Below are positions 1 through 32,000 of a DNA stretch of 32,000 bases, one piece after another (within the stretch, counting starts at the first letter, position 1; each line of letters opens with the position of its first letter). The notes below the pieces were generated by a model, which was given only the letters and a program-made list of their open reading frames with translations, did no database searches and was not told the DNA's origin. Origin of the DNA: Candidatus Saccharimonadota bacterium (lineage in GTDB: Bacteria; Patescibacteriota; Saccharimonadia; Saccharimonadales; UBA4665); NCBI GenBank assembly GCA_016699935.1, contig CP064992.1, positions 30,001 through 62,000 on the forward strand, read 5' to 3'. The position numbers and the translations under genes were made by a program.

Positions 1-347
1 CGACCGGCCATAGCCGCATCCCAGTCTTTAACACGCAAAAAACCATATGCTTTGGGGTTATACTCGTCAAAGAACTTGTTGACATAGACTTCGACGAAGA
101 CCCACCCCGCGTTGACGAGTTGGCTCTACACCCAACGCAGCTTGTCGGTGCCGGTACCGCGCTCGATACCATGTTTCGTAAATTTATTTCCGCCCAAACC
201 CATCTTATCCCGGTTGAGCGCGACGATGTTATTGTAGGCATTGTCACTATTGAAGATTTACTTGAAGAAATCCTCGGCCACGAAATAGAAGACGAGTCAG
301 ATCGAGCTGTCGCGCTCGCAAATCGGCTCAAGAGAAAGAGAAGCTAA
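1..347 (+). CDS. CBS-domain pair protein (DUF21/CNNM hemolysin-like family), C-terminal part; 5' end outside window
   Basis: Frame 3 is open from base 3 to the TAA at 345-347. Translation ...GHSRIPVF..VILVKELV..HLIPVERDDVIVGIVTIEDLLEEILGHEIEDESD matches the CBS2 and EDxxEEIxGxExDE tail of this family. The ORF-track start at 120 is an internal TTG. Confidence 0.75.
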   Translation, partial: TGHSRIPVFNTQKTICFGVILVKELVDIDFDEDPPRVDELALHPTQLVGAGTALDTMFRKFISAQTHLIPVERDDVIVGIVTIEDLLEEILGHEIEDESDRAVALANRLKRKRS

Positions 348-585
348 ATTATCATTGTCGTTGTGATAAATATCACAAATTGTTGTAAATAAAGTAACGT
401 GCTTTTGGCCTCTGGAATTATTGTATAATATCATTCGTTTTGCTTGACTTGCGAAATGCTTATGAACTAGCCTAATCGCTACGTGCCGATAACTTTATGG
501 TGGAGTTATGACGCACTAGCGGTCCTCCCTGGCTTTCAATACTATTCGCCGGGATTGTACTTGGACTGCGCTTAAGGAGGGTATT

Positions 586-1350
586 ATGAGAAAAACCGTA
601 CTATCAGCGGTCGCCTTTGCGACCGTACTATGTGGCGTCACCATGCCACGCGTATCAGCTCAATCGTTGGGCTCTTACCAGGAAAAAGATTTCGTCAAAA
701 CGGTCATATTGGCCAGCAACGATGAGAAAAATCCAAATGAGGTGAAGCAAACAGAAGAGAAAAAGGCAGATGAAGTTAAACCTGCCGTAGCGTCCGAACC
801 AGCAGCACCGGCGCCTGTCGTCGTGACAGTGCAGCCAGGTGACAGCCTGAGCAAAATCGCGGAAGCTCATGGCACAACTTGGACTCGTCTGTACTTTGCG
901 AATACCGCCATCGGTAATCCAAACATCATCAATCCAGGCGAGCAGATTCGGGTGCCAAGTGCGGATGAGGTGTTGGCTGAACGCCCACTGCCACAGCCCG
1001 TCGTCGTTGCCGCTCCAGTAGCGACAGCATACCGCGCAACCACCTACCGCGCAGCTGCCGCACCTGCCACGAGCTATCCGGTCAGTGCAAATGCCGCAAA
1101 GGCCTACATCTATTCACGCGAAAGCGGCAATAACCCAAATGCTACTAACCCGGGAGGCTGCTACGGCATCGGCCAGGACTGCAATGGTGTATTGCGCAGT
1201 TCTTGCGGTGCTGACTACGCCTGCCAAGACGCCTACTTTGAGGGCTACGCTGCCCGCCGCTACGGCAGCTGGGAAGCCGCCTATGCTTTTGGCAAGCCAA
1301 CCACTGGTGGTAGGATATGGGAGAAACATGCGCGGCCCTATCCGCTTTGA
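586..1350 (+). CDS. Secreted LysM-domain cell-wall protein with an Apf/transglycosylase-like C-terminal domain
   Basis: AAGGAGG (574-580) lies upstream of the ATG at 586. There is a signal peptide (MRKTVLSAVAFATVLCGV..), a LysM core (VTVQPGDSLSKIAEAHGTTWTRLYFAN..GEQIRVP) and a C-terminal ..IYSRESGNNPNATNPGGCYGIGQ.. As assembled the ORF ends at 1350. One extra T in the T4 run at 1287-1290 would give ..AYAFWQANHWW* ending at 1313, which matches the remnant at 2515-2571. Confidence 0.85.
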   Translation: MRKTVLSAVAFATVLCGVTMPRVSAQSLGSYQEKDFVKTVILASNDEKNPNEVKQTEEKKADEVKPAVASEPAAPAPVVVTVQPGDSLSKIAEAHGTTWTRLYFANTAIGNPNIINPGEQIRVPSADEVLAERPLPQPVVVAAPVATAYRATTYRAAAAPATSYPVSANAAKAYIYSRESGNNPNATNPGGCYGIGQDCNGVLRSSCGADYACQDAYFEGYAARRYGSWEAAYAFGKPTTGGRIWEKHARPYPL

Positions 1351-1378
1351 GCGGACAGGGAACCTCCGGCTTGTTTTT
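1336..1378 (+). terminator. Probable intrinsic terminator of the LysM gene
   Basis: Hairpin CCCTATCCGC-TTTGA-GCGGACAGGG (1336-1360), followed within 15 nt by the T-rich stretch TTGTTTTT. Confidence 0.4.
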
Positions 1379-1427
1379 CCCACTCTCCGCCCTAACGGCG
1401 AATCACTTCCCTTTTCAACAATTTTGT

Positions 1428-1462
1428 AAATATATTTCCGGAATAAATCCGGAAATATATTT
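1428..1462. repeat. Perfect 15-bp inverted repeat (hairpin)
   Basis: AAATATATTTCCGGA-ATAAA-TCCGGAAATATATTT. It sits between the convergent LysM gene and the minus-strand ORF and could act as a bidirectional terminator. Confidence 0.5.
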
Positions 1463-1682
1463 CGTTTATTGAACTGTCGCTTTCAGCGACAAAACTTGGA
1501 AAGAGGCTGGTATGCAGTGAGTGCTCACTGCGATGCTGCATAAGGTTATCCCTGGGTACCGGGGATGCATAACGACTGATTTGAAATTTCAAGTAAGCCG
1601 GTCGTTTGCACTCTCCCCGGCAGCTTTGTCCAACTTTGGCTGCCCAAAGTTGGTCGACACGGCAGTCCGAGAACTGCCGATG

Positions 1683-1851
1683 TTAAAACCTCTTGCAGAA
1701 TAATCCGTATACCCAGAACGTGATGATTTTTGTTTCAAATTGGCAATAGCCGACAAATCGTAACTGCTGTTACGATGCGAAGGTTATTGCTCTGTTTGGG
1801 ACAAAAAGGGCGCGTTATGGACTACGGAGTTATTATGCGGGGAGGTCTTAA
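1683..1851 (-). mobile_element. 170-bp TTAA-bounded palindromic MITE-like element, copy 1
   Basis: About 96% identical by eye to 6693-6862. Termini are TTAAAACCTC...GAGGTCTTAA. The left and right halves are largely self-complementary, with an internal hairpin CGTAAC-NNNN-GTTACG. The outer TTAA supplies the TAA stop of ORF 1848-2446. Confidence 0.6.
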
Positions 1852-2446
1852 GTAGATAGGTTAGGATCATCTTGTGGCGCATAGACGGCGTCTTGTGGCG
1901 CATTGACGGCGTCTTGTGGCGTACCGACAACTTTTCTTGCATGTCCAACGATGACCCACAAGGCACTAACAGCACTGCTATGGTTCGTGCGTCGTTCGTC
2001 CGTAAACACGAGGCTGTTTGGCATATCTTCTTTCGGTACAATATCCGAACGACCAAGGTCAAACTTTGCTCTGCCAGGTTGCTGTGTAATCGTAAAAAGA
2101 CCAACTAAGCGTAAACTTCTTTCTTGCTTCCAGGGCAACAAGCGACGACGAGACACCGTCTCAACAAAATCGCCAAATTGGGCAGTGAACCCATAGTCAC
2201 CTCTGGCCTCAAGTGTATCTGATCCCCTTTGCGTTAGTATATTGATCAAAAAGACCGCAAGCGCTTTTGTGCGTTCTGGTGATTGATCATTATCCACCAG
2301 TTGCGTTCCGATCTCAGAAAACAGACCGGGGCAGTCTGATACCGTATCGCCACTATGAAGTAGCCTAAAACAATCCCACCACCTCTTATAGCATCATGCC
2401 GATACCTTCTTGATAATTTTGGGGTCACATACTTTGAGTAAGCCAC
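1848..2446 (-). CDS. Hypothetical protein (about 199 aa if ORFs 2246-2446 and 1848-2297 are joined by one missing base); C-terminal PQDAV(N/Y)A repeats
   Basis: Two overlapping minus-strand ORFs span 599 nt (3n-1), the same single-base-deletion signature seen in many genes here. The 3' end holds a 21-nt tandem repeat (about 1868-1925). I recognise no family. Confidence 0.4.
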
Positions 2447-2514
2447 AAATAGTACTATACCATCTTTTTATCATATGGTACGTTTTGTTATACTTATACC
2501 TACGGACACACGGT

Positions 2515-2571
2515 CGTAACGGCGTTTTGGAAGGCGCCTACTCCTTCTGGCAAGCCAACCACTGGTGGTAA
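2515..2571 (+). pseudogene. 3'-terminal remnant of a second LysM/Apf-type gene
   Basis: Translates to ..RNGVLEGAYSFWQANHWW*. It aligns with 1258-1313 and shares the exact 22-mer GGCAAGCCAACCACTGGTGGTA (1291-1312 and 2549-2570). It is followed by its own hairpin GAGAACC-GAGATA-GGTTCTC. No upstream coding body remains. Confidence 0.6.
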
Positions 2572-2682
2572 AAATAATATGAGAACCGAGATAGGTTCTC
2601 TCACCGCGCAGAGTCTCGCATCTCGCTTCACTCGTTCATTCGACTCTGGCTGCTCTTTCCTCATAATTAATTCTCAGGATAA

Positions 2683-3468
2683 ATGGACTCTTTCTATTAT
2701 TGTATGATGAGCTATACTGAAACTATCATTAGTATAAGCGAGACAAACATGAATACTGAAAAACAAGATCAATATAAACCCGAAGAGCCAGTAGTGTCAC
2801 CAACGCCTCTCGTTCCAGAGAGTTCCAGCGTAGCTGTTGCAGCCAGCGAATCACCAAGCCCAGCTGTTGTCAGCAGCCCTGTGGCTTCCAGTGGGAATTA
2901 TGCTTCGATAATGAGCATAGAAGAAATACCCGAAAAGCGTAGCTGGCTTAAATCGTATGCGTATCTGCCTGAGTATTTTGTTATGCTCGTAATGCTTACG
3001 ACCCTCCTTTTTGCGCTTACGAACCTACTCAACATTGGTTTGGATAGCATCATCAATGCAGAAAAATCAACTGGCGACGGTTACAGTCCATATGATTTTA
3101 GCAATTTTGAACTTGTTTCTTCGCTTTCAGCAGTTATTGTGAGCCTGCCTGTTTTTGTGGTGCTGTATCTCAGGACGAAGGCTACCGAAAAGGTAACTCC
3201 AGGAATTGTGACTCATCGCTGGCGTAAAGCTTTTCTAGGCGTATTCATAGTTGTACAGCTCATGACTATCATCGGTAATTTGTCGGGACTGGTTTACCAA
3301 ATAGTATCCCGCATAGTAGATGGCAAAGATACTTTGTCGCTTCTAACCAGTTCAACCCAGGGCGATCCGATATGGCAGCTTATGATTGCATCAACGCTCA
3401 ATGTGGCGCTTATTGGCTTTGCCGTCTACGTAATAGGCAAAGAATATCAAAGGAAGGAGAACTCCTAA
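2683..3468 (+). CDS. Multi-pass membrane protein, DUF5671-like
   Basis: Ser/Pro-rich N-terminus followed by 4-5 hydrophobic helices. The motif ..HRWRKAFLGVFIVVQLMTIIGNLSGLVYQIV.. resembles the DUF5671 signature. The ATG at 2749 (MNTEKQ..) is an equally plausible start. Confidence 0.65.
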   Translation: MDSFYYCMMSYTETIISISETNMNTEKQDQYKPEEPVVSPTPLVPESSSVAVAASESPSPAVVSSPVASSGNYASIMSIEEIPEKRSWLKSYAYLPEYFVMLVMLTTLLFALTNLLNIGLDSIINAEKSTGDGYSPYDFSNFELVSSLSAVIVSLPVFVVLYLRTKATEKVTPGIVTHRWRKAFLGVFIVVQLMTIIGNLSGLVYQIVSRIVDGKDTLSLLTSSTQGDPIWQLMIASTLNVALIGFAVYVIGKEYQRKENS

Positions 3469-3469
3469 T

Positions 3470-4309
3470 ATGCTTTCCTCCCAGCAAAAGTTGCTGGTAC
3501 TCGTTTTAGCTATTGCGAGTGCCATTGCAATTGGACTTCAGGTGCCCACTCTTAGTCTGCAAAAGTCCAAAGCATCAGATGAACAGAAAAGCCAAGACAT
3601 CTCATCATTGAGTTACGAGATTAAGTCCTATAACTCGAATGAAGGCGAGCTGCCGACACGACTGACTGAGCTACAAAAATTAGATGATGAAGTGAAAAAT
3701 CGCTTAGATGATTACCGCTATGAGCCAAGCGAAGACTCATTTAAACTATGTGCAACATTTAAAACTGACACAGCGCCAGATAAATCCGAGCTAAAAAGCA
3801 GTTCGTACTCCAGCAGTTACATTGATTCGTCCCGTCACAAGAAGGGCAATGTATGCTTCACATACGAAGTCTACTCCTACGGTAGCAGGTTCGACTATCC
3901 ATCATCCAGTAACTACCAGTATGATAATTATTCATCGAGTGACTCAGTGTCCTCAAACTCAACGAGCGTCCAATACAAATCAAATGATAATGAGCGACAA
4001 ACAGACATAAATATACTTCGATCACATCTTGAGGCTTACTATGCACAGTACGGTAATTATCCAACACTGGTCCAGGTAAACAACGAGACCTGGAGGGCAA
4101 CTAATATGAAAGGGCTAGATGCTGAGTCGCTAAGCGACCCCGAAAACCAAACCAACCAAATACTTGCCGACCGCCCAATAGCCAAGCGATATTCATACGC
4201 CCCTAAAACAAAAGGGAACGTGAGATGCGTGGTTGAAACGGAATGCAATTCTTATGTTGTTACGGCTACGCTCTCTGACGGAGATGAGTATTCGCAGTCA
4301 TCTTATTAG
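3470..4309 (+). CDS. Membrane-anchored secreted protein with two pilin-like core repeats
   Basis: The ATG is 1 nt after the upstream stop. It has an N-terminal anchor (LLVLVLAIASAIAIGL) and two copies of the pseudopilin-style motif (..QDISSLSYEIKSYNSNEGELPTRL.. and ..RQTDINILRSHLEAYYAQYGNYPTL..). There is no canonical G/FTLIE prepilin cleavage site. Confidence 0.6.
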   Translation: MLSSQQKLLVLVLAIASAIAIGLQVPTLSLQKSKASDEQKSQDISSLSYEIKSYNSNEGELPTRLTELQKLDDEVKNRLDDYRYEPSEDSFKLCATFKTDTAPDKSELKSSSYSSSYIDSSRHKKGNVCFTYEVYSYGSRFDYPSSSNYQYDNYSSSDSVSSNSTSVQYKSNDNERQTDINILRSHLEAYYAQYGNYPTLVQVNNETWRATNMKGLDAESLSDPENQTNQILADRPIAKRYSYAPKTKGNVRCVVETECNSYVVTATLSDGDEYSQSSY

Positions 4310-4326
4310 TTCAATAGACTATTTGC

Positions 4327-4673
4327 ATGTATGGACTTTTCGCAAAATCATATGAATACACCGATGGCCGCTGCTATGTTGACGGTATTGAGCTAGCAGA
4401 TGCTTCGGCATGCACTGCCCCGATATCAATTGCTTTTGGTGTTCTTATTGCTGTGTTAATAATTGGTTTGTTATGTGCTGTTCTATGGGTATTTACACTA
4501 CGCCACCTGTTACGGAATGCTGATGTGTCAGACCGTACAGCCTGGCTAGCCTTTCATATTGTCGCTCCACCTTTTGCAGCCGTGCTATATTTTTCACTGA
4601 CATGCGCGCACACAAAAGAAAAAGTCACAACAAGCTGGCCCTATTGTTCGCTACTAAGTCGCGTACAATGTAA
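4327..4673 (+). CDS. Small membrane protein with a PLDc_N-like (cardiolipin synthase N-terminal type) motif
   Basis: The motif ..VLWVFTLRHLLRNADVSDRTAWLAFHIVAPPFAAVLYF.. is present. As assembled the frame runs on into rarA, to 4842. The real 3' end is uncertain; a frame-0 TAA at 4671-4673 is the candidate if one more base is missing. Confidence 0.45.
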
Positions 4674-4675
4674 GG

Positions 4676-5857
4676 ATGGATACGAGGCCGCTAGCGGAGA
4701 GGATGAGACCGGGAAGCTTGACGATGTTATCGGGCAAGAGCATTTGGTGGGTGCTCAGAAAATCATACGGCAAATTATTGAGCGCAAAGAACCGACGAGT
4801 TTGATACTATGGGGCCGCCAGGTACTGGCAAAACTACTCTAGCTCGGATTATTGCCGCCGAAACAGGTGCCGAGTTCGTCGAAATCAGTGCCGTCACTAG
4901 CGGCAAAGCAGACGTCACAAAAGTCATCGAACTGGCCAAGCAAAATCAGCGGCTTGGGATGCAAACGATACTTTTCGTCGATGAAATCCATCGTTTCAAT
5001 AAAGCTCAGCAAGATGCCTTTCTTCCTCATGTCGAGTCTGGCGTCATCACACTAATAGGTGCGACCACTGAAAACCCGAGCTTCGAGATCATCAACCCCC
5101 TGCTCTCCCGCAGCCGGGTTCTGGTACTCGAACCATTGCAACGAAGTGAAATTATCGCGATTTTACAGAGAGCTGCAAAGCAAATGAAGTTAACTGCCAA
5201 AATTTTGCCGAAAAAATCCGTAGAGCTCTTGGCCGATCTGAGTGGCGGGGACGCCCGCGTGGCACTGGGAAATCTAGAGCTCGCCCAGCGCCTTGCCCTT
5301 GGCAAAACCATCACACCCGATTTGGTCGAAACGGCTGCCCAAACAAAGTTGCCTGGCTACGACAAAAAGGGTGAAACACACTACAATATTATCTCTGCAT
5401 TTATTAAGTCCATGCGTGGCAGCGACCCTACAGCCACACTCTACTACATGGCGCGCATGTTGCAGGCTGGAGAAGACCCAAAGTTTATCGCCCGGCGAAT
5501 GGTAGTTTTTGCTAGTGAAGATATAGGCCTGGCAGCACCAGCTGCGCTCAACCTTGCGGTGTCAACTTTCCTGGCGGTCGAACGAATTGGTTTGCCGGAA
5601 GCAGAAATAAATCTCAGCCACTGCGCGGTGGTTCTTGCGAAATCACTGAAGAGCCGCGAAAGCTACGATGCCTGGGGCAAAGCTAAGACACTCGCTGCAC
5701 AGTACCCCGACCTCCCCGTCCCCTTGGTCTGCGAAACGCTCCCACCAGCCTCATGAAAGACCTTGGCTACGGCAAAGGTGCAAAATGGGAAGCCGGCCAC
5801 AAACACCCCGACGGATTTCTTCCGCCAGAACTGACAATCTACGACTTTTTCAAATAA
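4676..5857 (+). CDS. rarA: Replication-associated recombination protein A (AAA+ ATPase), broken by three 1-nt deletions in this assembly
   Basis: MDTRPLAERMRPGSL | DDVIGQEHLVGAQKIIRQIIERKEPTSLILWG | PPGTGKTTLARII...LPVPL | LRNAPTSLMKDLGYGKG...YDFFK*. Frame changes occur at about 4720 (G run), about 4812 (inside Walker A, TGGGGCCGCC) and about 5728. The frames step 2->1->0->2. Confidence 0.85.
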
Positions 5858-5903
5858 CACATTTCACAGATGAACAAGGTAATCCTTTTTATCTGGCCTA
5901 ATT

Positions 5904-6469
5904 TTATTGCGCAGAAAGCCTATTGGCAGTATGGACCATGAGCCAACCAAAACTAAATGTTGTGAGGATTTCGGCCACAAACAGCACATGCAGTACGCCA
6001 AAGTATGTTAGGGCTGCAAGCGCAAAGCCGAACAGGAATACCCACAAAAGACGTTTTGCAATTGCCGTGCGCGCAAGCTGCAAAGCGTACCAAAATGCCA
6101 GCGGAAATTCCGCAATGAAAATCGCGACTGTACTGTATACATGAAGCTTGTCAAAAAATCGTTTATCTTATAGGTATACGTCGTTATGGCAACCAATAGG
6201 CAGAGGACTCCAATAAGCATAAGAGTCGCCCGAAAACTCGAAGCGTGGGGCAAGTCTTTGGTAATGGCACGAGCGCCGAGTATGACAAGCAACCCGCAAC
6301 CGATGAAACCGATACTAAACGGCCAGAGTGTTTCCGCATTTACCCCGTAGTTACTCACACCGCCCTGATCCGTGCTGAACAAAAATTTTGGCAATATAAT
6401 GGTACAAATTACGAGTGCAACTGCCAGCACAAGCTGGCTGGCGAGAAGTAGTTTTGCTGCTTTTGTCAC
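5904..6469 (-). CDS. Multi-pass membrane protein (hypothetical), one frameshift
   Basis: GTG start at 6469 (MTKAAKLLLASQLVLAVALV..). After the A6 run at 6153-6158 the hydrophobic reading continues in another frame (..VAIFIAEFPLAFWYALQLARTAIAKRLLWVFLFGFALAAL..) to the TAA at 5904-5906. The span is 3n-1. Confidence 0.6.
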
Positions 6470-6692
6470 TGTGTTACGATAGCACGAGTATAGCGCTTTT
6501 GCTATAGTTGTGTCGAGCCGTCACTCACAAAATATCGTCTAACAAATGAGCCTTGCGGAGATATCTGTTATACACTGGACGATCCGAAATATTCCAAGAT
6601 GCGATATCGGTGACGACTCTGTTGCGGCCACAAAGTAGTTATTGTTTACATGAACCCGGATGCAGATGCGGTTGAAATACTGGAGTAATGAC

Positions 6693-6862
6693 TTAAGACC
6701 TCTTGCAGAATAATCCGTATACCCAGAACGTGATGATTTTTGTTTCAAATTGGCAATAGCCGACAAATCGTAACCGCTGTTACGATGCGAAGGTTATTGC
6801 TCTATTTGGGACAAAAAGGGCGTGTTATGGACTACGGAGTTATTTTGTGGGGGAGGTCTTAA
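6693..6862 (-). mobile_element. 170-bp TTAA-bounded palindromic MITE-like element, copy 2
   Basis: TTAAGACCTC...GAGGTCTTAA, a near-identical copy of 1683-1851. The outer TTAA supplies the TAA stop of maf (6859-6861). Confidence 0.6.
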
Positions 6863-7421
6863 TTACCGAACGGTAGCAATAAGTTTTTCAAGAGTTGTAT
6901 AGGGAGGCCGAGGATGGTGTCTTCGGAACCTTCTATGTGATCGAGTAGCGAACCAATGTGCTGAATGGCGTAGGCACCGGCTTTATCTGCATAGTCGCCT
7001 GTTGCCAAATAGGCTTCGACACTAACTTCGTCGTATGGCTTGAGGTAGACCCAGGCATTATCAAAGGTGACCTGTTCGTAGTTTTCGGAATTGCAGATAA
7101 CCGCAAGTGACGAGGTAACTTTGTTCGGTGCGGTAGTAATCAGCCACCACATGCGACGAGCATCGTCGATATCTAAAGCCTTGCCGAGCTGTGTGTTACC
7201 GACGGTCACTATGGTGTCACTGCCGATGACAATCGCCTCTGGGTACTGCTCGGCGACAGCGAGCGCCTTCCCCGACCTAGTTCCATGGCAATCTCTTCAA
7301 CCGGCCGTGATTCATCGAGGTACTCGTCAAAGTCACTCGGCACAACCGTAAACTCAAGCCCCATTTTCTCGAGCAGCTCTTTCCGCCGCGGTGACGTACT
7401 TGCCAGAATGATCTGTCTCAT
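6859..7421 (-). CDS. maf: Maf-like nucleoside triphosphate pyrophosphatase, one frameshift
   Basis: MRQIILASTSPRRKELLEKMGLEFTVVPSDFDE..EIAMELG then ..GKALAVAEQYPEAIVIGSDTIVTVGNTQLGKA...AGAYAIQ... The frame change lies in the C4/G4 run at about 7271-7274. The span is 3n-1. Confidence 0.85.
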
Positions 7422-7438
7422 AGAACGTAGTATACTAG

Positions 7439-8339
7439 ATGTTAATGAGTGTCAGTATAGACATAGAAAAGTTATCGAAACAGTACGCTGGCGCGACAAC
7501 CCCTGCACTTGATAGCTTGACGTTGCGGGTACTGCCCGGGAGGTGTATGGGTTTTTGGGAGCAAACGGTGCCGGCAAAACCACGACCATACGGCTGCTGC
7601 TCAACTTCATCCAGCCTTCCAGTGGCACGGCCAGTATTATGGGCAAAGACATAGTCAAAGATACTGTAGAAGTTAAAAAACATGTCGGGTACCTCTCTGG
7701 CGAGATTGCACTATGGCCAAAGGTTACTGGAAATGAAATGTTTGCCTATCTGAGCAAATTGCAATCCGGGGTGAAAAAGGACTACTTGGCAGAGCTCATA
7801 AGTCGGTTTGAAGCTGAGCCAGACAAGCTCATCGGCGAACTCAGCAAGGGCAACCGCCAAAAGATTGGCATCATTCAGGCACTCATGCACCAGCCAGATG
7901 TACTCATACTGGACGAACCGACCAGCGGGCTCGACCCACTTATGCAGGAAGTGTTTTACGCAACTATTCGTGAAGCCAGTGCCCGAGGTGCCGCCGTATT
8001 TGTCAGTAGTCACAACCTAGCTGAGGCGCAGCGGATGTGCGACCGTGTGGGCATCATCAAACATGGCAGACTTATACATGAACAGGCTGTAAAAAGCGAT
8101 GAAAACCTGGCAGGTACAACCTTTCGTGTCGTCCTCGCTCACCCCAAAGACGCCGAAAAACTCCGCGCTAACCGCGCCCTGAAATTCATTTCGCACGAAG
8201 GTCACACCGTAGTTGTGCAGCCCAAAAGACCATCGCCGAGGCTCTCGCCGTCTTAAGCACCTGTACCATCACGACACTTACTACTGAACAGCTCAATCTA
8301 GAGGATGAATTCCTTGAGTATTATGGAGACGGTGCATGA
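7439..8339 (+). CDS. ABC transporter ATP-binding protein (ABC-2 type), two frameshifts
   Basis: ..LSKQYAGATTPALDSLTLRVLPG | EVYGFLGANGAGKTTTIRLL (Walker A)...LSKGNRQKIGI..LILDEPTSGLD...VVV | AQKTIAEALAVL..LEDEFLEYYGDGA*. Frame changes occur at about 7540 (G run) and about 8221. The ATG at 7445 is an alternative, leaderless-type start. Confidence 0.85.
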
Positions 8340-8341
8340 TT

Positions 8342-8376
8342 GATTTAGAGTTAAGAGATAAGAGTCATGAGTTAAG
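8342..8376 (+). repeat. Heptanucleotide-periodic array (AGNTAWG family)
   Basis: gatttag agttaag agataag agtcatg agttaag. It lies immediately upstream of the permease start. Confidence 0.6.
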
Positions 8377-8379
8377 GGT

Positions 8380-9195
8380 TTGGAAGCTATGAAAGATGTC
8401 GTTCTGTGGGAGCTGAAGAGACGAAGAACTGCATTATTATGGTGGAGCATAGGTAGTGTTGTGCTGGCAGTTTTTATCATGGCGTTATTTCCATCCATAA
8501 GCGACCAAGCTGCCCAGCTCAATAAAGTACTGAACACACTTCCGCCAGAACTACGAGGGCTCAAAACAGGCGGGGCGAAGAGTGTAGACGTAGGTGACCC
8601 TGTTGAGTTTCTTAACGCGCAGGTCTTCTACGCTACCCTACCGATACTTTGGATTATCCTATCGGTGACGCGCGGCGCGGGTATACTCGGACGCGAAGAA
8701 CAAAGCCATACGCTTGAGCTGCTACTAGCGCGGCCAATCAGCCGCGTACGACTGCTCGCTGCAAAGGCCTTGGCTTATACGGGAGAATTTGCCGTTGTTT
8801 GCGGCGCAACGCTACTAGCTATAGTGGTATGCGCACCACTTTTTGAACTTCACGTTGGTAGCGACAAGCTGGCCATCACCACATTGTACACCGCGCTATT
8901 TTCCATGAGCTTTGGCTATATTGCATTTGCGCTGCAAGCAGCAAGTCGGTTTACGAAACGAAGTGCTACCGCGGTCGCCGTGGCAATCGGTTTCGGCGGA
9001 TATATTGTCGCCAGCCTCAGCAGTCTGACCGACTGGCTCAAATGGCCAGTAAAATTCATGCCGTACCACTACTTTGTGCCCCTCGACCCGCTTCAGGGCA
9101 AATCGCCGCGTGGTTTACTGGTTTACCTGGTAGCTGTATTCGTCATCGGTACCACCATTGCCCTCCTCGGTTTCCGTCACCGCGATATTGATTAG
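8380..9195 (+). CDS. ABC-2 type transporter permease
   Basis: Six predicted hydrophobic helices, directly downstream of the ATPase. The ATG at 8389 (MKDVVLWELKRRR..) is the more likely start than the TTG at 8380. Confidence 0.75.
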   Translation: MEAMKDVVLWELKRRRTALLWWSIGSVVLAVFIMALFPSISDQAAQLNKVLNTLPPELRGLKTGGAKSVDVGDPVEFLNAQVFYATLPILWIILSVTRGAGILGREEQSHTLELLLARPISRVRLLAAKALAYTGEFAVVCGATLLAIVVCAPLFELHVGSDKLAITTLYTALFSMSFGYIAFALQAASRFTKRSATAVAVAIGFGGYIVASLSSLTDWLKWPVKFMPYHYFVPLDPLQGKSPRGLLVYLVAVFVIGTTIALLGFRHRDID

Positions 9196-9201
9196 TACCG
9201 T

Positions 9202-9393
9202 CTACTGGTTTGTACGGTCGGCCAAGTCGGCCGCTGCTTGGTACGTCTGTTGAAGCCCGCTTAGTTGTGGCAAAACGAGGCTATCGAAAGCCCAAACAGG
9301 TAGATATGCAAATGTTCCAACTATGGCAGTTACGACTAGGAATCTCATAGCACTAGATGATACCATGATGTGATTCCTAAGAAAATTGCTCAT
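9202..9393 (-). CDS. Small hypothetical membrane protein
   Basis: 63-aa ORF with one hydrophobic helix (MRFLVVTAIVGTFAYLPVWAF). No recognisable family. Confidence 0.35.
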   Translation of the reverse strand: MSNFLRNHIMVSSSAMRFLVVTAIVGTFAYLPVWAFDSLVLPQLSGLQQTYQAAADLADRTNQ

Positions 9394-9409
9394 GCTTCAG
9401 CACATCACT

Positions 9410-9495
9410 ACCTGAGTCTAAAAGCATTCTCCTCTAGTACTTTTGTCATTCCCGCCTTCGCGGGAATGACATCCTTAGGTTCTTAAGACTCAGGT
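9410..9495. mobile_element. 86-bp palindromic MITE-like element (ACCTGAGTCT..AGACTCAGGT family)
   Basis: Terminal inverted repeats ACCTGAGTCTAAAAG / CTTAAGACTCAGGT flank the core hairpin TTTTGTCATTCCCGC-CTTC-GCGGGAATGAC. It belongs to the same family as 11181-11302. Confidence 0.6.
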
Positions 9496-9546
9496 CTCAC
9501 TAGCTTGAGCAATTCTCAAAAAGTTGCTATACTCATCCCTGTTGAT

Positions 9547-9670
9547 TGGGGATTGGCCAAGCGTGAGAGCCGCCAGTGGCGGGTCGCAAGGAAGTCCACT
9601 CACGCAAACTGGTTTGCAAATGTGGGGACTGGCCTGCCGAAGGTAGGTCGAGTCCGATTTGTTCCCCGCA
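9547..9670 (+). other. Unassigned structured segment that starts with an exact 17-nt copy of the tRNA-Gln 5' end
   Basis: TGGGGATTGGCCAAGCG (9547-9563) equals 9696-9712. It is followed by the hairpin GCGTGAG(9561-9567)...CTCACGC(9599-9605), which carries a GCAA tetraloop followed by GGAAG, and it ends ..GTTCCCCGCA. I could not fold it into a cloverleaf by hand. Confidence 0.25.
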
Positions 9671-9695
9671 GTACGTTTTAAGTCAAATATGCCAA

Positions 9696-9768
9696 TGGGG
9701 ATTGGCCAAGCGGTAAGGCACTGGGTTCTGGTCCCAGGATCGGGGTTCGAATCCCTCATCCCCAGCCA
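9696..9768 (+). tRNA. tRNA-Gln (anticodon CTG), CCA encoded
   Basis: Acceptor stem TGGGGAT/ATCCCCA, D arm GCC-AAGCGGTAAG-GC, anticodon arm CTGGG-TTCTGGT-CCCAG, T loop GGTTCGAATCC, discriminator G plus CCA. It is close to the E. coli tRNA-Gln layout. The T stem has one mismatch as assembled. Confidence 0.85.
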
Positions 9769-9771
9769 TAC

Positions 9772-9808
9772 AAAAAGACTCGGGTTTACTCGGGTCTTTT
9801 TGTATGTT
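9772..9808 (+). terminator. Intrinsic terminator after tRNA-Gln
   Basis: A 13-bp stem AAAAAGACTCGGG-TTTA-CTCGGGTCTTTTT with a T-rich tail. Confidence 0.5.
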
Positions 9809-9820
9809 TGAGAGGGGGAC

Positions 9821-9901
9821 TATAGAACGAGGTTCGGCGTATGTGAGCGAAGCGAACGGAGAAGCCCATCAAAGATGGGCGCTATCCCTCATCCCCAGCC
9901 A
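9821..9901 (+). repeat. att-like repeat U1, ending in the exact 18-nt 3' end of tRNA-Gln
   Basis: TATAGAACGAGG..GCCCATCAAAGATGGGCGCT+ATCCCTCATCCCCAGCCA. The last 18 nt equal 9751-9768. About 90% identical to U2. Looser homology extends back to 9769. Confidence 0.7.
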
Positions 9902-9923
9902 ATTTTGGAGTATAATAGTTATT

Positions 9924-10004
9924 ATGGAACAATGGATTTTTGGATTTATTATAGGTCTTTGTGTCGGCGTTGGATCAATGGCTGCATACAAATCTAAAGA
10001 ATAG
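9924..10004 (+). CDS. Candidate 26-aa hydrophobic peptide
   Basis: MEQWIFGFIIGLCVGVGSMAAYKSKE. TATAAT at 9911-9916 lies 7 nt before the ATG, a leaderless geometry. Below normal gene-calling length. Confidence 0.3.
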   Translation: MEQWIFGFIIGLCVGVGSMAAYKSKE

Positions 10005-10064
10005 TCCAGAGCACTGTTTGGGTATTAGACCCATACGCTCAGCCATGCATGTTAGGATAGATAT

Positions 10065-10169
10065 ATGTTTAAGTCAGATAAAAGATCATTCATCCAAAAG
10101 AAAAAGGAAGTGATAATTGCGGTAATTTCCGCAGTCTTCGGCTTTTTGATAGGATCGTCAATCCACTAA
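10065..10169 (+). CDS. Candidate 34-aa tail-anchored peptide
   Basis: MFKSDKRSFIQKKKEVIIAVISAVFGFLIGSSIH. AGGA lies 8 nt upstream. The upstream motif GCATGTTAGGATAG recurs at 10383-10398. Confidence 0.3.
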   Translation: MFKSDKRSFIQKKKEVIIAVISAVFGFLIGSSIH

Positions 10170-10257
10170 ATCTGGTCGCGTTCTATCCCCATTCGGTCAT
10201 CCTTATAAAAAAGCTCGAGATTACTCGAGAATATTTGCAGGATTGAGCTTTGTGGAT

Positions 10258-10338
10258 TATAGAACGAGGATAGGCGTATGAGAGCAAAGCGAACGGAAAA
10301 GCCCATCAAAGATGGGCGCTATCCCTCATCCCCAGCCA
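10258..10338 (+). repeat. att-like repeat U2, ending in the exact 18-nt 3' end of tRNA-Gln
   Basis: Same unit as U1, and the last 18 nt (10321-10338) equal 9751-9768. It is preceded by a terminator-like segment (10205-10257) homologous to 9769-9820. Confidence 0.7.
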
Positions 10339-10412
10339 GATGCGACAGTTCAGTTTCAGGCTCATAGCACCTGTTATACTATTGCATGTTTAGGATGAGT
10401 CGTTGAAAGTAA

Positions 10413-10832
10413 GTGAACGAAAAATTGGGTTACTGTAAAGCTAATAGTATAATTACAGTTAATGATGAATCTAAAAAATACTCGAAACTTGCTCGTATTT
10501 ATACTATCTCGTCTATTTTTATCGGACCATTCATTATTCTGCTTGGCACTGGATTTACTCGGGGTGGCGGTGATTATTGTGATTCAGTTTACTATTTATC
10601 TGATGGCACAATTGATCCACGACGTATCACTGAATTTAATAACGCACAAATATTTCAGGTTTCTGGTGCAAGCCTAATGCTGGTTTTGGGGCTTGGTATT
10701 ATTATATATACAATATTTAGCATCAAAAAAGCATCAAAAATCAATATCTGGCCATTGCTAGGCGTAATCATTATGATGTTTGGGTATATTTTAGTTATCT
10801 TATCATCTGGCAAGGGAACCCAAAGCTGTTAG
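10413..10832 (+). CDS. Hypothetical membrane protein (139 aa) in a low-GC patch
   Basis: GTG start and three hydrophobic helices. The AT-rich composition contrasts with flanking housekeeping genes. No recognisable family. Confidence 0.5.
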   Translation: MNEKLGYCKANSIITVNDESKKYSKLARIYTISSIFIGPFIILLGTGFTRGGGDYCDSVYYLSDGTIDPRRITEFNNAQIFQVSGASLMLVLGLGIIIYTIFSIKKASKINIWPLLGVIIMMFGYILVILSSGKGTQSC

Positions 10833-11068
10833 ATCGCACTACAAAAATAGGTTAAACGAAAGCCCGTATAATTATTTAAACCTGTATGCTCAGCCATGAA
10901 AATTGCTTTAGACTTTAAAGCCTGGAGCATTTTTCATTGTGGAGCTGCTAACGATTCGAACACCCGAATACGAAGCATGAGTGGTGAACACTGCTAATGG
11001 CAGTCTGTAAGGAAATCTTCCGACGAAAGCTGTGCTTTCTGCGCGCAGTTTCGGGCCGGCGGAACGTC

Positions 11069-11092
11069 GGTCGAATCCCTCACCCCCAGCTA
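11069..11092 (+). repeat. Degenerate tRNA 3'-end remnant (T loop plus acceptor)
   Basis: GGTCGAATCCCTCACCCCCAGCTA compared with GGTTCGAATCCCTCATCCCCAGCCA in tRNA-Gln. No matching 5' half was found upstream. Confidence 0.45.
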
Positions 11093-11180
11093 AATATTTT
11101 TCAGCAATTTTGTATCTGTTATCTCGGTATGGTTTTCTAGTCTATTATAAAAAATTCACTCATTTGAAAAATCTTTATCT

Positions 11181-11302
11181 ACCTGAATCTCAAAACTGTC
11201 TCCCCTGTAATTTTGTCATTCCCGCGAAGGCGGGAATCCATTTCATATATCTGGATCCCAGCCTTCGTTGGGATGACATCCTAGGGGTTTTGAGATTCAG
11301 GT
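11181..11302. mobile_element. 122-bp palindromic MITE-like element (same family as 9410-9495, with an extra internal hairpin)
   Basis: TIRs ACCTGAATCTCAAAAC / GTTTTGAGATTCAGGT. The core is TTTTGTCATTCCCGCGAAGGCGGGAAT plus GGATCCCAGCCTTCGTTGGGATGAC. The ORF-track peptide ..VIPAKAGIH.. is just its translation. Confidence 0.6.
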
Positions 11303-11521
11303 TCAAACTATGCAAGTGACTGACTGGGGTGTTTCCAGTACCGCTTCACTCACAGGTGACACTGACGATCCAAATGTACACAGAGTTTTTCTGACCAATG
11401 GCCAGTATAACAAACTCAAAAAAAACTTATTTGGACGATAGATTATATTTAATTCACCAATTTAGATACTTTATCTTTAACAATTTCAACATTTAGCCGA
11501 TAATAAAGATAGATTTGAGAA

Positions 11522-12390
11522 TCAATTGACAACTTTTATTGAAGGTAGAATTATCTGCAGATCATCTTTGAAGTTACGTAAATCGAGCTCAGAGTCTCTT
11601 GATAACTTATCCGTCAATTCTTTTACTTCGTCAGCATCAGTTGGAGGATTGTCGAAAGCCTTAATATACTGAACCAATAAGACCAGGTACTTATTGCCCC
11701 CGCTCTTGAATTCGTACATATATAGATATTCCTTTTGATTACCCGGCAACAAGTGGCATATTACATCCGATTGACCATCGCCAACTTGCTTTAGTTTGAA
11801 TGCCGGTTTAGCGCATAACGCGTTGTTGGCGTAGAGTGAATCACCATTGTTAAGATTGATTTGTATTGCTAATGGGTACTTCCCACTCGACGCAACCAAA
11901 AAATCTGAACCACGGAATTGAAAATCATTTTCTGAGTGAACAAAATCCGATGCAGGTTTTAACGTAGCACCCTTGAAATATTTCATACTAAAGATTGTGC
12001 CTGTTTTTCTTTATACGTGACTGTTTGGAAGCTTGATAGATACCTGCCTACGGCAAGTGCAAAGAGAGCAACTAGCACAATTGCTACGCCTAGTATCATC
12101 TTTAGCCAGCGCGGTATACGACGTTTAGGATTGGAGGCGTTTATCGTATTGTAACTGTAGGCCATTGTATTTGTGGACTGAATTGATGATTGAGCTTCAG
12201 AGGATGGTTGAACCTCTTGCGGGTATTCACTATTTTTCTGTGGCGACATTGATATGCTTGTAGGCTGACTCGGTACTATTAACTGGGCAGCTGGCTGGGG
12301 TTGATATGCGTTTGCGGGGTTGCTAATCGGTTGAGGTTCTGAAGTTAAATGATTTGTAGCGTCTGGTGTTAAATTTTTGTCTGGATCCAT
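11522..12390 (-). CDS. Hypothetical membrane-anchored protein (Pro/Gln-rich N-terminus, one TM helix, about 150-aa C-terminal domain); two ORFs that are probably one gene
   Basis: ORFs 11983-12390 and 11522-11986 overlap by ATGA. The combined span is 3n-1, and an A5 run sits between the stop codons of the two frames (about 11993-12000). Either coupled genes or a homopolymer error. No family recognised. Confidence 0.5.
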
Positions 12391-12689
12391 TTTTTAAATA
12401 TAGCATAAACTGGAAATTATCGTGACGGTTAGGTTTTGTTGTAGCTGCCAGTGGTTTGCTCTGGCGAAATGGTTTGAGAAGGTCATACGTTGGTAATATC
12501 CCATATGCAGCCGAGGTTCGCACTACCGCCAGTCGAAACAATCTCGGCTGAATCTACTGTACCTTGAGAATAACCGGTGGTCGGCAATAAGTTCAAGTCT
12601 TTCGCAGTACACCCTGTTTCAGGAGCTACGCCGGCACCCGTAGCGGTAAGCTTATATGCCCACGTGATAAATCAGCCTTCGTCGTTTTC

Positions 12690-12795
12690 AACAACAAAAA
12701 CCAGCACTAAGCTGGTTTCGCTACACATCCCAAAACTTCACATCACAATTGACCGCAGATTGAGCTGTCTCGCAAGCTTCACCTCAAACTGCTAG
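12690..12795 (-). ncRNA. Candidate small RNA (about 100 nt) bounded by a near-consensus promoter and an intrinsic terminator
   Basis: On the minus strand, a promoter lies at 12801-12830. The transcript contains the hairpin GCAGTTTGAG..CTCAATCTGC and ends in AAACCAGC-TTAGT-GCTGGTTT plus TTGTTGTTG (12689-12718). The only reading frame is a 14-codon GTG ORF. Confidence 0.3.
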
Positions 12796-12800
12796 TCTTT

Positions 12801-12830
12801 ATTATATCATACATTTTTCTGTGCAATCAA
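12801..12830 (-). promoter_or_regulatory. Sigma70-like promoter (TTGATT-N18-TATAAT)
   Basis: Read on the minus strand: TTGATT (12830-12825), an 18-nt spacer, then TATAAT (12806-12801). Confidence 0.4.
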
Positions 12831-12920
12831 TCTATGCAATATTGCCGTTGTGATTTATATAACACTAAATCTTACCCCTGTTGTTTTACAGAAAAACATA
12901 TTGTATAGTAAGTATTTTGA

Positions 12921-12949
12921 ATAAAAAAGAGGCGTTACGGTAACGCCTC
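12921..12949 (-). terminator. Intrinsic terminator of the response-regulator gene
   Basis: On the minus strand, GAGGCGTTAC/GTAACGCCTC form a 10-bp palindrome followed by TTTTTTAT, 25 nt after the stop codon. Confidence 0.6.
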
Positions 12950-12973
12950 GGTTTCCTATTTGATGAATATAGC

Positions 12974-13444
12974 TTACTGTGGAGCCTCGTGAAATGGCAC
13001 GTCGGCAAGAGTAGCGCCAGTGGGAGGTGTTTCGGTCGTAACAGGCTCAGGTTGCATATCTGGACGTAGGATGCCATTGACAATCCTGTCTACCGTATCT
13101 TCTGTCATCATTGCCTTCACCGAATAACCAGAGATTCCCAGATCCCGCAGGTCTTTTGGCGCCTCTGTCTCATTTAAATTTGAAATGACATATACTGGAA
13201 TGTTCTTGCCCCAATCGGTTGCTCGCATTGTTGAAAGCAGCTGGCCGCCCGATATATCTGGAATCATGAGGTCAAGCAGAACAAGGTCGGGAATTTCCTT
13301 CTGGATGAAATACAGCCCAGTTATGCCATTGTAGGCAACAAAACAAGTGTAACCAAGCAGCTCCAGGCGTGTTTTGTATATTTCAGCAAGAGCAGTGTTA
13401 TCTTCAACGATGATGATTTTCTGGGAGTAATTTTGAGGATTCAT
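12974..13444 (-). CDS. Stand-alone response regulator (CheY-like receiver domain only)
   Basis: ..KIIIVEDNTALAEIYKTRLELLGY...PDLVLLDLMIPDISG...PVYVISNL..SVKA.. carries the receiver-domain acidic pocket, phospho-acceptor Asp and Lys motifs. There is no output domain and no adjacent kinase. Confidence 0.85.
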   Translation of the reverse strand: MNPQNYSQKIIIVEDNTALAEIYKTRLELLGYTCFVAYNGITGLYFIQKEIPDLVLLDLMIPDISGGQLLSTMRATDWGKNIPVYVISNLNETEAPKDLRDLGISGYSVKAMMTEDTVDRIVNGILRPDMQPEPVTTETPPTGATLADVPFHEAPQ

Positions 13445-13528
13445 ATGGTTGATTGTATTACACCGAATACGCTTTTGCTAGATTAAAATGAATGTCATAT
13501 ACTGAGGCTACGGCTAAGGAGGATAAAT

Positions 13529-14585
13529 ATGCCTGAGGTAAACGTTAAATCATGGGGTTTGATTGGTCGAGGTAACATTGGTCGCGAGCTTGAGCGACAG
13601 ATCGGGCAAGAACGCGTTGCTAACCGGCTCGGGCTAGAGCCAAAGCCCCGCATGGTAGTAGATATCAACGGTATTACTGATGCTGACGGCAATGTTGATT
13701 CCACAACACAATTTGCGGATGCAGACATTCCTGATGTCATGTTTCTTGCCATCCCCTCCGGTGGAGATGGCACACTGGCTTACGGCTATGTTTCGACCAT
13801 CCTTGCGAAAGGTAAAATGGCCGTCACGGCCGAGAAGGGCGCACTGTCGCATTTCTTCCAGGATCTTAAATCTGCCTCTGATAACTTCACCCGGTTTGGT
13901 ATAACTGCGACCGTAGGTGGAGGTACCCGCTTGCTCCGCGTAGCCGAGCAGTACAACATAGACCAAGAAAACATAACCGAAATGCATGCCGTATTGAATG
14001 GCACCATGACGGCCATCATGAGCGAAGTTGCGCCTGCCAGTGGTAGCGGAATCTCACTTGAAAGTGCCGTCGAGCATGCTGTTAAAGCTGGCTACGCTGA
14101 ACCTGGCGCCGACTCCCCACAGGCTGTACTACGCGGCGAAGCCGAGGGTGACATTCCAAAGAAAAATGTCTATCATATACAACATTTTGGGCTTAGGCAA
14201 AACGATTGTTACCCCTGAGATGCTTGCCTTTTCTCTGTCCGATGATGATATCAACACCGCAGTCAGCGCCACGGAGCCACACCGCTTTATCGTCTCTTTC
14301 TATCCTGCCGCTAGTGAAAGTGATCCAGGGTCACGCCTAGGTGGGTTCGACATATCCGTTGATGGATGGCGACTCGTAGCCGGCTTCCGACCACTCAAAG
14401 GAAATCCGCAATTCGCCAGCTTTGCCCCGCTGACCGCCGCTGGGAATGGGCTCGTTGTTGGGCTCGGGCCGAACCTTAGCGACGGCGTTTACACCGTGAC
14501 GGGGCCAGGAGCCGGTGTCGAGCCGACCGTAAATGCCATGATAGACGATTACGTCCGCCTCTCACGGCTGGAGACAGCCCGATGA
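13529..14585 (+). CDS. hom: Homoserine dehydrogenase (divergent), one frameshift
   Basis: N-terminal Rossmann motif GLIGRGNIGRE, then ..ATVGGGTRLL.., ..LNGTMTAIMSE.., ..AGYAEPGADSP..GEAEGDIPKK | MSIIYNILGLG... The frame change lies in the A5 run at about 14163-14167 (a +1 type). It shares an operon with lysC and asd. Confidence 0.75.
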
Positions 14586-15998
14586 TAGTCATGAAATTTG
14601 GTGGTACTTCCGTGGGAAGCGCCGAGCGCATGACTGATGTTGCCAGGCTAGTCTCAAGCGAGATCAAAAGACATCCTGTGGTGGTCACTTCGGCCATGAC
14701 GCAGGTCACCAATCAGTTGGAGGAAATGGCCCGTCTAGCTACCACTTGGCAACAGAAAGCGCGCTATAGCAGCTAAACTTGACACTCTCAAAACCGTCCA
14801 TCACGACGCTATACGAGGGCTGAAGCTCGAACCTAGCGCCGAAGCAGCCCTGCGTGAGCTAATTGATTCCAAAATAACCATTTTGAAAAGCATTTTGAAA
14901 AGTGTTACTGCTCTTGGCGAGCTCACGCCACGTGGCCGCGACCTAATTTTGTCTTTTGGAGAACGTCTTTCAATCCACCTGGTAGCTGCCGCACTCAACA
15001 ACCAAGGTGTACCTGCAGTGGCCGTCAACGCGACTGACTTTCTCGTCACCGACGACAACTTCAACGATGCCCAGCCGCTGCTAGCAGCCTCCAAAAAGAA
15101 GGCCGCCCATGTTCTTCTGCCACTTATTTCAAATGGCACTGTGCCAGTCGTGACAGGATTTATAGGTGCTACCCGCGATGGGGTTACAGCTACACTCGGA
15201 CGCGGTGGTTCTGACTTTTCGGCCACTATACTCGGCTATTGTTTAGACGCTGACGAAGTCTGGATTTGGACAGATGTTGACGGTGTTATGACTAGTGACC
15301 CACGCAGCGTACACGGTGTTTCGTCTATTGCCCGCATGTCGTACGAAGAAGCTTCGGAGCTTTCCTATTTCGGCGCAAAAGTTATTCATCCGCGCACCAT
15401 GATACCAACTGCCGAGCTAGGTATCCCCATTGTTATAAAAAACACTATGAACCCAGGTCATCCTGGTACCCGTATAACCCCCGAGGGCGATACTTCGAAA
15501 AATGGCGCAAAAGCTTTAACCATTTTAAAAAACCTAGCCATGATAACCATCCAAGGCAAAGGAATGCGCGGAGTTTATGGTATTGCCGCTCGAGTATTCG
15601 ATACCCTTGCTGCCGCCAAAGTAAGCGTCCTCTTTATTTCACAAGCTTCGTCGGAAAATAACATAACTCTAGTGGTTGAGAAAACTGCCGGTCAAACCGC
15701 TACTAAGGCCCTGAGACAAACTTTTGCCACGGAAGTTCGCGCCAAAAGGATTGATCTAGTCGAATATCAGACTGGCGTGTCACTCATTGCCGTCGTCGGA
15801 ACCGGCATGCGCCATCACGTCGGAGTTGCTGGCCGCATTTTTAGTGCTCTTGGCAAAGGCAATGTAAATGTAATCGCCATCGCACAGGGTTCGTCCGAGC
15901 TAAATATTACTATGGTGGTCGCCGAAGCAGATGACACAAAAGCCTTGCAGTGTATCCATGACGAACTATATGGAAAAGAGAAAGGAACTCATTCATGA
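14582..15998 (+). CDS. lysC: Aspartate kinase, one frameshift
   Basis: MIVMKFGGTSVGSAERM..PVVVTSAMTQVTNQL..LATT | GNRKRAIAAKLDTLKTVHHDAIRGL...GERLS...TLGRGGSDFSA...SYFGAKVIHP, plus two ACT-like repeats. The start overlaps the hom stop (ATGA). The frame change is at about 14745. Confidence 0.85.
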
Positions 15999-17083
15999 CA
16001 ACCTACAAAACAGCCGTCCTTGGTGCCACCGGCATGGTTGGCCAGCGTTTTATAAGCTTGCTCGAAAACCACCCTTGGTTTGAAGTAACGACTGTTGCTG
16101 CCTCACCTCGTTCGGCTGGCAAACCTTACAGCGAAGCGGTTGGCAACCGTTGGGCCATGAGTACTCCTATACCCAAGAACATCGCTTCGCTCAATGTCTT
16201 AGCCGTAGAAGACGATCTAAATACCATTGTGAGCAGTGTTGATGTAGTTTTCTGCGCGCTAGACATGGAAAAAGATGACATTCGTCGCATCGAGGAAGCC
16301 TATGCTGCCGCTGGTGTCGCAGTCATATCTAACAACTCTGCCCACCGCTGGACAGCTGACGTGCCGATGATTATGCCAGAGGTCAATCCCGAACACGCCA
16401 CTCTTATCGAGACGCAGCGCAAAAACCGTGGCTGGAGCACTGGCCTGATAGCAGTTAAGCCAAACTGTTCGATCCAGTCATATGTGTCAGTACTGACGGC
16501 CTTGACTGGCTTCAACCCGGTTGATGTACGCGTTACGAGCCTACAAGCCATCTCTGGAGCGGGCAAAACCTTTGCCACCTGGCCGGAAATGGTTGATAAT
16601 GTCATCCCCTTCATCGGCGGCGAAGAGGAAAAATCTGAACGTGAACCGATGAAAATCTGGGGGAAACTTGCCAAAGATACTGTCACACTCGCCACCAGCC
16701 CCACTATACATGCCACATGTATTCGTGTGCCCGCCAGCGATGGCCATATGGCCTCGGTATCTGTTACAGTTGCGTCGACACCTAGCAAAGAAGACATTCT
16801 CACAGCCGTAACAAACTTCGTTAATCCACTTGCCGAGATGGCTTTACCGAGTGCGCCCAAACAACTCATCGAATATTTCGAAGCTGAGGACAGACCACAA
16901 ACCAGGCTCGACCGTGACCGAGAAAACGGTATGGGTGTAAGCATGGGTCGACTGCGTCAGGTCGGTGAGCAGGAGTGGCAATTCATCGCCCTAGCACACA
17001 ACACCGTCCGTGGTGCCGCTGGTGGCGCCATCCTGATGGCCGAACTTCTAGCTGCTAAGGACTATATCCACCATACACGTTAA
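15995..17083 (+). CDS. asd: Aspartate-semialdehyde dehydrogenase
   Basis: Intact 362-aa ORF: AVLGATGMVGQRF.., active-site region ..KPNCSIQSY.., ..HNTVRGAAGGAIL... The start overlaps the lysC stop (ATGA). Confidence 0.9.
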   Translation: MTTYKTAVLGATGMVGQRFISLLENHPWFEVTTVAASPRSAGKPYSEAVGNRWAMSTPIPKNIASLNVLAVEDDLNTIVSSVDVVFCALDMEKDDIRRIEEAYAAAGVAVISNNSAHRWTADVPMIMPEVNPEHATLIETQRKNRGWSTGLIAVKPNCSIQSYVSVLTALTGFNPVDVRVTSLQAISGAGKTFATWPEMVDNVIPFIGGEEEKSEREPMKIWGKLAKDTVTLATSPTIHATCIRVPASDGHMASVSVTVASTPSKEDILTAVTNFVNPLAEMALPSAPKQLIEYFEAEDRPQTRLDRDRENGMGVSMGRLRQVGEQEWQFIALAHNTVRGAAGGAILMAELLAAKDYIHHTR

Positions 17084-17843
17084 GTACTCAGAATAAACTT
17101 TTCGATTGCCTCTGCAACGCCATCTTCTTCGAGTACACTAGTAACGTAATCGGCCACAGAGCGCACTTCGGGCGGCGCTTGCCCCATGGCCACTTTTAGT
17201 CCAGCCGCTTCTAGCATCGGCATGTCATTATAACCATCGCCAATCGCCATTACATTTCGTTTCTTCACACCAAGTAACTGGATTAATTTTTCGACACCAT
17301 AGCGTTTTGTGCCGTGTAGGTTAGTAACATGAATGTCCATGACATCGCCATCTTTCCACGAACTGGCGAGTTGAGCTGAGACGCCGTCAACACTATTAAA
17401 CGCTTCCACCATGTGCACCGCACTTTTTGTGTCTACCGCTTCGATAAAAAACTGTTCGGCTTCAGCAGTAATTTTATCTCTTGAGTCTATTTGGGTTGAA
17501 TACTGGTCAGCGTCAGTGTATATCGGGTATCAAACGGAAGCGCTAACTCTACCAACTCTTGTAGCCGCGGAACAGAAATGGTTTGGCGGTGAATAACTCT
17601 GCCACTCGGCAAGTCAATAACTACCGGGCCACCATTAAACACACTTGGCCCAACCAAGCCTAGTGAATCTACAACATCTCTTGCAAAATAAATAGCTCGT
17701 CCTGTTACGACCGCGACATGGACGCCAAAACTCTGAGCCGCTTTAACAGTCTGCACAACACGTTTAGTTGGTAAAGCATTTGGTTTTGATGCGACCAGTG
17801 TGCCATCAATATCAAGTAAAAGCAGTTTGTATTGGTTGCTCAT
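17080..17843 (-). CDS. Cof-type HAD-IIB phosphatase, one frameshift
   Basis: LLLLDIDGTLV (motif I), VVTGR (motif II), ...AIGDGYNDMPMLEAAG (motif IV). The N- and C-terminal ORFs join at about 17535 (..LPFD | YPIYTDADQY..). The span is 3n-1. Confidence 0.8.
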
Positions 17844-17875
17844 ATCTACATGATACTATACGCTTAGTAACAACT

Positions 17876-18245
17876 ATGACATATTCGGGTATTGTGCAAA
17901 AAGGTGATCAGTATGGGCGGACGCTGGGATTTCCGACGGCGAATCTGGACGCTGGTATATTGAAAGATGTCGAAAAAGAGGGGTATATAGCTGCACGGTT
18001 CGTCTGGGAAACGAAATTTACAGAGGCGCACTCTACTTGGGGCCGCGTTTGGTCCTGCACGAAACCAAACGCGTACTTGAGGTTCACATAATTGACTTTG
18101 ACCAAGAAATCTACGGCCAGACCCTGTCTTTCGAACTCGGCCCCTTCATCCGCCCCCAATGGATTTCGAAAACATCGAGGCGCTCAAAGCTCAATTCGCG
18201 GCAGACATAGCAGATGTGACATCCCAAGCAACAAATACCAGATAA
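17876..18245 (+). CDS. Riboflavin kinase (RFK domain only), two frameshifts
   Basis: MTYSGIVQKGDQYGRTLGFPTANL..EKEG | VY..VRLGNEIYRGALYLGPR..LEVHIIDFDQEIYGQTLSFELGPFIRP | PMDFENIEALKAQFAADI... The frame changes lie in the G4 run (about 17981-17984) and the C5 run (18153-18157). Confidence 0.75.
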
Positions 18246-18299
18246 ATCAGAACTCCGCAACACTAAACAAATCCTAAATACGAATGTTCAAATGTCTTA

Positions 18300-18600
18300 A
18301 ACTGCGGCCGTTTCGGCCTCATGAAAATTATCGCGTTAGCGATATAACTAGAGACGGCCATGCGGAGGCTCACGGCTCCAATGTTGTCATGTTTTACAAC
18401 TTCCGAAAGGCGGCGCGACTTGTTTGAATGGAGGCTAGTATTGCCGGTGGCAATACTAGCCGGAGTGAGTTGTCGCGTCGGTTGTAAAACTGGACAACAT
18501 TTGACCGAAGATGGAGCTTGTGGCCTGGTTTTTGGTCCAGGCCTTTTTGGCAGCAAAAGGCATGGTCGCCTGGCCGGGGCGAAACCCGGCATGACAACTG
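18300..18600 (+). ncRNA. Candidate structured RNA element, copy A (homolog of 25675-25990)
   Basis: Conserved blocks and helices are shared with copy B, and the stems show compensatory changes: 18391-18400/18481-18490, 18411-18419/18472-18480, and the hairpin 18434-18460. There is no conserved ORF. G-T pairs fit a plus-strand transcript. Confidence 0.4.
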
Positions 18601-18630
18601 AAATATGAAACAACGTCAGAAATGCCGTTT

Positions 18631-18728
18631 GGATTCCCGCCTGCGCGGGAATGACAAGGGTAGATTCTTCACTTCGTTCAGAATGACACGATGTGGACAT
18701 ATAGATGCTGAAATAGATTCAGCATGAC
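18631..18728. repeat. Three tandem REP-like hairpins, each ending in ATGAC
   Basis: GGATTCCCGC-CTGC-GCGGGAATGAC; GATTCTTCAC-TTCG-TTCAGAATGAC; GATGCTGAA-ATAGA-TTCAGCATGAC. Their translation gives the familiar ..VILNEVKNL../..FPRRRES.. artefact peptides. Confidence 0.6.
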
Positions 18729-18803
18729 AGCCCACGGGTATGACGGCGGTGATGAATACATCTTTCCCATACATCATTCTTCTCCCAATGCTATAGTGTA
18801 AGC

Positions 18804-20427
<1,624 letters not shown>

Positions 20428-20440
20428 TAGGGGTTAGGGA

Positions 20441-20461
20441 GTGGATGGTGGATGGTGGATG
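20441..20461 (+). repeat. Heptanucleotide tandem repeat GTGGATG x3
   Basis: Three perfect units with degenerate units on both sides. A related array on the other strand (ACGGTAG ACGGTAG GGTGTAG, 20521-20541) overlaps the stop of the convergent gene. Confidence 0.65.
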
Positions 20462-20527
20462 GATGGTCATAACATCACCGCTTCGCTAGCCTGAAGAGCC
20501 AAGCTGTTTTGTCCGAAAGCCTACACC

Positions 20528-21007
20528 CTACCGTCTACCGTCCTCGAGAATCAATACTGGGATATCATGAGATTCACGAGGTATATATTCAACCCCAGCC
20601 CAAGCGTAAGCGAGGCCGATTTTGAGAGCGTGGGGCTGAGTGGTGAGCCAGCGGTCGTACCAGCCACCACCCATTCCTAGGCGGTTGCCACCCCTGTCAA
20701 AACCGACCACTGGGACGAAAATGACGTCAAACTGGCCAGATGGAAAGACCACATTTGGTTCTGACTGGCCAATAGTGACCTGTATCTCTGGGTGTGATGC
20801 CGCTAGCCAGTCGATGATAGGCTGTGTATCTACCTCACCGAGTGATGCTAGCGAGCGGTAGACGTGTACGATCCGAACGTGCTGCCAATCTGTAGCGCCC
20901 GGTACCTTTCGCGCTATCTCTTGACTGGCCACCGCAATCTCATCCGATCCAAGCCCCATCCTACGAGCAAGCAGGTTTCGGCGGATTTCAGCTTTTTCAT
21001 CTTGCAT
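20528..21007 (-). CDS. 5-formyltetrahydrofolate cyclo-ligase
   Basis: MQDEKAEIRRNLLARR...VPVVGFDRGGNRLGMGGGWYDRWL.. is the family signature. I prefer the ATG at 21007, because the TTG at 21034 lies inside the upstream terminator. Confidence 0.8.
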   Translation of the reverse strand: MQDEKAEIRRNLLARRMGLGSDEIAVASQEIARKVPGATDWQHVRIVHVYRSLASLGEVDTQPIIDWLAASHPEIQVTIGQSEPNVVFPSGQFDVIFVPVVGFDRGGNRLGMGGGWYDRWLTTQPHALKIGLAYAWAGVEYIPRESHDIPVLILEDGRR

Positions 21008-21032
21008 AGCACCATTGTCGCACCTCAGCAAC

Positions 21033-21061
21033 AAAAGAAAAACCCCGGGCGAACCCAGGGC
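21033..21061 (-). terminator. Intrinsic terminator after the DUF1508 gene
   Basis: On the minus strand, CCCTGGG-TTCG-CCCGGGG is followed by TTTTTCTTTT. Confidence 0.55.
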
Positions 21062-21089
21062 TTTCTCCTGCTAGACAATTTTGCGTTTC

Positions 21090-21266
21090 TTAGCTGTCAA
21101 CCTCTACAACTTCGGCGTCGGCAGCAGCACGGGCGACTGCTTCGCAGCCACGAACTGCACCGTCTTTAGTGGTGTATTCTTCACCAGTGGCAACAACTTC
21201 ACCGTTACCTGCCTTTAGGCGCCATCGGTAACCACTTTTGCTTTGATAAACTTCAAACTTTGCCAT
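21090..21266 (-). CDS. YegP/DUF1508 family small protein (58 aa)
   Basis: Absent from the ORF track because it is under 60 aa. AAGGAGG lies 7 nt upstream. MAKFEVYQSKSGYRWRLKAGNGEVVATGEEYTTKDGAVRGCEAVARAA.. is the typical DUF1508 repeat. Confidence 0.8.
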   Translation of the reverse strand: MAKFEVYQSKSGYRWRLKAGNGEVVATGEEYTTKDGAVRGCEAVARAAADAEVVEVDS

Positions 21267-21374
21267 TTAATATCCTCCTTTAACTAGTATTTATATGATG
21301 CACCTAGCTGTTTAAAACTACAATAGCGAGCCAGAAAATTGTCGCTGCAAACTACAAGCGTATACTATAGTGGT

Positions 21375-22520
21375 ATGATCTCTTTTTTGTCACATACCAC
21401 CACCCTACTCTACCAGCGCGCTATCAAGCCAATTCTTTTTCGATCTACTCCCGACGCTGTTCACTCGCGGCTGATTCGGCTGAGCGCTTTGCGACAAAAA
21501 TTTCCACTCAGCGATAGCTTGGTGAGCCTAATGTGGGCGTATCACAACCAAGCCGCATTGGGGCAAAAAATCGACGGTGTATATTTCCCTAACCCAGTTG
21601 GTTTATCGGCTGGATTTGATAAAAGCATCGAGCTGTTACCAACCATCAAAGCAGTTGGCTTTGGCTACGAAACCGGTGGTTCGGTTACCTTTTTGCCCTG
21701 TGAGGGCAATCCGCGTCCTTGGTTTTACCGATTACCAACAAGTAAGTCCCTGGTGGTAAATGTCGGTCTTGCCAATGATGGTACGACTACGGCTTTGCAG
21801 CGAATCAAGCGATATCGCCAGAAAGTGCTGACGGATTTTCCATTGGTAATGTCCGTCGCGAAAACAAATAACCCCCAGAACTGCAGCGATTCAGAGGCGA
21901 TTGAAGATTATCTGGGTAGTTTACAGCAGCTCAAAGACGAGCCAAGGGTCACGATAGTTGAAATCAACATATCCTGCCCAAATGCTTACGGTGGTGAGCC
22001 ATTTACCGACCCCCCGCGACTTGCCGCACTTATGAAAGCTATAGATGGTCTAAAAATAGCTAAACCTATTTGGGTGAAAATGCCAATCAATCTTGCCTGG
22101 CCTGAGTTCGACGCCCTACTAAAAATTATTACCGCGCACAACGTCCAGGGGGTAACCATTGGAAACCTTAGTAAAGACCGACGAAGTGAAACTGTATCTG
22201 TAGAATTGCCAAATGAAGTGAAGGGCAACCTCAGCGGTCTTCCAACCCAAAAGCTTAGTGACGATCTTATCGAGAAAACATATCGAGAATATGGTGATCG
22301 CTTAACTATCATCGGGGTTGGTGGTATCTTCACAGCTGAAGATGCTTACCGCAAAATCTGTCTAGGAGCCAACCTGGTCGGGCTAATAACTGGCATGATT
22401 TTTGAAGGCCCCCAGCTTGTCGGGCAGGTAAACCGTAAACTCGTCGAGCTACTGAAACGTGACAACTTTTCGACAATAGGTGAGGCCGTGGGGTCAGCCC
22501 ACAGAACCCCGCAGGTTTAG
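21375..22520 (+). CDS. pyrD: Dihydroorotate dehydrogenase (class 2-like)
   Basis: ..FPNPVGLSAGFDK..NVGLAN..EINISCPN..GVTIGN..GVGGI... The ORF is open from 21339. I prefer the ATG at 21375 because TTGTCG-N16-TATACT (21339-21366) sits 8 nt upstream, a leaderless geometry. Confidence 0.85.
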   Translation: MISFLSHTTTLLYQRAIKPILFRSTPDAVHSRLIRLSALRQKFPLSDSLVSLMWAYHNQAALGQKIDGVYFPNPVGLSAGFDKSIELLPTIKAVGFGYETGGSVTFLPCEGNPRPWFYRLPTSKSLVVNVGLANDGTTTALQRIKRYRQKVLTDFPLVMSVAKTNNPQNCSDSEAIEDYLGSLQQLKDEPRVTIVEINISCPNAYGGEPFTDPPRLAALMKAIDGLKIAKPIWVKMPINLAWPEFDALLKIITAHNVQGVTIGNLSKDRRSETVSVELPNEVKGNLSGLPTQKLSDDLIEKTYREYGDRLTIIGVGGIFTAEDAYRKICLGANLVGLITGMIFEGPQLVGQVNRKLVELLKRDNFSTIGEAVGSAHRTPQV

Positions 22521-22532
22521 GATACAACTACA

Positions 22533-22566
22533 AGAGCCTCGGTTGCCGAGGCTCTCTACGTTTTCT
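22533..22566 (+). terminator. Intrinsic (possibly bidirectional) terminator after pyrD
   Basis: AGAGCCTCGG-TTG-CCGAGGCTCT (10-bp stem), followed by CTACGTTTTCTT. Confidence 0.6.
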
Positions 22567-22599
22567 TGCCGGTATATACCATATGCAAACTGTCCACGC

Positions 22600-22734
22600 C
22601 TAGAGCGCAAACCCCGCGATACGATGTGCCCTCCGGCGACGTTGCCATTTCGCCTCAAAGCGTCGAATGACTGCTTGAAGCTCGGCCTCGCTACGCGGCT
22701 GCAAGTTAAACGTTTGTGTAAAAATGTTGTTCAT
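22600..22734 (-). CDS. Candidate 44-aa basic protein (hypothetical)
   Basis: GGGAGGAAAACGT precedes the ATG. The peptide is MNNIFTQTFNLQPRSEAELQAVIRRFEAKWQRRRRAHRIAGFAL. It is below the ORF-track cutoff. A good SD sequence is the only support. Confidence 0.35.
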   Translation of the reverse strand: MNNIFTQTFNLQPRSEAELQAVIRRFEAKWQRRRRAHRIAGFAL

Positions 22735-22850
22735 ACGTTTTCCTCCCGTATGCTACTAAATATACTACCCGGAAAACTCGCTGATGGCAGTAATACAATT
22801 CACACATTTAGTGTGATAAATAATACAACTACGCTACAGGCTGAAAAATA

Positions 22851-23066
22851 TTACGCTTGGCCACCTTTGCGACCCGCTTCGCGGGCTCGCTCTGGGTTGT
22901 TTTTGAAGTTTCCGGGACTGACCGCACCACCGACCTTGCCCGCAGATGAAGCACGTTCGTGGTTGTTTTTGAAATTACCTGAACTGATTTTGCCACCTTT
23001 GCGACCAGCGCGAGCATGCCCCGCCGGGTCGCCGTGCCAACCTTTGCCCTTATTTTCTTTTGCCAT
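22851..23066 (-). CDS. KGG-repeat general stress protein (GsiB/YciG-like)
   Basis: MAKENKGKGWHGDPAGHARAGRKGG..SGNFKNN.ERA..AG.KGG repeats. GGAGG lies upstream. Confidence 0.8.
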   Translation of the reverse strand: MAKENKGKGWHGDPAGHARAGRKGGKISSGNFKNNHERASSAGKVGGAVSPGNFKNNPERAREAGRKGGQA

Positions 23067-23148
23067 AAAAACACTCCTCCACTATCGTACGCTTCACCGC
23101 TTATTCGTAGCTATAAAAAATCTTACAGGAAGGCAATTTCATTCAACG

Positions 23149-23433
23149 CTACACTCTTGGCCAAATAACCTTACCCATAATATCTTCGTGTCGAACAAGC
23201 CCAAAATGACGACTGTCGGTACTCTGGGCAGGGTTATCGCCCCGCACATCATACTTCTTACCCTCTACCGTTCTGATGCGTTTGATCTTTTCTTTGCCGT
23301 TGTGCAGCATAATAACCACGTCTTCGGCAACGTATCGTCGTTTTCGAAGCACAATCACAAACTGGTCGGGGTCAAGAACTGGCCACATGCTCTTGCCTAA
23401 TACTTGCCTGAAATAAATAATTTTGAGTTGCAT
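23149..23433 (-). CDS. sodX: S26-family peptidase, probable NiSOD maturation protease
   Basis: ..GKSMWPVL..(GxSMxP catalytic Ser)..KIKRI..GDNP..STDSRHFG... It lies immediately downstream of sodN on the same strand, the canonical sodN-sodX pairing. Confidence 0.7.
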   Translation of the reverse strand: MQLKIIYFRQVLGKSMWPVLDPDQFVIVLRKRRYVAEDVVIMLHNGKEKIKRIRTVEGKKYDVRGDNPAQSTDSRHFGLVRHEDIMGKVIWPRV

Positions 23434-23462
23434 TCTTGACTCTTAACTCATACCTGATAACT

Positions 23463-23843
23463 CTACTGCTTGGTTTCCCAGAAGATTTTCGCTATTTCAT
23501 CTATCATCTCCAGAAGCTTATCGGCTTCTGCTACGTCCATATGGTGTTTGCACTCACCAGCTTGCTTGGTCGCTAGCCAAAACTTTTCGTGCAAATCTGG
23601 GTACTTTTCTAGATGCACTGGCTTGAAATAATCTGTCCATAGCACCCACAGGTGGTGTTTTACCAGCTCGGCTCGCTGCTCGATGAGTATGACAGCACGA
23701 AGTTTATTGTGCTCGTCCAGCCCCTCGTACTTCGCCATCATAGCCTTGACACTCTCGGCCTCAATCCGTGCCTGCGCCGGGTCATAAACCCCACACGGCA
23801 AATCACAATGCGCATACACCGGCTTAATTCGAAATAGTTTCAT
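23463..23843 (-). CDS. sodN: Nickel superoxide dismutase precursor
   Basis: An 11-aa leader MKLFRIKPVYA is followed by the Ni-hook HCDLPCGVYDPAQARIEAESVKA, then ..EQRAELVKHHLWVLWTDYFKP.. and ..IFWETK. Very close to the Streptomyces SodN pattern. AAGGAG lies upstream. Confidence 0.92.
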   Translation of the reverse strand: MKLFRIKPVYAHCDLPCGVYDPAQARIEAESVKAMMAKYEGLDEHNKLRAVILIEQRAELVKHHLWVLWTDYFKPVHLEKYPDLHEKFWLATKQAGECKHHMDVAEADKLLEMIDEIAKIFWETKQ

Positions 23844-23905
23844 ACTGACTCTCCTTGCTCTTAATATTCTAACGTAAAATGCGCTAAACCGCTAAATATG
23901 GTATC

Positions 23906-24769
23906 TTGGTACCTGTGATAAAGTACAAGATATTCGAGTCGGATGGAAAATCCGAAATTGGTATAATTGTTGGGAATGTATTTGGCGATACGTTAGACCT
24001 ACCCTTTGGCAGTGAAGCCCATAAGAGTGAGCAGACAAATCGTGCCCAACAGCTTGCCCTAGCTACTGGTTGCACCGTATTGGCATTTGAACGACCTAGC
24101 ACTGGTCATACCCGGAGTATCATTCCGCTAGGTATCAGACGCATGGATCGTGTGGACAGTTTTGTGAGTGAAGCTGCAATGGTTGCAAAGGAACTTGCTG
24201 ATATCAGTGAAAAGCAAATGGAAACTAAAAAAATACTACTAATAGGGGCTTCTGCTGCTGGCTCCTATGCTATTACTATGACCCATTCACAAAATATTAT
24301 GCCCAACGGCTTAGGGGTTTTTGACCCTGTTGGGCTTATTCCTCTTACACGATTTGCATTTGCGAAAACGTGGCTAGACCACCAATTAGTTGAAGCAGCC
24401 CGTCCCGCAGAGCACCGAAATCACAATCGAGCGCCAGCGCACGGCGGCGCGAGGGGGGTACTCACTTCGGCCGACTACATAAGAAGATTGATTCCAGAGG
24501 TGGCACACAATCTGGGATTTTGGAGTAGTGGCATAGTTGGCAAACAGCTAATCGAGATTGCTAATGATAAAAGATACGAGTCCATCAGACTACATGTGAC
24601 GATTCCACAGCACACTTTCACTCACCGAGACGAATCACCCGAACAATTAGCTTCTTCAGGTAGATTAACGTTTGAGCAGCCACCAGGAACGTACCATTCC
24701 TGGACTGATGATGCTGCTAATTTTGCAAACTTTGCGAATAGAGTACTTTTATCAATGCAAAATAGCTAG
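23906..24769 (+). CDS. Hypothetical protein, possible alpha/beta hydrolase
   Basis: A GxSxG-like nucleophile elbow (LLIGASAAGSYAI) sits in a roughly 285-aa ORF. The start is uncertain (TTG at 23906 or GTG at 23915). Confidence 0.45.
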   Translation: MVPVIKYKIFESDGKSEIGIIVGNVFGDTLDLPFGSEAHKSEQTNRAQQLALATGCTVLAFERPSTGHTRSIIPLGIRRMDRVDSFVSEAAMVAKELADISEKQMETKKILLIGASAAGSYAITMTHSQNIMPNGLGVFDPVGLIPLTRFAFAKTWLDHQLVEAARPAEHRNHNRAPAHGGARGVLTSADYIRRLIPEVAHNLGFWSSGIVGKQLIEIANDKRYESIRLHVTIPQHTFTHRDESPEQLASSGRLTFEQPPGTYHSWTDDAANFANFANRVLLSMQNS

Positions 24770-24784
24770 AACTAGGCATAATGT

Positions 24785-25435
24785 CTATGAGCTTCTGCGC
24801 CAGTGGGCGATGGCGGCGTGGTTGCCGTTCTGGAGGACTTCGGGGACTTGAAGGCCACGGAAGTCGGCTGGACGGGTGTATTGGGGATATTCTATGGTCT
24901 CGTCATCGTCTTGGAAAGATTCTATCTCGGCGCTCGTTTCACCTCCCAGAACGCCTGGTAAGAGGCGAACTACACTATCTATGACGATCATGGCTGGCAG
25001 CTCGCCACCGGTTAAAACATACTGTCCTATGCAAAACTGTTCATCGATCCACTGCGTAATGCGCTCGTCATAGCCTTCGTAGCGAGGACAAACGATGATC
25101 AACTCGTCGACCTCCGCCGCCAAACGCTTAGCATCTGATTGTTTATAGATTTTACCCCTCGGTGTTGGCAGTACAATCTTGACTCTTGACTCATGACTCA
25201 TGACTCTGCTCTTAGCATGTTCTATCGCCGCGACCAGTGGTTCAACCATCAGCAACATGCCATCGCCACCGCCATATGGCGTATCGTCCACCTGCTGGCG
25301 TGGACCGAGTCCAAACTCGCGTAAGTTTATACATTCATAGGTCGCAATTCCCCGATCGACCGCTTTCCACAGCATGCTGTTACCGAGCACCCCCGTGAAC
25401 ATTTCTGGAAACAAGGTAATAATTTGTACTTTCAC
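24785..25435 (-). CDS. trmD: tRNA (guanine37-N1)-methyltransferase
   Basis: ..ITLFPEMF..VDDTPYGGGDGMLL...VCPRYEGYDERI....GQYVLTGGELPAMIVIDSVVRLLPGVLG...YPQYTRP..NGNHAAI. GTG start. The variable loop AKSRVMSHESRVK is encoded by a heptamer array. Confidence 0.9.
   Translation of the reverse strand: MKVQIITLFPEMFTGVLGNSMLWKAVDRGIATYECINLREFGLGPRQQVDDTPYGGGDGMLLMVEPLVAAIEHAKSRVMSHESRVKIVLPTPRGKIYKQSDAKRLAAEVDELIIVCPRYEGYDERITQWIDEQFCIGQYVLTGGELPAMIVIDSVVRLLPGVLGGETSAEIESFQDDDETIEYPQYTRPADFRGLQVPEVLQNGNHAAIAHWRRSS
25178..25205 (-). repeat. Heptanucleotide array AGTCATG x2 + AGTCAAG x2 inside trmD
   Basis: On the plus strand: cttgact cttgact catgact catgact. It encodes ..SRVMSHESRV.. in a loop that is variable between TrmD orthologs. 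Confidence 0.65.
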
Positions 25436-25624
25436 TTCGAACAGTGTAAACCAAAATCACCTCTGATACCAGAGGTGATTTAGTCACATAAAGCTCCCAA
25501 CGTTTTTGAATTCGTTGGCTCGCACGAGCTACTAGATGTTTTTGTTTTAACAGTTTGTCTTTTTGTAAGACTCCCACTACCCTATCATACCGAAGTAAAA
25601 AACACAAGCACGATATGATATTAG

Positions 25625-25673
25625 AGATAAGAGGTAAGAGATATGAGATAAGAATTATGAGTTATGAATTGAG
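25625..25673 (+). repeat. Heptanucleotide-periodic array (AGNTAWG family), 7 units
   Basis: agataag aggtaag agatatg agataag aattatg agttatg aattgag. It abuts the left edge of structured element B. Confidence 0.65.
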
Positions 25674-25674
25674 A

Positions 25675-25990
25675 ATGCGGCCGCAGGCTGCTAATTATTT
25701 ATCGCGTCAGCGATGTAACTAGTGGTGGCCATGCGTAAGCTCCTGGCCAGAATGTTGTCTGTTTCTACAACTTCCGACAGGCGGCGCGAGCTGTTTGACG
25801 AATAGCTGATATGCCAGTGGCATATCAGCTATGAGGAGTTCTCGCGTCGGTTGTAGAAACGAACAACACTTCTGCCAAGAGCTGGAGCCATTGGCCGAGT
25901 TTTTCTGCTTCTCTTTTGTCGGTACAAAAGAGAAGTCGGCTGGCAGGCCGAGAACTGCCTTACTACAGAAGCTATCGTGAGAATATGATT
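25675..25990 (+). ncRNA. Candidate structured RNA element, copy B (homolog of 18300-18600)
   Basis: Helices at 25761-25771/25850-25860, 25782-25790/25841-25849, and the hairpin 25804-25830, covary with copy A. It lies antisense to the rpsP-KH-trmD gene string, in the slot where rimM usually sits. Confidence 0.4.
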
Positions 25991-26065
25991 TATAGATAAC
26001 AAAAGGAAAATGATCCTAAAAGGCATGAATTATGGATCGAGTCCGGAATGACAAATCAGTAGTTT

Positions 26066-26587
26066 TTAGATATCTAAGTCGTCGAGGTCGGCCAGTTCGG
26101 CGCGAGTACGAGCTACTGAGTCACTTGGTTTTGGCGCTTCTACGGCATCTAGATCGTCATCGTCATCATTTGTCATGGTAGTAGGTGCTACTGCAGCTAC
26201 AGTGGCTGGTGCGGCCACCGCTGCAACGCCAGCGCCATCTACAGCATCGCTGGTAGACTGATTGTCATCACGACGCGGTGCAAAAGAACGATCTTCTCGC
26301 TCCGGCCGAGGCAGCGGATTGCCGTTTTCGTCCAGGCGGTCGACATCGACAATCTTAAGGTTATAGCGAGCTTCTTGTTTGGTGCCTAGTGCGCGTAGTA
26401 GGGTGCGAATGCTCTGGGCTGTTGCACCGCGCTTGCCAAATGACACGGCCAAGATCTTCGGCATCGACGGTGAGCTCTAGCAAAACGCCCTTTTCGTCGA
26501 CACTTCTTTTATACTGACTGCTTCTGGTTTACCCACCAGTGATTTGACGACGTACTCGACAAATTGTTCATCTATAGTTGCTGACAT
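26066..26587 (-). CDS. KH-domain RNA-binding protein (YlqC/UPF0109-like) with an acidic/Ala-rich tail, two compensating frameshifts
   Basis: GAGGAGG lies upstream. MSATIDEQFVEYVVKSLVGKPEAVSIK | RSVDEKGVLLELTVDAEDLGRVI | GKRGATAQSIRTLLRAL... There is a -1 change in the T4 run at 26507-26510 and a +1 change in the A3 run at 26438-26440. Confidence 0.8.
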
Positions 26588-26684
26588 ATTCTGCCTCCTC
26601 GGGTTATTTACAGGTACCATTTATTATAGCGTATAACGGATTTTGGGGAAACAATATCCTGACCCACGCTCACTTTTTCTCGTT

Positions 26685-26780
26685 GTCATCCCGACCCCGC
26701 ATCAAGTGCGGGGCAGGCTTCGTGGAGGGATCTTTTCGGTGTCAATATCATGGAGATCTTTCGACTGCGCTCAAGATGAC
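26685..26780. mobile_element. 96-bp palindromic MITE-like element (GTCATC...GATGAC family)
   Basis: GTCATCCCGACC-CCGCA-TCAAG-TGCGG...AGATCTTTCGACTGCGCTCAAGATGAC. It shares the AGATCTTTCGACT..CGCTCAAGATGAC arm with the leuS insertion. Confidence 0.55.
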
Positions 26781-26899
26781 AGCTCAAAAGTGGGTGTGGG
26801 TCAGAACAATAACAGATCCAAATAGCTGGGTAATGACCAATGACCAAGGGCCAATCATTGCTTAACCCTTGGTGCGTGGTGCTTGAGGGTCCAAAGAAT

Positions 26900-27363
26900 C
26901 TACTGGGCTGGTTGATCTTCAGCGACTTCAGCAGGTGCCTCAGCGGCTTCAGCCTCTGGGGCTGGTGTTTCAGGGCCTCAGCAGTTTCCTCCGCTGGAGC
27001 TTCTTCTGCTTTTACTTCTTCTTTGGGCTCAGCTTTGGGTTCAGCTGGACGGTTGCGGCGAAGCTTCTCTGGAAAATGGCGTATGGTGCCTTTGACCTTT
27101 TTGTCAGCCAATTTGACCCAAGCTGGTAACTTTACGCCTTCGGCTTTCAAAAGCAGCGCCACGCGCGGACTTGGTTGCGCACCGTGCTCTAGGTAATGAG
27201 TCGCTTTTTCTTTGCTCAAAATTACGTTTTTACTATGTGGATCATATGTGCCCAACTGGGCAACAATCTTGCCACTCGTAGGGGTCCGGCGACTGTCTTG
27301 GACGACGACGCGGAATTGTGCATGACCTTTGCGGCCAACGCGCTGCAAACGAATAACTAACAT
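26900..27363 (-). CDS. rpsP: 30S ribosomal protein S16 with an Ala/Glu/Pro/Lys-rich C-terminal extension, one frameshift
   Basis: MLVIRLQRVGRKGHAQFRVVVQDSRR..GTYDP... As assembled the ORF reads through to 26686, into a repeat. Adding one C to the run at 26973-26975 gives ..AEETAEAPETPAPEAEAAEAPAEVAEDQPAQ* with a stop at 26900-26902. Confidence 0.85.
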
Positions 27364-27406
27364 TCGTTACTTCCTTCCTTTAATTATTACTCCGCGCATT
27401 TTATCA

Positions 27407-28154
27407 TCAAACCACCCCTGGGGTCAACAACCGACTGTCGCTCATCGGAGCAATAACCTGCCCGACTGGCTCTCTGGTGAAGTCTTGCATTAGGATATGT
27501 GTCAAGCCCTTCTCTTTCCAGAGAGAATAATTAGGAAGTGGGGTGGCATTCCTGGATATTTAAAAGCACCCGTCAGATTTAATATATCTTTTACAAACGG
27601 AAGTATCAGCGATGTATTCTTTTGCAGCCCATTGAACAATTGCTTTGCTTCATCTATACCAAGTACGCATGCTACTACAGTGCTAAGGACATGACGGCCA
27701 GTCGAGTCAAGATGCGTTTTTTGCTGTTCCGGATTGCCATAACCTGTCAGTGTACTATAGGTAATTGCGTATGCAAGGTCTTCAGGGTCTTGAATATCTG
27801 AGCCATTAAAGTCACCGAGACGGCAACATACTTGACCAACAACGGTGGGTTCATGAACATTTTTTTCCTGAAAGATAGTCTGCTAGGTTTTTTTGGAGTG
27901 GCTTGAACAACCTTCAAAGTTAAAGGTGACAAAGTCAATCGCTCTCCTACGCCATCCTCGACCAAAGCAACTGATTCTTCGACAGGTAGTAGAGTTGCAA
28001 TAATCGATGCCCACGGCGGTGGTACACCATTGCCTATTGTATCGCCATCATTTTTTGCGAGATCTGGGTAATGCAACCAGTTACGCACACTACCATCGCG
28101 GTGTAAAATTACAGACGCGCAGGGCGTTCCGACAGGAAGTGATAGCTCACTCAT
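27407..28154 (-). CDS. Hypothetical protein (about 249 aa after correcting one certain and one possible frameshift)
   Basis: ORF 27747-28154 continues in another frame after the T7 run at 27860-27866 (..KKNVHEPTVVGQVCCRLGDFNGSDIQDPEDLAYAI..) to 27502. A further shift in the G4 run at 27540-27543 would extend it to 27407. No confident family. Confidence 0.45.
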
Positions 28155-28177
28155 GAATAATATTTTATACTATTATA

Positions 28178-28876
28178 TTATTTTTGCAAAAACTTTTTCA
28201 GGGCGGTGGCGGCGGCGGAGACTTGGGCGGTTTGTTTGCTGGGGCCGGTGCCTTTGCCTATGAGTTTGTCGTCAACGTAGACGCCAACGGTGAATTCTTT
28301 CTCGTGGTCTGGACCTTCTTCGCTGAGTACGCGATATGACGGTGTTGCGCCCACCTGCCCCTGGACGATTTCCTGTAGCCGAGATTTCGGATCCATCCAT
28401 GAACCGGTTTTGAGGATATCGTCAAAGGTGCTGAGGATGTTTGTGGTGATAAATGTCTTGCACGCGTCGTAGCCACGCTCCAAGTAGAGCGCACCGATGA
28501 TTGCCTCAAAAGCATTCGCCAGTATCTGCGCCCGTGCCCGTTCCGTACCGTGCTTTTCACCGCGACTAAGACGGAGTAGTGGTTCCACACCAAGCCGCGC
28601 ACCAGCAGCACCGATACTTTCTGTTCGCACCAGCGAGCTCCGCCAGTTTGTCAGTATACCCTCTGGGTCAGCATGGTTGGTATACAGAAATTCTGTCACC
28701 ACCAGTTCTAGCACGGCGTCACCCAAAAACTCAAGCCGCTCATTGTGCTCACTGGCCGATTTCTTGTGTTCGTTCAGGTACGAACGGTGCGTAAACGCCA
28801 TGATAAGCACCTCGAGGTTCTTGAATGCACCGCCTAAAAACTGTTTTGCAAACTCTTGGTATAGTGTTGTGTCCAT
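28178..28876 (-). CDS. rnc: Ribonuclease III
   Basis: ..FTHRSY...NERLEFLGDAVLELVVTEFLY (signature)...AFEAIIGALYL.., plus a C-terminal dsRBD (..KSRLQE....GPDHEKEF.V.V...G.G.SKQ.A...AA). Intact. Confidence 0.92.
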   Translation of the reverse strand: MDTTLYQEFAKQFLGGAFKNLEVLIMAFTHRSYLNEHKKSASEHNERLEFLGDAVLELVVTEFLYTNHADPEGILTNWRSSLVRTESIGAAGARLGVEPLLRLSRGEKHGTERARAQILANAFEAIIGALYLERGYDACKTFITTNILSTFDDILKTGSWMDPKSRLQEIVQGQVGATPSYRVLSEEGPDHEKEFTVGVYVDDKLIGKGTGPSKQTAQVSAAATALKKFLQK

Positions 28877-28882
28877 AATGCC

Positions 28883-28952
28883 AGTTTATAGTGAGTAGTT
28901 TATAGTTTTTAGGTGTATAACCTACAAACTATAAACTAAAAACTATCAACTA
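28883..28952. repeat. Inverted pair of heptanucleotide arrays (AGTTTAT... / ...TAAACTA) forming an 18-bp hairpin
   Basis: agtttat agtgagt agtttat agttttt aggtgta | taaccta caaacta taaacta aaaacta tcaacta. The stem 28897-28914/28920-28937 has one mismatch. It lies between the NUDIX stop and the rnc start. Confidence 0.65.
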
Positions 28953-29480
28953 TCCTTTCCTTTCCCTAACTTTACTCATACCGGCTAGCATGAGCTTACC
29001 GATATCTTCATATGCTATAGCGTCAACTGCTTCTGTTGCCGGCAACCACTGAATATCACTCAGCCAATCTTCTGGGTGTAGTCGGTTCGTATTGCCTAGT
29101 CCTTCGACAAGGTAGATATGCATGGTCATTAGTACTAGGGTGTGATTGCGGCGATAGCGAAAGTTAACTTTGCCGAGCCACTGCATAACCCGCATATCTT
29201 GCAGCCCAGTTTCTTCACGAATTTCCCGTTCAGCCGTCTGTTTTGGCTCTTCGCCCTCTTCAACGTGCCCCTTTGGTATGGTCCAGCGATTTTTTGCATC
29301 TTTTATAAGGAGGATTTCAACCGCTTGAGTCTTCTCGTTATGTCGAAAAACGATTCCACCTGAGGTCGTCTCACGGACAACTTCCTGAATAGCAGGGCGA
29401 CGTGTTACGAAATTTCGAAAACCTTCTATGGGCTTCTTTGATCCCCTCCATGGCTGCGAGCCGTTTTCGCTTTGCTTCAC
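28950..29480 (-). CDS. NUDIX hydrolase
   Basis: Nudix box [25 protein letters not shown] start at 29480. Confidence 0.85.
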
Positions 29481-30035
29481 CCATGGCCTAGGCTGCCTTC
29501 TTTTTCGTGGTTTTGGGCTTTACAGACGGCGCTTTTTTTTGACTGGCTTAGAAGTCTTTTTTTCACCTGAGATGCGGGTTTTTCCGTCGTTGCCTTTACT
29601 TCATTCTCGCCAACTTTGTTTTTAAGCGCTGTACCAAGGACACCATTGATGAACTTGCTGCTGTTGTCGCCTCCAAAGGCTTTAGCGAGCTCGACGGCTT
29701 CGTTTATGACGACCTTAGGTGGTACATCTGGCTCATGATGCAGCTCGTACAAGCCCCATCCGCAGCACGACTCGGTCCATGCGTGCAATTTGCTCTAGTG
29801 GCCACTCTGGGGCAAGTGGGCGTAGTTCGTCGTCAAGTTCTTTTTCATACTTCTCGACACCCTTAACGAGTTCCTCTATAAAAAATACGTCGTCTACGGT
29901 AGATTCGTACCGCGAAATATTGCGCTTGAGAACTAAGCCAAGGTCAAAGGTCTCATCGCCAGCTTCACGGCGAAAATCTAGTTCATAAAGCGTTTGCAGT
30001 GCAACAATACGCCCGAGGTGACGGTTACTTGCCAT
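29477..30035 (-). CDS. nusB: Transcription antitermination factor NusB with a Lys-rich tail, one or more frameshifts
   Basis: [21 protein letters not shown]...[18 protein letters not shown] | [40 protein letters not shown]. The frame change is at about 29750-29756. The tail contains A7 and A8 runs, so the true stop (29477, or about 29498) is uncertain. Confidence 0.8.
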
Positions 30036-30051
30036 CGCATACCCCTGCGAT

Positions 30052-30079
30052 GTAGATGGTAGATGGTAGATGGTAGATG
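30052..30079 (+). repeat. Heptanucleotide tandem repeat GTAGATG x4
   Basis: Four perfect units between rpmF and nusB, 17 nt upstream of the nusB start codon (read there as ACCATCT/CATCTAC on the coding strand). Confidence 0.7.
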
Positions 30080-30135
30080 GTAATTATCATCATGAAAGTC
30101 CTAGCAGTATTTCGACTGCTCGCTAAGGCTAAAGA

Positions 30136-30300
30136 CTACTTGCCACTCACTGCAGCCTTGAGCGCTTTGCCGCTCTCGCGGGTAGTCGTATAGGCTTTGA
30201 CTGGAGATTTTTTATTGACAGCTCGTGCGAGCTTCAGTATGAGGTGGCTACGACGCGCACCGGTAGCTCGTGGACTAGTTCGTTTCTTTGGTTTACCCAT
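30136..30300 (-). CDS. rpmF: 50S ribosomal protein L32 (Cys-less type)
   Basis: Absent from the ORF track (54 aa). GAAGGAG lies upstream. MGKPKKRTSPRATGARRSHLILK.. matches the L32 N-terminal signature (xPKxRTSxxxxxxRRxH). Confidence 0.8.
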   Translation of the reverse strand: MGKPKKRTSPRATGARRSHLILKLARAVNKKSPVKAYTTTRESGKALKAAVSGK

Positions 30301-30402
30301 AGATGTGCTAACTCCTTCTCGAAGTTCTTCGTTACTATTTAGCTTGATTATACGCTATTTCACCCCTTTTCTCAACCCAAAAAACTTCCGAAAACAGAGA
30401 TA

Positions 30403-30432
30403 TTGACACTTAAGTATATAATGTGGTATAAT
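30403..30432 (+). promoter_or_regulatory. Near-consensus sigma70 promoter with an extended -10 (TTGACA-N18-TGgTATAAT)
   Basis: TTGACA at 30403-30408 and TATAAT at 30427-30432, preceded by TGG. The ATG at 30443 is only 10 nt downstream and has no SD, implying a leaderless or near-leaderless mRNA. Confidence 0.5.
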
Positions 30433-30442
30433 ATTAACGATT

Positions 30443-31057
30443 ATGAGTAGCCTGAGGGTAGATATTTACAGTGGAAAAGAACATTTAGATGCTACTGCAA
30501 AAGAGGCAATTATTAGCGGTCTCGCAGAATTTGGCAGCGTGGCCCGTCTAGACTTATTACTCCGGCATATCCCAGGCTGCGGCAAGCTTGATCAACGCAA
30601 AATAGTTGTAGACAAGTTGCCTCTTGAAGAGCTTTTAGGCGGCAAGCTCAACATACTTGTCGGGAATTTTGCATTACACAATAACCTTGCAGGTAGTTAT
30701 TTTGGCGAAGGATTTGTATTTCTGAATCCTACCACTCTAGCCAGTAAGAGCTTGGCGGTAGTCTCGAGACCAGCGACGGCGCTACGTATTGCCACAGCCC
30801 ACGAAACAGCTCATGCATTAGGCTTCGTCACCCCTGAGAGAAGCCAAACGGCTCACTGTCGCTCTGAGGGCTGCATAATGCAATCAAGCCTTGGGTCACT
30901 TAGCCTAAAACCAGACTCAGGATACAGTGACGTATGGTCAGGCGTTGTACCTATTCATGATGGACGCCGCGCCATCGTTCCTGATAATGCGACATTTTGC
31001 GAACCCTGTGTTAATGAGATTAGCGAACACACAGAGCAGCATATACAAGCCTTGTAG
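30443..31057 (+). CDS. Archaemetzincin-like zinc metallopeptidase (M54-type motif)
   Basis: HETAHALG(x11)HCRSEGCIMQ....(long insert)...FCEPC follows the archaemetzincin pattern HExxHxxG..C....CxM...CxxC, with a longer spacer before the final CxxC. Confidence 0.65.
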   Translation: MSSLRVDIYSGKEHLDATAKEAIISGLAEFGSVARLDLLLRHIPGCGKLDQRKIVVDKLPLEELLGGKLNILVGNFALHNNLAGSYFGEGFVFLNPTTLASKSLAVVSRPATALRIATAHETAHALGFVTPERSQTAHCRSEGCIMQSSLGSLSLKPDSGYSDVWSGVVPIHDGRRAIVPDNATFCEPCVNEISEHTEQHIQAL

Positions 31058-31080
31058 TTCAGCAACATTTATACTAACGG

Positions 31081-32000
31081 CTACTTTACTACGAAACTAA
31101 TGAGCTTGTTGGGGACGTATATGGTTTTTATGATTTCTTTGCCGTCTAGGTAGCTGGCGACTTTTTCGTCACGTTTAGCACAATCCACGATGTCGGCTTC
31201 ACTTGATTCGGCTGCAACCTCTATGGTACTGCGTAATTTTCCATTTATTTGGATAGCTATGGTCATGTTGTCGGTCACCAAATACTGTTCGTCGACACTA
31301 GGCCAACAACCACGCTGCACACTCGTCAAATTACCTAGATCATGCCACAGCTCATCGGCCACATGAGGGGCAAATGGGGCGACGAGGGCGACTAGACTTT
31401 CCAGTGCAAATTGCCATGAGGCGTTATCGGCAAATCCGTCCTTTGCCTTCAGACTGTACAGTGTATTTGTCACTTCCATCATAGCGGCTATGGCGGTATT
31501 GTAACGCTGCGCTTCCAGGTCGGCCGTAACCTTCTGTATGGCCGGGTGAATCGCTCGCAAAACAGCGAGACTCGCTGGTGTGTCATCTTGAGCGGATCCG
31601 ACCTCTCGCAGAGAAGCCGGAGGAGTCGAAAGATCTTTTTGGTCCCGAACAGAAGTTTCTTCGCTTTCGCTCAGAATGACAGCAGGCGAAATCTGCTCTT
31701 GACTCTGCAAGAATTCACAGAACTCTTGGACAATGTTCCACACCCGGTTCAGGAATCGGTACGTACCCGGCACGCCCTGCGGATCCCAGCGCATCCAGAG
31801 GTCCAGTGGCGCCGCAAACATCAGATACGTACGCAGCGCGTCGGCGCCGTAACCCTGGGCGATGATTTCCAACGGGTCAACACCATTGCCTTTGCTTTTG
31901 CTAAACATCGTACCGTCGCTGGCCGTAACTTTGCCGTTGAAAAGGAACTTTTTGAACGGTTCTGGATTATCTATAAGCCCAAGTTTATGGAAAAAGCGAG
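31081..32000 (-). CDS. leuS: Leucyl-tRNA synthetase, C-terminal part; continues beyond the window
   Basis: ..FHKLGLIDNPEPFKKFLFNGKV..DGTMFSKSKGNGVDP (KMSKS region)..ADALRTYLMF..YRFLNRVWN...YNTAIAAMMEV.., plus the C-terminal domain. The frame is open to base 32000. Confidence 0.92.
   Translation of the reverse strand, partial: RFFHKLGLIDNPEPFKKFLFNGKVTASDGTMFSKSKGNGVDPLEIIAQGYGADALRTYLMFAAPLDLWMRWDPQGVPGTYRFLNRVWNIVQEFCEFLQSQEQISPAVILSESEETSVRDQKDLSTPPASLREVGSAQDDTPASLAVLRAIHPAIQKVTADLEAQRYNTAIAAMMEVTNTLYSLKAKDGFADNASWQFALESLVALVAPFAPHVADELWHDLGNLTSVQRGCWPSVDEQYLVTDNMTIAIQINGKLRSTIEVAAESSEADIVDCAKRDEKVASYLDGKEIIKTIYVPNKLISFVVK
31582..31680. mobile_element. 99-bp palindromic element inserted in frame in leuS
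   Basis: GTCATCTTGAGCG....CGCTCAGAATGAC termini. 99 nt equals 33 codons, encoding VILSESEETSVRDQKDLSTPPASLREVGSAQDD in the variable linker after RFLNRVW. It shares an arm with 26685-26780. Confidence 0.65.

Follow-up and report, generated by a model that had tools for sequence, protein, structure and literature searches.

The closest described systems are SCC/SCCmec and the Enterococcus cassette chromosome, islands moved by the CcrAB large serine recombinases (LSR) which insert at the 3' end of the conserved single-copy gene rlmH without inactivating it, carry short direct target repeats at their boundaries and pile up in tandem. The attachment sites of known LSRs are duplexes of about 40-50 bp that do not need any folded arm of 100 nt, and these recombinases normally do not reuse attL or attR. 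In bacteria of the candidate phyla radiation (CPR), including Saccharibacteria, genomes are tiny, and the gain and loss of accessory genes are poorly known. SCC composites include members devoid of recombinase, which rely on a recombinase provided in trans (PMC6222049).

The locus described here lies in a 32-kb window (the whole stretch of 32,000 nucleotides that was analysed) of a Saccharibacteria genome, whose best relative reaches 72% at the protein level. Positions 9696-11092 are probably an accretion array on the 3' end of tRNA-Gln, built by LSR-type recombination at CAGCCA, and its remnant consists of five miniature cassettes, which together hold a pair of U units, a single type-B unit and three small cargo segments with ORFs of 26, 34 and 139 codons. 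As in SCC, insertion is site-specific at the 3' end of a conserved gene, tRNA-Gln being intact and CAGCCA-ended repeats flanking the modules, and every insertion would, as proposed here, regenerate the target. In the same line, the recombinase-less cassette c4 (10339-10896) has both ends of an autonomous LSR element found in a relative (L092), and accessory cargo (restriction-modification, Fic/DOC, PLD nuclease, APH) is present at the loci of relatives. Unlike in SCC, a tRNA gene takes the place of rlmH as the target, the host belongs to the CPR bacteria and has a genome of ~1.2 Mb, the cassettes are as small as 133-560 bp, diverse single LSRs replace the CcrA/CcrB pairs, and a module of ~100-150 nt with a conserved strand-specific fold would regenerate an exact 18-nt target. 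To our knowledge, no folded target-regenerating module is known for SCC. The array and its surroundings comprise the features listed below, where pseudoT designates a putative diverged copy of the T-arm (GGGTAYTAGACC..GCT-CAGCCA).

9381..9517, no strand: MITE-like palindromic element, core ATTCCCGCCTTCGCGGGAAT, with inverted repeats (I1, I4)
9505..9533, + strand: candidate sigma-70-like promoter TTGAGC-17-TATACT with TG, by consensus match only
9547..9692, + strand: first 17 nt of tRNA-Gln (exact), type-B unit body and decayed tRNA 3' end
9696..9768, + strand: tRNA-Gln(CTG), whose last 18 nt (9751-9768) are core 1, the putative primary attachment site
9767..9806, no strand: H1, bidirectional terminator-type hairpin directly after CCA, 19-nt arms (89%), stable fold
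9803..9901, + strand: U1, type-A structured unit ending in exact core 2 (9884-9901)
9902..10045, + strand: cassette c2, with a 26-codon hydrophobic ORF (9924-10004) and a pseudoT end, GGGTATTAGACCCATACGCT followed by CAGCCA (10020-10045)
10046..10338, + strand: cassette c3, with GCATGTTAGGATAG, a 34-aa ORF (10065-10169) and U2 ending in exact core 3 (10321-10338)
10339..10896, + strand: cassette c4, with left end GATGCGACAG, a 139-aa membrane-protein ORF (10413-10832) and right end TTAAACCTGTATGCT followed by CAGCCA
10897..11092, + strand: cassette c5, with hairpin H3 and a type-B unit that closes with degenerate core 4 (11075-11092, ATCCCTCACCCCCAGCTA)
11181..11302, no strand: MITE-like palindromic element with inverted repeats, right bound of the array

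The tRNA-Gln gene at the head of this array, identified by both ARAGORN and Rfam, is intact and is the only genuine tRNA called. It is also the single tRNA-Gln gene of the genome, and an ABC transporter is encoded upstream of it. Its last 18 nt, ATCCCTCATCCCCAGCCA, occur exactly at 9751, 9884 and 10321, and a fourth copy with two mismatches is found at 11075-11092; the chance expectation is 0.01 matches, and four copies were reached in none of 100 shuffles. Besides, a longer degenerate tRNA remnant (9726-9766 versus 11050-11090) is 76% identical over 41 nt, the first 17 nt of the tRNA are exactly copied at 9547-9563, and two shorter motifs recur, namely ..GCTCAGCCATG (10025-10047 versus 10876-10898, 83%) and GCATGTT(T)AGGAT(A/G)AG (10046 and 10385, read by eye). 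The repeated core, U units, tRNA remnant, 5' copy and echoes put forward in the original prediction are thus all present at their coordinates, the (C/T)GCTCAGCCATG motifs being real, albeit cassette ends (pseudoT, diverged T-arm copies) rather than mere echoes. As for the three-segment layout then proposed, its repeats exist, but the punctuation by CAGCCA/CAGCTA, whose six occurrences between 9763 and 11092 delimit every module, defines five modules instead of three: 9769-9901, 9902-10045, 10046-10338, 10339-10896 and 10897-11092.

Within the array, U1 and U2 (9817-9901 versus 10254-10338) are direct repeats of 85 nt, 93% identical and 437 nt apart, and the duplication includes hairpin, U and core (9763-9901 versus 10198-10338, 82% over 141 nt). 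Such repeats would also be expected from local tandem duplication by slippage or unequal crossing-over at the 18-nt repeats, with no recombinase involved and the intervening segments stemming from unrelated events, and short direct repeats can indeed promote duplication. This explanation is nonetheless very improbable, since it accounts neither for the GATGCGACAG and pseudoT junctions that bound cassettes in many unrelated genomes, nor for the LSR elements exactly at the junctions, nor for a third unit of a different type.

The modules differ in their state of preservation. In U1, the 5' arm is complementary to the core, P2 is reduced, and both GAGCGAAGCGA and the P4 hairpin GCCCATC-AAA-GATGGGC are present; covariance model R1 recovers this unit from the whole window with 26.3 bits (E 1e-4). 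In contrast, U2 was not recovered on the + strand by the covariance model, consistent with its decay (GGTTCGG changed to GGATAGG). Both units keep exact cores, but the hairpin and the P2 stem of U2 are decayed, and c3 also contains a strongly decayed T-arm-like stretch at ~10170-10204 and the decayed hairpin H2 at 10205-10236. In c5, whose hairpin H3 (10888-10945) overlaps the preceding CAGCCA, the type-B core carries its two mismatches; the claim that the oldest copy would be the most decayed agrees with this most distal core being the most decayed one. Homology of c5 to four other loci (L072, L127, L143 and L094) amounts to 76-77%.

Evidence for an insertion hot spot comes from the comparison of the tRNA-Gln locus across genomes, a check proposed at the outset, which showed that the DNA beyond the tRNA varies between syntenic relatives. 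Strain variants of a relative, the P0009 lineage, are identical in their upstream genes and tRNA but continue with three distinct contents, which diverge right after CCAGCCA(A), as anticipated for serial site-specific insertion at a tRNA 3' end. The syntenic relatives L020, L024, L058, L074 and L077 carry different units after the tRNA, and the syntenic L001-L006 lineage carries no unit. In L029 and L070, the tRNA is followed by an LSR (Resolvase, Recombinase and Zn_ribbon) with cargo, and then by pseudoT, hairpin, unit and exact core, and in L002, L004 and L005 an LSR, HTH and Replic_Relax lie just downstream of the tRNA. The LSRs of relatives, each a single protein, are diverse, with mutual identities of 25-38%. 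With regard to the integrase type, left open between tyrosine and serine in the original prediction, the serine type was seen at junctions in relatives, the tyrosine type was not. The 32-kb window yielded neither an LSR ORF nor a Xer-like one, the search for the latter relying on a single XerD query of limited sensitivity, so that the cassettes are integrase-less as described and the autonomous elements are those of the relatives. Apparent LSR matches in L047 and L120 proved spurious, being antisense translations of tRNA.

The link between window and LSR is provided by L092, a circular-or-tandem contig of 5763 nt with a 44-nt terminal overlap, an overlap that could reflect a tandem array instead of a circle. 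Its order is pseudoT, hairpin, unit, core and GATGCGACAG, followed further on by LSR, NUDIX, methyltransferase and JmjC. The window and L092 have in common the junction of core with GATGCGACAG and the junction ..TAGACCCATAYGCTCAGCCA: core 3 with GATGCGACAG is 97% identical between them over 33 nt, and the pseudoT shows two differences in 22 nt, so that both termini of the recombinase-less c4 match this LSR element. Cassette c4 also matches L131 and L136 at 100% over 28 nt. In addition, the left end GATGCGACAG is found after a core or tRNA in L074, L126, L131 and L136, and the pseudoT right end closes cassettes in nine loci (L040, L041, L059, L092, L100, L115, L123, L126 and L145), L100 containing three unit-less cassettes of ~630 nt with this end.

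In the mechanism proposed for the accretion array, LSR-moved elements would insert at the hexamer CAGCCA ending tRNA-Gln, and the incoming DNA would bring the few bases that keep the tRNA intact. The other end of the element would be a look-alike of the tRNA 3' end, either pseudoT or a folded unit of ~100-150 nt ending in an exact copy of the tRNA's last 18 nt. Since it offers an exact core, usually then a hairpin like the tRNA's own terminator, the unit would re-create a usable target, whereby insertion could take place behind the tRNA as well as behind each unit core and the array could grow, older junctions undergoing decay. In the window, all recombinase genes would have been lost, and the cassettes would be either internal-deletion relics or non-autonomous cassettes movable by an LSR encoded elsewhere. 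We infer that LSR makes the CAGCCA junctions and that unit cores act as targets; the crossover in L092 may be located between unit core and GATGCGACAG or between pseudoT and hairpin, both of which fit the observed arrays. Several points stand against the accretion reading: an LSR is within reach in few of 151 loci (L029, L070 and L092, plus a fragment in L032), most units being alone next to the tRNA, and insertion at the 3' end only does not account for the type-B unit at 9547-9692, on the upstream side of the intact tRNA. The properties of known LSR attachment sites and the conservation of the module in L032, described below, also speak against it.

The array also resembles tRNA islands of tyrosine integrases, in which the tRNA 3' end is repeated directly at the distal end, the tRNA is restored, and serial accretion leaves older repeats to decay. 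The cores could accordingly be attR scars of tyrosine-integrase prophages or islands almost wholly deleted later, U being the leftover P arm. Phages of this kind exist, as the viral contigs L087 and L088 carry a tyrosine integrase beside 33 nt copied from the tRNA-Gln 3' end; the repeat has its start within the T loop, a classical crossover position of tRNA-targeting integrases, and the distal copy (11050-11090) extends to 41 nt. However, these viral attP copies have no unit, no displaced core (a core copy not preceded by the T-loop A) was detected in 2.9 million viral contigs, and phmmer with one XerD query, of low sensitivity, revealed no tyrosine recombinase near units. Moreover, neither a covarying fold nor an exact 18-mer across species is expected of neutral scars, the remnant sizes are tightly clustered (median 176 nt), unlike random deletions, and the junction motifs match LSR elements. 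Such scars are hence improbable, and the array differs from those islands by the serine recombinase at its junctions, its miniature elements and a covarying folded arm in place of a set of arm-type protein sites. The earlier view of the shared arm as a private attP arm did not hold either, this arm being a widespread module with a conserved, covarying and strand-specific fold.

The extent of the unit family was delineated by scans for displaced cores, which gave 74 + 77 = 151 loci (~13 chance matches being expected in the genome collection); as these loci were chosen by an exact displaced core, their number does not imply a frequency among all Saccharibacteria. Almost all are from CPR bacteria, namely Saccharibacteria together with Peregrinibacteria and Gracilibacteria, and the module recurs beside tRNA-Gln in more than a hundred related genomes. 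Where tRNA-Gln is in view, hairpin, unit and exact core lie less than 300 nt from it in 69 of 77 loci (median 176), mostly as a unit alone, with neither cargo nor nearby recombinase. In 11 loci, the units are in tandem or accompanied by cargo. Arrays were seen in L041, L048, L050, L065, L100, L133 and L155, a near-identical pair of units flanking cargo in L050, and distal units have decayed cores in L024, L048 and L014. Cores of relatives are often followed by a terminator-type hairpin. In length, the unit may be as short as the simple hairpin of the Nanosyncoccus type or reach a four-way junction. Over ~980 kb of fetched loci, units are confined to arrays next to tRNA-Gln cores, and only U1 scores in the window by the covariance model; a MITE or generic dispersed repeat, which the original prediction had named as a refuting outcome, was discarded on these grounds. 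The U-arm pattern CCCATCNNNGATGGGNNNNATCCCTCATCCCCAG had no match in the viral, genome and metagenome collections, which lack the window's genome and close kin. For type B, a regex search being too noisy, BLAST-derived examples were used instead.

The fold of the unit became apparent at the family level. Plain MAFFT and RNAalifold on 20 units showed almost no structure, a hand-built seed and a covariance model being needed, and the P2 helix failed from U1 and U2 alone owing to the uncompensated changes in U2, meaning that the structure can only be established family-wide. In the genome-locus alignment, pairing amounts to 82.8% compared to 68.2% in shuffles, with 168 double-sided changes versus 52 in shuffles (0/500) and 14-32 upon sliding of the partner. 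The metagenome set, no part of which contributed to model building, shows 80 double-sided changes versus 21.5. Covariation is strong in P2, P3 and P4, whereas the invariance of the core makes the end-to-end stem P1 inaccessible to it. In the type-B consensus fold, 15 of 38 pairs are compensatory among six sequences. Concerning the strand, the counts of helix G·U versus A·C (37:19 and 31:22) give a weak bias and were replaced by the asymmetry of loop motifs, namely GCGAAGC 19 versus GCTTCGC 0, GC-GNA-GC 34 versus 0, and CGNAG 134 versus CTNCG 29, which designates the tRNA-sense strand as the folding one. C-GNA-G triloops dominate, GNRA tetraloops being few.

This fold raises the question of whether the units could be host genes for a tRNA-Gln-derived structured ncRNA in the tRNA-sense orientation, ending in the tRNA's ...CCA, inherited vertically and occasionally duplicated. 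LSR elements would then merely use the neighbouring tRNA end and shuffle unit genes, and the exact core would be kept for the RNA, for instance for processing by RNase P and the CCA enzyme or for mimicry of the tRNA-Gln acceptor end. The strong covariation, a folding strand that is the sense strand, the many units alone next to tRNA-Gln, the terminator-type hairpins after cores and the presence of the family in three CPR phyla are in line with such genes. The same is true of the module shared with L032, whose conservation resembles that of a coding gene: the copies of L032 and the window are 82% identical, compared to 78% for the neighbouring gene, and the flanking intergenic DNA is unalignable, a pattern suggestive of selection during vertical inheritance instead of a recent insertion. 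Nevertheless, a strong intrinsic terminator (H) separates the tRNA from each unit and leaves no space for a promoter of the unit's own, the C-GNA-G triloops stabilise DNA far more strongly than RNA, and no tRNA model or Rfam family fits. Furthermore, units are present on the LSR-bearing L092 and as near-identical pairs around cargo, distal units have lost the core, and the L001-L006 lineage has none. An ncRNA gene thus appears unlikely. An identity as tRNA, tmRNA or other known RNA was rejected, since ARAGORN and Rfam, at gathering and relaxed thresholds, matched no unit in the window or in seven other loci.

Our favoured guess is that the fold serves as a signal in single-stranded DNA and is read on the tRNA-sense strand, as the C-GNA-G and GCGAAGC mini-hairpin loops are typical of single-strand initiation sites. 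GCGNAGC forms an extraordinarily stable DNA mini-hairpin at ssDNA priming sites, its RNA form being much weaker (PMC13037366). The units indeed resemble ssi/sso signals (phage G4 origin, RSF1010 ssiA, plasmid sso) in being strand-specific, multi-hairpin and ~100-200 nt long, and are rich in the GCGAAGC and CCGAAGG mini-hairpins of ssi signals (PMC13037366). However, no replication or primase gene is linked to units, and ssi/sso signals are not tied to a tRNA end.

A likeness to integrons is also apparent, with small, mostly recombinase-less cassettes serially arranged at one primary site. In a manner reminiscent of attC, the unit is conserved in structure over sequence, folds on one specific strand and would combine a putative imperfect end-to-end stem with a variable, sometimes branched terminal structure. 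In contrast to integrons, there is no IntI, attI or Pc, the tRNA being preceded by the ABC transporter, the cargo of other loci lies in mixed orientations, the stem sequence copies the tRNA end, and the associated recombinase is of the serine type; by reading only, no R/L box consensus as in attC was noticed in the units. The unit might then be an attachment-site module acting on the folded strand, most likely as ssDNA, whose ends re-pair into the duplex tRNA-Gln 3' end, in an integron-like cassette system of CPR bacteria dependent on serine recombinases in trans and with a self-regenerating target, a scenario that we consider rather doubtful. We know of no serine recombinase acting on folded single strands.

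This locus suggests a dedicated self-renewing landing pad at the single tRNA-Gln gene, where genes for restriction-modification, Fic/DOC, nucleases and resistance-type functions would pile up and be exchanged. The unit itself is a widespread, undescribed structured element with more than 50 covarying members and no Rfam match; no paper was found in the literature that ties Saccharibacteria or Patescibacteria to tRNA-Gln insertion or serine recombinases. If it is read as ssDNA or by a serine recombinase, it would extend the known scope of serine-recombinase systems and provide a compact natural module, able to regenerate its target, that could interest genome engineers. In the case of an RNA, it would represent a new class of tRNA-derived RNA specific to CPR bacteria.

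At the level of the cargo, exact-protein look-ups of a 154-aa protein, the 139-aa protein and P0001 matched no other contig. The 139-aa ORF has homologues at 73% and 60% and gave a weak DUF6056 match only in the domain search; it was rejected as a marker of the array, these homologues lying outside a tRNA context (L084) or flanked by other repeats (L086). On the left side, the MITE-like element at 9381..9517, for which weak FtrB/WsnRNA46-like matches only were obtained, is the left bound of the array and probably outside the mechanism. The promoter-like stretch at 9505..9533, situated 14 nt upstream of 9547, is a candidate promoter for the leader and tRNA-Gln, the count of such consensus matches not being above that of shuffles. 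Finally, the segment at 9547..9692, directly upstream of the intact tRNA-Gln, is by eye homologous to the type-B unit of L072, and the same arrangement is found in L038.

A single tRNA gene, tRNA-Gln(CTG), is placed in the region by both ARAGORN and Rfam, at 9696-9768, and its last 18 nt (the core, ATCCCTCATCCCCAGCCA) are found again, unchanged, at 9884-9901 and 10321-10338, and with two mismatches at 11075-11092, where the likeness to the tRNA extends over 41 nt (76%) from the anticodon loop onward. Such matches are expected 0.01 times by chance, and none of 100 shuffles reached four. The original prediction had pointed to these recurrences, together with a 17-nt copy of the tRNA 5' end at 9547-9563 and several minor echoes; the 17-nt copy proved exact and all the echoes were found. 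The 85-nt folded units of type A that end in the two exact copies, U1 and U2, are 93% identical to each other and, when the preceding terminator-type hairpin (H) is included, the repeat spans 9763-9901 and 10198-10338 with 82% identity over 141 nt. The motif CAGCCA occurs six times, at the last site as CAGCTA, and divides the region into five miniature cassettes (c1-c5), pseudoT being a diverged T-arm copy that ends in CAGCCA.

Layout of the tRNA-Gln array in the window
9696-9768: tRNA-Gln, ending in core 1
9769-9901: c1, with hairpin H1, unit U1 and core 2
9902-10045: c2, with a 26-codon ORF and a pseudoT
10046-10338: c3, with a 34-aa ORF, a decayed T-arm-like stretch, decayed hairpin H2, unit U2 and core 3
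10339-10896: c4, with GATGCGACAG, a 139-aa ORF and a pseudoT
10897-11092: c5, with hairpin H3, a type-B unit and degenerate core 4
beyond 11092: native flank, whose initial ~20 nt are still similar to the flank of the L001 lineage

Decay grows away from the tRNA, as seen in the damaged H2 and P2 stem of U2 and in the mismatches of core 4. No ORF resembling a large serine recombinase (LSR) or Xer was detected in the 32-kb window, the Xer screen consisting of a single XerD query. The core idea of the prediction, namely that integrase-less cassettes have piled up at the tRNA end by site-specific recombination, stands, and relatives identify the recombinase as one of the serine type.

The ABC-2 permease encoded just 5' of the tRNA (8380-9195) has its best matches in Candidatus Saccharibacteria/Saccharimonadales, the closest being just ~72% identical. 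The gene order RarA, Maf, NUDIX, ABC ATPase, ABC permease, tRNA-Gln is kept in one relative. Six contigs of this relative agree fully in the genes before the tRNA and in the tRNA itself, but what follows is of three kinds: a 494-aa large serine recombinase accompanied by genes for HTH and Replic_Relax proteins, a copper/DUF305 island, or a 1153-aa protein. Their divergence directly 3' of CCAGCCA(A) marks the tRNA-Gln 3' end as a hot spot for insertion in the group.

Displaced cores, i.e. copies outside an intact tRNA, were sought as cores without the preceding invariant T-loop A, so that real tRNAs drop out. One-genome-per-species contigs held 74 such stretches against ~13 expected by chance, as estimated from the collection size, almost all in Saccharibacteria, with others in Peregrinibacteria and Gracilibacteria. 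Metagenome contigs added 77 more, giving 151 loci, part of whose DNA is present in both sets; all were picked by an exact displaced core, and the counts apply to that selection. A same-strand tRNA-Gln is present in 77 of the 151, and in 69 of these the following exact core ends at most 300 nt from it (median 176). The usual order is tRNA-Gln, bidirectional terminator-type hairpin H, structured unit, exact core and often another hairpin; at least two displaced cores occur in 11 loci, as tandem units or with small cargo between units. In L032, the hairpin-unit-core module is 82% identical to H1-U1-core 2 of the window, and a response-regulator gene next to it shares 78% identity with 12696-13464; the intergenic DNA around the module could not be aligned. 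Elsewhere, the cargo near units consists of accessory genes of the usual sort (Fic/DOC, PLD nuclease, Ham1, DUF2779, an AAA_18 kinase-like protein).

An LSR is present in few of the 151 loci. The stretch from the tRNA to a distal exact core is occupied in L029 and L070 by a ~5-kb element, whose LSR gene (Resolvase, Recombinase and Zn_ribbon_recom) is tRNA-proximal and overlaps the tRNA end with its 3' end; the cargo, HaeIII restriction-modification in one and a GDSL lipase with APH in the other, is followed by a pseudoT ending ..CAGCCA(A), H, a unit and an exact core. With ends that overlap by 44 nt, the 5763-nt contig L092 is either circular or tandemly repeated; the order along it is pseudoT (ACTAGACCCATATGCTCAGCCA), H, unit, core, GATGCGACAG..., 107-aa ORF, 427-aa LSR, NUDIX, methyltransferase and JmjC protein. 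The window shares its core-GATGCGACAG junction, after core 3 at 10339 (33 nt, 97%; a full match over 28 nt with L131 and L136), as well as its pseudoT junction, at 10020-10045 and 10871-10896. Moreover, GATGCGACAG follows a core or tRNA-like end in L074 and L126, and GGGTAYTAGACC..CAGCCA is a cassette end in L040, L041, L059, L100, L115, L123, L126 and L145. Having the termini of an LSR element around just the ORF of a 139-aa membrane protein, 10339-10896 is thus a miniature derivative. Simple local duplication would leave these common junction motifs unaccounted for and is highly improbable. In the best-supported explanation, which we hold to be moderately probable, LSR-type site-specific insertion has occurred serially at the CAGCCA of the tRNA or of a unit; the repeats, the junction identity with LSR elements, the core polymorphism and the conserved strand-specific fold are observed steps of it.

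The surprising part of the finding is the unit, an undescribed, widely conserved folded module at the attachment site. Its 5' arm repeats the tRNA-Gln 3' end in inverted orientation (TGGCT..GGATGAGGG..(C)GAACCCC) and can pair with its own core (P1) or, via H, with the preceding core; the P1 pairing is predicted and, its 3' strand being invariant through locus selection, it stands outside the covariation counts. The arm is followed by P2 (GAACCCC-hairpin-GGGGTTC), GGGTTCGGYG as the best-conserved motif, P3 (outer stem, CGCAG / GAGCA and distal hairpin, in that order) and a short P4 hairpin before the core. Six units and a structure drawn by hand went into a covariance model, which finds 33 units in genome loci at E<0.01, including U1 (26.3 bits) and units with decayed cores; U2 was not recovered in the window search. 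In the 33-unit alignment, which like the other was fitted to the model and so biased in its favour, 82.8% of cells are paired against 68.2% after shuffling, and 168 carry double-sided changes against 52 (0 of 500 shuffles reaching 168), a number that drops to 14-32 when partner columns are slid by 1-3. Covariation is present in every inner helix of this alignment, and 24 metagenome units outside model building give 80 double-sided changes against 21.5 shuffled and 9-18 slid. That the signal is real is indicated by the controls with slid columns and by how many pair types occur.

Such covariation is not expected of neutral scars left by a classical tyrosine integrase. This reading of the cores and units would be in line with the viral contigs L087 and L088 (IMG/VR), in which a tyrosine integrase adjoins 33 nt copied from the tRNA-Gln 3' end, the same tRNA being the target of a second integrase system, of the classical kind; both contigs, however, are without any unit, and the displaced core is absent from the viral collection, which makes the reading improbable.

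Two further architectures exist. Type B, in which T-stem-like GGGGU/AUCCC pairing closes three hairpins, is found in the window at 10946-11092 and in the body of 9564-9692, with compensatory change at 15 of 38 pairs in six sequences; the third, from Nanosyncoccus genomes, consists of an antisense core, a 4-6-nt loop and a core, with nothing more. No architecture was matched in Rfam, whose sole match was the tRNA family, on the real tRNA.

Regarding the strand, GCGAAGC was counted 19 times in the 57 units (7.8 kb), in which its complement GCTTCGC is absent; GC-GNA-GC was counted 34 times and its complement not once, and CGNAG outnumbers CTNCG by 134 to 29, with a symmetric background, so that the tRNA-sense strand is the folding strand. 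GCGNAGC, known as 'mini-hairpin DNA', has extraordinary stability in DNA form and far less as RNA, and it occurs in phage G4 and RSF1010 ssiA at sites where single-strand DNA is primed (PMC13037366). A strong intrinsic terminator stands ahead of each unit, leaving no space for a promoter, and G·U versus A·C counts in the helices show a mild bias only. Mini-hairpin loops, strand asymmetry and the terminator together tilt this sequence-based reading towards a unit that would act as single-stranded DNA rather than RNA. That the units, often alone and conserved like genes, are instead host non-coding RNA genes is rather unlikely in view of the terminator before each unit, loops of the DNA type, the presence of a unit on L092 and the loss of cores in distal copies.

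In the insertion model, an LSR would create the junctions, at which the crossover would be positioned, and the unit core with the hairpin behind it would be a regenerated, reusable target, enabling arrays to grow; a function for the unit fold is presumed. The candidate attP in L092 would be either unit core-GATGCGACAG or pseudoT-H, periodic arrays fitting both: the former is favoured, as a single event, by L029, L070 and L036 (tRNA, cargo, pseudoT, H, unit, core), the latter by the unit-less cassettes of L100, a pseudoT-only array of three ~630-nt cassettes in a row (351-1650), each ending GGGTACTAGACCCGAGTGGCCAGCCA, with no folded unit between. By function, the closest systems are SCC/ECC composite islands (PMC6222049 and general knowledge), which likewise involve serine recombinases, use a conserved gene's 3' end, show direct repeats and include members that lack a recombinase; we doubt that the array is something less ordinary in kind.

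In L086, from another metagenome, ~60-nt direct repeats (195-255 and 880-940; CTACCTTGCCTGGG.AGGTTCTATGCGTACAC...) unrelated to the core flank an ORF homologous, at 73% identity, to the 139-aa one, suggesting that this gene travels in other cassette kinds too. SAM riboswitch matches lie 5' of the tRNA-Gln locus in L074 (3825-3932, 52 bits, above the family threshold) and L065 (2999-3102, 39 bits, below it); the window has none. MITE-like palindromic elements around ATTCCCGCGAAGGCGGGAAT flank the entire array (9381-9517 and 11181-11302), a third, partial one lying 7 kb off at 18630-18669; they show weak Rfam resemblance only, to WsnRNA46/FtrB. About 75 nt from the third, a weak unit-model match (18419-18556; 15.4 bits, E 0.056 with filters off) is probably due to chance.

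A candidate sigma-70-like promoter (9505-9533, TTGAGC-17-TATACT, TG-extended), located where the left palindrome faces the array, ends 14 nt ahead of the tRNA-5'-end copy at 9547, so that the type-B leader and tRNA-Gln may form one transcript. At 9547-9692, 17 nt of the tRNA-Gln 5' part are joined to a type-B body with a decayed 3' end, as are about two-thirds of tRNA-Gln in L038 (oriented, 3068-3240). Both fusions lie upstream of an intact tRNA-Gln and are unaccounted for by insertion solely 3' of the tRNA; the intact tRNA-Gln may itself be cassette-borne. Finally, the conserved RarA, Maf, ABC ATPase and homoserine dehydrogenase genes are broken into overlapping ORFs (4327-5756, 6859-7421, 7439-8256 and 13529-14585) by frameshifts, reflecting either long-read indel errors or true pseudogenes.

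Follow-up and report, generated by a model that had tools for sequence, protein, structure and literature searches.

Two diverged and apparently structured intergenic segments, copies A and B, in a 32,000-nt stretch of the Saccharibacteria contig CP064992.1 (the window) raise the question whether they represent a selected RNA or a drifting mobile repeat. On balance we lean towards reading A and B as two old paralogues of a family of highly structured non-coding RNA genes of about 290 nt, found so far only in Saccharibacteria. The family is most likely a functional RNA, i.e. an undescribed multi-copy structured RNA whose fold is preserved by compensatory mutations.

Both copies are on the plus strand and are homologous over about 300 nt with a mean column identity of 77%, where inspection by eye had suggested two thirds (Table 1). 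All coordinates and sequences quoted for paired segments of A and B in the preliminary description were verified, e.g. GTTTTACAAC/GTTGTAAAAC (18391-18400/18481-18490) and CGGCGCGAC/GTCGCGTCG (18411-18419/18472-18480) in copy A and GTTTCTACAAC (25761-25771) in copy B. Each of the blocks described as nearly identical between the copies occurs exactly twice in the window, compared to about 0.01-0.2 expected occurrences, and the inverted-repeat scan recovered the rewritten yet perfect tip hairpins of both copies. Further or relic copies were not detected in the window with the covariance model (CM) R1, built from the core domain, or with nhmmer --max. The other genes of the window are exclusively housekeeping genes.

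Table 1. Positions of the element, its parts and its flanking repeats in the window
Feature	Position	Strand	Basis
A-rich leader with about 7-nt periodicity, 5' of copy A	18250-18302	+	Sequence comparison
Copy A, complete structured element, P1 to P9	18303-18591	+	nhmmer E = 2.6e-73 against family profile; CM R1 core 176 bits; fold z = -8.2; manual segmentation is an exact substring
Copy A P1, G+C-rich 5' hairpin, TGCGGCC/GGCCTCA	18303-18321	+	Helix 1: 94% of cells paired, two-sided change in 2 pairs
Copy A P2, hairpin TATCGC-GTTA-GCGATA with GNNA tetraloop	18329-18344	+	Helix 2: 5/6 pairs covary
Copy A core domain, closed by P3 (GGCCA/TGGCC); holds P4, long P5 arm, three-way junction, P6, conserved internal loop and P7 tip hairpin	18356-18525	+	Helices 3-9; RNAalifold
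Copy A mini-hairpin TTCC-GANA-GG at three-way junction	18401-18410	+	Helix 6; invariant in 12/12 sequences except third loop base
Copy A distal part: P6 (CGGCGCGAC/GTCGCGTCG), internal loop, tip hairpin	18411-18480	+	Helices 7-9
Copy A P8, 3' hairpin CCAGGCCTTTTTG-GCAG-CAAAAGGCATGG, type 1	18537-18565	+	Helix 10: 9/13 pairs covary, 98% paired
Copy A P9, terminal G+C hairpin with GCGAAA loop, then ATGACA	18572-18591	+	Helix 11: 5/7 pairs covary
Three tandem 'hairpin + ATGACA' units 3' of copy A	18632-18729 (18632-18656, 18662-18688, 18705-18729)	+	Window sequence
Period-7 tandem array, GATAAGA/GAGTTAT type, immediately 5' of copy B	25612-25675	+	TRF
Copy B, complete structured element	25676-25959	+	nhmmer E = 3e-76; CM R1 185 bits; fold z = -9.0
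Copy B core domain, P3 to P3'	25727-25896	+	Structural model; CM R1
Copy B P8, CTTCTCTTTTG-TCGGTA-CAAAAGAGAAG, type 2	25908-25935	+	Inverted-repeat scan; helix 10
Copy B 3' hairpin GGCAG-GCCGAGAA-CTGCC, occupying the place of P9	25942-25959	+	Second occurrence at 1661-1678
Single 'hairpin + GAATGACA' unit 3' of copy B	26034-26053	+	Window sequence

Both copies are predicted to fold very stably, with MFE values of -140.4 kcal/mol for A and -139.2 kcal/mol for B and the z-scores of Table 1 against dinucleotide shuffles. The compensatory pattern first noticed between A and B extends across the family once 11 more homologues are added. Our structural alignment of 13 sequences was built by hand and fitted to a full model of 93 base pairs in 11 helices, 95.0% of which are paired compared to 77.9 ± 0.8% in shuffles. 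Two-sided changes affect 48 of the 93 pairs (29.2 ± 2.8 when shuffled); none of 500 shuffles reached the observed value, a significance inflated by the relatedness of the 13 sequences. In slid controls, with partners moved by 1-3 columns, pairing dropped to 34-42%, with 7-17 pairs showing two-sided change. Independently of the hand-made alignment, RNAalifold on MAFFT alignments yielded 17-19 pairs of the central arm in which both sides change.

From its 5' end the element comprises the G+C hairpin P1, P2 with its GNNA tetraloop and a conserved joiner containing CUAG. In the family member L124 the P2 hairpin is rewritten to AUCCGCC-GUAA-GGCGGAU. There follows a domain of about 170 nt closed by P3 (GGCCA/UGGCC), with P4, a long imperfect P5 arm and a three-way junction bearing an invariant CC-GANA-GG mini-hairpin. 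This is the 10-nt segment originally taken for a GNRA-type bulge; its conservation was borne out, whereas its identity has to be revised to a mini-hairpin of 2 bp that carries a GANA loop. Distal to the junction lie P6, which is invariant and contains a fixed G-U pair, the conserved asymmetric loop UUGUUUGA/GAGUU (TTGTTTGA/GAGTT in the DNA of copy A) and the tip hairpin (18433-18461 in copy A), the top of which is conserved as UGCC-NNN-GGCA while its base covaries freely. The pair flanking the internal loop covaries, too (CG in 6 sequences, GC in 4, AU and GU in 1 each). The 3' end consists of a U-rich joiner, the variable hairpin P8, UCGCC and the terminal G+C hairpin P9. Invariance is found in junctions and internal loops, while the helices are maintained by compensatory change; the conservation of the core is partly an ascertainment effect, since members were recruited by an exact-match pattern from its most conserved part.

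The loop UUGUUUGA/GAGUU might form tandem G-A pairs in a K-turn-like manner. In a K-turn, a canonical and a non-canonical stem enclose a 3-nt bulge that is directly followed by sheared G-A pairs in tandem. In the element tandem G-A/A-G pairs are possible, but three U separate the putative bulge from them, unlike the canonical layout. Candidate long-range pairings of UCGCC (J8/9) with J2/3, J3/4 or GGCGG, and of GCUC with GAGUU, are neither supported nor excluded by the about 10 sequences.

The plus strand had been proposed to be the RNA, and the evidence favours it without proving it. G-U exceed A-C cells in the alignment (31 vs 14), the most conserved helix contains an invariant G-U pair, and GNNA loops appear on the plus strand only. 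The MFE of the plus strand is 9-16 kcal/mol below that of the minus strand, although the latter folds with z about -9 as well. CM scores of 176-191 bits on the plus and 16-31 bits on the minus strand come from a model itself derived from the plus strand. Furthermore, the G-T asymmetry is also compatible with a strand-specific fold of single-stranded DNA. Scans for sigma-70 promoters and U-rich terminators revealed nothing convincing that is conserved across the members; the one terminator-like hairpin in copy A is not conserved in the others. According to a preprint (10.1101/2022.03.25.485537), no small RNAs have been validated in the Saccharibacteria strain TM7x.

The 11 further instances, obtained by scans of sequence collections, are all located on Saccharibacteria contigs or beside Saccharibacteria-type genes. 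Phage, plasmid and viral collections gave no true matches: two 18-mer matches in IMG/VR were located in a G+C-rich coding region and were rejected as chance, as were the metagenome-scan matches L111-L113 (a CRISPR array and others). Three genomes contain at least two copies each, with pairwise identities of 77%, about 85% and 100%, as read from 32 kb in the source genome and from blocks of 8 kb in the others. The neighbourhood differs from genome to genome and comprises housekeeping genes at unrelated intergenic sites in either orientation, e.g. ribF|pgi, KH|trmD (antisense), tig|clpP (antisense), after rplL and before rpsT. Copy B, situated between the KH-protein gene and trmD, as well as L017 and L065 are antisense to both neighbours, and L045 is antisense to its downstream gene. 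Other copies are found in the same orientation closely upstream of pgi, rpsT and an NTP-transferase gene, or closely downstream of rplL. Pfam scans around all copies revealed no recurrent partner gene. An rve-family integrase gene lies 75 nt from one copy; apart from this single gene, no transposase, TnpB/IscB or reverse transcriptase adjoins any of the 13 instances.

The immediate flanks are rich in small repeats. The leader of copy A has ACTAAACAAATCC(T/A)AAATA in common with the region upstream of L017 and L065, and heptamer arrays similar to that of copy B precede the element in L114, L056, L116, L115, L094 and L124. The 'hairpin + ATGACA' unit is a distinct small repeat and a frequent companion of the element. 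The small 3' hairpin of copy B occurs once on its own at 1661-1678 and also 3' of P9 in L114 and L115.

The family shows considerable turnover. L017 and L065, two copies in one MAG, share a 100%-identical tract with diverged but homologous sequence on both flanks, which fits gene conversion better than a fresh insertion; they differ in the P9 hairpin, being otherwise identical. L114 and L115 are mosaic, sharing one core but carrying different P8 hairpins. At the KH|trmD site, a relative with 89% TrmD identity possesses an intact-looking 5' part, in which P1-P3 are retained and P2 is rewritten, while indels occur throughout the flanking spacer. The retention of P1-P3 amid this indel-rich spacer indicates selection on the RNA and not on its surroundings. 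In an 85% relative only a decayed relic is present (fold z = -0.99), and in other relatives the site is empty. The element is no fixed housekeeping RNA gene, its behaviour being that of a dispersed accessory gene. Since it is dispersed, multi-copy and patchy, decays and undergoes gene conversion or recent duplication, the contrast between a selected RNA and a mobile repeat is less sharp than first assumed.

The strongest rival is a non-autonomous mobile element, either structured and MITE-like or an RNA-mediated retroelement, whose fold serves its own mobilisation as single-stranded DNA or RNA template, with the enzyme encoded elsewhere and no function for the cell. We regard it as clearly the less probable explanation, but one that deserves serious consideration. 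It would account for the multiple copies in three genomes at unrelated intergenic sites in either orientation, for a KH|trmD site that is filled, relic or empty among close relatives, for the 100%-identical copy pair in one MAG, for the single copy near the integrase gene and for several short-read contigs that break inside the element, as they do at repeats. Since patchiness and decay show the element to be dispensable, there is also room for a purely selfish element. On the other hand, the inverted-repeat scan of both copies and their flanks found no terminal inverted repeats but only internal helices, and the ends of the L017/L065 identical tract are not inverted repeats either. No clear target-site duplication is apparent; short direct repeats, e.g. 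GAGAAT around copy B, are indistinguishable from chance in the low-complexity heptamer flanks. With the one integrase gene excepted, no transposase, TnpB/IscB or reverse transcriptase gene adjoins the 13 instances, the window holds only housekeeping genes, and the flanks of the L017/L065 tract speak for gene conversion. A and B are only 77% identical and nevertheless both keep the full fold via compensatory changes, indicating long-term purifying selection on each copy instead of recent bursts of transposition.

The original distinction of a selected structure from drifting MITE copies is supported by covariation exceeding the controls and by the lack of an Rfam match and of terminal inverted repeats. 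Like MITEs, the element is small, non-coding and dispersed, causes assembly breaks and is present or absent at orthologous sites. Unlike ordinary MITEs it is not a family of near-identical copies bounded by terminal inverted repeats, a target-site duplication is not evident in its heptamer-repeat flanks, and its copies are old and kept by structure-preserving selection, with strong covariation. A similar comparison applies to the interspersed repeats bcr1 of the Bacillus cereus group, ERIC, Correia/NEMIS and BOX/RUP, which likewise do not code for protein and lie between genes in multiple copies and in both orientations. For bcr1 and ERIC the RNA fold is reportedly kept by compensatory changes. 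The element differs from all of these in being about 2 times longer, in lacking terminal inverted repeats, and in its low copy number with deeply diverged copies within one genome. It is no simple palindrome either, its multi-domain fold combining a three-way junction with GNNA loops and blocks of invariant unpaired sequence.

A second alternative, which we consider improbable, is an orphan guide-type RNA (omega-RNA, HEARO-like or bridge-RNA-like) for a distant RNA-guided nuclease or recombinase. HEARO RNA (the IscB omega-RNA) and the TnpB omega-RNAs of IS200/IS605 have ornate folds of about 200-300 nt, occur in several dispersed copies per genome with a patchy, accessory distribution, and in part lack an adjacent ORF. 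The length of about 300 nt, the elaborate fold and the dispersed, patchy, multi-copy occurrence of the element may be seen as a resemblance, as may its variable segments within a conserved scaffold. However, the HEARO and IS605-orfB motifs of Rfam were not matched (E <= 10 for A and B, E <= 1 for six others), no iscB, tnpB or IS110-type gene lies beside any of the 13 instances, and the variable segments (P2, the base of P7 and P8) are internal helices paired together and not exposed guide loops or a terminal guide.

Even less credible is a cis-acting mRNA element, i.e. a leader or riboswitch, an mRNA stabiliser, an intergenic insulator or a terminator. Several copies are indeed on the same strand just upstream (pgi, rpsT, NTP-transferase gene) or downstream (rplL) of a gene, and copy A has its terminator-like hairpin. 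But the neighbouring genes are mutually unrelated, three or four copies are antisense (B, L017, L065; L045 to its downstream gene), 210 nt with other repeats separate the end of copy A from the start of pgi, and the terminator-like feature is not conserved across the members. A riboswitch or cis-regulatory leader was rejected on account of the unrelated neighbours and antisense copies.

That the element codes for a small protein from the conserved ATG in GGCCATGCG onwards, as in the 82-codon ORF (18360-18608) or in copy B, where the ORF has 24 codons, can practically be dismissed: frame +0 encodes M-R-K-L-L-A..TTS(D/E)RRR(E/D)LF in most copies, but stops range from 24 to 82 codons with unrelated downstream peptides, the 'conserved' peptide overlies nucleotides that do not vary at any of the three codon positions, the codons that do vary change in step with the bases they pair with, and a properly spaced Shine-Dalgarno sequence is absent. 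No frame stays open across the family members, in agreement with the earlier observation on A and B, and six-frame peptides of eight copies (a concatenation of 1245 aa) had no relatives among 5.8 billion predicted proteins. A type I toxin or other small protein gene was rejected, too: no frame is conserved in length, and the only shared peptide is Arg-rich and located at invariant RNA positions.

Among known RNAs we found no counterpart. The Rfam search proposed at the outset was run, and neither copy matches any of the 4227 families of Rfam 15 at the gathering threshold, the only match in the window being a tRNA (9696-9765). Nothing meaningful appeared for both copies at E <= 10, where the best match was MIR1223, a plant miRNA-precursor model, with 25.7 bits vs a threshold of 77; six other members gave nothing on the element at E <= 1. 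The ornate non-coding RNAs raiA, ROOL, GOLLD and OLE share with the element a complex conserved structure with covarying helices and conserved junctions, a restricted phylogenetic range and no coding potential. In contrast to them, it matches none of their Rfam models, is smaller than ROOL, GOLLD and OLE, has no association with prophages or tRNA clusters and did not turn up in viral collections. The long imperfect rod-like domain is reminiscent of 6S RNA, which occurs in paralogous pairs in some bacteria. Unlike 6S RNA, the element has only a one-sided 10-nt junction hairpin and no large two-sided central bubble, is dispensable among close relatives and does not lie beside the 5-formyltetrahydrofolate cyclo-ligase gene of the window; with no 6S match in Rfam at E <= 10, this candidate was rejected. 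The same holds for a retron or other reverse-transcriptase-associated RNA (RT domain in no neighbour), a DGR template/variable repeat pair (differences not adenine-specific), group I or II introns (core motifs absent, element intergenic) and RNase P, tmRNA and SRP (signature motifs absent).

Returning to a functional RNA gene family, the following picture can be proposed. The RNA would be transcribed from the plus strand as a unit of its own, independent of adjacent genes, with P1 and P9 as protective or terminating end hairpins. It may adopt a compact tertiary fold in which GNNA loops dock into helices, and would most likely act in trans, in partnership with a protein whose gene lies at another place in the genome. 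The gene appears to belong to a composite intergenic cassette of heptamer repeats, the RNA and small hairpin repeats, an arrangement that is partly borne out. As accessory genes, the copies appear to undergo duplication, homogenisation through gene conversion and movement from one intergenic region to another, and they can decay. Relocation might conceivably proceed by recombination at the flanking repeats. More speculatively, and in our opinion rather unlikely, the family could represent genes of a new class in the ultra-small CPR genomes, selfish or symbiotic at the RNA level. The product would then be an ornate RNA with catalytic or self-assembling properties, or else the RNA component of a so far unrecognised system of RNA-guided or RNA-templated mobility, and in both cases the gene would move as a cassette between intergenic regions.

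Saccharibacteria live as obligate episymbionts and have genomes of about 1 Mb; to our knowledge hardly any regulatory RNAs have been described in them. In these strongly reduced genomes the element is retained as at least two diverged copies within core-gene neighbourhoods. In an RNA of about 290 nt, the combination of three-way junction, GNNA loops, invariant wobble pair and conserved internal loops suggests a specific protein partner or an activity of the RNA alone. That the element disperses like a cassette and has neither terminal inverted repeats nor an adjacent enzyme suggests an undescribed mode of mobility for non-coding genes in CPR bacteria. The family is suitable for inclusion in RNA family databases, where it would improve the annotation of CPR metagenome-assembled genomes, and the element accounts for some of their contig breaks.

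Copies A and B, the two ~290-nt elements of the window, align over ~300 nt with a mean column identity of 77%, in line with the homology seen in the preliminary description, whose quoted sequences and coordinates were all correct on re-reading of both regions. In the 32-kb window the words CTTCCGAMAGGCGGCGCGA and TCGCGTCGGTTGTA are present in A and B only (chance expectation ~0.01 and 0.2, respectively). The folds reach -140.4 kcal/mol for A (z = -8.2 against dinucleotide shuffles) and -139.2 kcal/mol for B (z = -9.0).

Compensatory change in the paired segments, also claimed at the outset, was recovered by RNAalifold on plain MAFFT alignments, with 17-19 pairs altered on both sides in support of the central arm. 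We further built a structural alignment of 13 sequences, segmented by hand, and checked that each row is identical to a stretch of its source sequence. In its 93-pair model 95.0% of the cells are paired, compared to 77.9 ± 0.8% in column shuffles, and 48 of the 93 pairs show two-sided change, compared to 29.2 ± 2.8 (0 of 500 shuffles reach 48), although these shuffle figures are not probabilities because the hand alignment is biased towards the model and its sequences share ancestry. With partners slid by 1-3 columns, pairing falls to 34-42% and two-sided change to 7-17 pairs. Since RNAalifold, run without guidance, and the controls with slid partners agree with the model, a conserved fold is hard to avoid, and the evidence that it is selected is solid.

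The element begins with a G+C hairpin at the 5' end (P1), followed by P2, a helix of 5-7 bp with a GNNA loop, whose AUCGC/GCGAU strands are rewritten to AUCCGCC/GGCGGAU in L124, a copy from a close relative. The joiner (A)ACUAGUGNU leads to P3 (GGCCA/UGGCC), which closes a domain of ~170 nt. P3 is joined by UGCGNAA to P4 (GCUCC/GGAGC), a weakly supported helix with several mismatches. P5 is an arm of ~24 bp with a conserved C-C mismatch, in which a base pair is inserted or deleted as a whole (GGC-U-CAG/CUG-A-CC versus GGC-CAG/CUG-CC). There follow a three-way junction with the invariant mini-hairpin UU-CC-GANA-GG, the nearly invariant 9-bp helix P6 and an asymmetric internal loop, UUGUUUGA/GAGUU, whose flanking pair covaries strongly (CG 6, GC 4, AU 1, GU 1). 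In the tip hairpin P7 the top, UGCC-NNN-GGCA, is conserved, and the base of 7-8 bp below it covaries freely. In the 3' region a U-rich joiner precedes P8, UCGCC and P9; covariation was found in 9 of 13 pairs of P8, a hairpin of three sequence types, and in 5 of 7 pairs of the terminal hairpin P9 (GCGAAA loop).

The plus strand, which the preliminary description held to be the only tolerable one, is indeed favoured, but the minus strand still folds with z ~-9, and we therefore regard the plus strand as the likely folded strand. P6 carries a fixed G-U pair on the plus strand, G-U cells outnumber A-C cells (31 versus 14), the GNNA loops would read UNNC on the minus strand, and the folding energy of the plus strand is lower by 9-16 kcal/mol. 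The covariance model of the core domain yields 176-191 bits on the plus and 16-31 bits on the minus strand, being itself built on the former. On these data alone, a strand-specific fold of single-stranded DNA is a possible alternative; loop motifs typical of RNA, together with the invariant junctions, speak for RNA.

A two-block exact pattern, searched in 185,579 species (one genome each), returned 110 stretches, only seven of which were homologous by BLAST, all in Saccharibacteria or Saccharimonadales MAGs: L017 and L065 in one MAG, L045 and L076 in another, and L056, L092 and L094 in three separate ones. As the search relied on exact words taken from the best-conserved part, the core, the family may range more widely than this, and the invariance of the core is in part a product of the way members were ascertained. 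Three further members (L114, L115, L116) came from a metagenome scan, whose matches L111-L113 were rejected as chance, and two (L124 and L117/L118) from synteny via TrmD homologues. Viral, phage and plasmid collections contained no true copies.

At the site of copy B the state of the element varies among close relatives. L124 (89% TrmD identity) has an intact-looking copy, its 5' part present at a contig end; L117/L118 (85%) hold a degenerate copy, a relic whose fold is lost (z = -0.99); L120 (83%), L125 (84%) and L129 (81%) have no element. The window is longer here than the empty L129 site by 430-450 nt; the surplus comprises an A-rich stretch and heptamer repeats, then the RNA itself with a hairpin-ATGACA unit. 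L017 and L065 are 100% identical from ~80 nt upstream of P1 through UCGCC, with a different P9. This tract sits between diverged yet homologous flanks, a pattern by which gene conversion between older paralogues is recognised. Another mosaic is formed by L114 and L115, whose cores are nearly identical and whose P8 types differ. Short-read contigs from several assemblies break off within the element or next to it (L056, L094, L116, L124), and contigs L126-L128 begin precisely 101 nt upstream of trmD, as would fit repeats at these places.

Positions of the element and of neighbouring features in the window
Feature	Position	Strand	Remark
Copy A	18303-18591	+	
Copy B	25676-25959	+	
Period-7 arrays	25612-25675, 8347-8376, 20441-20462, 28883-28953, 30052-30082		
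Period-7 arrays, coding	25177-25207, 26832-26855		trmD; S16 C-terminal extension
Hairpin-(G)ATGACA units	9437-9475, 11207-11240, 18632-18656, 18662-18688, 18705-18729, 26034-26053		
GGCAG-NCCGAGAA-CUGCC hairpin	25942-25959, 1661-1678		in place of P9 in copy B; alone
Direct repeat	1683-1842, 6693-6852		160 nt, 96% identical, 5 kb apart
tRNA gene	9696-9765		sole tRNA gene
Repeat adjoining tRNA	9817-9901, 10254-10338		85 nt, 93% identical
Partial copies of tRNA 3' end	9726-9766, 11050-11090		
pgi ORFs	18804-19997, 19769-20158		overlapping
5-Formyltetrahydrofolate cyclo-ligase gene	20528-21034	-	
Gap upstream of cyclo-ligase gene	21035-21338		300 nt
trmD leader-like stretch	~25440-25600		between trmD and copy B

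Period-7 tandem repeats (GAGTCAT, GAGATAA and TATAAAC types) are common in intergenic regions of this genome, and similar arrays adjoin the 5' end of the element in L114, L056, L116, L115, L094 and L124. A small repeat, in which (G)ATGACA comes after a hairpin, may be REP-like, a terminator, or a terminator plus -35 box; the word GAATGACA is present 7 times in the window (1.2 expected). In L092, L094, L114 and L115, units of this type, often preceded by GGAGGAG, follow the element after 40-100 nt. The dispersed GGCAG hairpin also stands directly 3' of P9 in L114 and L115. The repeats beside the tRNA look like attachment-site relics of elements integrated there. L117, L120, L124 and L129 all retain the leader-like stretch that precedes trmD; its perfect hairpin AAAATCACCTCTG-NTAC-CAGAGGTGATTT, with A and T runs beside it, is present in the window, L117 and L124 and resembles a bidirectional terminator. 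The gap upstream of the cyclo-ligase gene is the site of the 6S RNA gene in many bacteria; the Rfam scan of the window gave no match there.

All copies are intergenic, amid core genes, each at a different place. Copy A is flanked by a riboflavin-kinase gene fragment on one side and by pgi on the other, on the same strand; copy B, flanked by a KH-protein gene and by trmD, runs antisense to the rpsP operon. L017 and L065 are antisense as well, the former lying in the tig-clpP interval and the latter next to an HhH-GPD glycosylase gene, with an unknown gene on its other side; L114 follows rplL and L076 precedes rpsT. The pgi (phosphoglucose isomerase) gene is split into two ORFs, which correspond to successive portions of the PGI model in Pfam. 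The split is due either to a frameshift (pseudogene) or to an error in the sequencing.

Paralogues that have diverged deeply yet keep the whole fold, junctions and loops that do not vary, loop motifs of RNA type and independence from neighbouring genes look like a functional RNA gene; being multi-copy, patchy, convertible and decaying looks like an accessory or selfish gene. Together, these traits lead us to lean towards accessory genes that form a family and specify a predicted trans-acting structured RNA with a putative protein partner. Composite intergenic cassettes would carry these genes, and recombination would let them spread and homogenise. As the main rival we consider a mobile element of the non-autonomous kind, folded for its own mobilisation only, which we judge rather unlikely. 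In its favour, an rve-family integrase gene lies 75 nt from L116; against it, the 32-kb window holds no mobile-element genes, and a check for MITE structure found no terminal inverted repeats in A and B. The low-complexity flanks would mask any target-site duplication. Much less likely is a guide-type RNA for a distant nuclease: HEARO/omega-RNAs are among the nearest analogues, but the element fails their testable defining features. A cis-regulatory element, given the differing neighbours, is still more improbable. A small-protein gene is scarcely credible since, as already proposed, no reading frame remains open across the family, frames from the conserved ATG in GGCCATGCG running for 24 to 82 codons with unrelated tails.

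The element fits none of the described families. Rfam 15 at gathering thresholds reported only a tRNA in the window, bearing out the initial failure to place the element by eye; permissive scans of A and B gave sub-threshold hairpin look-alikes only (at best a plant miRNA-precursor model, 25.7 bits versus a threshold of 77), and scans of six further members gave nothing on the element. Structured interspersed repeats (bcr1, ERIC) and ornate RNAs of unknown function are also among the nearest analogues, and the element fails their testable defining features, too. Full-text literature searches found no structured RNA or intergenic repeat described in Saccharibacteria; a TM7x transcriptome preprint states that small RNAs of this strain still lack validation (10.1101/2022.03.25.485537), and a survey of 224 motifs lists for this phylum only the cis-regulatory lysM-TM7 motif (PMC5737381). 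The element is a new family within the broad kind of conserved structured bacterial ncRNAs or dispersed structured intergenic elements. Its cassette-like dispersal in a CPR lineage is unusual, and it would be the phylum's first RNA of this kind.
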